DNA of 64,000 bases from an uncultured Mycoplasmatota bacterium (GTDB lineage: Bacteria > Bacillota_I > Bacilli_A > RF39 > UBA660): positions 108,973 through 172,972 of the forward strand of contig UROI01000001.1 of assembly GCA_900549325.1 (NCBI GenBank). Reading direction: 5' to 3'. Made by a program: the position numbers and the translations under genes. The notes beneath the pieces were generated by a model, which saw only the letters and a list, made by a program, of their open reading frames with translations, was not told the DNA's origin and made no database searches. This document shows, in pieces, positions 1 to 64,000 of the stretch (its first letter is position 1; every line of letters starts with the position of its first letter).

Positions 1-922
1 TGATTATTCCTTCATTGGCACCAAAACCATCCATTTCTGTTAATAATTGGTTTAAAGTTTGTTCTCTTTCGTCATGGCCACCACCTAAGCCTGTTCCTCT
101 TTGTCTACCTACGGCATCTATTTCATCAATGAATATTAAACATGGAGCATTCATTTTTGCTTGTTTAAACATATCTCTTACTCTTGATGCACCAATACCT
201 ACGAATAATTCTACAAAGTCAGAACCACTTATATAATAGAATGGTACTTTGGCTTCTCCTGCTACAGCACGTGCTAGTAATGTTTTACCTGTTCCTGGAG
301 GGCCTACTAATAGAACTCCTTTTGGTATTCTAGCTCCCATACTAGTAAATTTCTTTGGATTTTTTAGGAAGTCTATTAATTCTTGTACTTCTTCTTTTTC
401 TTCGGTTAATCCTGCGACATCTTTGAATGTAGCTCTACTTTCTTCAACTAACTTAGCTCTTGATTTTCCAAAGTCCATGGACTTGTTTCCACCACCAAGT
501 TGTCTTGTAAATATCCAAACGGTAACTCCTGCTAAAATAACGATAGGAACGATATCTACTAATACGGCAAGCCAAGATGATGCTTCGGCATCTGTTTTAA
601 TTTTTAACTCAAAGTTACTTGTTCCTTCTTTAGCGGCTGTTATTTTTGAAATGAATTCTTCTGACTGTGGTAAATAAAGTATAAAGCTTTCATTATCAGC
701 ATAATCAGATAATTTTCCTTCGAGCATATATGTTTCAGTACGAACTTTTGGAGTTATTGTTAATTCTGTTACTTTTCCTCCATTTAAGTCTTTCATGAAT
801 TCGTCATATGATAATTCGTTAACTTTAACATCAAACATTTTAAATACTATTAAGCATCCTATAATAAATACTAATAAAAATGCATATGGTGCTAAACTCT
901 TTTGTATATTTTTTTTATTCAT
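1..922 (-). CDS. ftsH: ATP-dependent zinc metalloprotease FtsH, N-terminal ~307 aa (3' end runs off the window)
   Basis: Absent from the ORF track because there is no stop in the window. Reverse-strand translation from ATG 922-920 gives [23 protein letters not shown] (TM). It continues with [23 protein letters not shown] (Walker A), [16 protein letters not shown] (Walker B) and [21 protein letters not shown]. The + strand ORFs 15-236 and 249-677 are antisense shadows. Confidence 0.93.
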
Positions 923-2249
923 AATTTTCCTCTCCTTCTTTGCACTCTATTATTATATCATACTTTTCATTTTTTTTAGAACAAAATTTACTTTTTTTAA
1001 TACCTGGTATCCAAATTATATTATTATTACTATCTACTAGTAATGGGTAGGTTATTCTTTTTGATATTGGTAATTTATTTTCAATCATTATTTCTTTTAT
1101 TTTCTTTTTATTATTGCTTCCTTTTAGTATTATGTAATCTCCATCTATTCTATTTCTAAAATAAAGAGGAAATGTTATATTACTTTTATCTATTCTACAT
1201 ATATAATTGCTATCATTTTCGGTATTATCTATTATACTAAACTTTAGGTTGTTGATAATTAGACTATCAGTTAATTCTATTTTATAGTTATCTATATTTG
1301 ATGTGTTTTCTTTTATTAATAGTTTATCATATTCTTTTACTATTACTTTATTATTTGGTAAATTTAAGCTTAGATTTGGTTTGTTATTATTTATTAAATT
1401 GATAATACTATTTATATGTTTTTCTGTTACTATGCTGCTTTCATTTGAATAGATGTTGTTTAATATATAATATAGGGTATTTTTTATTAGAAAATTATCT
1501 AGTTTTAACAATTCATCTATATATATTATATTGTTATTATAAATGTTATTTATATTCTTCTTTACTAAAAATTTTATATAATTATCATATTCCAGTAGAG
1601 TATTAGAATATTTTAAGAATTTTTTGTGGACATCTTTGTCTTCTTCTTTTAATAGAGGAAGTATTTTTTTTCGATATCTATTTCTAGTATAATCTGTATT
1701 TGTGTTAGAACTATCAATAAAATATGTGATATTATGTGATTTATTATAATTTATAATATCTTCTTTTGTTACTTTTAATAGGGGCCTTATTATTTGATAA
1801 TTTTTTACATTACTTATTTCTTTAATACCGGCATAGCCTTCAAGGTTGGATCCACGGACTATTTTCATTAATACTGTCTCTATTTGATCGTCGCCATGGT
1901 GGGCAAGAAATAGTTTGGTAGAATGATATTTTGATAATATTTCTTCGTAGAAGTTATATCTTTTTTTTCTGGCTTCATTTTCGAAGTTTGTTTCTTTGTA
2001 TTCTGTGATTTTCATGCTTTCAAAGATTAAATTATGTTCTTTGCAGTAATCTTTTAAATATTTTTCTTCGGTAGCACTTTCTTTTCTGACATTGTGATTT
2101 ATGTGGCATACTACTATTTTGTTTGTCTTTTGTTCTAGTAGATTTAATAAACACATAGAATCTGGTCCTGAAGATACTCCTACTACTACGAAATTATTAT
2201 CAAAAATAATGTTATCTAAAATATGTTCCATAGTTTCCTCCTTTGTCAT
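915..2249 (-). CDS. tilS: tRNA(Ile)-lysidine synthetase
   Basis: PP-loop motif [12 protein letters not shown] near the N-terminus and a 444-aa length. The stop overlaps the ftsH start by 8 nt (ATGAATAA), matching the usual tilS-ftsH neighbourhood. Confidence 0.9.
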
Positions 2250-2297
2250 ATATTATAGCAGATATTATAGAAAAAAAGAATATTTATTTTATTTTTA

Positions 2298-2330
2298 TAA
2301 TAAAAGTATACATTTTTTGGATGTATACTT
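2298..2330 (-). terminator. Intrinsic terminator downstream of tyrS
   Basis: 10-bp perfect stem AAGTATACAT / ATGTATACTT (2304-2330) with a 7-nt loop. T-rich runs sit on both sides. Confidence 0.6.
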
Positions 2331-2340
2331 TGTTTTATTT

Positions 2341-3558
2341 TTAGTTCATTTTTATTAGATAATATTTTTTCTTACCTTTTCTTATTATGTGATATTTTCT
2401 AGTATTTGTTATCTTATGATTTTCATCATTTATTATATCACCATCTAATGATATGGCATTATTTGATAGGAATTCTCTTGCTTCTCTTCTTGAAGAGGCG
2501 ATACTATTGTTTACTAATATATTTAGGATTATATCTTCGTCTACATTATATGTTGGTACTCCCTTGAAGGCTAATTCTATTTCGCTATCTGTTAATTCTT
2601 TGATGTTGCCTGTGAATAATGATTCTGATATTTTAACAGCGGTATCAGCATCTTCTTTGCTATGAATATCTTTTACTACTTCATAGGCTAATGTTTTTTG
2701 AGCTAATCTAAGTTCTGGTTTTTCTTCATGTTTTTTCATGATATCTTCGATTTCTTTTTTGGTTAGGAAAGTGAATACTTTTAGGTATTCTAATACTTTG
2801 GAGTCATCAGCATTTATTAGGTACTGATATATTTCATAAGGAGAAGTTTTTTCTTTATCTAGCCATAGAGCATTACCTTCTGATTTTCCGAATTTATGTC
2901 CAGTAGCATCTAAAATAAGTGGCATTGTAAAGCCATAGGCTTCTTTACCTAATTTTTTTCTTATTAGTTCGATACCGGTAGTTATATTTCCCCACTGATC
3001 TGATCCTTCGACTTGCATAATGCAGTTTTTTGTTTCATATAGATGCATAAAGTCATATCCTTGAAGTAACATATAAGAAAATTCTGCATAAGTGATACCA
3101 CTTTCTAGTCTTCTTTGAATGATATCTTTACTTAACATATAATTTATATTTATATATTTTCCGATATCTCTTAGGAATTCTAGGAATGTGTAATCTTTTG
3201 TCCATGAGTAGTTATCTACTAATTCGGCTTTTCCATCAAATAATCTATCTATTTGATTTTTGATACTTTTGATGTTTTTATCTACTGTTTCATAAGATAG
3301 TATTTCTCTTTCGGCAGTTGGTCTTGGATCACCGATTCTTCCTGTTGCACCACCACATAATAGTATTGGATGGTGGCCGTATTTGGCTAATCTTTTAGCG
3401 GTTACTAATGAAGAATAGTGGCCGATATGCAAGCTATCAGCAGTTGGATCTGTACCCCAATAGAATGTTATTGGTTCTCCGTTTAATACTTCTTCAAGAT
3501 TATCTCCTGCTACATCTTTTATTAGTCCTCTCCAGACTAAATCATCATATAATTTCAT
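2341..3558 (-). CDS. tyrS: Tyrosyl-tRNA synthetase
   Basis: HIGH motif (SLHIGHYSSL), KMSKS-type KFGKS, and a C-terminal S4-like domain. It is preceded by a Tyr-specific T-box leader. Confidence 0.95.
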   Translation of the reverse strand: MKLYDDLVWRGLIKDVAGDNLEEVLNGEPITFYWGTDPTADSLHIGHYSSLVTAKRLAKYGHHPILLCGGATGRIGDPRPTAEREILSYETVDKNIKSIKNQIDRLFDGKAELVDNYSWTKDYTFLEFLRDIGKYININYMLSKDIIQRRLESGITYAEFSYMLLQGYDFMHLYETKNCIMQVEGSDQWGNITTGIELIRKKLGKEAYGFTMPLILDATGHKFGKSEGNALWLDKEKTSPYEIYQYLINADDSKVLEYLKVFTFLTKKEIEDIMKKHEEKPELRLAQKTLAYEVVKDIHSKEDADTAVKISESLFTGNIKELTDSEIELAFKGVPTYNVDEDIILNILVNNSIASSRREAREFLSNNAISLDGDIINDENHKITNTRKYHIIRKGKKKYYLIKMN

Positions 3559-3578
3559 AATATTCCTCCTTCTTTAAA

Positions 3579-3785
3579 TAAAAAAAGATGGTATCAAAAG
3601 GACGAACTAGTCGTGGTACCACCTTTATTTACAATATAATTATTGCCTTGATATGATAACGGTATTTACCGATTAAACTCTTAATATGTAATTTCGTTAT
3701 TTTACTTTGTTAATTTCCACCTAACATTAACTCTCTATATGGTAAGTAAAATAATTACTTGGTATTAGTCGTTGTTTAATAATAT
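3579..3785 (-). promoter_or_regulatory. T-box riboswitch leader, tyrosine specifier (UAC)
   Basis: The reverse strand reads AGAGAG box, GGTGGAAA, specifier UAC-A (3688-3690) and F-box CCGTTA. The T-box sequence is AAATAAAGGTGGTACCACG (3612-3630). The terminator is GGTGGTACC...GATACCATC followed by TTTTTTT. Confidence 0.88.
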
Positions 3786-3791
3786 GTCTAA

Positions 3792-3820
3792 ATTGTAGTA
3801 TATTTTGTTTTGATTGTCAA
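3792..3820 (-). promoter_or_regulatory. SigA-type promoter of the tyrS leader
   Basis: The reverse strand reads TTGACA (3820-3815), a 17-nt spacer, then TACAAT (3797-3792). Confidence 0.7.
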
Positions 3821-3855
3821 TATTAATTTGTGAAAAAGTTTTTTTATTGTTGTTT

Positions 3856-3930
3856 CACTTTAAGCCAAGGTCTTAAAGTGTTTATTTGAGCCAAGATATT
3901 GTCTCAAATAAAGGGCTATTATATATAAGC
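3856..3930 (-). repeat. Tandem-hairpin intergenic repeat, locus A (head box + 2 hairpins, forward orientation on minus strand)
   Basis: Hairpin 1 is CACTTTAAG-CCAAGGT-CTTAAAGTG (3856-3880). Hairpin 2 is TATTTGAG-CCAAGATATTGT-CTCAAATA (3883-3910). The head box is CTATTATATATAAGC (3916-3930), the reverse complement of GCTTATATATAATAG. Confidence 0.75.
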
Positions 3931-4021
3931 AGGAAATATATATTTAGATATTATTTGGTATTATTAATTTACTTTTCTATATTTTTATTATATAATATTT
4001 AGAGAAATGAGGGATTATTCT

Positions 4022-5080
4022 ATGATAGATAGATTAGAAGCTACATTAAAAAGATATAATGAGATAGGGGAAGAGTTATCTAGTCCTGAGATTATATCTG
4101 ATATTAAGAAAATGACTCTTCTTTCTAAAGAGAGAACTAGTTTAGAGAAGACAGTAGAAGTTTATAAAGAGTATAAGAAGGTATTATCTGATATTGAAGA
4201 GGCTAAAGAATTACTTAGTGATAAGGATATGGCTGCATTTGCTAAAGAAGAACTTGCTGAAGCAGAAAGCAAGAAAAGTAAATTAGAAAGTGAACTTGAA
4301 ATTCTTCTTATACCACACGACCCTAACGATGAAAAGAATGTTATTGTGGAAATTAGAGGGGCTGCTGGGGGAGATGAAGGTAATATCTTTGCGGGTGATT
4401 TATTTGATATGTATAGTAAATATGCTGCGAATAATGGGTGGAAGATAGAGATACTTAATGCTACTGCTGGTACCGCTGGTGGATATTCACAAATAGAGTT
4501 TATGGTTAAGGGTGATAGTGTTTATTCTAAACTTAAGTATGAAAGTGGTGCTCATAGAGTACAGAGAGTACCTGCTACTGAGAGTCAGGGTAGAGTACAT
4601 ACTAGTACTGCTACTGTACTTGTTATGCCTGAAGCTGAAGAGTTTGATTTTGAACTTGATGAGTCTGAAGTTAGAATTGATATAACTAGAAGTAGTGGAT
4701 GTGGTGGACAAGGTGTTAATACTACGGATAGTGCTGTTAGACTTACACATATTCCTACTGGTATTATTGTTTATTCTCAGACTGAAAGAAGTCAGATTAA
4801 GAATAAAGAACTTGCTTTTAAAATACTTAAAACTAGGCTATATGATATGAAACTTAAAGAACAAGAAGAAAAGAATGCTGCTGATAGAAAAGTTAAGATT
4901 GGTACTGGAGATAGAAGCGAGAAAATAAGAACCTATAATTATCCACAGAATAGAATTACTGATCATAGAATTGGTTATACTTCAATGAATCTTGATAGAG
5001 TTATGGATGGCGATATGGAAGATTTAATTGAGGCTTTAATTAATGAGGATCAAAAAAAGAAATTAGAGGGTAGTATCTAA
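4022..5080 (+). CDS. prfA: Peptide chain release factor 1
   Basis: RF1 PAT tripeptide (VQRVPATESQGRVHTS) and GGQ motif (SGCGGQGVNTT). The start was moved to ATG 4022 behind GAGGGA. Confidence 0.95.
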   Translation: MIDRLEATLKRYNEIGEELSSPEIISDIKKMTLLSKERTSLEKTVEVYKEYKKVLSDIEEAKELLSDKDMAAFAKEELAEAESKKSKLESELEILLIPHDPNDEKNVIVEIRGAAGGDEGNIFAGDLFDMYSKYAANNGWKIEILNATAGTAGGYSQIEFMVKGDSVYSKLKYESGAHRVQRVPATESQGRVHTSTATVLVMPEAEEFDFELDESEVRIDITRSSGCGGQGVNTTDSAVRLTHIPTGIIVYSQTERSQIKNKELAFKILKTRLYDMKLKEQEEKNAADRKVKIGTGDRSEKIRTYNYPQNRITDHRIGYTSMNLDRVMDGDMEDLIEALINEDQKKKLEGSI

Positions 5081-5089
5081 TAATAAAAT

Positions 5090-5812
5090 ATGAATGATAT
5101 TGAATATTTAAGAAAATACCTAAAAGATAAAGATTTTGATACGGCTTTAAAAGAATTAGAAAGCGGGATACCTGTTCAGTATATAGTTGGCAATACTAAT
5201 TTTTATGGTTATGATTTTAAGGTTAATAAGAATACTTTGATTCCTAGATTTGAGACAGAGTTATTAGTAGAGAAAACTTATAATTATATTAAGAAATATT
5301 TTAATAGAGATAATATTAAAATACTTGATATTGGTACTGGTAGTGGGTGTATTGCTATTACTTTGAATAAATTATTAAATAATAGTGATATTACTGGTAT
5401 AGATATATCTAGTGAGGCATTAGAAATTGCTAAAGAGAATAATATTAATAATAATACTAATGTTAAGTTTATCGAAAGTGATATTTTTTCTAATGTTTCT
5501 GATAGGTATGATGTTATTATTAGTAATCCTCCTTATATTAGTTATGGTGATACTGAGGTTATGGATATTGTTAAGAATAATGAACCACATTTGGCATTAT
5601 ATGCTAAAGATAATGGATTATATTTTTATGATAAGATTATTAAAGATAGTAGTAAGTATTTGAATGATAAATTTATTATGGCTTTTGAAATTGGCTATAA
5701 ACAAGGAGAAGATGTTGTTAAAATAGTTAATAAATACTATAAAGATATCAACATATCTGTGGAAAAAGATTATAGTGGTAGAGATAGATTTGTTTTTATT
5801 TGGAATCATTAG
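5090..5812 (+). CDS. prmC: Release factor glutamine N5-methyltransferase
   Basis: SAM motif LDIGTGSGCIA and NPPY (ISNPPYIS). It lies directly downstream of prfA. Confidence 0.9.
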   Translation: MNDIEYLRKYLKDKDFDTALKELESGIPVQYIVGNTNFYGYDFKVNKNTLIPRFETELLVEKTYNYIKKYFNRDNIKILDIGTGSGCIAITLNKLLNNSDITGIDISSEALEIAKENNINNNTNVKFIESDIFSNVSDRYDVIISNPPYISYGDTEVMDIVKNNEPHLALYAKDNGLYFYDKIIKDSSKYLNDKFIMAFEIGYKQGEDVVKIVNKYYKDINISVEKDYSGRDRFVFIWNH

Positions 5813-5834
5813 TTTTTACTAGTGATTTTTTATA

Positions 5835-5863
5835 TTGACTTTTGTAAAAAAAGTCTATATAAT
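5835..5863 (+). promoter_or_regulatory. SigA-type promoter
   Basis: TTGACT (5835-5840), 17-nt spacer, TATAAT (5858-5863). It lies upstream of the 5936 CDS. Confidence 0.6.
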
Positions 5864-5935
5864 ACTATGTGATTTAGATGTTTTGAATTGCTTATATTTT
5901 TGGATGTCAGTAAAGGTACTGTAGGAGGTATAGCA

Positions 5936-6307
5936 ATGAATAACAAAATTAAAGAATATCTAAATCAAAATAAATCTTTGACATTCAATAATCTTCTTTT
6001 TTCTTACATAGATGCTGAAGGTTATAAGGATGCGGAGGTTTATAAAAGAGCAGATATAGATAGAAAATTATTTTCTAAAATAAGATGTAATAGTAATTAT
6101 ATTCCTAAAAAAAACACTGTTATTAAGTTATGTCTATCTTTATCACTAGATAAAAATAGATTTAATAACTTACTTTCAAGTGCGGGGTATAGTTTAAGTA
6201 AAAATAATAATTTTGACTTAGTTATATCTTATTGTATAGAAAATGATATTTATGATATTAATATTATAAATGAATATCTATATACTTATGCTGGTGTTAT
6301 TTTATAA
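5936..6307 (+). CDS. Conserved hypothetical protein, HTH-like (KADIDRKLFSKIR family)
   Basis: ATG 5936 follows GTAGGAGG. The motif VYKRADIDRKLFSKIRCNSNYIPKKNTVIKLCLSL recurs in many small Firmicute proteins, but the function is unknown. Confidence 0.6.
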   Translation: MNNKIKEYLNQNKSLTFNNLLFSYIDAEGYKDAEVYKRADIDRKLFSKIRCNSNYIPKKNTVIKLCLSLSLDKNRFNNLLSSAGYSLSKNNNFDLVISYCIENDIYDINIINEYLYTYAGVIL

Positions 6308-6317
6308 AAATAACATT

Positions 6318-6347
6318 GTCTCTTTTGAAGAGACCTTTTTTTATTTT
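6318..6347 (+). terminator. Intrinsic terminator
   Basis: GTCTCTT-ttg-AAGAGAC followed by CTTTTTTTATTTT. Confidence 0.75.
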
Positions 6348-6386
6348 GGAGTGATATAATTGTATACGAAAACGGAGGTAATATAT

Positions 6387-6893
6387 ATGAAAACAAATAT
6401 TTCAGAATTAATGAATATAATAGCGGATGAGGAAAAGAAGTTTGTCAATATAACTTCTTATATTGAGGAGAGAATTTTCAATGAAACTATTATTGAATTG
6501 GATGGAAGGGTTAATGTCATTAAAGACTATAAGAAAGATTTTGAGGAGGCTATGAAGGAGCAAGAGGATATTTTGAAAAAGATATCTAAATTAAAAGCTA
6601 CTTTGTATGAAAAAAACAATTCATTTAAGTTATCTGATGGTAGAACTATTCAAGATGCTATCATTGATAACACTTATTTGAGAAGATTAAAATCTTCTTA
6701 TGATAATATGTTAAAATACAAGGATTCTAAAAAAAGAATTACTGAGGTTAACAATTCTTATTTTGATTGTTATGAGGTTAATTATGACTCTGATGAAATA
6801 AGAAAAAAATCTAAGGCATTAGAAAAACAAATACAAAGAACTGACTTTGAAATATCTAAGTTAAACTCTATTGAGTTTGAAATTTCTTTGTAA
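6387..6893 (+). CDS. Hypothetical coiled-coil protein, possibly DIP1984/septicolysin-like
   Basis: ATG 6387 follows ACGGAGG. The protein is K/E-rich and helical. It weakly resembles DIP1984-family proteins (GRTIQDAIIDNTYLRRL, C-terminal ISKLNSIEFEI). Confidence 0.5.
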   Translation: MKTNISELMNIIADEEKKFVNITSYIEERIFNETIIELDGRVNVIKDYKKDFEEAMKEQEDILKKISKLKATLYEKNNSFKLSDGRTIQDAIIDNTYLRRLKSSYDNMLKYKDSKKRITEVNNSYFDCYEVNYDSDEIRKKSKALEKQIQRTDFEISKLNSIEFEISL

Positions 6894-7146
6894 TATAAGT
6901 GGTCTCCTTAAGTTATTTTAGGAGTTAAATTGAAATAACTATTTCAAGCCATTACTATCTATTTTGAATCTTTATATCTGTATATCTTAGGTTTAGAGAA
7001 TTTTAACAGTTTAAATTTATTTATTACATTTTATTTTTTTATTATAGTTTACAATTAAAATTGTTTATAAAAAGTTATTTTATTTATTTTACGATATTTT
7101 GTATTTGAGGTAGATAGGGAAAGAAGCATCGTTTAGGTGCTTCTTT

Positions 7147-9117
7147 TTATGTGTTTGAATTATTTTCTTCTTGGAATACTGCTTCTAGATCTTTGTAATT
7201 TGATTCTGCTGATGGTTCTGTTCCTTTTAGATAGAAGAACATTTCTTTATTTGGAGTTTCATCAGTAGCTAGGGCTCCTGTTATGGGATCAGTTAATACT
7301 CCAACAACATTGTTTGGTATTTCATACCAGGATGCTTCTTTTTGCTTGAAGTATGATTCCATGGTATCTATCCAAATATTTTTATGATGGGAGTATTCAC
7401 TACTATCTATTTTGGTATTGTTATCATAACCATTCCATACTCCTAGTACAACGTTTTTGTTATAACCCATTATTAATAGGTCTGTATCTGTTGTACCTGA
7501 TTTAATGGCATATTTATGGGTTATTTGTGGTAATAAAGATATTAGTGTGGGATAGTTATAATTTATGAAGTTTTTGTTATAGGTGCTTGTTAACATTTCA
7601 TTTAATATATAGGTAAGACTTGGATTTAGTAGTAGTTCTTTTTCTTCTTTGTTTTCATAGAGAATATTTCCTTTAGAGTCTTCTATTTTTTTTATGAAAT
7701 GCGGAGTTGTTTTATAACCTAAACTGGCAAAACATGAATAGGCACTAGTCATTTCTATTAGACTTATTTCACTAGTACCTAGAGCTAGTGATGGTACTTC
7801 GGATAGATTACTTGTTATACCTAGTCTTTTTGCAGTATTTATTAAATTATTTTCTCCGAGAAATAGATGTGTTTTTACGGCATATATGTTGTCTGAGTAG
7901 GCAATAGCGGCTTCCATTGATATTGGACCTTCGGCATATTTATCGTTATAGTTTTTTGGACTATAATTTTTACCTCCTGAGAAAGTGAAAGTGGTTTTTT
8001 CACTTGTGAATGATGACGAGGCGGTGAAACCACTTTCTAGGGCAGAGTAATATAGTAGTGGTTTCATAGTGGATCCTACTTGTCTTTGAGATTTGGTAGC
8101 TCTATTGAACTGCGATTTACTATAATTGTTTCCGCCAATTAGGGCTAGTACTCCTCCGGTATTTGGGTCCATCATAATAGCGGCTGTTTCTACTTTGGTA
8201 TCGTCATTTATATAACTATATACTGAGTCTTCAAGTGATTTTTGAGCGGTGGCATCTAAGGTGGTATATATTTTTAATCCTCCTGTTTCTATTGTGGATG
8301 CAGGTACTTCAGTAATGCTTTTTAACTCTTCAAGTACTGAATCTCTAAAGTAGTTTATACTAATATAATTAGAGTTTTCTTTTTTACCAATTATTTTTAA
8401 TTCTGTATTTAAGGCTTCATTATATTCTTCTTTGGTTATTTTTTTGTTATTTAACATTAATTTTAATACTATTCTTTGTCTTTCTTTGGATAAATTATAA
8501 TTTTTTACTGGGGAGTAGTTATTGGGAGACTGTGGTATTCCAGCGAGAAGAGAGGCTTCTGCAAGAGAAAGGTCTTTGGATGATTTACCGAAATAATATT
8601 TACTGGCTTCTTCTATTCCAAATACACCACCATAGTTAATTGTATTTAAATAGCCTTCGAGGATTTCATCTTTGGTATAGTGAACTTCTAGTTCTACTGC
8701 TAGAAGGGCTTCTTCTAGTTTTCTTTCCCAAGTTTTATCAAAGTTTAGAAAGAGATTTCTAGCATACTGCTGTGTTATAGTGGAAGCTCCTTCACTTTTA
8801 TTACCTTTTATTATATTGGTTACGAAGGCTTTAGCTATTCTAATGTAATCAAAACCAATATGTTTATAAAAATATTTGTCTTCAGTACTAATTGTGGCAT
8901 CAATGACATTTTTACTTATTTTATCTAGTGATATCCATTCATCATCTGTTTGAGATACTAATTTACTTTCATTATCATATAAATAATATGACTGTGATTT
9001 ATTTATTTCCATTTTGGGTGTTAGGAAACAATAGATATATACACCGAGATTTCCTAGTATAAAAATTATTATTGGTATTGAAATTATTTTGATTATTTTT
9101 TTTACTTTTTTATTCAT
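7147..9117 (-). CDS. Class A penicillin-binding protein (glycosyltransferase + transpeptidase)
   Basis: N-terminal TM. GT51 motifs are EDKYFYKHIGFD and GASTITQQYARN. Transpeptidase motifs are STMKP, YSDN and KSGTT. The start was moved to ATG 9117 behind GAGGG. Confidence 0.92.
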   Translation of the reverse strand: MNKKVKKIIKIISIPIIIFILGNLGVYIYCFLTPKMEINKSQSYYLYDNESKLVSQTDDEWISLDKISKNVIDATISTEDKYFYKHIGFDYIRIAKAFVTNIIKGNKSEGASTITQQYARNLFLNFDKTWERKLEEALLAVELEVHYTKDEILEGYLNTINYGGVFGIEEASKYYFGKSSKDLSLAEASLLAGIPQSPNNYSPVKNYNLSKERQRIVLKLMLNNKKITKEEYNEALNTELKIIGKKENSNYISINYFRDSVLEELKSITEVPASTIETGGLKIYTTLDATAQKSLEDSVYSYINDDTKVETAAIMMDPNTGGVLALIGGNNYSKSQFNRATKSQRQVGSTMKPLLYYSALESGFTASSSFTSEKTTFTFSGGKNYSPKNYNDKYAEGPISMEAAIAYSDNIYAVKTHLFLGENNLINTAKRLGITSNLSEVPSLALGTSEISLIEMTSAYSCFASLGYKTTPHFIKKIEDSKGNILYENKEEKELLLNPSLTYILNEMLTSTYNKNFINYNYPTLISLLPQITHKYAIKSGTTDTDLLIMGYNKNVVLGVWNGYDNNTKIDSSEYSHHKNIWIDTMESYFKQKEASWYEIPNNVVGVLTDPITGALATDETPNKEMFFYLKGTEPSAESNYKDLEAVFQEENNSNT

Positions 9118-9221
9118 AATATCCCTCATTTTAAGCATTTTACTTTTGCATTTATTATTATGTTAAAAATTTATTAAAATATGTTGTATTTTTTTTAAAG
9201 ATATGGTAATATTACACTTGA

Positions 9222-9605
9222 ATGTTTGGGAGTGATATTATTCGTATTAAAGTTAAGGGTTATTTGAGGAATATTACTGATAATGAAATATTTGAATTTG
9301 AAGAAAAAGGTATTAAAAATAAAGATAAAATTACTTTTAATAATAATGATATTAAGTATTCTATTAAATGTAATGCTGATGAAATTATGATGATAAGAGA
9401 TGGCAATGATTTTGTTAACACTTTTATTTTTAATAATAATAGTAGTAAAAGTAACTATTTACTTAAAGAAAATGGTTATGATATGGATATGGAAGTTAAT
9501 GTTAGTAATATGGAATCTAATGATAAATTAATATATATTGAATATGAAATTGTTAGTACTTCTTGTAAGTATGAACTTAGAATAGAAATGAGTGAGATGT
9601 TATGA
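9222..9605 (+). CDS. DUF1934 (YwiB-like) beta-barrel protein
   Basis: A small protein immediately upstream of and overlapping argS, as ywiB is in Bacillus. The family call rests mostly on synteny. Confidence 0.55.
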   Translation: MFGSDIIRIKVKGYLRNITDNEIFEFEEKGIKNKDKITFNNNDIKYSIKCNADEIMMIRDGNDFVNTFIFNNNSSKSNYLLKENGYDMDMEVNVSNMESNDKLIYIEYEIVSTSCKYELRIEMSEML

Positions 9606-11209
9606 GTATAAAAAATAAATTACAGAGTATTATTAAAAATAGTCTTCCTATGGATTTAGATATTAATAAGATAGTTATTGATATTCCTAAAGACAAGAAA
9701 AATGGTGATTATTCTACTAATGTGGCTTTTTTACTTACTAAAGAACTTAAAAAGAGTCCAATGTTAGTTGCAGAAGATATTGCTAATAATATTAAAGATG
9801 AAATGATTGAAAAAGTAGAGATTGCTAATCCTGGATTTATTAATATATTTTTATCTAAGAAGTTTTTACTTGATAATATTAATAAGATATTAGAGGAAGA
9901 TAAAGACTATGGTAGAAATAATTCTGGTAATAATGAGAAGATAAATATTGAATATGTGTCCGCTAATCCTACTGGTACTTTACATATTGGTCATGGTAGA
10001 GGTGCTGTATATGGTGATAATCTATCTAAATTAATGTCTTTCTGTGGATATGATGTTACTAGAGAATATTATATTAATGATGCTGGTAATCAGATGTATA
10101 ATCTTGGAGTATCTATTAAAGAGAGATATAAAGAGAGATGCGGACTTGAATGGGAACTTCCTGAAAATGGTTATCATGGTAAAGAGATTATTCAATTAGC
10201 GGAATCTTTGTATGATACTTATGGTGATAGTAAATTAGATGAAGATATACCTTTCTTTAAAAAGGCTGGACTTGATATTTTACTTGATGGTATTAAGAAA
10301 GATTTAGATAAGTTTAGAGTTAATTTTGATGTGTTTACTAGTGAACAATCTTTATATGATAGGGGACTTGTTGAAAATACTTTGAATAAACTTAAAGATA
10401 GTGGTAAATGCTATATTAGTGATGATGCTTTATGGCTTAAGACTACTGATTTATATGATGAGAAAGATAGAGTACTTATTAAGAGTGATGGTAATTATAC
10501 TTATTTACTTCCGGATATTGCTTATCATAGTGATAAATTAAATAGAGGTTTTAATAGACTTGTTGATGTACTTGGTTCTGATCATCATGGTTATATTAAT
10601 AGATTAAGATCTTCTTTAGAGATGGTTGGATATGATTCTAGTAAACTTGAAATTAAGATACTTCAAATGGTAAGATTACTTAGAAATGGTGAAGAGGTTA
10701 AGCTTAGTAAGAGAACTGGTAAGACTATTACTCTTAATGAATTAATTGAAGATGTTGGTGTTAATGCTGCAAGATATTTCTTTGCTTCAAAAAGTTTGGA
10801 TACTCAAATGGATTTTGACCTTGATTTAGCAGTTAAGAATAGTAATGAAAATCCTATTTACTATATTGAGTATGCCAATGCAAGAATTAGTTCTATTCTT
10901 AAAAATAAAGAAGTAGAAAAGATTGATAATTATAGTACTATGGATAATGAGACTGCATATACTATTTTGAATAAACTTATGGAATTTGAAGATGTACTAA
11001 TTAATGCTGCATCAAGAGAATTACCACATATGGTGGCTAATTACTTGTATGAACTTGCTAGTTTGTTTCATAGTTATTATTCTAAAGAAAAGATTGTTAC
11101 TGAAGATATAGAGTATACTAAAGAGAGACTAGCATTTATTAAGGCAATTAAGATTGTTATGAATAATGCTGCGAATATATTAGGTTTAATACTTAGAGAG
11201 GAAATGTAG
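9602..11209 (+). CDS. argS: Arginyl-tRNA synthetase
   Basis: SANPTGTLHIGHGRG (HIGH) motif, 535-aa length, and the typical C-terminal DALR domain ending in Met. Confidence 0.95.
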   Translation: MSIKNKLQSIIKNSLPMDLDINKIVIDIPKDKKNGDYSTNVAFLLTKELKKSPMLVAEDIANNIKDEMIEKVEIANPGFINIFLSKKFLLDNINKILEEDKDYGRNNSGNNEKINIEYVSANPTGTLHIGHGRGAVYGDNLSKLMSFCGYDVTREYYINDAGNQMYNLGVSIKERYKERCGLEWELPENGYHGKEIIQLAESLYDTYGDSKLDEDIPFFKKAGLDILLDGIKKDLDKFRVNFDVFTSEQSLYDRGLVENTLNKLKDSGKCYISDDALWLKTTDLYDEKDRVLIKSDGNYTYLLPDIAYHSDKLNRGFNRLVDVLGSDHHGYINRLRSSLEMVGYDSSKLEIKILQMVRLLRNGEEVKLSKRTGKTITLNELIEDVGVNAARYFFASKSLDTQMDFDLDLAVKNSNENPIYYIEYANARISSILKNKEVEKIDNYSTMDNETAYTILNKLMEFEDVLINAASRELPHMVANYLYELASLFHSYYSKEKIVTEDIEYTKERLAFIKAIKIVMNNAANILGLILREEM

Positions 11210-11222
11210 GAGGATTAATATT

Positions 11223-11675
11223 ATGTTAAGTGAAATGAGTAAAGAACAATTAGAACTTCTTTCTTATACTAAGATTGCAGAAATGTATTTGAAAGAAAAT
11301 AAGAAGACTATGAATACTGCTGATTTATTCAGAGAAGTATGTAAATTATTGGATTTAGATGAGAGAGAATATGAAGATAAGATAGCTGACTTTTTTGAGT
11401 CTTTAACTACTTCTAAAGAGTTTATATTACTTAATGATGGTAATTGGGATTTGAGAGCTAATCATAGTGTTAAGATTGATATGGATGATATTTATGATGA
11501 ATCTGATTCTGATGATGAAGTATCTGATTCTGAAGATGATGATATTGAAATGGGTGAAGAAGATAACTACGAAGATGATAGTTATGATAAAGATATTGAT
11601 GATGATGACTTGGTAGATGATGATTATAATGATTTATCAATAGTAGATGAAGATGAACTAGATAGTGAAAACTAG
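11223..11675 (+). CDS. rpoE: DNA-directed RNA polymerase delta subunit
   Basis: The N-terminal domain aligns to Bacillus RpoE (LSYTKIAEMYLKE..., GNWDLR). It is followed by a long D/E-rich tail. Confidence 0.85.
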   Translation: MLSEMSKEQLELLSYTKIAEMYLKENKKTMNTADLFREVCKLLDLDEREYEDKIADFFESLTTSKEFILLNDGNWDLRANHSVKIDMDDIYDESDSDDEVSDSEDDDIEMGEEDNYEDDSYDKDIDDDDLVDDDYNDLSIVDEDELDSEN

Positions 11676-11688
11676 TTCTTTTTTATTA

Positions 11689-11866
11689 CCTCTTAAGCCA
11701 AGGTCTTAAGAGGCACAATAGAGCCTAGTGTCTCTATTGTGAAGAATTTATGTATTAAATTAATTCCTGGTATATAGATTATGCTTCTATATGATAGATT
11801 TTATTTTAAGACTTAGAATAAGGCTTAAAATAACAGTGAGAGACTTACATAGTAAGGCTCAAACTG
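11689..11866. repeat. Tandem-hairpin intergenic repeat, locus B (composite: two units head-to-head, 4 hairpins)
   Basis: The left unit is in reverse orientation: CCTCTTAAG-CCAAGGT-CTTAAGAGG (11689-11713) and CACAATAGAG-CCTAGTGT-CTCTATTGTG (11714-11741). The right unit is forward, with head GCTTCTATATGATAG (11783-11797). Its hairpins are ATTTTAAG-ACTTAGAATAAGG-CTTAAAAT (11803-11831) and the imperfect CAGTGAGAG-ACTTACATAGTAAGG-CTCAAACTG (11834-11866). Confidence 0.75.
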
Positions 11867-11922
11867 AATATAAAGAATAAAATATATTGTTAGTACATAG
11901 AATTATGTGGAGGAATAATTCT

Positions 11923-12843
11923 ATGAAGAAGAAGATTAAGGTAGGTATACCTAGAGCATTTTTATATTATAGATATTATATACTATGGAAGAATTTCTTT
12001 GGGATAATAGGATGTAGTATAGTACTTAGTCCTAATACTGATAGTGATATTATTAAGGCAGGAAATAGTTTATCAGTAGATGAATCTTGTCTTCCTAGTA
12101 AGATATATTTAGGTCATATTAGTTATTTATGTAATAAATGTGATTATATACTAGTACCTAGAATATATAGTTATGGTATAAAGAAAAGAGTATGTGTTAA
12201 GTTTAATGGTATTTATGATGTTGTTAATAATTTGTTTTCTAATATTAAGATATTAGACTATAATATAGATAATTTAAAATTTAGGTATGAATTATTTGGT
12301 TTTATTAAGATGGGACTAAGATTAAATAAAAATATATTTAGAATTATTTATGCTTATATTATTGGTAAGATAAGACAATATAGATATAATAAAACTCTTA
12401 TATTAAAACAAAATAAGATAATGAGAAGCAATAGATTAAAAATACTTATTGTATCTCATCCTTATATTGTTTATGATAAGTATTTATCTAGTAATATTAT
12501 TAATTATTTAAAAGATGAAGATATTGATATATTGTATTCTGATAGAATGAATAGAAAAGAAGCAATTTATTATGCTGAAGAAGAATCTAATACTTTATAT
12601 TTTTTATATTCTAAAGAGAATATTGGTAGTGCTTTTTATTATAAAGATGTAGTAGATGGTATTATATTTTTATCAGCATTTCCATGTGGTACAGATAGTT
12701 TGGTTAATGAACTGGCTATTAGAAAACTTAAGAATATACCATGTATTAATATTATATTAGATGATAGTACTTCTACTTCGGGATTATATACTAGATTAGA
12801 GAGTTTTGTTGATATTATAAAGGTAAGGCATGATAATGGGTAA
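11923..12843 (+). CDS. Acyl-CoA dehydratase activase-related protein (DUF2229-like), subunit 1
   Basis: ATG 11923 follows TGGAGG. The N-terminus KVGIPRAFLYYRYYILWKNFFGIIGCSIVLSP...VDESCLPSKIYLGH and FPCGTDS match the uncharacterised domain found C-terminal to BcrAD/BadFG activases. Confidence 0.6.
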   Translation: MKKKIKVGIPRAFLYYRYYILWKNFFGIIGCSIVLSPNTDSDIIKAGNSLSVDESCLPSKIYLGHISYLCNKCDYILVPRIYSYGIKKRVCVKFNGIYDVVNNLFSNIKILDYNIDNLKFRYELFGFIKMGLRLNKNIFRIIYAYIIGKIRQYRYNKTLILKQNKIMRSNRLKILIVSHPYIVYDKYLSSNIINYLKDEDIDILYSDRMNRKEAIYYAEEESNTLYFLYSKENIGSAFYYKDVVDGIIFLSAFPCGTDSLVNELAIRKLKNIPCINIILDDSTSTSGLYTRLESFVDIIKVRHDNG

Positions 12844-13891
12844 GGTTATATCATTCCCACATTTGGGTAATTATTATATAGTATTTAATTATTTTCTTAG
12901 TAGAGCATTAAAGTGTAAAGTAATTATTCCTCCTAAAAGTACTAGAAAGACTATAGAACTTGGTAGTAAATATTCTCCTGATTTTGTATGTGTACCTTTT
13001 AAATATAATTTAGGTAACTATATTGAAGCACTTGATATGGGAGCTAATGTTCTTGTTCAAGGTGGTGGTGGTTGTAGATATGGTTATTATGGTGAGTTAC
13101 AAGAAAAGATACTTAGAGATTTAGGTTATGATTTTGAGTTTTATAATTTAATTTATGATAATCATATTTCTCTTAAAAAAGGGTATAAGTTTTGTAAAAA
13201 GATGAATAGAAAGTGTAATATATTTAGTCTTATGTATTATCTTATTAATAGTTTAGTTATGATTATATTTATTGATAAGATAGAGAGGTATATTAGACTT
13301 AATATGGGATTTGAAGTAGTAAAAGGAGAGTTTGAAAGAGTAGAAAAGGAATATTTAGATAGTTTTAAAAATAATGGAATTATTAAGAATATTATTATGT
13401 ATTTTAGATATAGAAAGAAGTTTAGAAATATTGATATTAATAAACCTAGTAACCCTCTTAGAGTTAGAATAGTAGGAGAATTATTTTCTCTTATTGATTC
13501 TAATACTTCGTTTGATATTGAAAGAAAACTAATTAAAATGGGAGTAGAAGTATATAGAGATACTGATCTTACTTATTTACTTATTACAAAGAGATTTATT
13601 CTTAATAGAATGATTAGAAAGGGTAAGAGATATCTTAAATATCATTTAGGGGCTGATGGGACCGCAAGTGTTGTTAGAAGTATTGATTCTACTTATATGG
13701 ATGGTATCTTGCATTTGAAGAGTTTTGGTTGTGCTCCGGAAATATCAGCGATGAGTATTTTACCTAAGATATCTAATGAATACAAAATACCTATATTATA
13801 TTTTAGTTTTGATTCTGAAGATAATGAAGTAGGGGTAGATACGAGGCTAGAGGCTTTTTATGATATGATTAAAAGAAGAAATAATGGTTAG
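12830..13891 (+). CDS. Acyl-CoA dehydratase activase-related protein (DUF2229-like), subunit 2
   Basis: ISFPHLGNYY...TIELGSKYSPDFVCVPFKYNLGNYIEAL...GGGGCRYGYYGELQEKILRDLGYDFEF and KSFGCAPE. It overlaps the upstream gene, which implies translational coupling. Confidence 0.6.
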   Translation: MIMGKVISFPHLGNYYIVFNYFLSRALKCKVIIPPKSTRKTIELGSKYSPDFVCVPFKYNLGNYIEALDMGANVLVQGGGGCRYGYYGELQEKILRDLGYDFEFYNLIYDNHISLKKGYKFCKKMNRKCNIFSLMYYLINSLVMIIFIDKIERYIRLNMGFEVVKGEFERVEKEYLDSFKNNGIIKNIIMYFRYRKKFRNIDINKPSNPLRVRIVGELFSLIDSNTSFDIERKLIKMGVEVYRDTDLTYLLITKRFILNRMIRKGKRYLKYHLGADGTASVVRSIDSTYMDGILHLKSFGCAPEISAMSILPKISNEYKIPILYFSFDSEDNEVGVDTRLEAFYDMIKRRNNG

Positions 13892-13980
13892 TTTCTTCTT
13901 TTTTAATATAAATTTTTATAAAATTATTTGTATCTTAAAAAATATATGGTATAATGGATATTGAATAAGAAGGTGTTTAT

Positions 13981-14646
13981 ATGAGTGTAGGAATTTTTCT
14001 TTTATTAATGTGTATTTGTTTGGGATTAATATATATAGTGCATAAGTATTTTGATAAACATGAATTTTATATACTTGCTATTATTTATACTATTTTATCA
14101 TTTATTATGTCTTTTAAATTAGTTAATATATTTGGAATTGATATTAATCTTGGTATTATATTTTCTTCAGGATTACTTGTTATACTTTACTATTTTGTTA
14201 ATAGGTATGGTAAGGGTGAAGATAAGAAGTTAATTACTACGATTGGTGTTAGTACTATTTTGTTTGGTATTATACTTTTACTTAATACTTTTATTGTTCC
14301 TTCACTTGGTGATAAAAATTCTATTATATATCAAGAATTGATATTTAATAATATGCCTATTCTTATATTATATCCAATATCTTTAATTGGTACATTACTT
14401 TTTAGTAGTTATACTTTTAATGAACTAAAAAAAGAAAATAGTAAAAGACTTATTAAGACTATACTTACAGTAATTGGTATTTTGTTTGCTGATGTATTTG
14501 TATTTATGTATTTTAGTTATGCTTTTATTATTAGATATGATACTTCGATGATGATTACTTTGGGTAATTACTTGGTTAAATCTATTGTAACTATAATATA
14601 CTTACTTATTGTCAATAAGATGTTTGAAGTAAAGAAGGTGAAATAA
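13981..14646 (+). CDS. Integral membrane protein, VUT/YhhQ-like (queuosine-precursor transporter family?)
   Basis: About 6 TM helices and a 221-aa length. The pattern FKLVNIFGIDINLGIIFSSGLLVILYYFVNRYGKGE resembles YhhQ. The family assignment is tentative. Confidence 0.5.
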   Translation: MSVGIFLLLMCICLGLIYIVHKYFDKHEFYILAIIYTILSFIMSFKLVNIFGIDINLGIIFSSGLLVILYYFVNRYGKGEDKKLITTIGVSTILFGIILLLNTFIVPSLGDKNSIIYQELIFNNMPILILYPISLIGTLLFSSYTFNELKKENSKRLIKTILTVIGILFADVFVFMYFSYAFIIRYDTSMMITLGNYLVKSIVTIIYLLIVNKMFEVKKVK

Positions 14647-15320
14647 TGAATTATATTGTTTTAATTACAGAGATACTTCTTACTTTCTTTTTGATATTCT
14701 TAGCATATAAAATGGGTAAGAAAGATGGCTTATATTTGGGTATAGTTTTATTTAGCTCTATTTTATGTGTAATGTTATTTAAGATGGTTAATATGTTTGA
14801 TTTTGATGTTAATATGGGTATTCCTTTTATAGTGGGAATATTACTTCTTAATAACATTATTGTTCATAGATATGGATTTGATGAGATGGCAAGAATACTT
14901 CGTACTTTTGGTATAGCATATGTTCTTGCTTATATGATTATTATGATTACTACTTTAACTATTGGTAGTAAGTATAATTTGACTAGTAATGATAGTTATA
15001 ATCTGTTATTTGGATATGATTTATCTAATATTAGATATTTTATTGGAGGCCTTCTGTCAATTGGTATGATTATATGGATGGGTAGTAATATTTATGATGA
15101 TATTAGAAAGAATAAAAATAATATTATATTTAATAATATTGGTTCAATATTGGTAGTTTTATTTATTGAAAGTATTATTTTTGTTAGTATAGCACATATT
15201 GGTAATTATTCAGTAGTAGAACTATTTGGTATGGTTGTTATTAGATATTTGATAGAGGTTGTAATTGGTTTATTGGGATTAATACCAGTATATTTGATTG
15301 TTAAAAGAAAAGATAAGTAG
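14646..15320 (+). CDS. Integral membrane protein, paralog of the preceding VUT/YhhQ-like protein
   Basis: 224 aa with the same topology. FKMVNMFDFDVNMGIPFIVGILLLNNIIVHRYGFDE parallels the upstream paralog. The start abuts the upstream stop. Confidence 0.5.
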   Translation: MNYIVLITEILLTFFLIFLAYKMGKKDGLYLGIVLFSSILCVMLFKMVNMFDFDVNMGIPFIVGILLLNNIIVHRYGFDEMARILRTFGIAYVLAYMIIMITTLTIGSKYNLTSNDSYNLLFGYDLSNIRYFIGGLLSIGMIIWMGSNIYDDIRKNKNNIIFNNIGSILVVLFIESIIFVSIAHIGNYSVVELFGMVVIRYLIEVVIGLLGLIPVYLIVKRKDK

Positions 15321-15331
15321 GTGAATGTAGT

Positions 15332-15997
15332 ATGAGAACAAGAAAACAAGAATTAGTAAGTGACGATTTAAAGCCTTTTGTATGTGGAATTATCAAGGAG
15401 TATAGAGAAAAGTATAATTATTCTTTGGAGGATTTAGCTAGGGCTTTAAATTATAAAAAGAATAGACAAACATTACATAAGTATGAGACTGGTACTCTTA
15501 ATATTCCTTATGAAATATTTTTTGATATAGCTGAGATATTTAATATTAATTCAGATGTTATTAAAGATATTCCTATGACTAAGGAAGAGGAAGAATTATT
15601 CGAGAAGAAACTTATTAAGAATTATGTTAATACTTTTAATGGTAATAAAAATGTTACTTCAAGAGGAGAAAAGATTGTTAATACTTATAAGAATGCTTCA
15701 TATGAACCTGTCAGTAAGCAGTGTGCGTTGTCTATTAAGCTTACTGATGATTCAATGGCTCCGATATATTTAAAAGGAGATAGAATATTCTTTAGAAAGA
15801 AAGATAGTTATAATAATGGTGATGATATTGTTATTGCTGTTAAGGGTAATACTTTATCTGTTAGAAGACTATATAAAAGTAATAAGGCTATTATTCTTCA
15901 GGCAATGAATCCTAAGTATCAAACTATTGTAGTTAATGTCTTTTCAGAAGATATGATACTTGGTAAAGTTGAAACTATGAGTAGGGAAGTAAGATAA
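15332..15997 (+). CDS. LexA-like repressor (XRE-type HTH + S24 peptidase domain)
   Basis: The N-terminal HTH is YSLEDLARALNYKKNRQTLHKYETG. The C-terminal S24 signature is LTDDSMAPIYLKGDRIFF ... VRRLYK. Confidence 0.75.
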   Translation: MRTRKQELVSDDLKPFVCGIIKEYREKYNYSLEDLARALNYKKNRQTLHKYETGTLNIPYEIFFDIAEIFNINSDVIKDIPMTKEEEELFEKKLIKNYVNTFNGNKNVTSRGEKIVNTYKNASYEPVSKQCALSIKLTDDSMAPIYLKGDRIFFRKKDSYNNGDDIVIAVKGNTLSVRRLYKSNKAIILQAMNPKYQTIVVNVFSEDMILGKVETMSREVR

Positions 15998-15998
15998 A

Positions 15999-16034
15999 AT
16001 AAAAAAGGCTTCAATATGAAGTCTTTTGTTTTTC
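15999..16034. terminator. Bidirectional intrinsic terminator (LexA-like operon / hup)
   Basis: AAGGCTTCA-ata-TGAAGTCTT (16005-16025), flanked by an A-run upstream and a T-run downstream. Confidence 0.7.
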
Positions 16035-16042
16035 TTTTTAAA

Positions 16043-16315
16043 TTAGTTTAAAGCGTCTTTTAATTTGCTTCCAGCTTTGAATCCTGGAACAACTCTAGCA
16101 GCGATTTTAACTGTTTCACCAGTTTGTGGGTTTCTTCCTTCTCTTGCTTCTCTCTTTTTAGCAGTGAAAGTACCAAATCCTACGAAAGTTACTTTTCCTT
16201 CTTTTTTAAGTCCTTCAGTAACTCCTTCAATCATTGCTTCTAATGCTCTTCCTGCATCAGCTTTTGTTAAATCAGCTTTTTCAGCTATAAATTCTACTAA
16301 TTCTGCTTTTGTCAT
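16043..16315 (-). CDS. hup: DNA-binding protein HU
   Basis: MTKAELVEFIAEKADLTKADAGRALEAMI...GFGTF...RNPQTGE is a full-length HU match. The start was moved to ATG 16315 behind GGAGG. Confidence 0.95.
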   Translation of the reverse strand: MTKAELVEFIAEKADLTKADAGRALEAMIEGVTEGLKKEGKVTFVGFGTFTAKKREAREGRNPQTGETVKIAARVVPGFKAGSKLKDALN

Positions 16316-16507
16316 TTTTATTACCTCCATTTGTGTAGTGTAAACATATTATGTTTACTACATTAAAGATACCATATAATCATAATAAAATCAAGGGTTT
16401 TAAAGTAAATTAGATAATATTTTTGAAAAGTTAACCGGTTGTATACCAATATTTAATTAAAAAATTAGCATACTTTTAATTAATGTAGTTATAATAATAA
16501 TATGTTG

Positions 16508-16536
16508 TTGTCAGTTCGTTTTTGTTATGCTATAAT
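16508..16536 (+). promoter_or_regulatory. SigA-type promoter of the AI-2E transporter gene
   Basis: TTGTCA (16508-16513), 17 nt, TATAAT (16531-16536). The ORF-track start at 16522 lies inside this promoter. Confidence 0.6.
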
Positions 16537-16560
16537 AAAGGTGATTTGGAGGACGATAAT

Positions 16561-17706
16561 ATGAAATTTAATACAAGAAAAGATATTCTATTTGTTATTT
16601 CGTATGTTGCTATTATTATTTTTGCTCTTGTTAACTTTGATAAAATAATAAAGTCTTTGGAATATGTAATTAATATTTTATCACCATTTATTATTGGAGC
16701 TCTTTTAGCTTTTGTATTAAATGTTTTGATTAAGTTTATTGAGACTAAGATATTTGGTAAGATTAAGAATGGTAAAGTATGGAAAAAGGTTAAAAGACCA
16801 CTTAGTATTACGATTAGTTTGATATTAGTTGGACTTATTATTTATTTTGTCATGAATTTACTTATTCCACAACTTAAAAATTCGGTTTCTTTATTTACTG
16901 AAACACTACCTGGATATAAAGAAGATGTTATTAATATACTTGAAAAATTTGATGTTGGTGAGAATACAATTAGTAAAGTAAGTGAATATTTAGATAACTT
17001 TACTAAGGTTATTACTGATTATATAAAAGATAATTCTAAAGATGTTTTATCTATTACAACAGAAGTTGCTTCTTCGATAATTGGTATTGTTAGTAAGGGT
17101 ATTATTTCACTTGTATTTGCTATATATATTATCGCACAAAAAGAGACTTTGAAGAGACAGGTTAATAAATTAATGAAGGCTTATTTAAAACCTAGGGTAA
17201 GTGATAAAATTACTGACATAGCTGTTATGGCTAATAAAACTTTTTCTAATTTTGTTACAGGTCAATGTTTAGAAGCAGTTATATTTGGCGTTTTATGTTT
17301 CTTAGGTATGCTTATTCTTAGACTTCCTTATGCCTCTACTATTGCGGTTGTTATGGGATTTACGGCTTTAATACCAGTATTTGGTGCAATAATTGGTACT
17401 TCACTTGGAGCTATTTTAATTCTTATGGTTAGTCCTGTTAAAGCGATTATCTTCGTAGCATTTATAATTGTTTTACAGCAGTTAGAGGGTAATCTTATTT
17501 ATCCAAAAGTCGTTGGTAAATCTATTGGTCTTCCTGGAATGTGGGTATTATTTTCTGTAACTATTGGAGCTAGTGTTGCTGGAATATGGGGAATGTTTGT
17601 AGCTACGCCATTATTCTCAGTATTATATTCTATATTTTCTAAAATGATTAATGAACGTATTAATAAAAATAAAGTTGCTATTAAAGTAGAAGAAAAAAAG
17701 GCTTAG
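16561..17706 (+). CDS. AI-2E family transporter (PerM/UPF0118)
   Basis: Multi-TM protein with the signature QQLEGNLIYPKVVGKSIGLPGMWVLFSV. ATG 16561 follows GGAGG. Confidence 0.85.
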   Translation: MKFNTRKDILFVISYVAIIIFALVNFDKIIKSLEYVINILSPFIIGALLAFVLNVLIKFIETKIFGKIKNGKVWKKVKRPLSITISLILVGLIIYFVMNLLIPQLKNSVSLFTETLPGYKEDVINILEKFDVGENTISKVSEYLDNFTKVITDYIKDNSKDVLSITTEVASSIIGIVSKGIISLVFAIYIIAQKETLKRQVNKLMKAYLKPRVSDKITDIAVMANKTFSNFVTGQCLEAVIFGVLCFLGMLILRLPYASTIAVVMGFTALIPVFGAIIGTSLGAILILMVSPVKAIIFVAFIIVLQQLEGNLIYPKVVGKSIGLPGMWVLFSVTIGASVAGIWGMFVATPLFSVLYSIFSKMINERINKNKVAIKVEEKKA

Positions 17707-17719
17707 GTTTAAGTCTTTT

Positions 17720-19189
17720 TTATATTACTATGGCAATCATGTTAGAAGAGCCTTTATTTATTATTTTGGTTAAAGTTTGACATAATTTAAATCTTATATT
17801 ATCTGGCATCATTGATAATTTAGCTTGAATACCTTCTTGGACTATTACATCCAAACTTCTTCCAAATATTTCACTTTTCCAAATACCATTTTCATTCTCG
17901 TTTTTTGTTAAGTAATCTATTAATTCTTTACTCTGCAACTCACTTCCAATTATCGGCTCGAAAGTACTCTCGACATCTACTTTTATCATGTGTATTGATG
18001 AAGCTTTGGCTTTAAGTTTTATGCCATATCTAGAACCTTGTTTTATTATTTCTGGTGGGTCTAGTTTCATGTCTTCGAGAGTAGGTGAAGCAATGCCGTA
18101 TCCTGTTTGTTTAACCATTTTTAAAGCACTCTTAATCTGATCATATTCTTTTTTTGCTACATTTAACTCTTGGAATAATGAAAGTAAATCTGCTTTTGTA
18201 CCGACAGAAACACCGATGGTATCTTTTAAAACTTGACTATATAATCCCGCAGGAGCCTCTAAATTTATGGTAACTTCTCCAGTAGAAGGATCTACTTCAG
18301 ATATATATGATTTTGAAATGTATTCAGATTCTGTGAAATTGTTATTTATTTTATCTATATCTTTTAGTTTGTTTACTTCAGTAATGGCTTCTTTTATTTT
18401 AGTTATATATTCCTTTTTGATGTTATTGTCTGGATTTAAGACCGCTATCCATTCTGGCATATTTACTTTTATTTGTTCTATAGGAAATTCATATAGAGCT
18501 TCTTTTAAGATACCATACATATCTTTTTCTTGCATGGACTCAATGTTTATTGGCAATACTGGTACTTTATATTCTTCTTTCATTTTGTCTGCAAGTCTTT
18601 CAGTATCAGGAAGCATTGGATGAATTGAATTTAATAATACGATATATGGTTTACCTATGGAAGTTAATTCTTCAATTACTGTTTTTTCGGCTTCTAGATA
18701 TTCACTTCTTGGTATTTCTCCAATTGATCCATCAGTAGTTACAACTATGCCAATAGTTGAATGATCTTTAATTACTTTTTCTGTTCCTATTTCTGCGGCC
18801 TCTACAAATGGGATTGGTTCTTGATACCAAGGTGTCATAACTAGTCTTGGACCATTTTCATCTTCATAACCTTTGGCTGCTGGAATTACATATCCTACAC
18901 AGTCAATCATTCTTATATTAGCAGAGAAATCTTCTATTTGAATTTTGGTTGCTGTAGCTGGGACGAATTTTGGCTCAGTAGTCATTATTGTTTTACCAGC
19001 GGCTGCCTGTGGTAGTTCGTCTAAGCATCTCTTTCTTTCGTATTCATCTTGAATATTTGGAATTATTAAGTTCTCCATAAACTTTCTAATAAAAGTTGAT
19101 TTTCCTGTACGAACAGCTCCGACGACTCCTAAATATATATCTCCTCCTGATCTTTTACCAATACTTTTTATAACTTCTATTTTTTCCAT
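17720..19189 (-). CDS. spoIVA: Stage IV sporulation protein A
   Basis: The N-terminus GGDIYLGVVGAVRTGKSTFIRKFME (Walker A) and LPQAAAGKTIMTTEPKFVP are characteristic of SpoIVA. The length is 489 aa. Confidence 0.93.
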   Translation of the reverse strand: MEKIEVIKSIGKRSGGDIYLGVVGAVRTGKSTFIRKFMENLIIPNIQDEYERKRCLDELPQAAAGKTIMTTEPKFVPATATKIQIEDFSANIRMIDCVGYVIPAAKGYEDENGPRLVMTPWYQEPIPFVEAAEIGTEKVIKDHSTIGIVVTTDGSIGEIPRSEYLEAEKTVIEELTSIGKPYIVLLNSIHPMLPDTERLADKMKEEYKVPVLPINIESMQEKDMYGILKEALYEFPIEQIKVNMPEWIAVLNPDNNIKKEYITKIKEAITEVNKLKDIDKINNNFTESEYISKSYISEVDPSTGEVTINLEAPAGLYSQVLKDTIGVSVGTKADLLSLFQELNVAKKEYDQIKSALKMVKQTGYGIASPTLEDMKLDPPEIIKQGSRYGIKLKAKASSIHMIKVDVESTFEPIIGSELQSKELIDYLTKNENENGIWKSEIFGRSLDVIVQEGIQAKLSMMPDNIRFKLCQTLTKIINKGSSNMIAIVI

Positions 19190-19218
19190 TTACATACCTC
19201 TTTTCTTTTTATCACTAA

Positions 19219-19247
19219 ATATTATGTCTAATAAAATGAAATATAAC
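19219..19247 (-). promoter_or_regulatory. Putative sigma-E-type promoter of spoIVA
   Basis: The reverse strand reads GTTATATT, 13 nt, CATAATAT. This approximates my recollection of the SigE consensus (ATATT / CATACA-T). It lies ~30 nt upstream of the spoIVA start. Confidence 0.35.
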
Positions 19248-19260
19248 TAAAAAAAGAAAG

Positions 19261-19887
19261 TTAGTGCTTTCTTTTGTATACTTCTTTTAAGAAGTAGTTA
19301 TATAGTATTTCGGTATTATCTAAATCTTCAGGATGAAACTGAACTCCAAATAGAAAATGATTATTATCTATGTATTCAATGGCTTCAATTATGTTATCTT
19401 GGGAAACTGCTGATACAATGAATGGCTTTTTTGCTTTGTCTATGGCATAGAGATGTCTAGTATTTACCTCTAGTGTTGGTCCAAATAATTTATACATTAT
19501 AGTACCTTCTTTGATGTTTATGATATGTTTTTTATCTATATTATAATGATTATTTATTTTTATTAAATCATCTTCGTTATTACTATTATTACTATATAAA
19601 CCGATTATTTGATGGCCCATACATATTCCTAGTACTGGTATATTATTATGAAGACAGTAGTCCACAATTTGAAAATGATATGGATAAATATCACTACCAC
19701 CTTGGATTATGATACCATCACATAATTTTAATACTTCAGTATCGATAAGGCTATTATCATAGTTAAGTATAGCTATATAGTTGCATTTATTATGAATATA
19801 TTTTAAATTATTTTTAGTTACTACTTGTAAACTAACATTATTTAATACTTCATCTCTTGCTACTATACCAATAGTGATATTATTCAT
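19261..19887 (-). CDS. Class I glutamine amidotransferase, peptidase C26 / gamma-glutamyl hydrolase-like
   Basis: Nucleophile elbow LGICMGHQ and the His motif FGVQFHPE. Confidence 0.8.
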   Translation of the reverse strand: MNNITIGIVARDEVLNNVSLQVVTKNNLKYIHNKCNYIAILNYDNSLIDTEVLKLCDGIIIQGGSDIYPYHFQIVDYCLHNNIPVLGICMGHQIIGLYSNNSNNEDDLIKINNHYNIDKKHIINIKEGTIMYKLFGPTLEVNTRHLYAIDKAKKPFIVSAVSQDNIIEAIEYIDNNHFLFGVQFHPEDLDNTEILYNYFLKEVYKRKH

Positions 19888-20129
19888 TAAATCATTTTAT
19901 CTAAGTTATTTGGAACTTTGTCATTTAATATAGTTTCAATTATTTTTTGCTCTTTTTCCTTAGATACCTCTCTTCCTGTCATTTTGGATAAATCTCCGAT
20001 TACCTCACGTAATACCTTCTCATCTTTCATATTGCTTTTTTGTAATTTGTCAGCAAGATCAAGAATAGTATTTTTATCTACATTAGTTTTCTTTTCAATT
20101 CGTTTAAAAAAATTATCAGAAAAATTCAT
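19887..20129 (-). CDS. spoVIF: Stage VI sporulation protein F
   Basis: 80 aa. FFKRIEKKTNVDKNTILDLADKLQKSNMKDEKVLREVI parallels B. subtilis SpoVIF (FFKNIEKKTGV...). Confidence 0.7.
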   Translation of the reverse strand: MNFSDNFFKRIEKKTNVDKNTILDLADKLQKSNMKDEKVLREVIGDLSKMTGREVSKEKEQKIIETILNDKVPNNLDKMI

Positions 20130-20222
20130 TAAAAAAACCTCCTAATACATTGTATGTTAGAAGGTTTAAATGGGTTAATCAATTATTTTTTTGTAAGATT
20201 ATGTTGCTACAATGTGTATTAA

Positions 20223-20429
20223 TTTGCATACATTAATGTATCAACGGCAGTTAATATGTTTATTAAGGCTGTACTTAGAGAACAAAAAATTCCTTTTGAA
20301 GTTCGTGCAAATTCATTTGATGAAAATATTTATCAGAAACTAAAAGAAGCAGAGCAGGAAATTAATAGTACATCTAAAAGATATAGTTCATCAGAAGTGT
20401 TAAAAAGTATGAATGATATTATAGGATAA
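20223..20429 (+). pseudogene. RelB/DinJ-family antitoxin, 5'-truncated remnant
   Basis: The open frame FAYINVSTAVNMFIKAVLREQKIPFEV...SEVLKSMNDIIG matches the C-terminal two thirds of DinJ/RelB antitoxins. An in-frame TAA at 20220-20222 removes the ribbon-helix-helix N-terminus and any start codon. Confidence 0.65.
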
Positions 20430-20432
20430 TTT

Positions 20433-20745
20433 ATGTATAAGTTTGAGTTTTTACCTATTACAAAAAGAGATATGGATGATATTATCTATTATATTTCTAA
20501 TACTTTAAATAATAAAAAAGGCTGCTAGTGCTTTGGCAAAAAGTTTTATTAATAGTGCAAATAGTATTTTGAACTTTTCTTATGGTTCTTCAGTGTGTCA
20601 TTTAGGTAGTTTGAAATATGAATACGGAAGTATAAAAGTTAAAAACTTTTTAATGTTCTATATGATTAATGAAGAAAATAAAATAGTTACGATTGTTAGA
20701 GTTCTTTATCAAAAGATGGATATTAGTAATATTCTTGATTCTTAG
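20433..20745 (+). pseudogene. RelE/ParE-family toxin disrupted by a +1 frameshift
   Basis: Frame 1 (20433-20528) reads MYKFEFLPITKRDMDDIIYYISNTLNNKKGC*. Frame 2 continues AASALAKSFINSANSILNFSYGS...VKNFLMFYMINEENKIVTIVRVLYQKMD. The shift is at AAAAAAGG (about 20515-20522). Confidence 0.7.
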
Positions 20746-20753
20746 TTTAAAAT

Positions 20754-20785
20754 AAAATCTTCTAGTTCGAATGCTAGAAGATTTT
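20754..20785. terminator. Bidirectional intrinsic terminator
   Basis: 12-bp perfect stem AAAATCTTCTAG / CTAGAAGATTTT, flanked by A/T runs. It sits between the toxin remnant (+) and der (-). Confidence 0.75.
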
Positions 20786-20788
20786 ATT

Positions 20789-22102
20789 TTAATTATGTTT
20801 GTTTTTGAACTCTAATTTTATTGGTGTTCCTTCAAAATCAAAGTTTTCTCTTAACTTGTTTTCTAAGTATCTTTCATAAGAAAAGTGTATTAATTTATCA
20901 CTATTTACAAATAATGTAAAAGTAGGGGGAACAGTTCCAGTTTGCTGAGCAAATGTTACCTTAAGTCTTTTACCTTTATATGAAGGTGGAGCTTTTAACA
21001 TAACAGCATCCCTTATAACATCATTTAAAATACTTGTTTTTATTTCTTTGTGAGAATTTTCATATACTTTATCTATTTCAGGCATAATTGTAAATATTCT
21101 TTTTTTAGTTAATGCTGATACAAAGACAATAGGGGCATATGATAAAAATTTAAATTCTGCACGTACAAGTTTAGTAAATGTACTAATATCGTTTTTATCG
21201 GTTACTGTATCCCATTTATTTACAACAATTATTACTGGTTTACCTTCTTCAAGGGCGTAACTAGCTACATGTTTATCATGCTCAATTATTCCTTCTTCGG
21301 CATTGATAACAAGTAGACAAACATCACTTCTTTCAATGGCTTTCATTGAACGTAGTACAGAATATTTTTCTATTCTTTCAAATATTTTACCGCTTTTTCT
21401 GATACCAGCTGTATCTATGGCTACATATTTCTTTTTATTATAAGTAAACTCCGTGTCTATAGCATCTCTAGTAGTACCTGCAATTGGAGATACTATTACT
21501 TTTTCCTCGTTTAATAGAGCATTTACTAGACTACTTTTTCCAACATTAGGTCTACCTATTAGACAAAACTTTATTCTATCGTCTTGTTGTTCTTCTTCGT
21601 TATAGTTAATATTAAAATCTTCAGTTACTTTATCTAATAAGTCTCCTAGTCCTAGAGAATGTTCTCCACTTATAGGCATTACTTCTTCAAATCCTAATTC
21701 ATAATAATTATAAATATTTTCTTCTCTTTTAATATTATCTAATTTATTTACCGCTACGATTACTTTTTTACCAGATTTCATTAGAATATCTCTTATTACA
21801 AAATCATTTTGATTTAGTTCTTCTAATCCATCGACTACAAAAATAATTATATCAGCTTCTTCAATAGCTATGTTAGCTTGAATTATTATTTCATTATTGA
21901 AGTCTTCGTTTGATACATCAATTCCTCCTGTGTCAATTAAATGAAATTTATAATTATTATGATATACTGTTCCATAGATTCTATCCCTTGTTACGCCGGG
22001 TGTATCTTCAATTATAGATACTTTTTTACCAATTAATTTATTAAATATGGTTGATTTACCAACATTTGGTCTTCCTACTATTGCTACTGTGGGCATTTTC
22101 AT
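20789..22102 (-). CDS. der: Ribosome biogenesis GTPase Der (EngA)
   Basis: Two tandem G domains (GRPNVGKST twice; DTGG/DTAG; NKLD/NKWD) plus a C-terminal KH-like domain. Confidence 0.95.
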   Translation of the reverse strand: MKMPTVAIVGRPNVGKSTIFNKLIGKKVSIIEDTPGVTRDRIYGTVYHNNYKFHLIDTGGIDVSNEDFNNEIIIQANIAIEEADIIIFVVDGLEELNQNDFVIRDILMKSGKKVIVAVNKLDNIKREENIYNYYELGFEEVMPISGEHSLGLGDLLDKVTEDFNINYNEEEQQDDRIKFCLIGRPNVGKSSLVNALLNEEKVIVSPIAGTTRDAIDTEFTYNKKKYVAIDTAGIRKSGKIFERIEKYSVLRSMKAIERSDVCLLVINAEEGIIEHDKHVASYALEEGKPVIIVVNKWDTVTDKNDISTFTKLVRAEFKFLSYAPIVFVSALTKKRIFTIMPEIDKVYENSHKEIKTSILNDVIRDAVMLKAPPSYKGKRLKVTFAQQTGTVPPTFTLFVNSDKLIHFSYERYLENKLRENFDFEGTPIKLEFKNKHN

Positions 22103-22150
22103 ATAGTATCACCTCTTCCTAAGTATTATAACAGAAAATAAAAAAAAATA

Positions 22151-22612
22151 CTATATATTTATTTTTATTCCTTCATTTATTATTTTTTCATAGTCATCAT
22201 ATATTATTTCTGATGCTTCAAGTAGTCTTAAGTATTCTTTCTTATTTATATTTTTTTTGAGTTTTAAATAATAATTGTTTTTGTAATAATAGATACTACT
22301 ATTTTTGTGATTATTTATAGTAAAGTAATCTATTTTATATAAAAATATTGGGTTAGTATGTATATGTATTTTTACTTCATATTCATTGTCTATATAAAAC
22401 ATACTTTTGTAATGTTTTAAAGTAATAATTGTTCCATACATATTGTCTTCATAAATATCTAATATTAATAGAGGATTTAACTTTTTATTACTTGTTATTT
22501 TCTTAAATATTTTATTTGTTATTTTTTCTAGAGAATCTTTATCATAGATATTTATTTTTTGATTTGGTAAATTTATTTGATAAGTTATATTATCAATTTC
22601 TTTTATAATCAT
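22151..22612 (-). CDS. Hypothetical protein, possibly a short MecA-like adaptor
   Basis: The C-terminal pattern YYYKNNYYLKLKK...LLEASEIIYDDYEKIINEGIKI resembles the MecA C-terminal domain (YYLYL...LEYGE...EHGK.I). The similarity is weak. Confidence 0.4.
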   Translation of the reverse strand: MIIKEIDNITYQINLPNQKINIYDKDSLEKITNKIFKKITSNKKLNPLLILDIYEDNMYGTIITLKHYKSMFYIDNEYEVKIHIHTNPIFLYKIDYFTINNHKNSSIYYYKNNYYLKLKKNINKKEYLRLLEASEIIYDDYEKIINEGIKINI

Positions 22613-22659
22613 TTAACACTTCCATAGTAGTCTATGAAAAAAGATGAAAAAGGAAACTT

Positions 22660-23244
22660 TTAACTTATATATTTTCCAATTTCATCGTATACTTCATTTT
22701 TACCTGTTTTCGTTACACTAGAGAATAGTATAATATTTTTTTCATCTTGAATATTCAATTCTTTCATTATTATTTGTTTATTTTTATTATGATTGTTTTT
22801 TGATACTTTATCTACTTTAGTACATACTATTGTTACTGGTATGTTATAAAATTTTAAATAATCATACATCATAATATCATCATTAGTAGGCTTGTGTCTA
22901 AAATCAATTAGTAAAAAAACCATTTGTAAGTTATCTCTTGACTTTAAATAACTTTCCATTATTAATCCAAACTTTTGTTTTAGTGAATTTCTAACTTTAG
23001 CAAAACCATATCCTGGAGCGTCCACTAGATAAAATTCATCGTTTATTTTATAGAAGTTTAATGTTTGTGTTTTACCAGGAGTAGCTGATGTTCTGGCAAA
23101 GTTTTTTCTATTGATAATGGTATTAATAAAACTACTTTTACCAACGTTGCTTCTTCCTACAAGTAGGAATTCTTTTAGCTTATCAGTAGGATACTGACTT
23201 TCTCTTACTGCTGATATTATTAGTTCTATGGTATTTATTTTCAT
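22660..23244 (-). CDS. engB: Ribosome biogenesis GTP-binding protein YsxC/EngB
   Basis: G1 is GRSNVGKSS, G3 is DAPGYG, G4 is TKVDK. The likely start is ATG 23244 behind GGTGAG, and the ORF-track TTG at 23256 sits within that SD. Confidence 0.9.
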   Translation of the reverse strand: MKINTIELIISAVRESQYPTDKLKEFLLVGRSNVGKSSFINTIINRKNFARTSATPGKTQTLNFYKINDEFYLVDAPGYGFAKVRNSLKQKFGLIMESYLKSRDNLQMVFLLIDFRHKPTNDDIMMYDYLKFYNIPVTIVCTKVDKVSKNNHNKNKQIIMKELNIQDEKNIILFSSVTKTGKNEVYDEIGKYIS

Positions 23245-23299
23245 TTTTCTCACCAAATTAATTGTATCATAATATATTTAAAAAAGCAAATAATGTTTT

Positions 23300-23321
23300 T
23301 ATGGAGACTTAAGGCTCCATA
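23300..23321 (+). repeat. Tandem-hairpin repeat family, solo hairpin (locus G)
   Basis: TATGGAG-ACTTAAGG-CTCCATA carries the family core GAG-A...G-CTC. Confidence 0.6.
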
Positions 23322-23363
23322 AAACGGCGAACAACTTTAGTGTGAGACGAAAAGAAAAAAGAC

Positions 23364-24050
23364 TTAACGTCTTTGATCATTTGATGATGATATTAATACC
23401 AATCTAAATATTTGTAATAAGGTAGATAGTACCGAAGCAACATAAGTAAATGCTGCTGCTACTAGCATATTTCTAGCACTACTTTTTTCTTCTTTATCTA
23501 GAATTTTTTCTTTTTCTAATTCTTTTAAAGCTCTTTTTGAAGCATTAAATTCTACTGGTAAGGTAATTAATTGAAATACTAGCATAGCAAGTAGAAGTAT
23601 TATACCAGTTTCAAATAAAGGTGATCTATTGAATATTAGTCCTATTATAATAGCTAGATAACCTAATCTAGTACATATATTAACAAAAGGTACAATAGCA
23701 CTTCTTATACGCATGGGCATATATTTATCTTTATCTTGAATAGCGTGTCCACATTCATGGGCCGCTACTGCTGCTGAAGCAATACTTGAACCATGATAGA
23801 TATCTGTAGATAGTTTTATTACTTTTCTTTTAGGATCATAATGGTCAGTTAGATTACCTTTGGTTTCTAATATCATTACATCTTCAAGATTATTCTTATC
23901 TAGTATCTTTCTTGCAGTATCGTATCCAGTATTATCTTTACTATTTAGTATTTTTTTATATCTACTATAAGATGATGAAACAAATATTTGAGCTAGTAGA
24001 GTTATTAGAAATGATACTAAGTAGATAATATCACTATAATATAAATCCAT
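23364..24050 (-). CDS. Membrane zinc metallopeptidase (Zn_peptidase_2 / YpfJ-unrelated neutral peptidase family)
   Basis: HECGHAIQ zinc motif, with N- and C-terminal TM helices and a 228-aa length. Confidence 0.8.
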   Translation of the reverse strand: MDLYYSDIIYLVSFLITLLAQIFVSSSYSRYKKILNSKDNTGYDTARKILDKNNLEDVMILETKGNLTDHYDPKRKVIKLSTDIYHGSSIASAAVAAHECGHAIQDKDKYMPMRIRSAIVPFVNICTRLGYLAIIIGLIFNRSPLFETGIILLLAMLVFQLITLPVEFNASKRALKELEKEKILDKEEKSSARNMLVAAAFTYVASVLSTLLQIFRLVLISSSNDQRR

Positions 24051-24059
24051 AATTCCTCC

Positions 24060-25373
24060 TTAAAGAATATTTTCTTTTATTAACTCTTCTCTTAAAGTAT
24101 CCGCTAGGGCAAAGTCTTTATCTTCTCTAGCTTTAAGCCAGTTATTATAAGTCTCTTTTTGCTTTTCAGTAAACTCTGGCATAGAATAACTTAATCCTAG
24201 TATATTAGTTATTGTTAATATTTTATTTGTTAATGTTAAAATATTATCACCTTTATTTCTTATTTCTTGATTTAAATCTTTAACAAGAGATAAAAGTAAT
24301 GTAATAACATTTGGAGTATTAAAATCGTCATTCATATATTCTTCAAATGTACTATCTTTTTCTTCTTTTATATTGTGAATATTTTTGATATTTAATTCAT
24401 TGTTAGCACTTTTTAGTACTGCTTTAATTTTATTATCAATAACTAGTGCCTCCTCAAATACTTTATCAGTTAGATTTAGTGGCTGTCTATAATTTGTACT
24501 TAGAAAAGCTAATTTTATGACATTAGCAGAATGTTCTTTGATAAAATCTTTGGCTAAGATAAAATTATTTAAACTTTTACTCATTTTTACATTATTTATA
24601 TTTATATGACCATTATGCATCCAGTAATTAGCAATATAGTTATCATTTAATGCAATGCTTTGAGCTATTTCATTTTCATGATGTGGGAATTTAAGATCCA
24701 CCCCTCCAGCATGAATATCTATTTTATCTCCAAATAATTTATTAATCATAACAACACACTCAGTGTGCCATCCTGGTATTCCTTCACCCCAAGGACTAGT
24801 AAATGTTTCTCCTTCGGTAGTCTTTCTCCATAAGGCAAAGTCAAGTGGATTTTCTTTCTTTTCATCAATATCTACTCTTGAACCAGAGATTAACTCTTCA
24901 ATACTTTGATTGGATAAAATACCATAATCTTTTATTTTACTTACTCTAAAATAGACATCTCCATCAACAACATAGGCATAGTCTTTTTCTATTAATTTAC
25001 TTATGAAGTTAAATATATCGTCTAAATAATTTATTACTCTAGGTCTATAATCAATATTAGAACAATTATAATTTTTTAAATCTTCTTCATATGCTTTAAT
25101 AAATTTATCTGCTACTTCTCTTTCGGTTATACCTAATGTTTCAGCAGCCCTTGTTATTTTTGGATTGATATCAGTATAATTTGAAGCATATTTTACATCA
25201 TATCCTAAATATTTTAGATATTTATATACCATGTCAAATGTTATTACTGGTCTCATATTTCCTATATGAACATAGTTATATACGGTAGGACCACATACAT
25301 ACATGGTAACTTTTCCTTCATTTATTGGTTTGAATTCTTCTACTTTATCAGTAAGTGAATTATATATTCTCAT
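24060..25373 (-). CDS. cysS: Cysteinyl-tRNA synthetase
   Basis: HIGN (YNYVHIGNMRP) and KMSKS (VKMSKSLNN) motifs, plus WHTECV. Confidence 0.95.
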   Translation of the reverse strand: MRIYNSLTDKVEEFKPINEGKVTMYVCGPTVYNYVHIGNMRPVITFDMVYKYLKYLGYDVKYASNYTDINPKITRAAETLGITEREVADKFIKAYEEDLKNYNCSNIDYRPRVINYLDDIFNFISKLIEKDYAYVVDGDVYFRVSKIKDYGILSNQSIEELISGSRVDIDEKKENPLDFALWRKTTEGETFTSPWGEGIPGWHTECVVMINKLFGDKIDIHAGGVDLKFPHHENEIAQSIALNDNYIANYWMHNGHININNVKMSKSLNNFILAKDFIKEHSANVIKLAFLSTNYRQPLNLTDKVFEEALVIDNKIKAVLKSANNELNIKNIHNIKEEKDSTFEEYMNDDFNTPNVITLLLSLVKDLNQEIRNKGDNILTLTNKILTITNILGLSYSMPEFTEKQKETYNNWLKAREDKDFALADTLREELIKENIL

Positions 25374-25490
25374 ATTGACCTCCTTGTATCATTATAGTTT
25401 AAAACTATGGTAAAAATATGTGAAAAACACTTCTTAATTTATTATATCATTATTTTTTGATATTAGAAATAAAAAAATATATAAAAATAC

Positions 25491-26168
25491 CTATTTAAAT
25501 ATATTAAATGGGTATCTATTTGGTAAATCTAAATTAAATGTTAATACTTCTTTAGTAGTTGGATGAGTAAATGTTATTGTTTTAGCAAAAAGAGCTATAT
25601 CTATGTTTTTAGGATTGTTTCCATATTTGGAGTCTCCTACTAGGGGATGATGTCTTGAAGAAAACTGAACTCTTATTTGGTGTGAACGACCTGTTATTAA
25701 GTTTATTTTAACTAATGATAAATTATTTTTACTACTAATAAGAGTATATTCTAGACAGGAATATTTTCCTTTTTCTTTAGTTGTAACATAACTAATATTT
25801 TCTTTTTCATTTTTTATTAAGTAATCTTCAAATTTTCCTTCTTTAGGAGGAATTCCTTCAACTACTGCATAATAGGTTTTATGAAAATTATTTTTTCTTA
25901 TCTCATCACTTAATCTAGAGGCTGCTTTTGAGGTTTTGGCAAATACCATGATGCCACCGACAGGTCTATCTAGTCTATGTACTAGTCCTATGTAGGCATC
26001 ACCTTTCTTATTTTCATTCTTTATACGATATTCTTTTAATATGGTAATTAAGTCTATGGTGTTACTGCTATCAGCTTGTACGGGAATACCTACTGGTTTC
26101 TCGATTACAAGAAGATGGTTATCTTCATATATTATATTAATCTTTGGTAACTTTTCCATATATACCAC
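25491..26168 (-). CDS. RluA-family pseudouridine synthase
   Basis: The catalytic motif is HRLDRPVGG, with GRSHQIRVQ downstream. The start is uncertain (26168 or ATG 26159) and overlaps the upstream gene. Confidence 0.88.
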   Translation of the reverse strand: MVYMEKLPKINIIYEDNHLLVIEKPVGIPVQADSSNTIDLITILKEYRIKNENKKGDAYIGLVHRLDRPVGGIMVFAKTSKAASRLSDEIRKNNFHKTYYAVVEGIPPKEGKFEDYLIKNEKENISYVTTKEKGKYSCLEYTLISSKNNLSLVKINLITGRSHQIRVQFSSRHHPLVGDSKYGNNPKNIDIALFAKTITFTHPTTKEVLTFNLDLPNRYPFNIFK

Positions 26169-26997
26169 AAGGTAATATTAAATTGTTTTCAGTAACTGGA
26201 AGGGTATTTTCACCAGTTTCTATTTTATTACCTTTAAATTCTAATTTTAATATATTTTCTAATGATATATGACTTATACCAGTAGTATAACTACTTATTA
26301 AAAGAAATGAAAAATCTTCATCTAAAATATCTTTTACTTTAGATAGTAGGGTAGGAAAGTCATTTTCAAACTTCCATACTTCTTTATTTGGTCCTCTTCC
26401 ATAACTAGGAGGATCCATAATTATACCATGATAGGTTCTGCCTCTTCTTTTTTCTCTTTCGATAAACTTTATGACATCTTCGGTTATGAATCTAATAGTT
26501 TTATTTTCAAGATGCGATAGTTTCATATTTTCTTTAGCCCATTCATTTATTCCTTTAGAGGCATCGACGTGAACTACTTCAGTAGCTCCTGAAAAAGAGG
26601 CCATCATTGTAGCACAGCCAGTGTAGGCAAAAAGATTTAATACACGCATTTCATCATGTGTTTTTCTATATTCGGTTATTTTTTTATTTATGAAATCCCA
26701 GTTACTCGATTGCTCTGGAAAAATACCGGTATGTTTAAAGTTAGTTGGTGATACTTTGAAAGTTAAATCTTTATAATTAACAGTCCAATATTCTGGTAAC
26801 TTTTTTTTAAATTCCCAGTAACCTCCACCTTCAGTACTTCTGTGATAATGGGCATCATAATTATTCCATTTTTCAGTTTTATTCCATATTATTTGCGGAT
26901 CTGGTCTAATCAAAATTATATTATTCCATCTTTCTAATTTTTCACCATTTCCAGTTTTAATACATTCATAGTCTTTCCAATTATTATTTGTATTCAT
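26137..26997 (-). CDS. Class I SAM-dependent RNA methyltransferase (RlmI/YwbD-like)
   Basis: LNLFAYTGCATM, VHVDASK and the DPPSYGRG motif. Confidence 0.8.
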   Translation of the reverse strand: MNTNNNWKDYECIKTGNGEKLERWNNIILIRPDPQIIWNKTEKWNNYDAHYHRSTEGGGYWEFKKKLPEYWTVNYKDLTFKVSPTNFKHTGIFPEQSSNWDFINKKITEYRKTHDEMRVLNLFAYTGCATMMASFSGATEVVHVDASKGINEWAKENMKLSHLENKTIRFITEDVIKFIEREKRRGRTYHGIIMDPPSYGRGPNKEVWKFENDFPTLLSKVKDILDEDFSFLLISSYTTGISHISLENILKLEFKGNKIETGENTLPVTENNLILPCGIYGKVTKD

Positions 26998-27000
26998 TTT

Positions 27001-27453
27001 TTACCTCCTGACAGATACAGCACTATTTAATATTTCTCTAATAGTTTGCTTTGGACGACGCATTTTCATTGCTTTAAAGATATCTTTGTATGTTTCAAAA
27101 GTTACTTTTCCTATTTTATCATGACCACTGATGGGTATTTTATATATGCTTTCTAAATTGACATAACCTTTAATAGATTTGTTTATTCTGTCTTTTCTAT
27201 TATATCTATATTTAAAATCTTCTTCATATAGTATATTTTCATCTTTGATTTTGAAATGCTGTTTTGAGCCATCTTTGTCTACTGATGTTAGAGTTAATAG
27301 GTAATCAAGTTCATTATCGCTATATATTATCATACAAGGTCTACCATCTTTCCAAGCGTGGTCAGGTTCTTTCTTACCATTAGTGGCATTTTCAAAAACT
27401 ATTCCTTTTACAATAACTATATCTCCGATTACTTCTCTTTCATAACTACTCAT
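27001..27453 (-). CDS. Hypothetical protein with MazF/PemK-like sequence pattern
   Basis: ATG 27453 follows GAGGTG. IGDIVIVKG...GRPCMIIYSDNELDYLLTLTS and ...SIYKIPISGHDKIGKVTFETYKDIFKAM resemble the PemK fold pattern. No adjacent antitoxin is present. Confidence 0.4.
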   Translation of the reverse strand: MSSYEREVIGDIVIVKGIVFENATNGKKEPDHAWKDGRPCMIIYSDNELDYLLTLTSVDKDGSKQHFKIKDENILYEEDFKYRYNRKDRINKSIKGYVNLESIYKIPISGHDKIGKVTFETYKDIFKAMKMRRPKQTIREILNSAVSVRR

Positions 27454-27469
27454 TTTGCACCTCAAATAG

Positions 27470-27506
27470 ATTATATCATTTATTTACTAAAATTAATAGA
27501 TAAAAA
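27470..27506 (-). promoter_or_regulatory. Duplicated 37-bp promoter block, copy 1 (drives 27001-27453)
   Basis: It is identical to 28219-28255. The reverse strand ends in AAATGATATAAT, an extended -10 (TGnTATAAT). Confidence 0.5.
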
Positions 27507-27534
27507 ATGAATAACGACAAAAGCATTATTCATT
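27501..27534 (-). terminator. Intrinsic terminator of the 27562-28197 gene
   Basis: The reverse strand reads AATGAATAA-11 nt-TTATTCATT followed by TTTTT. Confidence 0.65.
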
Positions 27535-27561
27535 TTTATTTAATGTTTATTTATTATGCTG

Positions 27562-28197
27562 CTATGCTGCAAGTTTTTCAACAAGTTTTGGCGTTGAAAA
27601 AGAATTATTAGAATATTCTATTTCGAACGTTGCTTTAGGATAGCCAGATTCTTCATTAGAACACTGTAATCCACATTCTTTACCATCTATAACTATTTTG
27701 TTATTGTTAATAGTATAAGATTTTGCCCAATATCCTTCGAGTGTTTCAGGTGTTAAATTCATTATGATGGAGTTACTTGATAAACTATATATTGCAAACT
27801 GTGTTCCGCTAGTGTCACCAGATAATACAATAACATTATTATCATATATTGTGTATGAATTTATCCATATGCCCTTAAATTCCTCTTTTGCCTCTTTACT
27901 ATTAATTGTAAAACTTTTTGTAGTACACATAGAATCGTTATTTTCCTGCTCTAATTTGATTGTAATTCCATTGAATGTGATTTCGCTGTTTTTACATCCA
28001 TCAGCATTTACTGTTTTAACAGGAATTGTATTATTCCCATTTATATTTTCATTGTTATTGTTGTTTTGATTATTGTTTGAAGTGTTATTTTTAAAACTTA
28101 TGGTTCCTGTTGCAAATAGTATGCATAATGTAGCTAATATAAATATAATTACTAATAATAATGCAATAACAGTTTTATTATTGTTTTGTTTTTCCAC
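27562..28197 (-). CDS. Membrane-anchored/secreted hypothetical protein with poly-Asn linker
   Basis: It has a GTG start behind AAGGAGG and an N-terminal TM (VIALLLVIIFILATLCILF). An N-rich tract NNNQNNNNNENINGNN follows, then a Cys-containing globular domain. Confidence 0.6.
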   Translation of the reverse strand: MEKQNNNKTVIALLLVIIFILATLCILFATGTISFKNNTSNNNQNNNNNENINGNNTIPVKTVNADGCKNSEITFNGITIKLEQENNDSMCTTKSFTINSKEAKEEFKGIWINSYTIYDNNVIVLSGDTSGTQFAIYSLSSNSIIMNLTPETLEGYWAKSYTINNNKIVIDGKECGLQCSNEESGYPKATFEIEYSNNSFSTPKLVEKLAA

Positions 28198-28218
28198 TTT
28201 TTCTCCTCCTTCTATAAA

Positions 28219-28255
28219 ATTATATCATTTATTTACTAAAATTAATAGATAAAAA
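28219..28255 (-). promoter_or_regulatory. Duplicated 37-bp promoter block, copy 2 (drives 27562-28197)
   Basis: The same 37 nt, ATTATATCATTTATTTACTAAAATTAATAGATAAAAA, as at 27470-27506. Confidence 0.5.
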
Positions 28256-28272
28256 TTAAATATATATTTACG

Positions 28273-28355
28273 GCTTATATATGATAGATATGTAGATATA
28301 TTATTTTGAGACCTTGGGCTCAAAATAACACATTAAGACTATTAGGCTTAATGTG
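28273..28355 (+). repeat. Tandem-hairpin intergenic repeat, locus C (head box + 2 hairpins)
   Basis: The head is GCTTATATATGATAG (28273-28287). The hairpins are ATTTTGAG-ACCTTGGG-CTCAAAAT (28303-28326) and CACATTAAG-ACTATTAGG-CTTAATGTG (28329-28355). Confidence 0.8.
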
Positions 28356-28360
28356 AATAT

Positions 28361-28390
28361 AAAAAAATCTAGACTACATAGTAATCTAGA
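28361..28390 (-). terminator. Intrinsic terminator of hsp20
   Basis: TCTAGA..TCTAGA hairpin (28368-28390), followed on the reverse strand by TTTTTTT. Confidence 0.65.
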
Positions 28391-28394
28391 ATAA

Positions 28395-28778
28395 TTATTT
28401 AATTATAATATTTTGTTTTTCATTTTTTAAAATATCTTCTTTGGGAAAAGTTATAGTAAGGATACCACTTTCATAATTAGCTTTAATATCTGATTCCTTC
28501 TTTTCACCAATATAAAAACTTCTTTTTACTTCACCATAAAATCTTTCTCTTCTTATATAAGCCTCTACTTTTAAATTAACTGTTTTGGTAGCCTTAATAG
28601 TTAAATATCCATTTTCATAGTTTATTATTATATCTTCTTTTTTTAATCCTGGTAAATCTATTTCCATAATATATTTATTTTGATATTCTCTTATATCTGT
28701 TTTCATATATTCTTTTTCTTTTAGTAATGGTGAATCTATAAGTGGAAAATAGTCATTTAAATAATATCTTGGTAACAT
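28395..28778 (-). CDS. Hsp20/alpha-crystallin small heat-shock protein
   Basis: MKTDIREYQNKYIMEIDLPGLKKEDIIINYENGYLTIKA ... GILTITFPK. Confidence 0.9.
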   Translation of the reverse strand: MLPRYYLNDYFPLIDSPLLKEKEYMKTDIREYQNKYIMEIDLPGLKKEDIIINYENGYLTIKATKTVNLKVEAYIRRERFYGEVKRSFYIGEKKESDIKANYESGILTITFPKEDILKNEKQNIIIK

Positions 28779-28829
28779 TATATATCATTCCTTTCTATCT
28801 TTATTATGATTTATAAAAGGAAAAATATA

Positions 28830-29186
28830 CTAGTTTTCAATTATTAAATTACTATTTCCTAGTGGTAAATAAAGTAAGGCTCCTAGTAAGATGAAGAAAG
28901 TAGCTGCGACTAAATATTTTTCTTGCTCTTTCTCTTCTTCAGTAGTAGCATTTTGATAACTATACACAGCATTTAAAAAGAAATATATAGCAATAATAAA
29001 ATTTAGTCTTCTATTATAATAATATATTTTATTTGCTTTCTCATTTGAAATACTAGGTATATGTAAAATACTTTTTTTCTTTTCGTTTATTAGATAAAAA
29101 GATATTATAGCTTTAATTACTAATAGAAAAAAGAAAATTATATCAATATCAACTTGTTTTAAAAGTTCTTCTTTATCATCATTCAT
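28830..29186 (-). CDS. Small hypothetical membrane protein
   Basis: 118 aa with three predicted TM helices. No recognisable motif. Confidence 0.5.
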   Translation of the reverse strand: MNDDKEELLKQVDIDIIFFFLLVIKAIISFYLINEKKKSILHIPSISNEKANKIYYYNRRLNFIIAIYFFLNAVYSYQNATTEEEKEQEKYLVAATFFILLGALLYLPLGNSNLIIEN

Positions 29187-29198
29187 ACTTAATTATAT

Positions 29199-29224
29199 AA
29201 AAAAAGAATGATAATTATCATTCT
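29199..29224 (-). terminator. Intrinsic terminator of the XRE regulator gene
   Basis: A perfect 20-bp palindrome AGAATGATAATTATCATTCT (29205-29224) overlaps the stop codon, with a T-run on the reverse strand. Confidence 0.6.
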
Positions 29225-29561
29225 ATTCTATATTTGTATTAACTTTTACATATTCTTCTTTCATTATAGATATTATTCTGATGATAAAATCTATATCTTT
29301 TTCATCTAAATATTTGCAATTTTCAGTTATATACTTTAATTTATTACTATTATCTGATGGAAGACTTTTAACATCTAATAAAGAGTTTAAATCAACATTA
29401 AATATTTTAGCGATATTTTTTAACATACTGGCAGTAGGCTCTGATTTACCTGTTTCTATTCTTGATAAGAAATTTCTATTTATTTTTAATGTACTTGCTA
29501 ATTCTTCTTGTGATATTCCTTTACTTTTTCTTAATTGTTTTATTTTTTCACCTAACTTCAT
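29223..29561 (-). CDS. XRE-family HTH transcriptional regulator
   Basis: MKLGEKIKQLRKSKGISQEELASTLKINRNFLSRIETGKSEP. ATG 29561 follows GGAGG, so the ORF-track N-terminal extension was rejected. Confidence 0.85.
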   Translation of the reverse strand: MKLGEKIKQLRKSKGISQEELASTLKINRNFLSRIETGKSEPTASMLKNIAKIFNVDLNSLLDVKSLPSDNSNKLKYITENCKYLDEKDIDFIIRIISIMKEEYVKVNTNIE

Positions 29562-29778
29562 AATACCTCCAAAACTAGTTTTATTATAATAAATTATATG
29601 ATATTTTAAATACCTTGGTATTATTATTACCAAATTTGCAATAAATATTAGAAAAAATGTCTTAAAAAAAACATTTTGTAGCTAAAAAGCAGTTTAAAAT
29701 ATTATTTTGGTATTAAATATTTTATATTGTTATTATTATTAATTTGTTATATAATATAGAGGTAAATGAGGAGGCATT

Positions 29779-30075
29779 ATGATAACAAGAGATGTATTAG
29801 ATAATTTAGCAAAAAAACTTATGTTTAAGATGAATGATGAAGAGTATAAAACTTTAGAGAATGAGTTCGATGTTATATTAAAACAAATGGAATTTATTGA
29901 TAAGATAGATGGAATTGAAGAAGTTATTCCAATGACATTTCCTTTTGAACTTAATTTAGATGATAATTATTTAAGAGAAGATGTTTATAAAAATGAAATT
30001 GATTTTAATGATATGGTTATTAATGTTAAAGATTATGATGATAATAGGGTAAAAGTACCTAAGGTGGTGGAATAA
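29779..30075 (+). CDS. gatC: Asp/Glu-tRNA(Asn/Gln) amidotransferase subunit C
   Basis: A 98-aa protein directly upstream of gatA/gatB, with a typical N-terminal helix. Confidence 0.85.
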   Translation: MITRDVLDNLAKKLMFKMNDEEYKTLENEFDVILKQMEFIDKIDGIEEVIPMTFPFELNLDDNYLREDVYKNEIDFNDMVINVKDYDDNRVKVPKVVE

Positions 30076-31511
30076 TGACTAATAAATGTATTGATGAAAT
30101 AAGAGAGGCTTTAGATACTGATAAGACCACTAGTGAGGAATTATTTAATGAGTCTAGAGATAAGGCTATTAAGTATCAAAAAGAATATAATAGTTTTGTT
30201 ACCATCCTAGATAAGAAAGAAGAATTAGATAGTGATAGTGTTATTAGAGGTATTCCTTATGCTTTAAAAGATAATATTTCTACGAAAGGAATATTAACTA
30301 CAGCATCTTCAAATATACTTAAAGATTATATTCCTTTATATGATGCAACGGTATATAGAAAATTAAAAGAGGCTGGAGCTGTACTTGTGGGTAAAACAGT
30401 ACTTGATGAACTTGCAATGGGTGGTACTGGTACTACTGGACATACTGGTATTGTTAGAAACCCTTGGGATAAAACAAGAATGATTGGTGGTAGTTCTGCG
30501 GGTAGTGCTGCTGCGGTAGCACTCGGTATTGTACCTTTTGCTATTGGTAGTGATACAGGTGATTCTATTAGAAAGCCTGCGGCATATGGTGGTGTGGTAG
30601 GATATAAACCTACTTATGGTAGAATATCTAGATATGGACTATTTGCTTTTGCTTCAAGTTTAGATCATGTCGGAGTATTTACTAGAAGTGTTAAAGACAC
30701 TGCTTATGTTATGGATATTATTAAAGGTCATGATGATAAAGATATGACTAGTTTACCTGATGAAGATGTCAACTATGTAAATAATTTGTCAAATAATGTC
30801 AAAGGAAAGAAAATGTTTTACATAAAGGAAGCATTAGAGATAAATAATGGTAATGAAAACTTAGAAAAAATAATAGAAAGTTTTTATAAGACTATAGATA
30901 AGTGCAGAGAACTTGGTATAGAAGTAGAGGGAGTAAGTTTTAGAAAAGATTTACTTGAGGCTATATATCCTGCTTATAATGTTATATCTTGTGCTGAAGC
31001 AACCTCTAATAACTCTAATTTAACTGGTATTCCATTTGGTAATAGAATAGATGGTAATAATATTAATGATATTATGATGAATACTAGAACTGAGGGATTT
31101 TCAGAACTTATTAAGAGAAGATTTGTTATAGGTAGTTATGTTCTTCAGAAAGAAAATCAAGAAAAGTTATTTTTGAATGCTGGCAGAGTAAGAAGAATGA
31201 TTGTAGATAGAATGAATGAACTATTTAAAGATTATGATGCACTTATTATGCCAAGTACTCCTGATATTGCACCGCTATTTAATGAAGCAAGTGATAAGTT
31301 ATCAGATGAGTATCTAATACTTGGTAATCATTTAGTTATTGGTAACTTTGGAGGATTCCCTAGTATATCTATTCCTAGTGGATTTGTTAATAATATGCCT
31401 ATTAGTGTTAATATTACTGGTAGGGCAAAAGAAGATAGTTTAGTGCTTAATCTTGCTAATAAATTAGAAGAATTACTTGGATGTAAAGGAATGGTGGCTA
31501 AAGATGAGTAA
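30075..31511 (+). CDS. gatA: Asp/Glu-tRNA(Asn/Gln) amidotransferase subunit A
   Basis: Amidase signature GGSSAGSAAAVA...GSDTGDSIRKPAA. Confidence 0.95.
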   Translation: MTNKCIDEIREALDTDKTTSEELFNESRDKAIKYQKEYNSFVTILDKKEELDSDSVIRGIPYALKDNISTKGILTTASSNILKDYIPLYDATVYRKLKEAGAVLVGKTVLDELAMGGTGTTGHTGIVRNPWDKTRMIGGSSAGSAAAVALGIVPFAIGSDTGDSIRKPAAYGGVVGYKPTYGRISRYGLFAFASSLDHVGVFTRSVKDTAYVMDIIKGHDDKDMTSLPDEDVNYVNNLSNNVKGKKMFYIKEALEINNGNENLEKIIESFYKTIDKCRELGIEVEGVSFRKDLLEAIYPAYNVISCAEATSNNSNLTGIPFGNRIDGNNINDIMMNTRTEGFSELIKRRFVIGSYVLQKENQEKLFLNAGRVRRMIVDRMNELFKDYDALIMPSTPDIAPLFNEASDKLSDEYLILGNHLVIGNFGGFPSISIPSGFVNNMPISVNITGRAKEDSLVLNLANKLEELLGCKGMVAKDE

Positions 31512-32925
31512 ATATATTCCTGTTATTGGACTTGAAGTCCACTGCGAACTTAAAAGTAATAGTAAAAATTTTAGTTCTAGTAAAAATGGTGATGGTGATG
31601 TTAATACTAATTTATCAGTAGTAGATATTGGTTATCCTGGTATACTTCCAGTAGTTAATAAAGAAGCAGTTAGAAAAAGTATTATGGTAGCTTTAGCATT
31701 AAACTGTAGGATACCAGAATATCTAACTTTTGATAGAAAGAATTATTATTATCCTGATTTACCTAAAGGATATCAGATTACTCAGTTTGGTAATCCAATA
31801 GGTATTAAAGGTTATGTAATGATAAATGTAGATGGAGTAGAAAAAAAGATTACTATTCAAGATACACATTTAGAGGAAGATACCGCTAATATGGATCACT
31901 TAAGTACTTATTCTTTAATTGATTATAATAGAGCAGGAGTACCTCTTTTAGAGACTGTCACTGATCCTTGTATTGGATCTGCTAAAGAGGCTATAGCTTA
32001 TCTTGAAGCACTTAGAAATATGTTCTTATACTTAGATGTTAGTGACGCAAGAGCAGATCTTGGTCAAATAAGAGTAGATGTTAATGTATCAATGAAGAAA
32101 GAAGAAGATACTAAACTTGGTACAAGAGTAGAAATGAAGAATATTAACTCTTTCACAACAGTTAAAGAAGCTATTGAAGTTGAAATTAAAAGACAAACTG
32201 AAATACTTGAAGCGGGCGGAGTAATTGAACAAGAAACAAGAAGGTATGATGAAATAAATAAAACAACAGTATTTATGAGAGGCAAAGTAGATGCAATAGA
32301 TTATAAGTATTATACTGAACCTAACATACCTCCGATTAAACTAAGAGAAGAATATATTAATAGTATTAAGAAAGATATGCCGGTACTTGAATATGAAAGA
32401 AAGAAAAAATATATAGATGAATATGGTATTGGTAATGTTGATGCAGGTACTTTAACTAAAGATAGAAAATTATCTGACTATTTTGAAAGTATTATTAGTC
32501 ATGGCTCTAATCCTAAGGAAACTGCTAATATTGTAGTAGGATTTCTACTTGGATATTTAAATAAAAACTTTAAAACTATTAGTGATATAGATATTGATAC
32601 AAAGGATTTTAGCGAAGTTATTAAAATGATGAGTGATGGTAAAATATCTAATAAACAAGTAAAGGATATATTTACTAAGGCATTAGATGAGAATAAGAAT
32701 GTTCTTGATATTGCGAAGAGTGAAGGAACACAAATTAGTGATAAAGAAGAAATAAGAAAGATTATTAATGAAGTATTTAATGATAATCCTAATATTGTTA
32801 ATGATTATAAAAATGGTAAGAATGTTACGGGATTTATCATGGGTCTTATCATGAAGAAAACTTCAGGTAAAGTAAATCCTGGTATTACAAATATAGTATT
32901 AAGAGAAGAACTAGAAAAACTATAG
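31504..32925 (+). CDS. gatB: Asp/Glu-tRNA(Asn/Gln) amidotransferase subunit B
   Basis: MSKYIPVIGLEVHCEL..., YYYPDLPKGYQITQ, and a C-terminal GatB/YqeY domain. The start ATG 31504 overlaps the gatA stop by 8 nt. Confidence 0.95.
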   Translation: MSKYIPVIGLEVHCELKSNSKNFSSSKNGDGDVNTNLSVVDIGYPGILPVVNKEAVRKSIMVALALNCRIPEYLTFDRKNYYYPDLPKGYQITQFGNPIGIKGYVMINVDGVEKKITIQDTHLEEDTANMDHLSTYSLIDYNRAGVPLLETVTDPCIGSAKEAIAYLEALRNMFLYLDVSDARADLGQIRVDVNVSMKKEEDTKLGTRVEMKNINSFTTVKEAIEVEIKRQTEILEAGGVIEQETRRYDEINKTTVFMRGKVDAIDYKYYTEPNIPPIKLREEYINSIKKDMPVLEYERKKKYIDEYGIGNVDAGTLTKDRKLSDYFESIISHGSNPKETANIVVGFLLGYLNKNFKTISDIDIDTKDFSEVIKMMSDGKISNKQVKDIFTKALDENKNVLDIAKSEGTQISDKEEIRKIINEVFNDNPNIVNDYKNGKNVTGFIMGLIMKKTSGKVNPGITNIVLREELEKL

Positions 32926-32990
32926 TTCTTTTTTAAATGTTATGATATAATGTATATGTATTCAATTTTATGGGAAGGCGATGAACTATT

Positions 32991-33926
32991 GTGAATGTTG
33001 ATGAATTAAAAGAACTTCAATCAAAAATAATTAAAAAGAATAAAACTTGTAATTTAATTAGTATTATTAGTTTGATAGTTCTTTTATTAGTAACACTTTT
33101 TATCTTTTTAGAAAAAGAGCTTGATTTAAAGTTTATTTTATTCGGACTACTTTTTGAATTAATATTTGGATTAGGTTTTTGTACGATAATTAAAGTTATT
33201 GTTAATGGTAAGAGTATTTCAAAGTTTAGAAAAGAATACAAAAATATTTTTGTTTTAAATGCATTAACGAATAATTTTGAAAATTTAACATATGATTTTG
33301 AAGATGGCTTTTCTGAACAAAAAATAAGAGAAACTAAAATGTTTAATACATGTGATAGATTTACCTCTAATGACTACATTTCTGGAAACTATAAAAATAT
33401 AAAGTTTGAGCAATCTGATATACATATTCAAGAAGAACATGAGAAAACTGATGCAGATGGTAATACTAGTACTTATTGGGAAACAATTTTTGAAGGAAGA
33501 TTAATGATTTTTGATTTTAATAAAAATTTTATGGCAAATATGTTAGTTATTAGTAATAGTTTTCCTACGAATGCTCTACTAATAAATGGTAAATTATCTA
33601 AAATTAAGATGGAGGATACTGAGTTTAATAAAAGTTTTAAAGTTTACTCTGACTTAGAACATGATGCCTTCTATGTTTTAACACCACATTTTATGGAGAA
33701 AATGAAAAAAATTTATAATGAATTAAAATGTGGAATTATGTTTGGTTTTTTGGATAATAAGTTATATGTTGCTGTTGATAATAGAGAAGATTCTTTTGAA
33801 TATGATGTTTTAAAACCGATAGATGAAAAAGAAATAAACAATAATATTGTTAGAGATATAAAGCTAATTACTGATTTTGTAAATGAGCTAAATTTAGATA
33901 ATGATTTGTTTAAGAAGGAGGTATAG
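32991..33926 (+). CDS. DUF3137-like membrane protein (LemA-associated)
   Basis: Two N-terminal TM helices followed by a globular domain. It lies immediately upstream of lemA, as is typical for DUF3137. Confidence 0.6.
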   Translation: MNVDELKELQSKIIKKNKTCNLISIISLIVLLLVTLFIFLEKELDLKFILFGLLFELIFGLGFCTIIKVIVNGKSISKFRKEYKNIFVLNALTNNFENLTYDFEDGFSEQKIRETKMFNTCDRFTSNDYISGNYKNIKFEQSDIHIQEEHEKTDADGNTSTYWETIFEGRLMIFDFNKNFMANMLVISNSFPTNALLINGKLSKIKMEDTEFNKSFKVYSDLEHDAFYVLTPHFMEKMKKIYNELKCGIMFGFLDNKLYVAVDNREDSFEYDVLKPIDEKEINNNIVRDIKLITDFVNELNLDNDLFKKEV

Positions 33927-33927
33927 T

Positions 33928-34467
33928 ATGGAACTGTTATATATTGCTATTGCAGTTATTGTTATTTTAGTTATTTGTTATATTTGTATTTTAAATAAAT
34001 TAAATAAAGCTAGTATTAAGGTAGATGAAGCACTCTCTGGCATTGATGTGGCTTTAACTAAAAGACATGATGTGATAGAAAGTATGGTAGAGGTTGTTAA
34101 GGGATATGCTAAGCACGAAAAAGAAGTTATGTTTACCGCTATCGAGATTCGTAAGAATATGCCATTATCCGAAAAAATTAAAGTTAATAAAGTTATGGAT
34201 AAAAATTTAAATAATGTTAATATCGCAGTAGAAAAATATCCTGAACTTAAAGCTAGTGAAAACTTTAAAGAACTACAAAAAACAATAGCTGATGCTGAAG
34301 AACATTTACAAGCTGCAAGAAGATGCTATAATGCTAATGTTTCTATTTATAATCAATTAATACTATCTTTTCCTACAAATATTGTAGCAAAAGCAAAAAA
34401 AATGGAAGAAAAATGTTTTTTTGAAGCAGAAGAAAATAAAAAGGATAACATACAGGTAAAACTATGA
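33928..34467 (+). CDS. lemA: LemA family protein
   Basis: N-terminal TM, then VDEALSGIDVALTKRHDVIESMVEVVKGYAKHEKEV and ...ARRCYNANVSIYN. ATG 33928 follows GGAGG. Confidence 0.88.
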   Translation: MELLYIAIAVIVILVICYICILNKLNKASIKVDEALSGIDVALTKRHDVIESMVEVVKGYAKHEKEVMFTAIEIRKNMPLSEKIKVNKVMDKNLNNVNIAVEKYPELKASENFKELQKTIADAEEHLQAARRCYNANVSIYNQLILSFPTNIVAKAKKMEEKCFFEAEENKKDNIQVKL

Positions 34468-34603
34468 TTAAGTAGTTAATCATAGTTTTATTTTTAAAAT
34501 CGGGAATAAATTATTAAAAAATGAATAAAATATTAAAAAAGTTAAAAAAACACTTGATTAGTTTAAAAAAATGTTATATACTTAAGAAGTCAAGTGAACA
34601 AGT

Positions 34604-34679
34604 GGCCAATTAGCTCAGTCGGTAGAGCACTCGGCTGTTAACCGATAGGTCGTAGGTTCGAGCCCTACATTGGCCGCCA
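34604..34679 (+). tRNA. tRNA-Asn (anticodon GTT), CCA encoded
   Basis: The acceptor stem is GGCCAAT/ATTGGCC, the D arm GCTCAGTCGGTAGAGC, the anticodon loop CTGTTAA, and the T arm GGTTCGAGCCC. The discriminator is G and the 3' end is CCA. Confidence 0.95.
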
Positions 34680-34689
34680 TTTGAATATT

Positions 34690-34718
34690 AAGAATCTATC
34701 ACTTATAGATTCTTTTTT
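34690..34718 (+). terminator. Intrinsic terminator after tRNA-Asn
   Basis: AAGAATCTAT-cactt-ATAGATTCTT followed by TTTT. Confidence 0.8.
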
Positions 34719-34815
34719 AATTTTATATACGACCTATCTTAGATTATCCTTTTATAATTTGATGATTATAGATATATATATTATGACTATCAGTATGATA
34801 AAATAAAAGTGTTTT

Positions 34816-34869
34816 AGTTTTGAGATTACAAGCTCAAAACTATTTGAAAAGACAAAATGGCTTTTCAAA
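34816..34869 (+). repeat. Tandem-hairpin intergenic repeat, locus D (2 hairpins, degenerate head)
   Basis: AGTTTTGAG-ATTACAAG-CTCAAAACT (34816-34841) and TTTGAAAAG-ACAAAATGG-CTTTTCAAA (34843-34869). Upstream TATGATAAAA resembles the head box. Confidence 0.75.
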
Positions 34870-34900
34870 GTAAAATAATAATAAAACTTCAATAAAGATG

Positions 34901-34930
34901 TTGACAAATAAGTATTTATTGTGGTATATT
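34901..34930 (+). promoter_or_regulatory. SigA-type promoter of secE-nusG
   Basis: TTGACA (34901-34906), 18 nt, then TGgTATATT (-10 at 34925-34930). Confidence 0.55.
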
Positions 34931-34983
34931 TATGTCAACCGAAAGGTGTTTTTATTTTAATCAAATATTGGGAGGATTTTGAT

Positions 34984-35151
34984 ATGATAGAATATTTTAA
35001 AGGCGTAAAAAAAGAAATATCTAGAATTAGATGGACAAGTAAGAAGGAACTTGTTAAATACTCTGTATCAACAGTAGCATTTATGATCTTCTTTGGAGTA
35101 TTTTTCTATGCTATTGATTTATTAGTAGCATTACTAAGGAGTAAGATATAA
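34984..35151 (+). CDS. secE: Preprotein translocase subunit SecE
   Basis: MIEYFKGVKKEISRIRWTSKKELVKYS plus a single TM. ATG 34984 follows GGAGG, and the gene lies directly upstream of nusG. Confidence 0.9.
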   Translation: MIEYFKGVKKEISRIRWTSKKELVKYSVSTVAFMIFFGVFFYAIDLLVALLRSKI

Positions 35152-35684
35152 TGAAAAAAGAATGGTATGTTGTAAATACTGTAAGTGGTTACGAGTATAA
35201 AGTCAAAGAAAAACTAGAAATGAGAATTAACTCTATGGATTTACATGAAAATATATTCAGAGTTATTGTTCCAGAACAAAAAGAAATAGAATATAAAAAT
35301 GGAGTTAAGAAAGAAAAAGTTAAAAAGATGTTTCCAGGATATGTACTAGTTGAAATGGTTATGTCTGATGAAGCATGGTATATTGTCAGAAACACTGCGG
35401 GTGTTACTGGATTTATAGGATCTTCTGGTAAAGGTGCTAAGCCTATTCCTCTACTTCCTCAAGAAGTTGATAAAATACTTAATAGTATGGGTATGAGTAG
35501 AGTAGATGTTAGTAAAGACCTTAAAGAAGGTGCTAAAGTTAAGATTATTGCAGGGCCATTTAAAGATATGACTGCTAGAATAGATACTATTGATTTAAAA
35601 GAACAAAAGTTAAATGTTTTAGTAGATTTATTTGGACAAGAGACTTCTGTCGAAGTTGACATGCAAGAAGTTGAAACTATATAA
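35151..35684 (+). CDS. nusG: Transcription termination/antitermination factor NusG
   Basis: The NGN domain is WYVVNTVSGYEYKVKE, FPGYVLVEM. The C-terminal KOW is GAKVKIIAGPFKD. Confidence 0.95.
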   Translation: MKKEWYVVNTVSGYEYKVKEKLEMRINSMDLHENIFRVIVPEQKEIEYKNGVKKEKVKKMFPGYVLVEMVMSDEAWYIVRNTAGVTGFIGSSGKGAKPIPLLPQEVDKILNSMGMSRVDVSKDLKEGAKVKIIAGPFKDMTARIDTIDLKEQKLNVLVDLFGQETSVEVDMQEVETI

Positions 35685-35737
35685 TTAGAATAAAAGCACT
35701 ATATAGTAGAAAAAATAGCAATTTAGATAAAAAATAG

Positions 35738-35766
35738 TTGAAAACTTTAAAAAAGTGTGCTATCAT
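35738..35766 (+). promoter_or_regulatory. SigA-type promoter of rplK-rplA
   Basis: TTGAAA (35738-35743), 17 nt, TATCAT (35761-35766), with TG at -15/-14. Confidence 0.5.
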
Positions 35767-35797
35767 TACTTCTGCGAGGCATATTATTATGTTAGTA

Positions 35798-35827
35798 AGT
35801 GGAAGGCGGACGCTGATAGGACCACAC
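35798..35827 (+). promoter_or_regulatory. Putative L1-binding mRNA mimic (L11 operon leader)
   Basis: AGTGGAAGGCGGACGCTGATAGGACCACAC has a GTGG...CCAC helix enclosing GGACGC. This resembles the 23S L1-stalk sequence. Confidence 0.45.
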
Positions 35828-35859
35828 GCGAAAATAAAATTTAATAGGAGGTGTTTTTC

Positions 35860-36279
35860 GTGGCTAAAGAAGTTACTAAGAAAATAACATTACAAATTCC
35901 AGCAGGAAAAGCAACACCAGCTCCTCCAGTAGGAACTGTACTTGGACCTGCAGGTATCAATTTACAAGAGTTTTGTACTAAATTCAATGATTCAACTAGA
36001 GATAAAATGGGAGATATCGTTCCAGTAGTTATCACAATTTATGATGATAGAAGTTTTGATTTTGTACTTAAGACTCCACCTGCTGCTTTCTTATTAAAGA
36101 AGGTTGCTGGTATTAAATCTGGCTCTAGTAAGGGCGAAGTAGTTGCAACTATATCTAAGGATCAACTTAGACAAATTGCAGAAACTAAATTACCTGATTT
36201 AAATGCTTATACAGTAGAAGAAGCTATGAAGATAGTTGAAGGTACTGCTAGAAACATGGGAATCAAAATCGCAGAATAA
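35860..36279 (+). CDS. rplK: 50S ribosomal protein L11
   Basis: [25 protein letters not shown]...GPAGIN. The start is GTG 35860, 8 nt after AGGAGG. Confidence 0.95.
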
Positions 36280-36314
36280 TAAAAATAATTAATATGTCAT
36301 ATAGGTTTATACCT

Positions 36315-36351
36315 ATGTGGAAGGATGCATATTAGTCCGCAAATACCACAT
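36315..36351 (+). promoter_or_regulatory. Putative second L1-binding mRNA mimic (immediately upstream of rplA)
   Basis: ATGTGGAAGGATGCATATTAGTCCGCAAATACCACAT has the same GTGGAAGG...CCAC architecture. AAATACCAC is identical to my recollection of the L1-stalk rRNA. It abuts the rplA SD. Confidence 0.45.
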
Positions 36352-36366
36352 AAGGAGGGAAGAAAA

Positions 36367-37062
36367 ATGAAAAGAAGTAAGAGATATGTTGCTAACTTAG
36401 AAAAACTTGATAAGAATAAAGCATATTCCGTAGAAGAAGCTGTTAAATTAGTTAAAGAGACTTCTAATTCTAAGTTTGATGGTACTGTAGAAGTAGCTAT
36501 GAACTTAAACTTAGATACTAAAAAGAACGATCAACAATTAAGAGGAGCAGTTGTTCTACCAAATGGTACTGGTAAAAGTAAGAAAATTTTAGTTCTTGCT
36601 AAAGGTGACCAAGCAAAAGCTGCTAAAGAAGCTGGAGCTGACTTTGTAGGAGATGTTGATATGATTCAAAAAATCGAAAAAGAATCTTGGTTCGATTATG
36701 ATGTAATCATTGCTACTCCTGAAATGATGCCACTTTTAGGTAAAATTGGTAAATTACTTGGACCTAAAGGTTTAATGCCAAACCCTAAGACTGGTACTGT
36801 TACTACTGATACTGCTAAAGCTATTGAAGAAACTAAAAAAGGTAAAGTTAACTACAGAACTGATAGTTTTGGAAATATCCATGGCATTATTGGTAAAGCA
36901 AGTTTTGATGATGCTAAATTAGCAGAAAATCTTAATGCTTTTGTTGAAGCAATAATGAAAGTTAAACCTTCAACAGTTAAGGGTGCTTATGTTAAGAATA
37001 TTACTATTTCTTCAACAATGGGACCTGGTGTTAAAATTGATTTAAATTCATTTGACAAATAA
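36367..37062 (+). CDS. rplA: 50S ribosomal protein L1
   Basis: [31 protein letters not shown]..., [18 protein letters not shown] 36367 follows AAGGAGGG. Confidence 0.95.
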
Positions 37063-37089
37063 TTTTATTTAATATATAATAATGTTGTT

Positions 37090-37215
37090 TGAGAAATATT
37101 ATGCCAAAGACAGTAAGGGCGTTAAGCTTGAAAATCTTACCGAGGAATAAAAAAATAACAAGTCTTTTATCCCTCGCAAGTAGAGGGATTTTATTATGGC
37201 ATAGGAAAGGAATGA
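37090..37215 (+). promoter_or_regulatory. L10 (rplJ) ribosomal-protein leader
   Basis: The closing helix is ATGCC(37101)...GGCAT(37198). The internal sequence is AAGACAGTAAGGGCG...ACCGAGG, and the terminator-like hairpin is CCCTC-gcaagta-GAGGG + TTTT. Position and layout match the Firmicute L10 leader. Confidence 0.6.
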
Positions 37216-37219
37216 TACT

Positions 37220-37714
37220 ATGGCAAATGCAAAAATATTAGAGAAGAAGTCTTTAGTTGTAGATGAAATCAAAGGTAAATTTGAAAATGCTAAATCAGTA
37301 GTAGTATTTGATCCAAGAGGATTAAATGTTGCTGAAGTAACTGAACTAAGAAAAGCTCTAAGAGAATCAGGTTCTGATTATAAAGTATATAAAAATACTT
37401 TAGCTAAAAGAGCTGCTGGTAGTTTAGATATTAACTTAGATGAGTATTTAGAAGGACCTTCTGCAATAAGTTTTTCTAGTGATGAACTTGCTCCTGTTAA
37501 AATCATTAGTGATTTTGCTAAGAAGCATGAAGCACTTGAATTAAAAGCAGGTATCGTTGAAGGAAAGGTTGTATCTGCTGATGAATTATCTGTATATGCT
37601 GCTATTCCATCAAGAGAAGGATTACTTACAATGCTTGCTGCAGGACTTATGGGTACTGTTAAAGACTTATCAATATGTTTAGATTTATATGCTAAACAAA
37701 AAGAAGAAAATTAA
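37220..37714 (+). CDS. rplJ: 50S ribosomal protein L10
   Basis: Synteny and a typical sequence (VVVFDPRGLNVAEVTELRKALRE). Confidence 0.95.
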   Translation: MANAKILEKKSLVVDEIKGKFENAKSVVVFDPRGLNVAEVTELRKALRESGSDYKVYKNTLAKRAAGSLDINLDEYLEGPSAISFSSDELAPVKIISDFAKKHEALELKAGIVEGKVVSADELSVYAAIPSREGLLTMLAAGLMGTVKDLSICLDLYAKQKEEN

Positions 37715-37751
37715 TAAGAAAAATAAATTATAGGAAAGGAAGGAAAATATA

Positions 37752-38117
37752 ATGGCTAAATTAACAAAAGAAGAATTTATAAATTCACTAAATGAAATGT
37801 CTATTCTTGAAATTAAAGAATTAGTAGATGCAATGAAGGAGGCATATGGTGTTGATCCATCAGCAGTTGCTGTTGCAGGACCTGCAGTAGCAGTTGTTGA
37901 AGAAGGACCAAGCAAAGTTAACGTTGTTTTAACTGCTGCTGGTGCTAACAAGATTGCTGTTATTAAATTAGTTAGAGATTTAACTGGTTTAGGATTAAAA
38001 GAAGCTAAAGACATTGCTGATAATGGTGGAAACGTTAAAGAAGGCATCGACAAAGAAGAAGCTGAAAAGATTAAAGCTCAATTTGAAGAAGCTGGAGCTA
38101 CTGTTGAACTTAAGTAG
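37752..38117 (+). CDS. rplL: 50S ribosomal protein L7/L12
   Basis: An Ala/Val-rich hinge and a C-terminal [21 protein letters not shown]...EAGATVELK. Confidence 0.97.
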
Positions 38118-38132
38118 TTTACATTGTATTTT

Positions 38133-38162
38133 AGGAACTATCGAATGATAGTTCCTTTTTTT
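38133..38162 (+). terminator. Intrinsic terminator after rplL
   Basis: AGGAACTATC-gaat-GATAGTTCCT followed by TTTTTT. Confidence 0.85.
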
Positions 38163-38171
38163 AAACATTCA

Positions 38172-38223
38172 AATATGAGACCTTGGGCTTATATTTGCCT
38201 TGCGAGACCTTAGGCTCGGAAGG
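38172..38223 (+). repeat. Tandem-hairpin intergenic repeat, locus E (2 hairpins, no head box)
   Basis: AATATGAG-ACCTTGGG-CTTATATT (38172-38195) has one G-T wobble on this strand. CCTTGCGAG-ACCTTAGG-CTCGGAAGG (38198-38223) has one mismatch. Confidence 0.75.
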
Positions 38224-38283
38224 ATATATAAAAATATTGTAATTTTATAGTTATTTTATTATAATATAGTTAGAAGGTGAGTT

Positions 38284-38877
38284 ATGAGTCAGTATTTTGA
38301 TAATGATAATAATGTTAAACATAATAAAAAAATAATAGAATTTTATTTTAATGATAAAAAATATAATGTATATAGTGATAATGGAGTATTTTCTAAAGAT
38401 AAATTTGATTATGGTACTAGACTATTACTCGATAGTATTGATATATCTAAATTAAGTGGTAATGTTCTTGACTTAGGTTGTGGAATAGGAGTAGTTGGAA
38501 TAATACTTGGTACTATTAATAAAAATATTAATATTGATATGATTGATATTAATGAGAGAGCTTTATCTTTAGTAAGAGATAATTTAACTTTAAATAAGGT
38601 TAAAGCTAATGTTTTTAGTAGTGATGTATACTCTAATGTAAATAAAAAATATGACTATATTATTACTAATCCTCCTATTAGAGCGGGTAAAGAAGTAGTA
38701 AGAAAGTTTTTACTAGGAGGTTTTGACTACTTAAATGATAACGGAATATTATATTTTGTTATGAGAAAAGATCATGGCGTTAAATCGATGATTAAAGAGT
38801 TAGAAAATAAATATAATGTAACTATTGTAAATAAAGATAAAGGATTTTATATTGTATCTTTGACTAAACATCTATAG
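38284..38877 (+). CDS. Class I SAM-dependent methyltransferase (YbxB/RsmC-like)
   Basis: VLDLGCGIGVVG and ITNPPIRAGK motifs. It sits between rplL and rpoB, as B. subtilis ybxB does. Confidence 0.85.
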   Translation: MSQYFDNDNNVKHNKKIIEFYFNDKKYNVYSDNGVFSKDKFDYGTRLLLDSIDISKLSGNVLDLGCGIGVVGIILGTINKNINIDMIDINERALSLVRDNLTLNKVKANVFSSDVYSNVNKKYDYIITNPPIRAGKEVVRKFLLGGFDYLNDNGILYFVMRKDHGVKSMIKELENKYNVTIVNKDKGFYIVSLTKHL

Positions 38878-39057
38878 TAAAGTAGATGTTTTTTCTCTTT
38901 TTATGTAAAAATAATAAAAATTGGTAAAAAAAAATAAAAAAGTGTTTCTAAAGTTATTGACTTATTGGTTAAATGCTGATAAACTTATAAATTGGTAACA
39001 CATCTTTTAATGTGGCTGATTTTATAAAAAAATCTAGGTATTGGGGTGAAAAAATTA

Positions 39058-42000
39058 ATGGCTTATAAGTTAAAACAAAGCGGAGATTATAGAAAAAGAA
39101 GAAACTTTTCTATGATCAAAAATTCACTAGCAATTAGTGATTTATTAGAAGTGCAAACTGCTTCATACAAGTGGTTCACTACGGAAGGGGTTAAAGAGGT
39201 TTTTGAAACATTTTCACCAATTGAAAGTTTCTCTGGTAGTTTATCTTTAGAATTTGGTGAATATGAATTCGGTACTCCAAGATATTCAATTAAAGAATGC
39301 AAAGATAGACAGATTACTTATGCTGCTCCTCTTAAAGTTCAAACTAGACTATTTAATAATGAGACTGGTGAAGTTAAAGAACAAGAAATATTCTTAGGCG
39401 ATATGCCACTTATGACTGAAGCAGGTACATTTATTATTAATGGTGCTGAGAGAGTTGTTGTATCACAACTTGTTAGATCTCCTAGTGTATACTTTTCTAA
39501 AGAGATAGATAAGAATGGTAAACCTGTATTTGCATCTAAAGTTATTCCATCAAGAGGTACTTGGTTAGAGTATGAAACTGATGCTAAAGATGTTATCTAT
39601 GTAAGAATAGATAGAAATAGAAAGGTACCAATGACTACTCTTTTAAGAGCAGTTGGACTATCTTCTAACGACGATATATTATCTTTATTTGATAATGATG
39701 TATATCTTAAGAATACTATCGAAAAAGATTCTACACATGATACTGATGAAGCTCTTATTGAAATATATGAGAAGTTAAGACCAGGTGAACCTACTACTCT
39801 TGATAGTTCAAAGAACCAATTAATTACTAGATTCTTTGATGACTTTCATTATGACTTAGCAAGAGTTGGTAGATATAAATTTAATAAGAAATTAAATGTT
39901 AAAGATAGACTACTTGGAAATAGACTTGCTGAGGATATTATAGTAGATGGTGAAGTTAAAATTGCTAAGGATACTTTAGTTACCAAGGAAGTATTAGAAG
40001 AATTATCTACATACTTAGATAATGGTTATGGTATTACTGAATGTAAGGTTAATGAAGATTTAACTATTAATGCAAGTGTAGAAGAACATAATAAGATTCA
40101 AGTTATTAAGGTTTATTCTAATGTTGATGACAAGAAGATTGTTCATGTTATTGGTAATGATCCTAACTGTGAACTTAAGAATTTAACTATTGCTGATTTA
40201 TATGCCACTGTTAGTTATTATTTAAATTTAAATGATGGTATTGGTGACATAGATGAAATAGACCACTTGGGTAACAGAAGAGTTAAACAAGTAGGAGAAT
40301 TATTACAAAATCAATTTAAGATTGGTTTTAGTAGAATGGAAAGAGTTATTAGAGAGAGAATGACTACTCAAGATATTGAGACTGTTACTCCTAAAACTTT
40401 AATTAATATTAGACCTGTTACTGCTGTTATCAAAGAATTCTTTGGTAGTAGCCAGTTATCTCAATTTATGGATCAAACTAATCCAATTGCAGAACTTACT
40501 CATAAGAGAAGATTATCTGCTTTAGGACCTGGTGGATTATCTAGAGATAGAGCAGGTACTGAGGTAAGAGATGTTAACTCATCTCACTATGGTAGAATTT
40601 GTCCTATCGAGTCTCCTGAAGGAGCTAACATTGGACTTATTACATCACTAGCTAGTTATGCTAGAATTAATGATTATGGATTTATTCAAACTCCATATAG
40701 AAAAGTAGTTGATAGTAGACTTACTGATGAGATAGTTTACTTAACTGCTGATGAAGAAGAGGATTATTATATATCTCAAGCTACTGTTAATACTGATGAT
40801 GATGGTAAAATTACTGATAGTATAGTAGCTGGTAGATATAAGGGAGAAAATGTTTTAGTTAGTCCTGACAAGGTTGACTATATCGACGTATCTCCTCAAC
40901 AAGTAGTATCTGTAACTACAAGTTTAATACCATTCCTAGAGCATGACGATGCTACCCGTGCACTAATGGGTGCAAACATGCAAAGACAGGCATTACCTCT
41001 ACTTAAGACAGAAGCTCCTTATGTAGGAACTGGTGCTGAATATATTGCTGCGAGAGATAGTGGCTCTGTAGTAGTTGCTAAGGCTGATGGTATTGTTAGT
41101 TATGCTGATGCTAAAAAGATTGTTGTTAAGAATGCTAAAGGTGAAGATGTTTATTATTTAGCTACTTTTGAAAGATCTAACCAAGGTGAAACATTTAATC
41201 ATGTTCCTATAGTTAGAGAAGGCGATAAGGTTAAGAAAGGTCAAATAATAGCAGATGGTCCAAGTACTGATAAAGGTGAACTTGCACTTGGTAAGAATGT
41301 AGTTGTTGCATTTACTACATTTAATGGTTATAACTATGAAGATGCTGTTATTATGAATGAAAGATTAGTAAAAGATGATGTTTATACTTCACTTCATATT
41401 GAAGATTATGAATTACAATGTCGTGATACTAAATTAGGACCTGAAGAAATTACTAGAGATATTCCTAATGTTGGAGAAGAAGCTAGAAAGAATCTTGATG
41501 AGAATGGTATTGTTAAAATTGGTACTGAGGTTCATGAAGGAGATATTCTAGTAGGTAAAGTTACTCCTAAAGGAATGGCTGATTTAACTAGTGAAGAAAA
41601 ACTTTTACATGCTATCTTTGGCGAAAAGACTAGAGAAGTTAGAAATTCATCACTTACTGTTCCACATGGTGGTGATGGTGTAGTTCACGATGTTAAAGTT
41701 TATACTAAAGATGATAATGATGACTTACCTAGCGGTGTAAGTATGGTTGTTAGAGTATATATTATTCAAAAGAGAAAGATTCAAGTTGGAGATAAAATGA
41801 GTGGTCGTCACGGAAATAAAGGTGTTATTTCACTTATACTTCCTAGTGAGGATATGCCATTCTTACCTGATGGTACTCCTGTTGATATTATGCTTAACCC
41901 TCAGGGTGTTCCATCTCGTATGAATATTGGTCAGATACTTGAGTTACACTTAGGTATGGCTGGTAAGAAACTTGGTGTACATTTTGCTACTCCGGTACTT

Positions 42001-42681
42001 GATGGTGCTAAGGAAGAGGATATTGCTGCTGCTATGAAAGAAGCAGGTATGGATCCTGATGGTAAGACAGTTCTTTATGATGGTAGAACTGGTGAAGAAT
42101 TTGATAGTAGAATATCTGTTGGTGTAATGTATATGATTAAGTTACATCACATGGTTGATGATAAATTACATGCTAGAGCAACTGGTCCTTACTCACTAGT
42201 TACACAACAACCACTTGGTGGTAAAGCACAACTTGGTGGACAGAGATTTGGTGAAATGGAAGTTTGGGCACTTGAAGCTTATGGTGCTGCTCATGTACTT
42301 CAAGAAATTCTTACTTATAAGTCTGATGATGTTGTTGGTAGAGTTAAAGTATATGAAGCTTTAGTTAAAGGTCAACCATTACCAAAACCTGGTATACCTG
42401 AAGCATTTAGAGTATTAATAAAAGAATTCCAAGCTTTAGGACTTGATATATCTGTTATTAATAATGAAGATGAAACTGTATCTTTTGATGAACTTGAAAG
42501 AAATGCAGATAAGGATGAAGAACCTATTGCTGAAGAAGTAATAAATAAAGAAGAAGTGTTTAAAGACTTTGATGATGACGAAGAAGATGATGACTTTGAC
42601 GAGGAAACTGATGATGAGTTTGATGATGACTTCGGAGAAGATGAGTTTGATGATACTGATATGGAAGGAGATGATTTCTAA
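39058..42681 (+). CDS. rpoB: DNA-directed RNA polymerase beta subunit
   Basis: Full-length RpoB homology ([47 protein letters not shown]). The start ATG 39058 follows GGGGTGA. The tail is acidic. Confidence 0.97.
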
Positions 42682-45600
42682 TGTTAGAGGCTAATAATTT
42701 TAAAGCTTTAAAAATAGGAATTGCATCACCTGAGAAGATAAGATCTTGGTCTTATGGTGAGGTTACTAAACCTGAGACTATCAATTATAGAACACTTAAA
42801 CCTGAAAGAGATGGACTATTTTGTGAAAAGATCTTTGGACCTACGAGAGATTATGAATGTTCTTGTGGTAAGTATAAGAGACTTAGATACAAGAATATAG
42901 TTTGTGATAGATGTGGAGTAGAAGTTACTAAATCCTCTGTTAGAAGAGAGAGAATGGGACATATTGAACTTGCTACTCCAGTAAGTCACATTTGGTATGT
43001 TAAGGGTGTTCCATCTTATATTGGACTTACTCTTGATATGTCTCCAAGAGACTTGGAAGAAGTTATATACTTTATTTCCTATGTTGTACTTGATCCTGGT
43101 GCTACTACATTAGTTAAGAAGCAAACATTATCTGACAAAGAGTATAGAGCATATTATGAAAAATATGGTAATACTTTTAGAGTAGGTATGGGTGCTGAAG
43201 CTATTAAAGAATTACTTTCTGAAGTAGATGTTAATAAAGAACTAGGAGAAATTCAAAAGGAATTAGAGGGTGCAACTGGACAAAGAAGAGTTAAACTAGT
43301 TAAGAGACTTGATGTTATTAATTCATTTGTTCAATCTGGTAATAGACCTGAATGGATGATTATTGAGGCTCTTCCTGTTATTCCACCTGAGCTTAGACCT
43401 ATGATACAACTTGATGGTGGTAGATTTGCTACTAGTGACTTAAATGATTTATATAGAAGAGTTATTAATAGAAATAATAGACTTAAGAAATTAATGGAAC
43501 TTGGTGCTCCTTCAATTATCGTTCAAAATGAAAAGAGAATGCTTCAAGAGGCTGTTGACTGCTTATTTGATAATGGTAGAAGAGGCAGAAGTGTTACTGG
43601 AGCAGGTAATAGAGCACTTAAGAGTTTGAGTTCTATGCTTAAGAGTAAACAAGGTAGATTTAGACAAAACTTACTTGGTAAGAGAGTTGACTACTCTGGT
43701 CGTAGTGTTATCGTTGTTGGACCTGATCTTAAGATGTATCAATGTGGTATTCCTAAGGAAATGGCACTTGAACTATTTAAACCTCATGTTATTCATGGTT
43801 TAACTGAGAAGGGTATTGCTAATAATATTAAGGCTGCGAAAAAGATGATTGATAATCAAGATCCTAAAGTATGGGATGTTGTTGAAGATGTTATTAAAGA
43901 GCATCCTGTTATGCTTAACAGAGCTCCTACTTTGCATAGACTTGGTATACAAGCATTTGAACCTAAGTTAATTAGTGGTAAAGCTATTAGACTTCACCCA
44001 CTTGTATGTACTGCATTTAATGCGGACTTTGATGGAGACCAGATGGCTGTACATGTACCTTTAAGTGAAGAGGCTAAGGCTGAAGCTAGAATATTAATGC
44101 TTGGTTCTAATAATATTCTTTCTCCTAAAAATGGTGATCCTATTGTTACTCCATCTCAAGATATGATATTAGGTAACTATTATATTACTATGGAGAAGGC
44201 TGGACTTCCTGGTGAAGGCAGAGTATTTAAGAATTCTAATGAAGCTTTAATGGCTTATCAAAGAAGAGAAATTAAACTTCAAACTAGAATTGCTATTCCT
44301 GTTAATTCATTTAAGCATAAGGTATTCTTAGATAGTGTTAAGAATAAGTATTTAGTTACTACTCCAGGTAAGATTATATTTAATGAAATATTACCCGATT
44401 CATTCCCTTACTTATGTGAGTCTACTAGTGAGAATATTGAAGGATTTACTCCTAGTAAGTACTTTATTGATTATGGTGAGAATATTCCTGAAATAATTAG
44501 TAATATGCCACTTTCTACTCCATTTAATAAGGGTGCTTTAGAGAAGATTATTGCTCAAATGTTTAAGAGATATAAGACTACTGAAACTAGTATATTCCTT
44601 GATAAACTTAAGGATTTAGGATTTAAGTATTCTACATTCTCTGGTATTACAATTGCTGCATCTGATGTTGTTGTTAGTAAGAACAAAGAGGCTGTTATTG
44701 AGAAATCTAATGAAGAAATTAAGAAAGTTAATAAACAGTTCCAAAGAGGACTTATTACTGATAGAGAAAGACTTGATCTTGTTATTGATATTTGGTCTAA
44801 GGCTAAAGAAGAAATTCAGGATGAATTACAAGGTTATGCTAAGAGTTATGTTGATAACCCAATATTCATAATGATGAACTCTAAGGCTAGAGGATCTATC
44901 TCTAACTTCGTACAACTTGCTGGTATGAGAGGATTAATGGCTAAACCTAATGGTGAAACTATTGAAATTCCAATTCTATCTAACTTTAGTGAAGGTCTTT
45001 CAGTATCTGAATTCTTCTTATCTACACATAGTGCTAGAAAAGGTAGTGCAGATACAGCATTAAAGACTGCTGACTCTGGTTATATGACAAGAAGACTTGT
45101 TGATGTAGCACAAGATATTATTGTTAAAGAAGAGGATTGTGGTACTATTCAAGGTGTACTTGTTAGTGCATTTATGGATGATAAAGATGGTGTTATTGAA
45201 CCATTATATGATAGAATATTAGGAAGATTTACTAATAAGAAAGTAATTAATCCTGAAACTAAAGAAGTAATTATTGATAAAAATGAATATATTACTGAGG
45301 CTATTGCTGATAAGATAATTAAAGCTGGTATTAAGGAAGTTGAAATTAGAACTGTACTTACTTGTAAGACTGACCATGGTGTTTGTCAACATTGTTATGG
45401 TAGAAATCTTGCTACTGGTAATATTGTTGAAATTGGTGAAGCTGTTGGTGTAATGGGAGCTCAATCTATTGGTGAACCTGGTACTCAGCTTACCATGAGA
45501 ACATTCCATACTGGTGGTGTTGCTGGAGCCGATATTACACAAGGTCTTCCAAGAGTTGAAGAGTTATTTGAAGCTAGAATGCCTAAAGGTAAAGCTACTA

Positions 45601-46307
45601 TATCTGAAATTGGTGGTGTTATTACTAAGATTGAAGATGCTGGTGGTAAATTTAAGGTATATGTTAAGAATGATACTGAGACTAGAGAACATACTACTTT
45701 ATATGGTGCTAAACTTAGAGTAGAAAAAGGAGATAAGATTGAGGCTGGAGATAGACTTACTGAAGGTTCTGTGTCTCCTAAAGAGTTACTTGCAGTAACT
45801 GATCCTAATACTGTTCAACAATATATATTAAAAGAAGTTCAAAAGGTATATAGATCACAGGGTGTTGATATTAATGATAAACACGTTGAGATTGTTGCTA
45901 GAAGAATGATTTCTAAAGTTAGAATTATGGAAGCTGGAGATACTTTATTTGTACCTAGTACAACTGTTTCTCTACAAGAGTTTACTAAGGGTAATAGAGA
46001 TGTTATTATTCAAGGTAAGAAACCTGCAATAGGACAACCAATATTACTTGGTATTACTAAAGCAGCACTTGAGACTGATTCATTCTTATCTTCTGCATCA
46101 TTCCAAGAAACTACTAGAATATTAACTGAAGCTTCAGTTAAGGGTAAAGTAGATAAACTACAAGGATTAAAAGAAAATGTTATTATTGGTAAGTTAATCC
46201 CTGCAGGTACTGGTGCTAAAGAATATATGGATGTTGGTTATTCTTTAGAAAAAGAATTCTTTGATGAAGATGCTTCTGAAGTACTTGAAGAAGAATTTAT
46301 GGATTAA
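42681..46307 (+). CDS. rpoC: DNA-directed RNA polymerase beta' subunit
   Basis: The Zn finger is [23 protein letters not shown] and the catalytic motif is [14 protein letters not shown]. The start overlaps the rpoB stop (TAATG). Confidence 0.97.
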
Positions 46308-46378
46308 TAAATAAAAAAGAATAGAAGTCGTGTTGATACATGGCTTCTATTTGTTTATAGAAAGAGGTGGAATATTAT

Positions 46379-46753
46379 ATGAATACTAATGAATTAATTA
46401 AGTATATGGCTAATACTTTGAATAGGCTATATATATGTAGAAATAATAGTAGTGGTATGGTTAGAACTAATATATATAATGCTATCTTATATTATAAGAG
46501 AATGTTAATTAAGAATGATTGTATACTGGCTTATACTGATAATGATGATATTAAATTGAGTAATAAGGCTTTATCTGATACTTTGTTTTATATTGCTAGT
46601 GATATTCAATATTTTAATTCGTTATTTAATGATGATGATTTGGTTAATGCTTGGTGGTATGTATGTTTGGCTAAGAATGAGTTAGATATGAATAATAGCA
46701 AGGTTAATGGTACTTCTAGAAAAAAGGTTATGAATAATAAAGTTATAGAATAG
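46379..46753 (+). CDS. Hypothetical protein
   Basis: ATG 46379 follows GAGGTGG, and a hairpin + T7 terminator sits at about 46741-46773. No recognisable motif. Confidence 0.5.
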   Translation: MNTNELIKYMANTLNRLYICRNNSSGMVRTNIYNAILYYKRMLIKNDCILAYTDNDDIKLSNKALSDTLFYIASDIQYFNSLFNDDDLVNAWWYVCLAKNELDMNNSKVNGTSRKKVMNNKVIE

Positions 46754-46780
46754 TTTATTTTATAACTTTTTTTGTTTGTT

Positions 46781-46870
46781 CACTCTAAGCTTGTAATCTT
46801 AGAGTGTTAAATTAAGCCTCTTAAAAAGAGTCTTAATTTAATATGTCAGTAACATCTATTATATATAAGC
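46781..46870 (-). repeat. Tandem-hairpin intergenic repeat, locus F (head box + 2 hairpins, forward orientation on minus strand)
   Basis: CACTCTAAG-CTTGTAAT-CTTAGAGTG (46781-46806). TTAAATTAAG-CCTCTTAAAAAGAGT-CTTAATTTAA (46807-46841). The head is CTATTATATATAAGC (46856-46870), identical to locus A. Confidence 0.8.
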
Positions 46871-46983
46871 ATATTGTGGGTTATTATGATGTTGTTTTGT
46901 TTATTATTTGGTTTATTTTGTTGACTATTTGGTAAAATAATAGTATTATATAGGTGATTTGTTTGAGAAGGAGAACTAAGAAT

Positions 46984-48807
46984 ATGAAAAACTATAATGA
47001 GGATATAGAGAGAAACTTGTATTTAAGAGATTTATTATTAGGAAATATACAAGGACCTTTAACTGGAATACCAAATATAGATAAGCCTTGGCTTAAATAT
47101 TATACTAAAGAACAGTTAATGGCTACTTCTGTTAATAAAACTGTTTATCGTTATTTATATGATGAAAATAAAAAATATTTGAATGATATTGCTATTATAT
47201 TTGCAAATAGAAAGATAAAATATTTTGAATTATTTATGCAAATAGAAAAAGTGGCTAAATCACTTAAAGCTATGGGAGTAAAAAAGGGAGAAATTGTTAC
47301 GATATGTTTACCTAATACTCCTGAATCTGCTTATTTATTTTATGCTTGTAGTATGATAGGAGCAATAGCAGATTATATTGATCCTACTGAAAGTGAAGAA
47401 GGTTTGGAAAAGTATTTGAATATATCTAATCCTAAACATTTGATAATGTTAGATATGTGTTTTGATAAGTTTACTAACTTAATTAAGAAGAAAAATATAG
47501 AAAATGTTGTTGTTACATCACCTGTCGAATCTTTGCCATTAATAATGAATGGCTTAAAGATTAAGACTAAAATATCTGATAGAGAACTTTATAATAGACA
47601 TAAAAAAGTTATGAAAGAGTCTTCAGCTAATTATATGTTTTATAAAGATTTTATTAAAAATGGAAATATGTATAATGGTGTATTAGAAGAAGAGTATGAA
47701 AAAGATAGACCAGTTGCTATTGTTCATACTGGAGGAACTACAGGGGTACCTAAAGGCGTACTTTTATCTAATGATAATTTAAATGAACTTACTAGTCAAA
47801 TAAAGAATTCACCAGTACAATTTATAAGACATTATTTATTGGTAGGTGTAATGCCAGAATTTGTTGGATATGGTCTTAGTGTAGGATTACATACATCTTT
47901 AGTTTGTGGTATGAAAACGATGATGATTGCTAAGTATGAACCAGAAAAGATACCTGAAGTAATACTAAAGTATAAACCTAATTGTATGGCTGGTAGTCCT
48001 GCCCACTGGGAAATATTCTCTAAAAGTCCTTTAATAAATAAACCTAATGTTGATTTATCTTTCTTTAAAGCTCCTATTGAAGGAGGAGATACTCTTAATG
48101 CTAAAGTTGAGAGTAAAGTTAATGAAATATTAGATAAAGGTGGATGCGAATATAAGATACAAAAAGGTTATGGTTTAACAGAAAAATGTTCTGCTGTTAC
48201 AGTATGCTTTAATAATGAAGTTAATAAACCTGGTAGTGTAGGCGTTCCATTTTCTAAAACTGTTATATCTATATATGATAATGATAAGGAAGAAGATTTA
48301 CATTATAATGAACTTGGTGAAATTTGTGTAAGTGCTCCAGATATTATGCTTGGCTATTATGGTAATGAAGAGGAAACAAAAAAGGTAATAAAAAAACATT
48401 CTGATGGTAATATGTGGCTTCATACAGGTGATATTGGATATGTTACAGAAGATGGTTTACTATATGTTGTTAGCAGAATAAAAGATATAATTATTAGATA
48501 TGATGGTAAAAAAATATATCCATATAATGTTGAGAATATTTTATTAAAATGTCCTATAGTTAAATCAGTAGCGGTAGTTGGTATTCCTGATCCAAATCAT
48601 TATAATGGGGAAGTACCAGTTGCTTTTGTTAGTGTTGATGATAGTTATAGTAAAGAAGAGGCAATGAGAATAGTTAGTAATTATGCTAATAGTACTATTA
48701 CTGATTATTTAATACCAACATTATACTACATTGAAGATGAGTTACCTAAAACTGTAGTAGGTAAAGTTGATAAAAAAGTATTAAAAAGGTCTCTAGTTAG
48801 AAAGTAA
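46984..48807 (+). CDS. AMP-dependent synthetase/ligase (acyl-CoA synthetase family)
   Basis: AMP-binding motifs are AIVHTGGTTGVPKGVLLS, GYGLTE and TGDIGYVTEDGLLYVVSRIKD, plus C-terminal GKVDKK. ATG 46984 follows AAGGAG. Confidence 0.88.
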   Translation: MKNYNEDIERNLYLRDLLLGNIQGPLTGIPNIDKPWLKYYTKEQLMATSVNKTVYRYLYDENKKYLNDIAIIFANRKIKYFELFMQIEKVAKSLKAMGVKKGEIVTICLPNTPESAYLFYACSMIGAIADYIDPTESEEGLEKYLNISNPKHLIMLDMCFDKFTNLIKKKNIENVVVTSPVESLPLIMNGLKIKTKISDRELYNRHKKVMKESSANYMFYKDFIKNGNMYNGVLEEEYEKDRPVAIVHTGGTTGVPKGVLLSNDNLNELTSQIKNSPVQFIRHYLLVGVMPEFVGYGLSVGLHTSLVCGMKTMMIAKYEPEKIPEVILKYKPNCMAGSPAHWEIFSKSPLINKPNVDLSFFKAPIEGGDTLNAKVESKVNEILDKGGCEYKIQKGYGLTEKCSAVTVCFNNEVNKPGSVGVPFSKTVISIYDNDKEEDLHYNELGEICVSAPDIMLGYYGNEEETKKVIKKHSDGNMWLHTGDIGYVTEDGLLYVVSRIKDIIIRYDGKKIYPYNVENILLKCPIVKSVAVVGIPDPNHYNGEVPVAFVSVDDSYSKEEAMRIVSNYANSTITDYLIPTLYYIEDELPKTVVGKVDKKVLKRSLVRK

Positions 48808-48879
48808 AAAATGAATGTTTTTTGCTTTCTTTTTTACCATTGCTGTGTTATAATCAATATAGAATAAAGAGGTGGTGTT

Positions 48880-50649
48880 ATGCAAATTAGAGTTACACTT
48901 TTAGTTATAAGTTTTTTATATGTTATGTTAACTAATATTGTATATTTTTCAAAAATTAGAATTAATAATAGTGAAAATGCAGTTTACGAAAAATTATTAT
49001 CCATTACACCTATTGGCCTGCTACTAGAAATAGGTTGTAATATTACAGCTATTTATAAAATGAATTACTTGGTATCTAGTATAATATCTAGATTATATCT
49101 TATATTTATATTAGTATGGCTTACTACTTTTACTTTGTATATACTTACTATTACTAAATATAAAAGTGATAAATTAATAGAATATAAAAAGAGTAAGATA
49201 AGAAAGAGTATAATTATTGGTTCTATTTCTTCAATATTACTTTTGATATTTTTACCTATTGATTTTGTATTAGAGAAAAATTCAGCATATTTAGGTGGAA
49301 TGGGTATAGTATTTCTTTTAGCAATTACTTTTCTTTTAATTATTTTAGATTTTATACTATTTATAAAATATTTTAAAAATATGACTTTTAGAGAAAAAGT
49401 TCCAATGCTTTTATTACTTCTTTTAATAGGAGGACTTTTACTAGTCAATAATATTGCTCCAGAAATACAAATTATTTCTAGTTCATTTGCCTTAATAACA
49501 GTAATTATGTATTTTACTATAGAGAATCCTGATAAGAAATTACTTGAAGAGATACATGTGTCTAAGAAAATAGCAGATGCTGCGAATGAAGATAAAAGTA
49601 TGCTTATATATAATATGATGAATGAGGTTAAGAGTATTGCTAGTGATATTAATAAGTCTTCTGAAGTAATACTAAATAGTAATAATTTAGAAGAAAATAG
49701 ATTCTTTGCTAGAGAGATAATAGCCTCTAATAATAAGTTATATAGTATGGCTAATGATATATATAATATTGATGTTATTGATGATATTAATGTTAAGACT
49801 GTTAAGAATAAATATAATATTAAATTATTACTTAAAGAAGTTATAAGTAAAAATAAAGAGTTATTTGAAGATAAAGATATTAGTTTTAGATTTAATATAG
49901 ATAGTAATCTTCCTAATAATTTATATGGTGATAGTATTAATTTAAAGAATGTATTAAATACTATTTTAGGGAATTCTTATAAGTATACTGATAAGGGATA
50001 TGTAGAGTTATCTGTTAATGCTATATTTAAAAAAGATATAGTTAGATTAATTATAAAGATAGAAGATTCTGGTATTGGTATTAAGGCTGAAGATTTAGAA
50101 AGGTGTTTAAATAAAAATACTAAAGATCAAAATGGTTTATATGGAGCTAGAAAGACTATTAATATAATGGGTGGTAATTTACTTATAAGTAGTGAATATA
50201 ATAAAGGTACTATTGTTACTATTATATTAGATCAAAAGATATATACTTCTAGTGATAAGAAAGATAATTATGATAGTTATGTTAATAAAAAAAAGATATT
50301 AATTGTAGATGATAATAATTCTAGTATTAAGCTAATTGGTAAAATATTAGAAAAACATAATATACTATATGATAGTTCTAATTTGGGTAAAGATGCCCTT
50401 GATAGAATTAGAAAAGGGGATAAGTATGATATGTTATTGTTAGATGATGATATGCCATATTTATCTTGGAATGTAGTAATGAAAAAGTTAAAGAATATTA
50501 AAGGATTTGATATACCAGTAATAATACTTACTAAGAATGATAATATAAATAATATTAAAGAATATAAAACTGTAGGTATTACTGACTATATATTAAAGCC
50601 AATAGATAAAGATGATTTAATGAATAAGATAAGCAAGTACTTGAAATAA
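48880..50649 (+). CDS. Hybrid sensor kinase-like protein (multi-TM sensor + HATPase + receiver) lacking the phospho-acceptor His
   Basis: About 6-7 N-terminal TM helices. The N box is LKNVLNTILGNSYKYT, G1 is EDSGIGI, and G2 is degenerate. The receiver is ILIVDDNNSS...MLLLDDDMP...ILTKN...ILKP. The H-box position reads SMLIYNMMNEVKSI, with Asn instead of His. Confidence 0.75.
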   Translation: MQIRVTLLVISFLYVMLTNIVYFSKIRINNSENAVYEKLLSITPIGLLLEIGCNITAIYKMNYLVSSIISRLYLIFILVWLTTFTLYILTITKYKSDKLIEYKKSKIRKSIIIGSISSILLLIFLPIDFVLEKNSAYLGGMGIVFLLAITFLLIILDFILFIKYFKNMTFREKVPMLLLLLLIGGLLLVNNIAPEIQIISSSFALITVIMYFTIENPDKKLLEEIHVSKKIADAANEDKSMLIYNMMNEVKSIASDINKSSEVILNSNNLEENRFFAREIIASNNKLYSMANDIYNIDVIDDINVKTVKNKYNIKLLLKEVISKNKELFEDKDISFRFNIDSNLPNNLYGDSINLKNVLNTILGNSYKYTDKGYVELSVNAIFKKDIVRLIIKIEDSGIGIKAEDLERCLNKNTKDQNGLYGARKTINIMGGNLLISSEYNKGTIVTIILDQKIYTSSDKKDNYDSYVNKKKILIVDDNNSSIKLIGKILEKHNILYDSSNLGKDALDRIRKGDKYDMLLLDDDMPYLSWNVVMKKLKNIKGFDIPVIILTKNDNINNIKEYKTVGITDYILKPIDKDDLMNKISKYLK

Positions 50650-50747
50650 TGGTACTTGTTTTATTTCAAAACAATTACTTTTTTATTATTGCAAAATATT
50701 ATTAAATATAGTATTATTAGTATGTAAGGTAGAGGAGTGAAATATTT

Positions 50748-52070
50748 ATGAAAAAGAAAATTATTATATTTATTGCATTAATTAGTGTATTATTACCGAT
50801 TAATGTAAAAGCATTAACAGGTAGTATTAATTTATCGTGTGACAAAACAAAACTTAACCCTAATGAAGAAACTACTTGTTATGTAAAAGGAAATATTAAT
50901 GAAGAAGTGTCTGGTATAGATGCTACTTTAGTACTAGGAGATAATTTAACATTATCTAGTATTACTAAAGATTCAATTTGGGATAGTGGGGATGTTGGTA
51001 CTGATAGTAATAAAATAGTATTAGTTACTAGTAATAATCCTAAAGGTAATTTTAATGTTGTTACTTTTAAAGTAAAGGCTGGAAGTAAAAGTAATATGGA
51101 TACTAAAATATCACTTAGTGATGTAAAATTATCTAATGCTACTGATTTTACTGAGACAGATTTTACTGTTGATGATGTTAAAATTAGAATACCAAGTACA
51201 GTGAATACTCTATCTAGTTTAACTGTAAGTGGAACTACATTTAATTTTAATGAGAATACTACTAGCTATGAATTAGAAGTCGATAGTGATAAAGTAACTA
51301 TTAGTGCTACTAGAAAAGATACTAATTCTGTTGTAAGTGGTGATACTGGTAGTAAGAATTTAAAATATGGATTAAATACATTTTATGTAAAAGTAACTAG
51401 TGAGTCAGGTAGTGTAAAAACATATACATTAAAAATTACTAGACCAGATAATAGAAGTAAAGAAAACTATATGTTAAGTTTTAAGTTTGGTAATTATGAT
51501 TTAGATTTTTCTAAAGATAAAACTAATTATGATTTGATAGTTAATAATAAAATAACTAGAATGGCAAGCTGCTACGGAGAAATAGATGATGATACTATTC
51601 TTTGTATAGACTCTGAAAGTCTTAAATATTCAGATAAAGCAAATGTAAATATATCAATTAATGGTAAAAATTTAAATGATTTATTTGATGAAGATAAAAT
51701 AGAATTAAAGTGTAATGATGATGAGACATCATGTGAAGTTTATTTTGAAAATAATAAAATAGGAATGGTTGAATATAAAGATGATAAAGAGTTTGGTTAT
51801 GTTATATTAGATGATTTAAAAGTGGGAAATAATCAATTAAAAGTAATAGTGACTGCTGAAAACGAAGAAGAGAGAACTTATACATTTAATATAAATAGAA
51901 AGGATGAAGAAGGTAAAGTTATTGATAAAACTGAAGAAGAAATTACTTCAAATAGTGGAACTGGTTCTATTTATATGATAATTGTAGGTATAGTATTGGT
52001 TGTTGCTTTAGTTGTTTTGTTTATAGTATTAAAAAGAAAAAATTTATTTAATAAAGAAAGAAATAATTAG
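50748..52070 (+). CDS. Cell-surface protein: signal peptide + cohesin-like module + cadherin-like beta-sandwich repeats + C-terminal TM anchor
   Basis: The signal peptide is MKKKIIIFIALISVLLPINVKA. Residues ~24-150 have a cohesin-like pattern (...GNFNVVTFKVKAGSKSN...). LSSLTVSGTTFNFNENTTSYELEV...YTLKITR is cadherin-like. The C-terminal TM is IYMIIVGIVLVVALVVLFIVLKRK. Confidence 0.6.
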   Translation: MKKKIIIFIALISVLLPINVKALTGSINLSCDKTKLNPNEETTCYVKGNINEEVSGIDATLVLGDNLTLSSITKDSIWDSGDVGTDSNKIVLVTSNNPKGNFNVVTFKVKAGSKSNMDTKISLSDVKLSNATDFTETDFTVDDVKIRIPSTVNTLSSLTVSGTTFNFNENTTSYELEVDSDKVTISATRKDTNSVVSGDTGSKNLKYGLNTFYVKVTSESGSVKTYTLKITRPDNRSKENYMLSFKFGNYDLDFSKDKTNYDLIVNNKITRMASCYGEIDDDTILCIDSESLKYSDKANVNISINGKNLNDLFDEDKIELKCNDDETSCEVYFENNKIGMVEYKDDKEFGYVILDDLKVGNNQLKVIVTAENEEERTYTFNINRKDEEGKVIDKTEEEITSNSGTGSIYMIIVGIVLVVALVVLFIVLKRKNLFNKERNN

Positions 52071-52081
52071 GAGTAGGTAGT

Positions 52082-55000
52082 ATGAAAAAGAAAATAATAT
52101 ATCTTGGTAGTTTTATTATATTGATATTAGGTATAGGCATATTTGTAGATCAGGCTTTCTTTAAACCAACAGAAATAAATAGTTTTATAGCTTCAAAAAT
52201 GTATAGTAGCCCTGCGAATAATGCTTTTACTGATGATAATTTTTATAAATGTGTAGTAGATGCTTATAATAGTGAGAATAAAACTAGTTTACCATATACT
52301 ACAAATCTAAGTGATGAACAGTTAAAGACTATTACTAATTTGAATTGTGTTGGAACAGGTACAAATGAAAAAATTGAAAGTACTAATGGTTTGGAAAAAC
52401 TGACTGCTTTGAATTATTTGTATGTAGGTGATAATCAATTAACAGAAATAGATGTAAGTAAAAATACAGCATTAACACATTTGGATGTAAGCAGTAATCA
52501 ATTAGTAAATCTAGATGTAAGTAAAAATACAGCATTAACATATTTGGATGCAAGCAGTAATCAATTAGTAAGTTTAGATGTAAGTAAAAATATAGCATTA
52601 ACATATTTGTATGCAAGTAACAATCAACTAACAAAACTAGATGTAAGTGGAGCAACGGCATTAAAAACTTTGTATGCAAGTGGAACTCAATTGACCACAT
52701 TAGATGTAAGCAAGAACACAGCATTAACTGATTTGAGTATAAGCAAAAGTAGATTAGCTAGTTTGGATGTGAGCAAAAATAAGTCTTTAGTAAATTTATG
52801 GATATATAATAATCAATTAGAAAGTTTAAATATAAGTGGAGCAACAGCTCTTCAATATGTTGATGCAAGGAATGACATTGCGTATAACTATAACTACGAT
52901 ATTTTGAAGAACAAATTAACAATTTTAAATGTAGATAATACTCCACACCTAAAGAATTTATATTTATCAGGCAATCAATTAGAAAGTTTAGATATAAGTG
53001 GGGTACCTAGCTTAGAAGCCTTAAATGTTGGTGATAATGAATTAACAGAATTAGATGTAAGTAAAAATGTTTTGCTAATAGCATTGGATGTAGATAAAAA
53101 TCAATTAACAAGCTTAGATATAAGTGAAAACACCGCTTTGATAAGATTAAATGCACGTTATAATAAGCTTACAAGTTTAGATGTAAGTAAAAATATTTCC
53201 CTAACTACTATGTTTGTAGATAAAAATCAGCTTGTAAATTTAGATTTAAGTAAGAACTTGTTATTAACAACATTGTATGTGTACGATAATTTATTTTACA
53301 AAACAATTGGCATATATAAAAATAATGAAGTGAATATTAATATGTTGACTTCGCCAATTAAACTATCAACAGAAAAAACAAATTCTTTAACAAGCATTAA
53401 ATTAAATAATGTAATAAAAGAAAGAATAGATTCAACTATTGCAGGCAATTATCAATATAATCTAGAATATAAACATGACATACAAACGAGTTCTAATGAT
53501 TATAATGTAACTTTAAATCTATATGTAATAGAAGCAACAAGTAATAAGTACGATATTAATGCAGAAGAAGGATATATTTATACAAAAACAGATACAGACG
53601 AAGAAACAATATTAAGTAATATTAATTTAAATTATGGAGAAACATCAATAGAAGATAATAAATTAATTATTAAGTATGGTGATGAGGTATTAAAGACATT
53701 TAAGATAGTTAATATTTCTAGTACTAAGTATGATTTAAGTAAAGAATATATATTTGATAATAATTTTGATATAAATAATATTAAGGTTGTTAATGGTACT
53801 AGTGATGTTAATAATAATGAATTATTAATTAAATATGAAGATGTAGTATTAAGTAAATATAATTTAGTAAGTTATAATAGTGATAAATATGATTTAAGTA
53901 AAGATAGCATTAAAGTACTTGATAATAATATTGAAGAGTTTATTAGTAATATTAAATGTATTAATTGTAATGTTAAGATATTTGATGGTAATGAATATAA
54001 AGCTAAGGGTGACTTTGGTGATAATGATAAACTTAGAATATTATATGGTGATGAAGTATTAAAAGAATATAGTTTAACTTATGGTGTAAATGGTATTTCT
54101 TTGGTTAATAAGAAAGTTAAGTTAAATTTAGATACTAAGAATAGTGTTAAATTAGAATATACTATTAGTCCTAAGAATGCTGATAATAAAGAAGTTACTT
54201 GGAAGAGTAGTAATACTGATGTTGTTACTATAGATAATAATGGTGTTATTACTGCGAAAGGATATGGAGATGCAGTTATTACTGTTACTACAGTAGATGG
54301 TAATTATAGTGATACTTGTGATGTTAATGTATCTGAGTTTATTACTTATACTATTACTTATAAAGATGGAGATAATACTTATACTGAAGATTATGAAGAA
54401 GGAGATAGTGTTACTTGGAAGAGTGATGTTACTAAAAAGGGTTATACTTTAGTAGGTTGGAAGTATAATGATAAGGAATATAAACTTAGTGATAAGTTTA
54501 CTATGATAAATGAAGATATTACTGTTACTTCGATATGGAATGTTAATAAATATACTATTACTTATGAAGTAAATGGTGGTAGTATTAATAATAAAACTAA
54601 AGAAGTTACTTATGATAGTAAATATGGTATATTAGATATACCTAGTAAAAAAGGTTATACTTTTAAAGGATGGTATAAAGAGAATGATTTTATTAGTATG
54701 GTAGATGAAAATACTATAGTAAGTGAAGATAAAGATCATACTTTATATGCTAAATGGGAAATTAATAGTTATAAATTAACTATTGATACTGGTATTAATA
54801 CTAATGAATATACTTTAAAGTATAATGAAGAAAAAGAAATAGTTATTCCTGAAAGAAAAGGTTATAGTTTTGTTAAATGGAATATTACTGGTACTGATAG
54901 TAGTATTAATAATAATATATTTAAAATGGGTATTGAAGATAGTACTTTAGTAGCAGAATGGAAATTAATTATTCCTGAGATTAAAAATTATAAAGTTAAA

Positions 55001-55378
55001 GATAAATATATTACTGGTGCTAAGTTAAATACTAATGTTAATGATTTTGATTTGGGATTAGATAGTATATATAGTGTAAGAATAACTGATAAACTTCTTG
55101 ATAATGGTTTAATTGGAACTGGAAATAAGGTTAATATATATTTAGATGATGAATTAGTTGTTAGTTATATTGCAGTAGTTAAAGGTGATACAACAGGTGA
55201 TGGTAAGGTTAGTGTAGGAGATGTAGCTAAACTATATCAATATTTAAAGAAAAAGATAACTATGGAAGAACATTTTGTAATAGCAGGTAATGTTGTTGAT
55301 GTTGATGATGAAATTAAAGTTGGTGATGTTGCTAAGTTATATCAATTTGTTAAAGGTAAAATAAGTAGTTTGGAGTGA
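52082..55378 (+). CDS. Large surface protein: N-terminal anchor/signal, ~13 LRRs, Big_2 domain, Listeria-Bacteroides (Flg_new) repeats, C-terminal dockerin-like duplication
   Basis: The 21-aa LRR units read LDVSKNTALTxLxxSSNQLxx. Big_2 is VKLEYTISPKNADNKEVTWKSSNTDVVTIDNNGVITAKGYGDAVITV. The Flg_new repeats are KKGYTLVGWKY, KKGYTFKGWY and RKGYSFVKWN. The C-terminus is GDTTGDGKVSVGDVAKLYQYL ... VDVDDEIKVGDVAKLYQFV. Confidence 0.75.
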   Translation: MKKKIIYLGSFIILILGIGIFVDQAFFKPTEINSFIASKMYSSPANNAFTDDNFYKCVVDAYNSENKTSLPYTTNLSDEQLKTITNLNCVGTGTNEKIESTNGLEKLTALNYLYVGDNQLTEIDVSKNTALTHLDVSSNQLVNLDVSKNTALTYLDASSNQLVSLDVSKNIALTYLYASNNQLTKLDVSGATALKTLYASGTQLTTLDVSKNTALTDLSISKSRLASLDVSKNKSLVNLWIYNNQLESLNISGATALQYVDARNDIAYNYNYDILKNKLTILNVDNTPHLKNLYLSGNQLESLDISGVPSLEALNVGDNELTELDVSKNVLLIALDVDKNQLTSLDISENTALIRLNARYNKLTSLDVSKNISLTTMFVDKNQLVNLDLSKNLLLTTLYVYDNLFYKTIGIYKNNEVNINMLTSPIKLSTEKTNSLTSIKLNNVIKERIDSTIAGNYQYNLEYKHDIQTSSNDYNVTLNLYVIEATSNKYDINAEEGYIYTKTDTDEETILSNINLNYGETSIEDNKLIIKYGDEVLKTFKIVNISSTKYDLSKEYIFDNNFDINNIKVVNGTSDVNNNELLIKYEDVVLSKYNLVSYNSDKYDLSKDSIKVLDNNIEEFISNIKCINCNVKIFDGNEYKAKGDFGDNDKLRILYGDEVLKEYSLTYGVNGISLVNKKVKLNLDTKNSVKLEYTISPKNADNKEVTWKSSNTDVVTIDNNGVITAKGYGDAVITVTTVDGNYSDTCDVNVSEFITYTITYKDGDNTYTEDYEEGDSVTWKSDVTKKGYTLVGWKYNDKEYKLSDKFTMINEDITVTSIWNVNKYTITYEVNGGSINNKTKEVTYDSKYGILDIPSKKGYTFKGWYKENDFISMVDENTIVSEDKDHTLYAKWEINSYKLTIDTGINTNEYTLKYNEEKEIVIPERKGYSFVKWNITGTDSSINNNIFKMGIEDSTLVAEWKLIIPEIKNYKVKDKYITGAKLNTNVNDFDLGLDSIYSVRITDKLLDNGLIGTGNKVNIYLDDELVVSYIAVVKGDTTGDGKVSVGDVAKLYQYLKKKITMEEHFVIAGNVVDVDDEIKVGDVAKLYQFVKGKISSLE
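52451..53286 (+). repeat. 63-bp tandem coding repeats (LRR units) inside the 52082-55378 gene
   Basis: Units start at 52451, 52514, 52577, 52640 and so on. The first two units differ at only 4 of 63 nt. The array is interrupted near 52860-52930 and then continues in more diverged form. Confidence 0.85.
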
Positions 55379-55382
55379 TAGT

Positions 55383-56540
55383 GTGAGAAAGAAGATTATT
55401 TTAATGGGAGTGATATTAAGCATATTATTTCCTATTAATGTAAAAGCCTTAAGTGGTAGTATAAATATTAGCTGTAATGATTCTAATGTTATAGTGGGTA
55501 ATAGTACTAATTGTAGTATTACTGGTAATTCTGATTCTGAAGTTAGTGCACTTGCTATGACTTTGTCTTCAGGAGGAAGTATTAGTATAAGTAATATTGT
55601 TACTTCTTCAGTATGGCAAGGTAATGGTAGTGATGGTGATATACAATTATATACTGATAATAATAAAACTGGTAATTTTAGTATAGCTACTTTTACTGTT
55701 ACTGGTAATAGTGTTGGTAGTGGAACTATTACTGCGAGTGGTGTTATGTTTACTGGAGCAGATTTTAATGATGTTGGTGTTTCAGGGAAAAATATTGTTA
55801 TTAATGTAAAAGAAAAAGAAACTCCTAAACCTAATCCTGAACCTACTCCAAAACCTAGTAATAATGGTAATAATAACAATAATAGTAATAATAATAATAA
55901 TCAAATTAAAAAGAGTAATGATGCTACTTTGAAGAGTCTAAGTATTAGTGATGTTAATTTTGAATTTTCTTCTGATAAATATGATTATGAAGTAGATGTT
56001 AATAATGATGTTGATAAGATAGAGATTGAGACTATAGCTAATAATGATAAGGCAAAGGTAACTATACCTGAAGATTTATCTTTGAAGATTGGGAAGAATA
56101 AATTTACTATAGTTGTTGAGGCAGAAGATGGTACTAAGAAAGAATATAATATTAGTATTAATAGATTAGATAGAAAACTATCTAATAATACATACTTATC
56201 TAAATTAACAATAGAGGGGTATGATATTATATTTAGAAAAGATAAGTATATATATAATATTGGTGATATTAAGAATAATAAATTAAATGTTAAGGCAGAA
56301 GCTGAAGATAAAACTTCTAAAATAGATATATATGGTAATAATAGTATTGGTAAGAATGGTGTTATTGTAGTTAAAGTTACTGCTGAAGATAAAACTACTA
56401 GTGAATATATTATATACGTTAATAATAATTCTATAAATATTAAAGATATTTTACTAATATGTTTTCTATGTCTATTTATAATATCTATAATAATTAATTT
56501 TATATTAATATTAGGAAAAAGAAAAAAACTAAGAAGCTAA
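55383..56540 (+). CDS. Cell-surface protein, paralog of 50748-52070 (cohesin-like module + Pro/Asn linker + 2 cadherin-like repeats + TM anchor)
   Basis: It has a GTG start. The signal MRKKIILMGVILSILFPINVKALSGSINISC parallels the first paralog. The linker is PKPNPEPTPKPSNNGNNNNNSNNNNN. LKSLSISDVNFEFSSDKYDYEV...YNISINR and LSKLTIEGYDIIF...YIIYVN are cadherin-like. There is a C-terminal TM. Confidence 0.6.
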   Translation: MRKKIILMGVILSILFPINVKALSGSINISCNDSNVIVGNSTNCSITGNSDSEVSALAMTLSSGGSISISNIVTSSVWQGNGSDGDIQLYTDNNKTGNFSIATFTVTGNSVGSGTITASGVMFTGADFNDVGVSGKNIVINVKEKETPKPNPEPTPKPSNNGNNNNNSNNNNNQIKKSNDATLKSLSISDVNFEFSSDKYDYEVDVNNDVDKIEIETIANNDKAKVTIPEDLSLKIGKNKFTIVVEAEDGTKKEYNISINRLDRKLSNNTYLSKLTIEGYDIIFRKDKYIYNIGDIKNNKLNVKAEAEDKTSKIDIYGNNSIGKNGVIVVKVTAEDKTTSEYIIYVNNNSINIKDILLICFLCLFIISIIINFILILGKRKKLRS

Positions 56541-56616
56541 GATAGGGTAATGAACTCTATCTTTTGTTGTAAAATAATGTAATATAGTGTATAATATTAT
56601 CTGTGAGGAGAAATTT

Positions 56617-57234
56617 ATGAAAATTGAAAAATTAAATAAAGATAATATTAAAGAATTTATAAGGGATATAGATACTGCTGAAGAGATAGAACTTAATATT
56701 AATAAATTAGAATATTATGCTGTTAAAGAAGATGATATTTATTTACTTGCTTTTGAAATGCTTAGTGATGAAGATAAAATATCTATTAAGTATGTTAATA
56801 ATAAAGTAAAAGAAGATAAGTTTTTAGATATTATTAATTATTTAAATAATATATTAGTAGTTAAAACTCATTTAATTATAGATTTGTATAATGATAAATA
56901 TATGGATGTATTAAGTAATAACTATAAATGTAAAGAAATATATGTTTCTTTAATGAAAGATAATGTCACTGAAAGTAATTCTAAATATAAAGAAGAACTT
57001 GCAGAGATTGATATGTATAATATTAGATATTTATCTTCAAAGAATGAGATAGTGTGTAATTTAGTTAAACAAAATATTCAAGATGAGAGAATTATATTAG
57101 AACTTAATAGTAAATTTATTACTATGAATAGTAGTATTATTAGTTTTATTATTAATGATGGTATGATAGAATTATTTACTAAAGAACTTGGATATGATGT
57201 AGTGTATAAGAGTTTTGTTATAGTTAAGGAATAG
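56617..57234 (+). CDS. Hypothetical protein
   Basis: ATG 56617 follows GAGGAG. 205 aa with no recognisable motif. Confidence 0.5.
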   Translation: MKIEKLNKDNIKEFIRDIDTAEEIELNINKLEYYAVKEDDIYLLAFEMLSDEDKISIKYVNNKVKEDKFLDIINYLNNILVVKTHLIIDLYNDKYMDVLSNNYKCKEIYVSLMKDNVTESNSKYKEELAEIDMYNIRYLSSKNEIVCNLVKQNIQDERIILELNSKFITMNSSIISFIINDGMIELFTKELGYDVVYKSFVIVKE

Positions 57235-57251
57235 ACTTAACTATTTTTTTT

Positions 57252-57290
57252 TGCCAAAATGTAAAATGAAAAACTGCCAAAATGTAAAAT
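57252..57290 (+). repeat. 16-nt direct repeat x2 upstream of murD-murC
   Basis: TGCCAAAATGTAAAAT at 57252-57267 and again at 57275-57290 (23-nt period). It lies ~45 nt upstream of an extended -10, TGGTATAAT. Confidence 0.8.
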
Positions 57291-57367
57291 TGGAATTAAA
57301 TTGATATATTATTTATATATTTTAGTGTAATTATATGGTATAATTTATAATGTATTAAACATTTAAT

Positions 57368-60097
57368 ATGGTGGTGGTAATTGTGTATAAAAACAAAAAA
57401 ATATTTATATTAGGAATGGCTAGAAGTGGTTATGAAGTAGCTAAATTACTTTCTAGTGATAATGAGATATTTATTACTGATATGAAGGAACAGGAAAAAG
57501 ATAAAGTAGAAGAATTAGAAAAACTAGGTGTTACTATTAAGATATGTGATGATCCAATAGAATACTTAGATGATAGTTTTGATATTATGGTTAAAAATCC
57601 TGGTATTAAGTATACTCATCCTTGTGTAGTTAAGGCTAGGGGGCTTGGTATACCGGTAATTAATGAAGTAGAAGTTGCTTATCATTATATTGATAAAAAT
57701 GTTAAGATAATTGGTGTTACTGGTTCTAATGGCAAAACTACTACTACTAGTATTATATATGAAATAATGAAAAAAGCTTTTGGTGATAAAGTTATTTTAG
57801 CGGGTAATATTGGTACTCCTCTATGTCATTATGCTAAAGATATTAAAAAAGATAGTTACTTAGTTATGGAAATAAGTGATCATCAGTTATGTGATATGTA
57901 TGATTTTAAGACTAATGTATCTGTTATGACTAATATATATGAATGTCATACTGATTTTCATGATAGTCATGAAAGATATGTTATGACTAAGAAGAAAATA
58001 TTTAATAATCATAGTAAAGATGATATAGCTCTTATTAATATGGATAATAGTGAAGAGATGGAACTTACTAGTGATATTGTTAGTACTAAAGAATATTTTT
58101 CTTGTGATAAGAAGACTGATTGTTATTATAAAGATGGTTTTATTTATTATAAAGATGAAAAATATATTGATACTAGTAAGATTATTTTAAAAGGTAATCA
58201 TAATTATCAAAATATTATGTGTGCTATTCTTGCTACAAAAGTATATGATGTTAGTGATGAAATAATTAAAGATGTTGTTAGTACTTTTAGCGGTGTTGAA
58301 CATAGACTTGAGTATGTTGGCAATATTAATGGTAGAGAGGTATATAATGACTCTAAGAGTACTAATACTGAATCTACAGTTATAGCACTTAACTCTTTTG
58401 ATAAGGATACTATTCTTATTATGGGTGGTACTGATAGAGGTCATTCTTTTGAAGAACTAAAGGAACCTATGAAACATACTAAGTTAGTTGTTACCTATGG
58501 TGAAACTAAAAATAGAATAAAAGAATTTTGCGATAGGATTAAAATTAAATGTATAGTATGTGATAATTTAGTAGAGGCTACTGGTATTGCTTATGATAAT
58601 TCTAAAGAAGGAGATATTATACTTCTTAGTCCTGCTTGTGCTAGTTGGGATCAGTTTCCTAACTTTGAGACAAGAGGTAAATTATTTAAAGATACAATAC
58701 TAAAATATAAGAAAAGTTTATTTCTAGAAAAGGGTAAACATATTTATATGATGGGTATTGGTGGTATTAGTATGAGTGGTATTGCTGATATACTTGTTAA
58801 TATGGGATATAAAGTTAGTGGTAGTGATAGAATGGAATCTTCTGTTACTGATAAACTTACTAGTCAAGGTATTAAAGTATTTATACCACAAAGTAAGGAT
58901 AATATTACTAAAGATATAGATTTTATAGTATATACTGCGGCGATAAAAGATGATAATGAAGAAATGATTGAGGCTAAAAAGAATAATATTCCTATGATGG
59001 AAAGAGGAGAATTTTTAGGAGAAATTACTAAATTATATTCTAATACTATAGGAGTTGCTGGTACTCATGGAAAAACTAGTACTACTTCAATGCTTTCTTG
59101 TATATTCTTAAAGGGTAATATGGATCCTACTATTCAAGTTGGTAGCATGCTTAAGAATATTAATGGTAACTATAGAGTAGGCAAGAGTGATACTTTGATT
59201 ATTGAGGCTTGTGAATATTGTGATAGTTATCTTAACTTTAAACAAAAATCCGCTATTGTACTTAATATTGATAATGATCATTTGGATTACTTTAAGAACT
59301 TAGATAATATTAAGAAATCTTTTTATGAGTATGTTAGTCATTTACCTAGTGATGGTTATTTAGTTATTAATAATGATGATGATAATAGTAGTCATTTAAA
59401 AGAACATACTAAAGCTAAAGTTATTACTTATGGTATTAATAATAAAGCTGATTATATGGCTGATAATATTAAATTTAATAAAGATGGCTGTGGTATATTT
59501 GATGTTATTTATGATAATAAGAATTTAGGTACTATTGAACTTTCTGTACCTGGAGGACATAATATATCTAATGCTTTGTCTACAATAGCACTATCTATGA
59601 CTTATGGTATAGATTTTAATGATATTAAAGAAGGTCTTAAAGATTATAAAGGCGCTTCAAGAAGAATGGAATACAAGGGTGAGTTCATGGGAGCTAAAGT
59701 ATATGATGACTATGGACATCATCCTACTGAAATAGAGGCTACTGCAAGGGCTATTCATGGTATGGAACATAATGAAACTTGGGTTATATTTGAACCACAT
59801 ACTTATTCAAGAGCTTATAAACATAAAGAGTCTTTTGCTAAAGTACTTAGTGAATTTGATCACATAATTATTACGGATATATATGCTGCGAGAGAAAGCA
59901 ATACTTATGGTATTAAAGAAGAAGATATTATTAAAGAAATAAAGAAATATGGTAAAGAGGCATTCCATATAAGTAATTATGATGATATTAAAACTTATTT
60001 ATCTGAATATGTTAATAAGGGTGATTTAGTTCTTACTTTGGGTGCTGGTTTTGTTACTAAACTTGCTGATTTATTAGTAAATAAAGAAAATGAATGA
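57368..60097 (+). CDS. murD-murC: Fused UDP-MurNAc-L-Ala:D-Glu ligase (MurD) and UDP-MurNAc:L-Ala ligase (MurC), single 909-aa ORF
   Basis: The N-terminal half reads KIFILGMARSG, GVTGSNGKTTTTSII, SPACASWDQFPNFETRGKLF (MurD). The C-terminal half reads HIYMMGIGGISMSGIADIL, GVAGTHGKTSTTSML, DIYAARE (MurC). The junction (~58690-58760) has no stop or frame change. The exact start (ATG 57368 or GTG 57383) is uncertain. Confidence 0.85.
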   Translation: MVVVIVYKNKKIFILGMARSGYEVAKLLSSDNEIFITDMKEQEKDKVEELEKLGVTIKICDDPIEYLDDSFDIMVKNPGIKYTHPCVVKARGLGIPVINEVEVAYHYIDKNVKIIGVTGSNGKTTTTSIIYEIMKKAFGDKVILAGNIGTPLCHYAKDIKKDSYLVMEISDHQLCDMYDFKTNVSVMTNIYECHTDFHDSHERYVMTKKKIFNNHSKDDIALINMDNSEEMELTSDIVSTKEYFSCDKKTDCYYKDGFIYYKDEKYIDTSKIILKGNHNYQNIMCAILATKVYDVSDEIIKDVVSTFSGVEHRLEYVGNINGREVYNDSKSTNTESTVIALNSFDKDTILIMGGTDRGHSFEELKEPMKHTKLVVTYGETKNRIKEFCDRIKIKCIVCDNLVEATGIAYDNSKEGDIILLSPACASWDQFPNFETRGKLFKDTILKYKKSLFLEKGKHIYMMGIGGISMSGIADILVNMGYKVSGSDRMESSVTDKLTSQGIKVFIPQSKDNITKDIDFIVYTAAIKDDNEEMIEAKKNNIPMMERGEFLGEITKLYSNTIGVAGTHGKTSTTSMLSCIFLKGNMDPTIQVGSMLKNINGNYRVGKSDTLIIEACEYCDSYLNFKQKSAIVLNIDNDHLDYFKNLDNIKKSFYEYVSHLPSDGYLVINNDDDNSSHLKEHTKAKVITYGINNKADYMADNIKFNKDGCGIFDVIYDNKNLGTIELSVPGGHNISNALSTIALSMTYGIDFNDIKEGLKDYKGASRRMEYKGEFMGAKVYDDYGHHPTEIEATARAIHGMEHNETWVIFEPHTYSRAYKHKESFAKVLSEFDHIIITDIYAARESNTYGIKEEDIIKEIKKYGKEAFHISNYDDIKTYLSEYVNKGDLVLTLGAGFVTKLADLLVNKENE

Positions 60098-60099
60098 TA

Positions 60100-60366
60100 T
60101 TATTTTTCATTCATTTTTTCTTTGAGAAATTTTTCAAACATAGTTAGTCCATATCTACTGTTGTAGTAATTAGGAAATTCATTTAAATGGGCTAAAGCTA
60201 TTTTAGTAGTTATTATTAAATTGTCGTTGGTTACATTGGTTTCAGGATTTATTGTTCCATGTTCTAATTCAATATTCATTCCAGTTAATAATTCTTCTTT
60301 TGTAAATTTATCAAATTTAATATTTAACTTATTTGACACTTCTAGTACATCTTTTAATGTAAACAT
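60100..60366 (-). CDS. DUF5661-like small protein
   Basis: MFTLKDVLEVS...LLTGMNIELEHGT...IALAHLNEFPNYY. ATG 60366 follows GGTGAT. Confidence 0.6.
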   Translation of the reverse strand: MFTLKDVLEVSNKLNIKFDKFTKEELLTGMNIELEHGTINPETNVTNDNLIITTKIALAHLNEFPNYYNSRYGLTMFEKFLKEKMNEK

Positions 60367-60419
60367 ATTTATCACCAATTAAATATATGTTGTTTATTTA
60401 GAAAATAGATTAAAACTAA

Positions 60420-60448
60420 TTGACTTTATATATATTATGTTATATACT
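60420..60448 (+). promoter_or_regulatory. SigA-type promoter of the Fur-family/rubrerythrin operon
   Basis: TTGACT (60420-60425), 17 nt, TATACT (60443-60448). Confidence 0.6.
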
Positions 60449-60453
60449 TTTAT

Positions 60454-60468
60454 TAGTAATCATTACTA
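60454..60468 (+). promoter_or_regulatory. Fur-family 7-1-7 operator
   Basis: A perfect inverted repeat TAGTAAT-C-ATTACTA sits just downstream of the -10 and upstream of the SD. The architecture matches Fur/PerR/Zur boxes (nnnTAATnATTAnnn). Confidence 0.6.
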
Positions 60469-60482
60469 TTAAGGAGAGGGAT

Positions 60483-60848
60483 ATGCGTAATACTAAACAA
60501 AGAGATTGTATATTAGATATAATTAATAATAGCTATAATCACTTGAATGCTTATCAGGTTTATGATAAGGCTAAAGAGATTATTCCTAATATTAGTTTGG
60601 GGACTGTATATCGTAATTTATCTTGGTTATCTGATAACAATAAAATTAGATTTTTTCTAGTAGATGGTACTTTTAGATATGATAGAAATGATATCCATGA
60701 TCATTTTATATGTACTAAATGTGGTGATGTTATTGATATACCAAGAGATAAAAATATTAAAAAGTATTTAGATGGTAATTTAGTAGTTGATTATGAAATA
60801 AAATATAAGGGCATTTGTGCTAAATGTCAAAGGGAGGAAAATTTATAA
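60483..60848 (+). CDS. Fur-family transcriptional regulator (PerR-like)
   Basis: [11 protein letters not shown]...[21 protein letters not shown] and CAKC (CxxC pairs). It is co-transcribed with rubrerythrin. ATG 60483 follows AAGGAGAGGG. Confidence 0.85.
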
Positions 60849-61387
60849 TGGAATTAAAAGGAAGTAAAACTGAACAAAACTTAATGACTGCTTTTGCGGG
60901 TGAATCACAAGCTAGAAATAAATATACTTATTTTGCTTCAAAGGCTAGAAAAGATGGCTTTGAACAAATAGCAGATATATTTGAAGAGACTGCTAATAAC
61001 GAGAAAGAACATGCTAAGATGTGGTTTAAGGAATTAAATGGTGGTGAAGTTCCTAGTACAATGGATAATCTTTTAGCGGCTGCTGAAGGTGAAAACTATG
61101 AATGGACTGATATGTATAAAGGTTTTGCTGAGACTGCTAGAGAAGAAGGATTTACTAGACTTGCTTATTTATTTGAAGAAGTTGCTAAAATTGAAAAGGA
61201 ACACGAAGAAAGATATAGAAAATTACTTGTTAATGTAAAAGATGGTTTAGTATTTTCTCGTGAGGGAGATAGAATATGGCAATGTAGAAATTGTGGTCAT
61301 ATTGTTATTGGAAAAGAGGCTCCTAAAGTATGTCCTGTATGTAATCATCCACAAAGTTATTTTGAAATTAAGAAAGAGAATTATTAA
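60848..61387 (+). CDS. rbr: Rubrerythrin
   Basis: The diiron four-helix motifs are ESQARNKY and EKEHAKMW / EKEHEERY. The C-terminal rubredoxin-like domain is CRNCGH...CPVCNHP. The start overlaps the upstream stop (TAATG). Confidence 0.93.
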
Positions 61388-61445
61388 TTTAATTCTTTTT
61401 TTGCATATTTACTTATATATTACATATTAGTATAGTGTGATAGAA

Positions 61446-61871
61446 ATGAAAAATATTAATTATAAGAAACTAGCTATTTTTATAGCAATTCCTTTAGTAC
61501 TTGGAGGTATGGTTGGTCTTATTACTATGAAGGGTACTTCTAGTTATGATGGACCTGTACCCAGATGGCTTTTTCCTGTAGTATGGAGTATATTATATAT
61601 ACTTATGGGTATATCTAGTTATATTATTAGTGATAATAAAAAGTTACTTAATATTTATAAGATTAATTTAATAGTTAATTTACTTTGGCCTATTATATTC
61701 TTTCTATTTAAACTTAAAGTATTAGCTTTCTTTTGGATACTTATATTAATTTTAATAGTAGGGTATATGATATATAAGTTTTATCAAGAAAATAAATTAT
61801 CTAGTTATTTACTGATACCTTATATATTATGGTTAGTATTTGCTTCAGTACTTAATTTATTAGAACTTTAA
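61446..61871 (+). CDS. tspO: TspO/MBR family tryptophan-rich sensory protein
   Basis: Five TM helices, with WLFPVVWSILYILMGISSY, NLLWPIIFF and LIPYILWLVFASVLN. Confidence 0.85.
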   Translation: MKNINYKKLAIFIAIPLVLGGMVGLITMKGTSSYDGPVPRWLFPVVWSILYILMGISSYIISDNKKLLNIYKINLIVNLLWPIIFFLFKLKVLAFFWILILILIVGYMIYKFYQENKLSSYLLIPYILWLVFASVLNLLEL

Positions 61872-61926
61872 ATAGTTCTTTTTTTATTTGAGTAAATATG
61901 ATAAAATATTATCTGAGGTAGTTAGT

Positions 61927-63495
61927 ATGATTAAAGAAGTAAGAAGTAAAGGAAAAAAGATATTTAAAGATAATTTTTGGAAAGTAGTAGCAGTATGTTT
62001 TATTACTGCAATTATGACTGGTAGTTCTACTATATACTTAATAAGTAATGAATATAACTCTAATAGTGGTAATTTAATATATCAAAGTGGTATTTTGGAA
62101 AATAAGACTAATTCACAAATAATTAGTGATTTTATTAAGTCTGTTGATAAAACTAAAGATAAGGTCGATGATTATTTAAGTAAAACTACTAGAGGTATTA
62201 TTGCTACTTTTGTTAATAATATTCATAGTTCTAATTCTTTTGTATTTGGTACTCTTAATGCTGTTAATGAACTTGTTTTTAAAAATAAGGTAACTTCTGG
62301 TATTATTATTTTTATTGGTGCTTTAATTAGATTTTTATATTGGTTTTTTGGTAGCAATGTAATTAAAGTTGGTGAATGTAGATTTTTCTTGGAAAATAGA
62401 AAATATAAGAAAACTAAGATGAAAAGATTAGTATTTGCTTATCAAGATAAAAAATATGTTAACATAGCAAAGGTAATGTTTAAGAAATATTTATATCAAT
62501 TCTTATGGTCACTTACTATAGTTGGTGGTGTTATTAAGCATTATTCTTATTATTTTGTTCCTTATATTATTGCGGAAAATCCAAATATGAAGTCTGGAGA
62601 TGTAATTAGATTATCTAAAAATATGACTAAAGGTTATAAATGGAAGATGTTCTTACTTGATTTGAGTTTTATACCTTACTATATATTAGGTATATGTACA
62701 TTTAATATATTTAATTTACTTGTTACTAATCCTTATAAAGAATGCTCTTATACTGAATTATATATGAATATAAGAAAAAATTATATTACTAGTAAGATGG
62801 CTGGATATGAATACTTGATAGAGGATTTTGATGGTCCCCTGTTGGATGAAGAATATCCTGAAGATATACAAAAGGGAAAAAAGAAAATTGGAAAAATTAA
62901 ATATGATTTTTGGGAACTTTTATTATTATTTTTTGCTTTTGCCTTTACAGGCTATTTATGGGAAGTATTACTTCATTTGTTTAGTGATGGTGAGTTTGTT
63001 AATAGGGGTTCATTATATGGACCTTGGCTTCCTATATATGGTGGAGGTGGAGTACTTACATTGGTTTTACTTAATAGGTATAGAGATAATCCTACTTTTG
63101 TCTTTTTTGCTTCAGTGGTACTATGCGGTATTGTTGAATATTTTAGCTCATTATATATGGAACTTATTTTTCATATGAGATGGTGGGATTATACTGGATA
63201 TTTCTTTAATATTAATGGAAGAATATGTTTAGAAGGATTATTGTTCTTTGGTTTTGGCTGTACCGCTAGTATTTATTTTGTTACGCCATTTTTACTTGAT
63301 TTATTCCATAAACTTGACAAGGCTTTTGTTAAATATTTAGCTATTATGCTAAGTGTATTAATACTTATTGATTTGAGTTTTTATTTAACTATTGGACCTA
63401 ATAATGGTAATGGTATAACTTCTTATAAAGATTCAATAAATGATATAAATGTGTCAAATTTGACAAATTACTACAATTATATTGACAATTATTAG
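61927..63495 (+). CDS. Polytopic membrane protein: DUF975-like N-terminal half fused to a putative ABC-transporter type IV (PF06541-like) C-terminal half
   Basis: ATG 61927 follows GAGGT. The C-terminal half YLWEVLLHLFSDGEFVNRGSLYGPWLPIYGGGGVL...RWWDY matches the PF06541 pattern. The N-terminal family call is tentative. Confidence 0.6.
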   Translation: MIKEVRSKGKKIFKDNFWKVVAVCFITAIMTGSSTIYLISNEYNSNSGNLIYQSGILENKTNSQIISDFIKSVDKTKDKVDDYLSKTTRGIIATFVNNIHSSNSFVFGTLNAVNELVFKNKVTSGIIIFIGALIRFLYWFFGSNVIKVGECRFFLENRKYKKTKMKRLVFAYQDKKYVNIAKVMFKKYLYQFLWSLTIVGGVIKHYSYYFVPYIIAENPNMKSGDVIRLSKNMTKGYKWKMFLLDLSFIPYYILGICTFNIFNLLVTNPYKECSYTELYMNIRKNYITSKMAGYEYLIEDFDGPLLDEEYPEDIQKGKKKIGKIKYDFWELLLLFFAFAFTGYLWEVLLHLFSDGEFVNRGSLYGPWLPIYGGGGVLTLVLLNRYRDNPTFVFFASVVLCGIVEYFSSLYMELIFHMRWWDYTGYFFNINGRICLEGLLFFGFGCTASIYFVTPFLLDLFHKLDKAFVKYLAIMLSVLILIDLSFYLTIGPNNGNGITSYKDSINDINVSNLTNYYNYIDNY

Positions 63496-63511
63496 ATACT
63501 GATGTATTATT

Positions 63512-63540
63512 AAATTGTACTATTTATGGTAGTACAATTT
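63512..63540. other. 11-bp perfect inverted repeat in the spacer before the glycosyltransferase gene
   Basis: AAATTGTACTA-tttatgg-TAGTACAATTT. No T-run follows, and it lies 15 nt upstream of the ATG at 63555. Confidence 0.6.
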
Positions 63541-63554
63541 ACGGCGGTGAAAAA

Positions 63555-64000
63555 ATGTTAAGAATACTAACTTATATTGTTATGGTAATAACCAGCTTTT
63601 ATTTATTTTACTTCATGGTTATGGCTGTAGGAATATTTAAAAAGAAAAAAGAAAAAGTTTTAGTGGATAAAAAGAATAATTTTGCTGTTATAATAGCGGC
63701 AAGAAATGAAGAAGCAGTTATTGCTAATTTAGTTAAAAGTTTAAAAAAACAAAATTATCCTAAGGACCACTATGAAATATATGTTATTGTTAATAACTGT
63801 ACTGATAACACTGAAGAAGAAGCTAGAAAAGCTGGAGCTAAAGTTATTATGTGTACAGAGAAAGTTAAATCTAAGGGTGAAGTACTTAAATTTACTTTTA
63901 ATAAATTAAAAAAAGAAAAAGATATAGATGCTTATGTTATATTTGATGCAGATAATTTGGTACATAAAGATTTCTTAAATAAAATGAATGATAGTCTTAA
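63555..64000 (+). CDS. Family 2 glycosyltransferase, N-terminal part (runs off window)
   Basis: An N-terminal TM, then FAVIIAARNEEAVIANLVKSL...YVIVNNCTDNT...VIFDADN (DxD). Confidence 0.8.
   Translation, partial: MLRILTYIVMVITSFYLFYFMVMAVGIFKKKKEKVLVDKKNNFAVIIAARNEEAVIANLVKSLKKQNYPKDHYEIYVIVNNCTDNTEEEARKAGAKVIMCTEKVKSKGEVLKFTFNKLKKEKDIDAYVIFDADNLVHKDFLNKMNDSL

What the first reader, a model, noticed from the sequence alone, without database searches (positions are those of the whole stretch)
28273..28355. Dispersed family of tandem hairpins with covarying stems and an invariant RAG-A...G-CTY core in seven intergenic spacers
Fifteen 22-35 nt hairpins occur at seven loci: 3856-3930, 11689-11866, 23300-23321, 28273-28355, 34816-34869, 38172-38223 and 46781-46870. 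All follow one plan: variable outer stem, RAG, unpaired A, short inner stem-loop, G, CTY, outer-stem complement. Examples are ATTTTGAG-ACCTTGGG-CTCAAAAT, CACATTAAG-ACTATTAGG-CTTAATGTG, TTTGAAAAG-ACAAAATGG-CTTTTCAAA and TATGGAG-ACTTAAGG-CTCCATA. Related copies differ by paired compensatory changes, for example CACTTTAAG/CTTAAAGTG vs CACATTAAG/CTTAATGTG vs CACTCTAAG/CTTAGAGTG. The inner stem also covaries (CC..GG, CT..AG, CA..TG, TT..AA). An A opposite G is kept at the same position in every copy. Hairpins come as direct tandem pairs 0-4 nt apart, in either genomic orientation. They lack the U-tract of intrinsic terminators. Locus A sits between divergent promoters (tyrS / prfA), so terminator function does not explain them. 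The density of about one locus per 9 kb, including spacers inside the highly conserved ribosomal-protein/rpoBC region, suggests a mobile or recruited structured element. Candidates are a REP/BIME-like or MITE-like element, or a structured RNA module. I cannot match it to a named family.
Basis: partly seen in the sequence, partly recalled or inferred. Interest (0 to 1): 0.8.

Follow-up and report, generated by a model that had tools for sequence, protein, structure and literature searches.

The report
New hairpin repeat family in RF39 gut bacteria
The hairpins are real: they belong to a previously undescribed 110-130-base repeat unit (a conserved AT-rich box plus two or three stem-loops) found many times in the spacers between genes of one group of uncultured gut bacteria, resembling the REP and BOX repeats of other bacteria, with its function still unknown.

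Summary
All 15 hairpins exist. A simple scan finds 14 perfect-stem hairpins where 0.75 are expected by chance.

They are parts of a longer polar unit of about 110-130 nt:
- an upstream TATATA box, present in about 75% of copies;
- the motif GCTTMTATATRATAG;
- an optional small hairpin, H0;
- H1, with an AT-rich stem;
- H2, with a CAC...GTG foot;
- an A-rich tail.

A covariance model finds exactly 8 units at the 7 loci. It finds 110 more in relatives, all in one clade of gut MAGs around 'Clostridium sp. CAG:302' (order RF39). It finds none in control loci, and sequence searches found none in phages or plasmids.

Covariation is overwhelming. H1 is 100% paired, and 22 of 25 pairs change on both sides. 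G-U pairs are almost absent. An A-purine mismatch is kept in every hairpin.

The unit has no terminal inverted repeats, no target-site duplications and no U-tract. Its orientation relative to genes is not fixed. Paralogues are at most 90% identical. No Y1 transposase was found in 877 kb.

Orthologous copies persist between close genomes, but whole hairpin arms are swapped.

Verdict: a new clade-specific REP/BOX-like structured intergenic repeat. It is not a classic MITE, a terminator or a known RNA. How it works is inferred, not shown.

The parts
28257..28367 (+). Complete unit (the finding's locus). TATATA box 28261-28266; left motif GCTTATATATGATAG 28273-28287; H0 ATAT-GTAG-ATAT 28288-28299; H1 28301-28328; H2 28329-28355; A-rich tail 28356-28367.
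   Evidence: Sequence; pattern hit; covariance model 108.1 bits, E 5.5e-20; RNA fold z -5.0 and DNA fold z -5.9.
46769..46886 (-). Complete unit. Left motif 46856-46870; H0 46843-46855; H1 46807-46841; H2 46781-46806 (inner pair T-A); tail 46769-46780. It lacks the upstream TATATA box.
   Evidence: covariance model 91.7 bits.
3844..3946 (-). Complete unit without H0. Left motif 3916-3930; H1 3881-3912; H2 3856-3880; tail 3844-3855. It lies between divergent tyrS and prfA, upstream of the tyrS promoter and T-box leader.
   Evidence: covariance model 88.9 bits; T-box leader.
11767..11878 (+). Complete unit without H0. Left motif GCTTCTATATGATAG 11783-11797; H1 11801-11833; H2 11834-11866, with a purine-rich internal loop in its stem. 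It was not in the training set of the model.
   Evidence: covariance model 68.8 bits, E 7.9e-12.
11677..11782 (-). Unit with a degenerate left motif, head-to-head with the unit at 11767-11878 and sharing its TATATA box (11771-11777). H1 11714-11741; H2 11688-11714. Its tail abuts the stop codon of rpoE (RNA polymerase delta subunit).
   Evidence: covariance model 55.6 bits, E 4.4e-9.
38121..38235 (+). Decayed unit. Hairpin pair 38170-38197 (one G-T pair) and 38198-38223 (one mismatch). No left motif. It sits just after the rplL terminator.
   Evidence: covariance model 45.2 bits; comparison with other strains.
34769..34881 (+). Unit without a recognisable left motif. H1 34815-34842 (inner pair T-A); H2 34843-34869. 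It lies downstream of a tRNA. A relative with 77% identity carries a full unit in the opposite orientation in the same spacer.
   Evidence: covariance model 45.1 bits; L048 comparison.
23259..23361 (+). Decayed unit. Only H1 (23297-23324) is intact. H2 and the left motif are degenerate; the A-rich tail is kept.
   Evidence: covariance model 35.1 bits, E 7.7e-5; the orthologous site in L048 is degenerate.

Best explanation
The hairpins are modules of a clade-specific, non-coding, polar intergenic repeat unit of about 110-130 nt. Its order is a TATATA box, 6 variable nt, GCTTMTATATRATAG, an optional H0, H1, H2, and an A-rich tail. This window holds 8 units in 64 kb; relatives hold many more. The clade is the group of uncultured gut Bacilli around 'Clostridium sp. 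CAG:302' (order RF39).

In kind it is a REP/BIME- or BOX-like small dispersed repeat, not a MITE, a terminator or a known RNA.

Shown:
- Each stem is kept Watson-Crick while its sequence changes.
- An A-purine 1x1 mismatch is always kept. It is flanked by a usually G-C pair on the outside and a usually C-G pair on the inside.
- Units sit only in spacers, in either orientation, often starting at or ending a few bases from a stop codon.
- Modules (H0, H1, H2, loops) assort almost freely. Between close genomes they are replaced as whole arms.

Inferred:
- The unit acts when the nucleic acid is single-stranded, either in the untranslated regions of flanking transcripts or in transiently single-stranded or cruciform DNA. 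In that state it forms a block of tandem stem-loops.
- An unidentified host factor reads the hairpins through the conserved mismatch and its neighbouring pairs.
- The most likely effect, by analogy with REP, is a structural barrier or processing point that protects or separates neighbouring transcripts.
- The family is now maintained and homogenised mainly by recombination (gene conversion) between copies, plus selection for pairing, rather than by ongoing transposition.
For: - Family and unit: exact motif plus hairpin gives 4 hits against 0 expected in the window. The same pattern gives more than 100 places in the genome collection, about 79 of them in one MAG clade.
- Covariance model R1: exactly 8 hits at the 7 loci, with the next hit at E 0.047. 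In fetched loci it gives 110 hits, all in the clade, and 0 in 22 control loci.
- Taxon: CAG-302 is placed in order RF39 (PMC7676259).
- Structure: 95.1% of cells paired, 22 of 25 pairs with changes on both sides, score 0.42 against 0.10. RNAalifold finds H1 and H2 independently. Within single genomes pairing is 97-99% Watson-Crick.
- Mismatch: A-G or A-A in 61 of 61 H2 hairpins, which were not part of the search pattern.
- Orientation independence: contexts, GC skew 42:29, and G-T 6 against A-C 4.
- Both strands fold well: z -5.0 and -4.3 as RNA, -5.9 as DNA.
- Position next to stop codons.
- Mosaic modules: 23 H1 stems, 24 H2 stems and 47 combinations in 61 units.
- Arm replacement: L014 against L017 shows 6 of 20 stem positions changed, all compensatory, with flanks 97-98% identical. 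L038 against L058 shows 10 of 20.
- Age: paralogues have a median identity of 74% and a maximum of 90%.
- Novelty: no Rfam match, no phage or plasmid match.
Against: - No transcript data and no partner protein were available, so both the molecule that matters (RNA or DNA) and the effect are unproven.
- Units in divergent spacers, such as tyrS/prfA (10 of 74), cannot be 3' UTR elements.
- Spacers with units have canonical terminator-like sites about as often as spacers without (32% against 39%). The units therefore do not visibly replace terminators.
- Some copies are decaying (23259, 38121), so not every copy is under selection.
- The left motif's near-invariance between orthologues is partly ascertainment, because the search required it.
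- Gene conversion is inferred from clustered, compensatory differences and recurring stem types. No donor copy was identified.
- Only about 640 kb of the clade's genomes was inspected, in blocks chosen because they contain the motif.
Confidence: 0.55

Rival explanations
1. A non-autonomous single-strand DNA transposon of the IS200/IS605 or REP-RAYT type. H1 and H2 would be the left-end and right-end hairpins recognised by a Y1 HUH transposase supplied in trans. The unit would insert next to a TATATA-like target by 'peel and paste', leaving no inverted repeats and no duplications.
For: - Two hairpins of the same design lie on the same strand with a conserved asymmetric mismatch.
- Conserved sequence lies 5' of the first hairpin, and a tail of about 12-15 nt lies 3' of the second.
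- There are no terminal inverted repeats or target-site duplications.
- A conserved box lies at a fixed distance upstream in about 75% of copies.
- Head-to-head dimers share that palindromic box.
- Orientation is flipped in the same spacer in a relative with 77% identity.
Against: - tblastn with E. coli TnpA-REP (4er8) and IS608 TnpA (2a6m) finds nothing in 877 kb (best E 1.4).
- Genes bracketed by units are housekeeping genes such as rplM-rpsI and sepF.
- There are no near-identical paralogues (maximum 90%).
- Every orthologous site compared among close genomes is occupied.
- Orientation is not tied to the replication strand (42:29).
- The stems, and the 4 nt 5' of each hairpin foot (the 'guide' position in IS608), vary between copies.
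Confidence: 0.15
2. A strand-specific RNA element. It would be either a multicopy small RNA transcribed from the TATATA box, starting at the G of GCUU, or a cis-acting UTR module bound by an RNA-binding protein.
For: - The TATATA box lies at -12 to -7 relative to the G of GCTT, which is the geometry of a -10 element.
- There is very strong covariation.
- Mismatches on the sense strand are purine-purine (18 against 1 pyrimidine-pyrimidine), including tandem G-A loops in some H2 subfamilies.
- Orientation is mildly co-biased with the downstream gene (46:28).
- Bidirectional terminators often follow the tail in convergent contexts.
Against: - There is no -35 enrichment at either candidate -10.
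- The best-conserved box position is an A where a -10 element needs a T.
- The box is missing in about 25% of good copies.
- 38-43% of copies are antisense to the adjacent gene.
- G-U pairs are about 0.5% of cells and no commoner than A-C, which is unusual for an RNA-only constraint in a 27% GC genome.
- No U-tract follows the hairpins.
- There is no Rfam match.
Confidence: 0.12
3. Double-stranded or cruciform DNA sites for a chromosome-organising or topology protein (as proposed for BIME binding by gyrase and IHF), with no role in RNA.
For: - Both strands are equally constrained.
- Orientation is independent of genes and of replication.
- AT-rich flanks favour cruciform extrusion (own knowledge).
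- Spacing in the window is regular, about one unit per 8 kb.
Against: - Stem sequences differ between copies, so no sequence-specific double-strand half-site exists.
- The conserved asymmetry (A-purine, never a base pair) has no meaning in B-form duplex DNA.
- 10-bp AT-rich stems are poor cruciforms (own knowledge).
- Nothing was tested directly.
Confidence: 0.08
4. Unconventional transcription terminators.
For: - Units often begin at the stop codon of the upstream gene or end 1-40 nt from a convergent stop codon.
- The hairpins are stable.
Against: - An A-rich tract, not a U-rich one, follows H2.
- In reverse orientation the T-tract precedes the hairpins.
- Canonical terminators coexist with units after rplL, hsp20 and the ORF at 46367-46753.
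- Terminator-like sites are not depleted next to units.
- Units also occur between divergent genes.
Confidence: 0.05

Closest known systems
REP / BIME elements of Enterobacteria and Pseudomonas (RAYT-associated)
   Same: - Short imperfect palindromes confined to spacers, many copies per genome, often just after stop codons.
- Clustered into composite units with conserved linker motifs.
- Orientation independent of genes.
- Stems kept by compensatory change.
- A conserved irregularity in the hairpin.
   Different: - The conserved bases lie next to the loop, not as a GTAG-type tetranucleotide at the foot.
- The hairpins are direct tandem, not inverted pairs.
- The stems are AT-rich.
- No RAYT was found in 877 kb.
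- There is a conserved 15-nt single-stranded-looking left motif and an A-rich tail.
- There is no sequence similarity.
BOX elements of Streptococcus pneumoniae (boxA-boxB(n)-boxC)
   Same: - A modular, polar composite of distinct sub-elements, with optional modules (H0 present or absent).
- About 100-200 nt long and intergenic, with no terminal inverted repeats, no target-site duplications and no own transposase.
- Predicted to fold stably.
- Clade-specific.
   Different: - The clade and the sequences are unrelated.
- Here the modules are simple hairpins whose stems vary freely under covariation.
- Every hairpin shares an invariant A-purine mismatch core.
- BOX consensus sequences were not at hand, so homology was not tested directly.
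IS200/IS605-derived non-autonomous elements (PATE-like) and their TnpA hairpin ends
   Same: - Two subterminal hairpins on the same strand, with a structural irregularity used for strand-specific recognition.
- No terminal inverted repeats or target-site duplications.
- A conserved sequence adjoins the left end.
   Different: - No TnpA was found.
- There is no bias towards the replication strand.
- Stem and 'guide' positions vary between copies.
- No near-identical copies and no insertion polymorphism were seen.
Stem-loop-containing repeat families and MITE-like small mobile sequences in general (PMC2267715, PMC2229807, PMC10969869; titles and abstracts seen)
   Same: It belongs to this broad category of structured intergenic repeats found family by family in many bacteria.
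   Different: - It fails the MITE criteria of terminal inverted repeats and target-site duplications.
- None of these papers was read in full, and none is known to cover RF39.
Integron attC sites
   Same: Recognition would be by hairpin structure and unpaired bases rather than by stem sequence. Sequences are highly variable while the fold is conserved.
   Different: - The hairpins are much shorter.
- There are no R/L box consensus sequences.
- They are not at cassette boundaries, and no integrase context is present.
- This is a resemblance only.

Membership tests
REP/BIME (RAYT-associated) | Short (20-40 nt) imperfect palindromes, extragenic, many copies | tested here: met
   Hairpins of 25-35 nt. 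All 8 window units lie in spacers. 110 further covariance-model hits in clade loci.
REP/BIME (RAYT-associated) | Conserved GTAG-type tetranucleotide at the 5' foot of the palindrome (own knowledge of the family) | tested here: not met
   Foot sequences vary (TTAT..., CAT..., CAC...). The conserved bases are AG-A-C / G-R-CT next to the loop. GTAG appears only as one of several H0 loop variants.
REP/BIME (RAYT-associated) | REPs arranged in inverted pairs (BIME/REPIN) | tested here: not met
   H1 and H2 are direct repeats 0-1 nt apart in all units. Whole units form head-to-head dimers in at least 6 places, but their arms are not alike.
REP/BIME (RAYT-associated) | A RAYT (Y1 HUH transposase) gene in the genome, flanked by the repeats | tested here: inconclusive
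   tblastn with 4er8 and 2a6m sequences finds no hit better than E 1.4 in 877 kb. No whole genome could be scanned.
MITE | Terminal inverted repeats | tested here: not met
   Longest match between the left end and the reverse complement of the right end averages 5.46 nt, against 5.70 in the direct control.
MITE | Target-site duplications | tested here: not met
   Longest direct repeat between a unit's own flanks averages 6.57 nt, against 6.42 for swapped flanks.
MITE | Near-identical copies and presence/absence polymorphism | tested here: not met
   Maximum paralogue identity is 90% and the median is 74%. All orthologous spacers compared among genomes with 92-98% identical flanks are occupied. 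Differences appear only against a relative with 77% identity.
IS200/IS605-derived element | Hairpins at both ends on one strand, without terminal inverted repeats or target-site duplications | tested here: met
   H1 and H2 are direct. No inverted repeats or duplications.
IS200/IS605-derived element | Orientation tied to the replication strand, and a TnpA gene in the genome | tested here: not met
   GC-skew orientation is 42:29. No TnpA in 877 kb (the genome sample is incomplete).
Intrinsic terminator | Hairpin followed by a U-tract, oriented with the upstream gene | tested here: not met
   The tail is 70-85% A at most of its first 12 positions. 21 of 57 units in tandem contexts are antisense.
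Known structured RNA (any Rfam family) | Match to a curated covariance model | tested here: not met
   The only hits at gathering threshold in the window are a tRNA and the L10 leader. The permissive scan of 28230-28400 gives a best E of 0.52.
Pneumococcal BOX element | Sequence homology to boxA, boxB or boxC | not tested
The full unit was found only in the RF39 clade.

The most novel reading that the evidence does not exclude
The hairpins are substrates of an undiscovered structure-specific enzyme in RF39 bacteria, acting on single-stranded DNA or RNA. It would recognise the A-purine mismatch next to the loop and exchange or regenerate whole hairpin cassettes among the many loci in a genome. 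That would be a new type of hairpin-cassette mobility or conversion that needs no inverted repeats, no duplications and no Y1 transposase. A related reading is a dedicated 'punctuation' system that sets the transcript ends of neighbouring genes in these reduced genomes.
Probability: 0.12. Interest if true: 0.75.

Novelty: new member of a known kind. Interest (0 to 1): 0.48.

Why it matters
RF39 bacteria are common, uncultured, reduced-genome members of the human gut. Almost nothing is known about their non-coding DNA.

This family has about one unit per 8 kb in this window. It gives three things:
- A clean, covariation-backed structural motif with an invariant purine-purine mismatch. This is a concrete handle for finding the protein that reads it.
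- A case where whole hairpin arms are swapped between otherwise 97-98% identical genomes. This bears on how REP-like repeats are maintained without a visible transposase.
- A practical marker and an assembly hazard for this clade.

It does not overturn anything. Clade-specific hairpin repeats are a known phenomenon.

Tried and rejected
- **Sigma-70 promoter inside the unit.** There is no -35 enrichment 16-18 bp upstream of either the TATATA box or the internal TATAAT (mean best match 2.7-2.9 of 6, the same as at control positions).
- **Fixed coupling to a downstream promoter.** Only 12 of 61 units have TTGACW 18-59 nt after H2.
- **Long-range pairing of the left motif or TATATA box with H0 or the tail.** RNAalifold predicts none. 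Column 5 does not covary with columns 34 or 46. The long 5' helix in the single-sequence fold is AT-repeat pairing.
- **Leader peptide.** ATG-GCT-TAT-ATA-TAA would encode MAYI followed by a stop, but at most about 46% of copies can carry the ATG, and no Shine-Dalgarno sequence is visible.
- **Wobble test for the transcribed strand.** G-T 6 against A-C 4, which is uninformative. An earlier count was biased by my own finder and was discarded.
- **Replication-strand bias.** 42:29.
- **Terminal inverted repeats and target-site duplications.** Absent.
- **RAYT or IS200 transposase.** None found. Genes between paired units are housekeeping genes.
- **Terminator replacement.** Terminator-like sites occur at 32% of gene ends with a unit and 39% without (the detector is crude).
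- **Phage or plasmid origin.** No hits.
- **Literature.** There is no paper with the motif string. Searches combining RF39 with repeat and hairpin terms, and REP with RAYT and Firmicutes, found nothing relevant.
- **Strain series for the rpoE locus.** Too few contigs were returned.
Full report

Yes. The seven loci read as described. I scanned mechanically for an AGA...GCT core flanked by seven complementary bases. This gives 14 perfect sites in the window. First-order Markov shuffles give a mean of 0.75 and a maximum of 3.

Thirteen of the 14 are the reported intergenic hairpins. Two more reported hairpins, 11834-11866 and 38198-38223, have one or two stem irregularities. The hairpins are direct tandem pairs 0-1 nt apart. 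They occur on either strand, and no T-tract follows them.

Locus A lies between tyrS (2341-3558, minus strand) and prfA (4007-5080, plus strand). The window is 24-34% GC.

**2.

Four loci share an exact 15-nt motif, GCTTMTATATRATAG, 5-30 nt upstream of the first hairpin and on the hairpins' own strand. That is 4 hits against 0 expected.

I searched one genome per species with that motif plus one hairpin core. About 79 of them fall in one set of human-gut MAGs:
- 'Clostridium sp. CAG:302';
- several 'uncultured Bacilli bacterium' and 'uncultured Tenericutes' bins;
- 'Firmicutes bacterium CAG:321';
- the 1.46-Mb chromosome CP091726.1.

The remaining hits, in Cytobacillus, Arenibacter, Saprospiraceae and others, are chance matches with no hairpins. 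CAG-302 is placed in order RF39 (PMC7676259). The window itself is 94-96% identical to two of these MAGs.

Lining up the copies shows a polar unit:
- A TATATA box at -12 to -7 from the G of GCTT, present in about three quarters of copies.
- Six variable bases.
- GCTTMTATATRATAG(R)T.
- An optional small hairpin, H0. Examples are ATAT-GTAG-ATAT, GTATC-TTG-GATAC and ATGC-ACTG-GCAT.
- H1, with an AT-rich stem of 9-10 bp.
- One base, usually A.
- H2, with foot CAC...GTG.
- An A-rich tail of about 12-15 nt.

I built covariance model R1 from 61 units. With filters off, it finds exactly eight units on the seven loci of the window. Scores run from 108 to 35 bits, and E-values from 5.5e-20 to 7.7e-5. 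The next hit other than opposite-strand echoes of the units is at E 0.047.

The loci that lack the exact motif are degenerate copies of the same unit (11677-11782, 23259-23361, 34769-34881, 38121-38235). In 100 fetched loci, R1 finds 110 units. All are in the clade, and none is in the 22 chance-hit control loci.

**3. Structure.**

I counted pairs for the structure I specified on the MAFFT alignment:
- 95.1% of 1461 cells form standard pairs, against 77.3% in shuffles.
- 22 of 25 pairs change on both sides.
- The covariation score is 0.42, against 0.10 in shuffles (0 of 500 reach it) and at most 0.084 when partners are slid by 1-3 columns.
- H1 is 100% paired in 61 sequences, and H0 is 98% paired.
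- H2 scores 89%. The shortfall comes from a subfamily with a one-base bulge that MAFFT shifts.

RNAalifold predicts H1 and H2 without guidance. The signal is not an artefact of including orthologues. Within each of four genomes, paralogues alone are 97-99% Watson-Crick, and 11-17 of 25 pairs vary on both sides.

Three details matter:
- **G-U pairs are almost absent.** They make up about 0.5% of cells. In a scan that does not favour them, G-T (6) is no commoner than A-C (4). Both strands are therefore equally constrained.
- **Every hairpin keeps a 1x1 purine-purine mismatch.** It lies between a usually G-C pair on the outside and a usually C-G pair on the inside. In H2, which was not part of the search pattern, it is A-G in 43 units and A-A in 18 of 61. 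It is never a base pair. Both neighbouring pairs can themselves covary, to T-A.
- **The segment inside the C-G pair is free.** It ranges from tetraloops to extra helices of 3-5 bp.

The unit folds far better than shuffles. On the plus strand z is -5.0 as RNA and -5.9 as DNA. On the minus strand z is -4.3 as RNA.

**4. Context.**

Units lie in spacers. Relative to the unit, the flanking genes fall into four classes:
- co-oriented tandem, 36;
- antisense tandem, 21;
- divergent, 10;
- convergent, 7.

Orientation relative to local GC skew is 42:29.

In the forward tandem context the unit often begins at the upstream stop codon. The TAR at -16 to -14 is the stop codon itself in several cases. In the reverse context the tail ends 1-48 nt from a stop codon.

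Canonical terminators coexist with units after rplL, hsp20 and the ORF at 46367-46753. Terminator-like sites are not depleted next to units (32% against 39%, crude detector).

Genes bracketed by pairs of units are ordinary: rplM-rpsI, sepF, a deacetylase and a glycosyltransferase. Head-to-head dimers that share or abut the palindromic TATATA box recur at least six times.

**5. Evolution.**

Paralogues within a genome have a median identity of 74% and a maximum of 90%. There is no sign of a recent burst.

Modules assort almost freely. There are 19 H0 variants, 23 H1 stems and 24 H2 stems, giving 47 H1-H2 combinations in 61 units. The same stem occurs with different loops.

Among genomes whose flanks are 92-98% identical, every orthologous spacer found carries the unit in the same orientation. 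The differences are clustered:
- Loops differ at 13-14% of positions.
- Stems are either identical or replaced as whole arms, with both sides changed together.
- L014 against L017: H1 TATTTTTAG/CTAAAAATA becomes TAGATTAAG/CTTAATCTA.
- L038 against L058: 10 of 20 stem positions differ.
- L101 against the window: H2 CACTTAAGG/CCTTAAGTG against CACTTTAAG/CTTAAAGTG.

Ten strains with an identical Hsp20 carry three haplotypes of the unit at 28273. They differ at the mismatch base (G to A in both hairpins) and in the loops. One H1 loop changes from CTTG to TAAA. The stems are unchanged.

One relative has 77% identity. There one locus is degenerate and one region is absent. The spacer after the tRNA carries a full unit in the opposite orientation.

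Some window copies are visibly decaying (23259, 38121).

**6. What it is not.**

- Not a known RNA: no Rfam family matches.
- Not a terminator: an A-rich tail follows the hairpins and orientation is mixed.
- Not a classic MITE: no terminal inverted repeats and no target-site duplications.
- Not phage- or plasmid-borne.
- Not shown to be RAYT- or IS200-dependent: tblastn with the 4er8 and 2a6m proteins, whose sequences I verified against the PDB, finds nothing in 877 kb.
- No canonical promoter: there is no -35 enrichment.

**7. Best explanation.**

This is a new, clade-specific member of the broad class of structured intergenic repeats such as REP/BIME, BOX and other stem-loop families. The pairing, the invariant asymmetric mismatch and the polar unit are shown.

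The following is inferred:
- The unit works as a block of stem-loops when single-stranded, in transcripts or in DNA.
- A host factor reads the mismatch core.
- The effect is REP-like protection or separation of neighbouring transcripts.
- The copies are kept alike by gene conversion plus selection, not by current transposition.

Two observations argue for a role that does not depend on which strand is read: both strands are equally constrained, and orientation is close to random. One observation argues that something still distinguishes the strands: the mismatch is never repaired. I cannot reconcile these without experiments, and this is the main open point.

The rivals are kept at lower probability, with the results that would decide between them:
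- an HUH-type single-strand transposon;
- a strand-specific RNA;
- a DNA-topology site;
- an odd terminator.

**8. Limits.**

- The clade sequence inspected (about 640 kb) consists of 8-kb blocks chosen because they contain the motif. Copy number per genome, the share of motif-less units and the absence of a transposase are therefore not established.
- The left motif's invariance between orthologues is partly ascertainment.
- Gene calls in the loci are my own simple ORF calls.
- What I state about REP, RAYT, IS608, BOX and attC is from my own knowledge unless a call is cited.

Noticed in passing
window 27470-28262: A 749-bp segment is present in this window and in 1 of 10 other strains that encode an identical Hsp20, and absent from the other 9. 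It carries a 211-aa ORF (27562-28197, minus strand, no Pfam or NCBIfam family) and one copy of a 44-nt direct repeat (27470-27513 and 28219-28262, 95% identical). The repeat is a promoter region with an extended -10 element (TGATATAAT). The upper repeat copy abuts the left edge of the hairpin unit.
   Followed up: partly
window 3595-3781 (minus strand): The tyrS gene has a T-box leader that scores 82.4 bits. This is below Rfam's gathering score of 93, but E is 1.3e-18, so the default Rfam scan missed it. The hairpin unit at 3844-3946 lies upstream of its TTGACA/TACAAT promoter.
   Followed up: yes
window 11677-11878; also L024, L034, L036, L094, L100: Units form head-to-head dimers that share or abut the palindromic TATATA box. 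The two arms of a dimer carry different hairpin variants, so they are not simple inverted duplications.
   Followed up: partly
L114 849-1060, compared with window 38100-38300: A strain with an identical L7/L12 protein has a different 176-aa gene starting 24 nt after rplL. It lacks both the rplL terminator and the hairpin pair found in the window.
   Followed up: no
L001-L010 3380-3600, equivalent to window 28200-28400: Between-strain variation in the unit is concentrated at the mismatch base and in the loops. The mismatch base changes from G to A in both hairpins of most strains, which is C to T on the other strand. The stems and flanks barely vary. This pattern would fit deamination of unpaired cytosines in extruded hairpins, but that idea was not tested.
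   Followed up: partly
several H2 hairpins, e.g. L037, L054, L055, L098, L099, L043; window 11834-11866: A subfamily of H2 carries a symmetric purine-rich internal loop in mid-stem, in addition to the core mismatch. Examples are CACTGGAAG/CTGAAAGTG and CAGTGAAAG/CTTGAACTG, which would form tandem G-A/A-G pairs. It is retained at the orthologous site downstream of rpsI in two genomes whose flanks are only 76-89% identical.
   Followed up: partly
window 37086-37203 and 34604-34676: A ribosomal protein L10 leader (61.3 bits) and a tRNA (71.7 bits) are the only Rfam hits in the window at gathering threshold.
   Followed up: no
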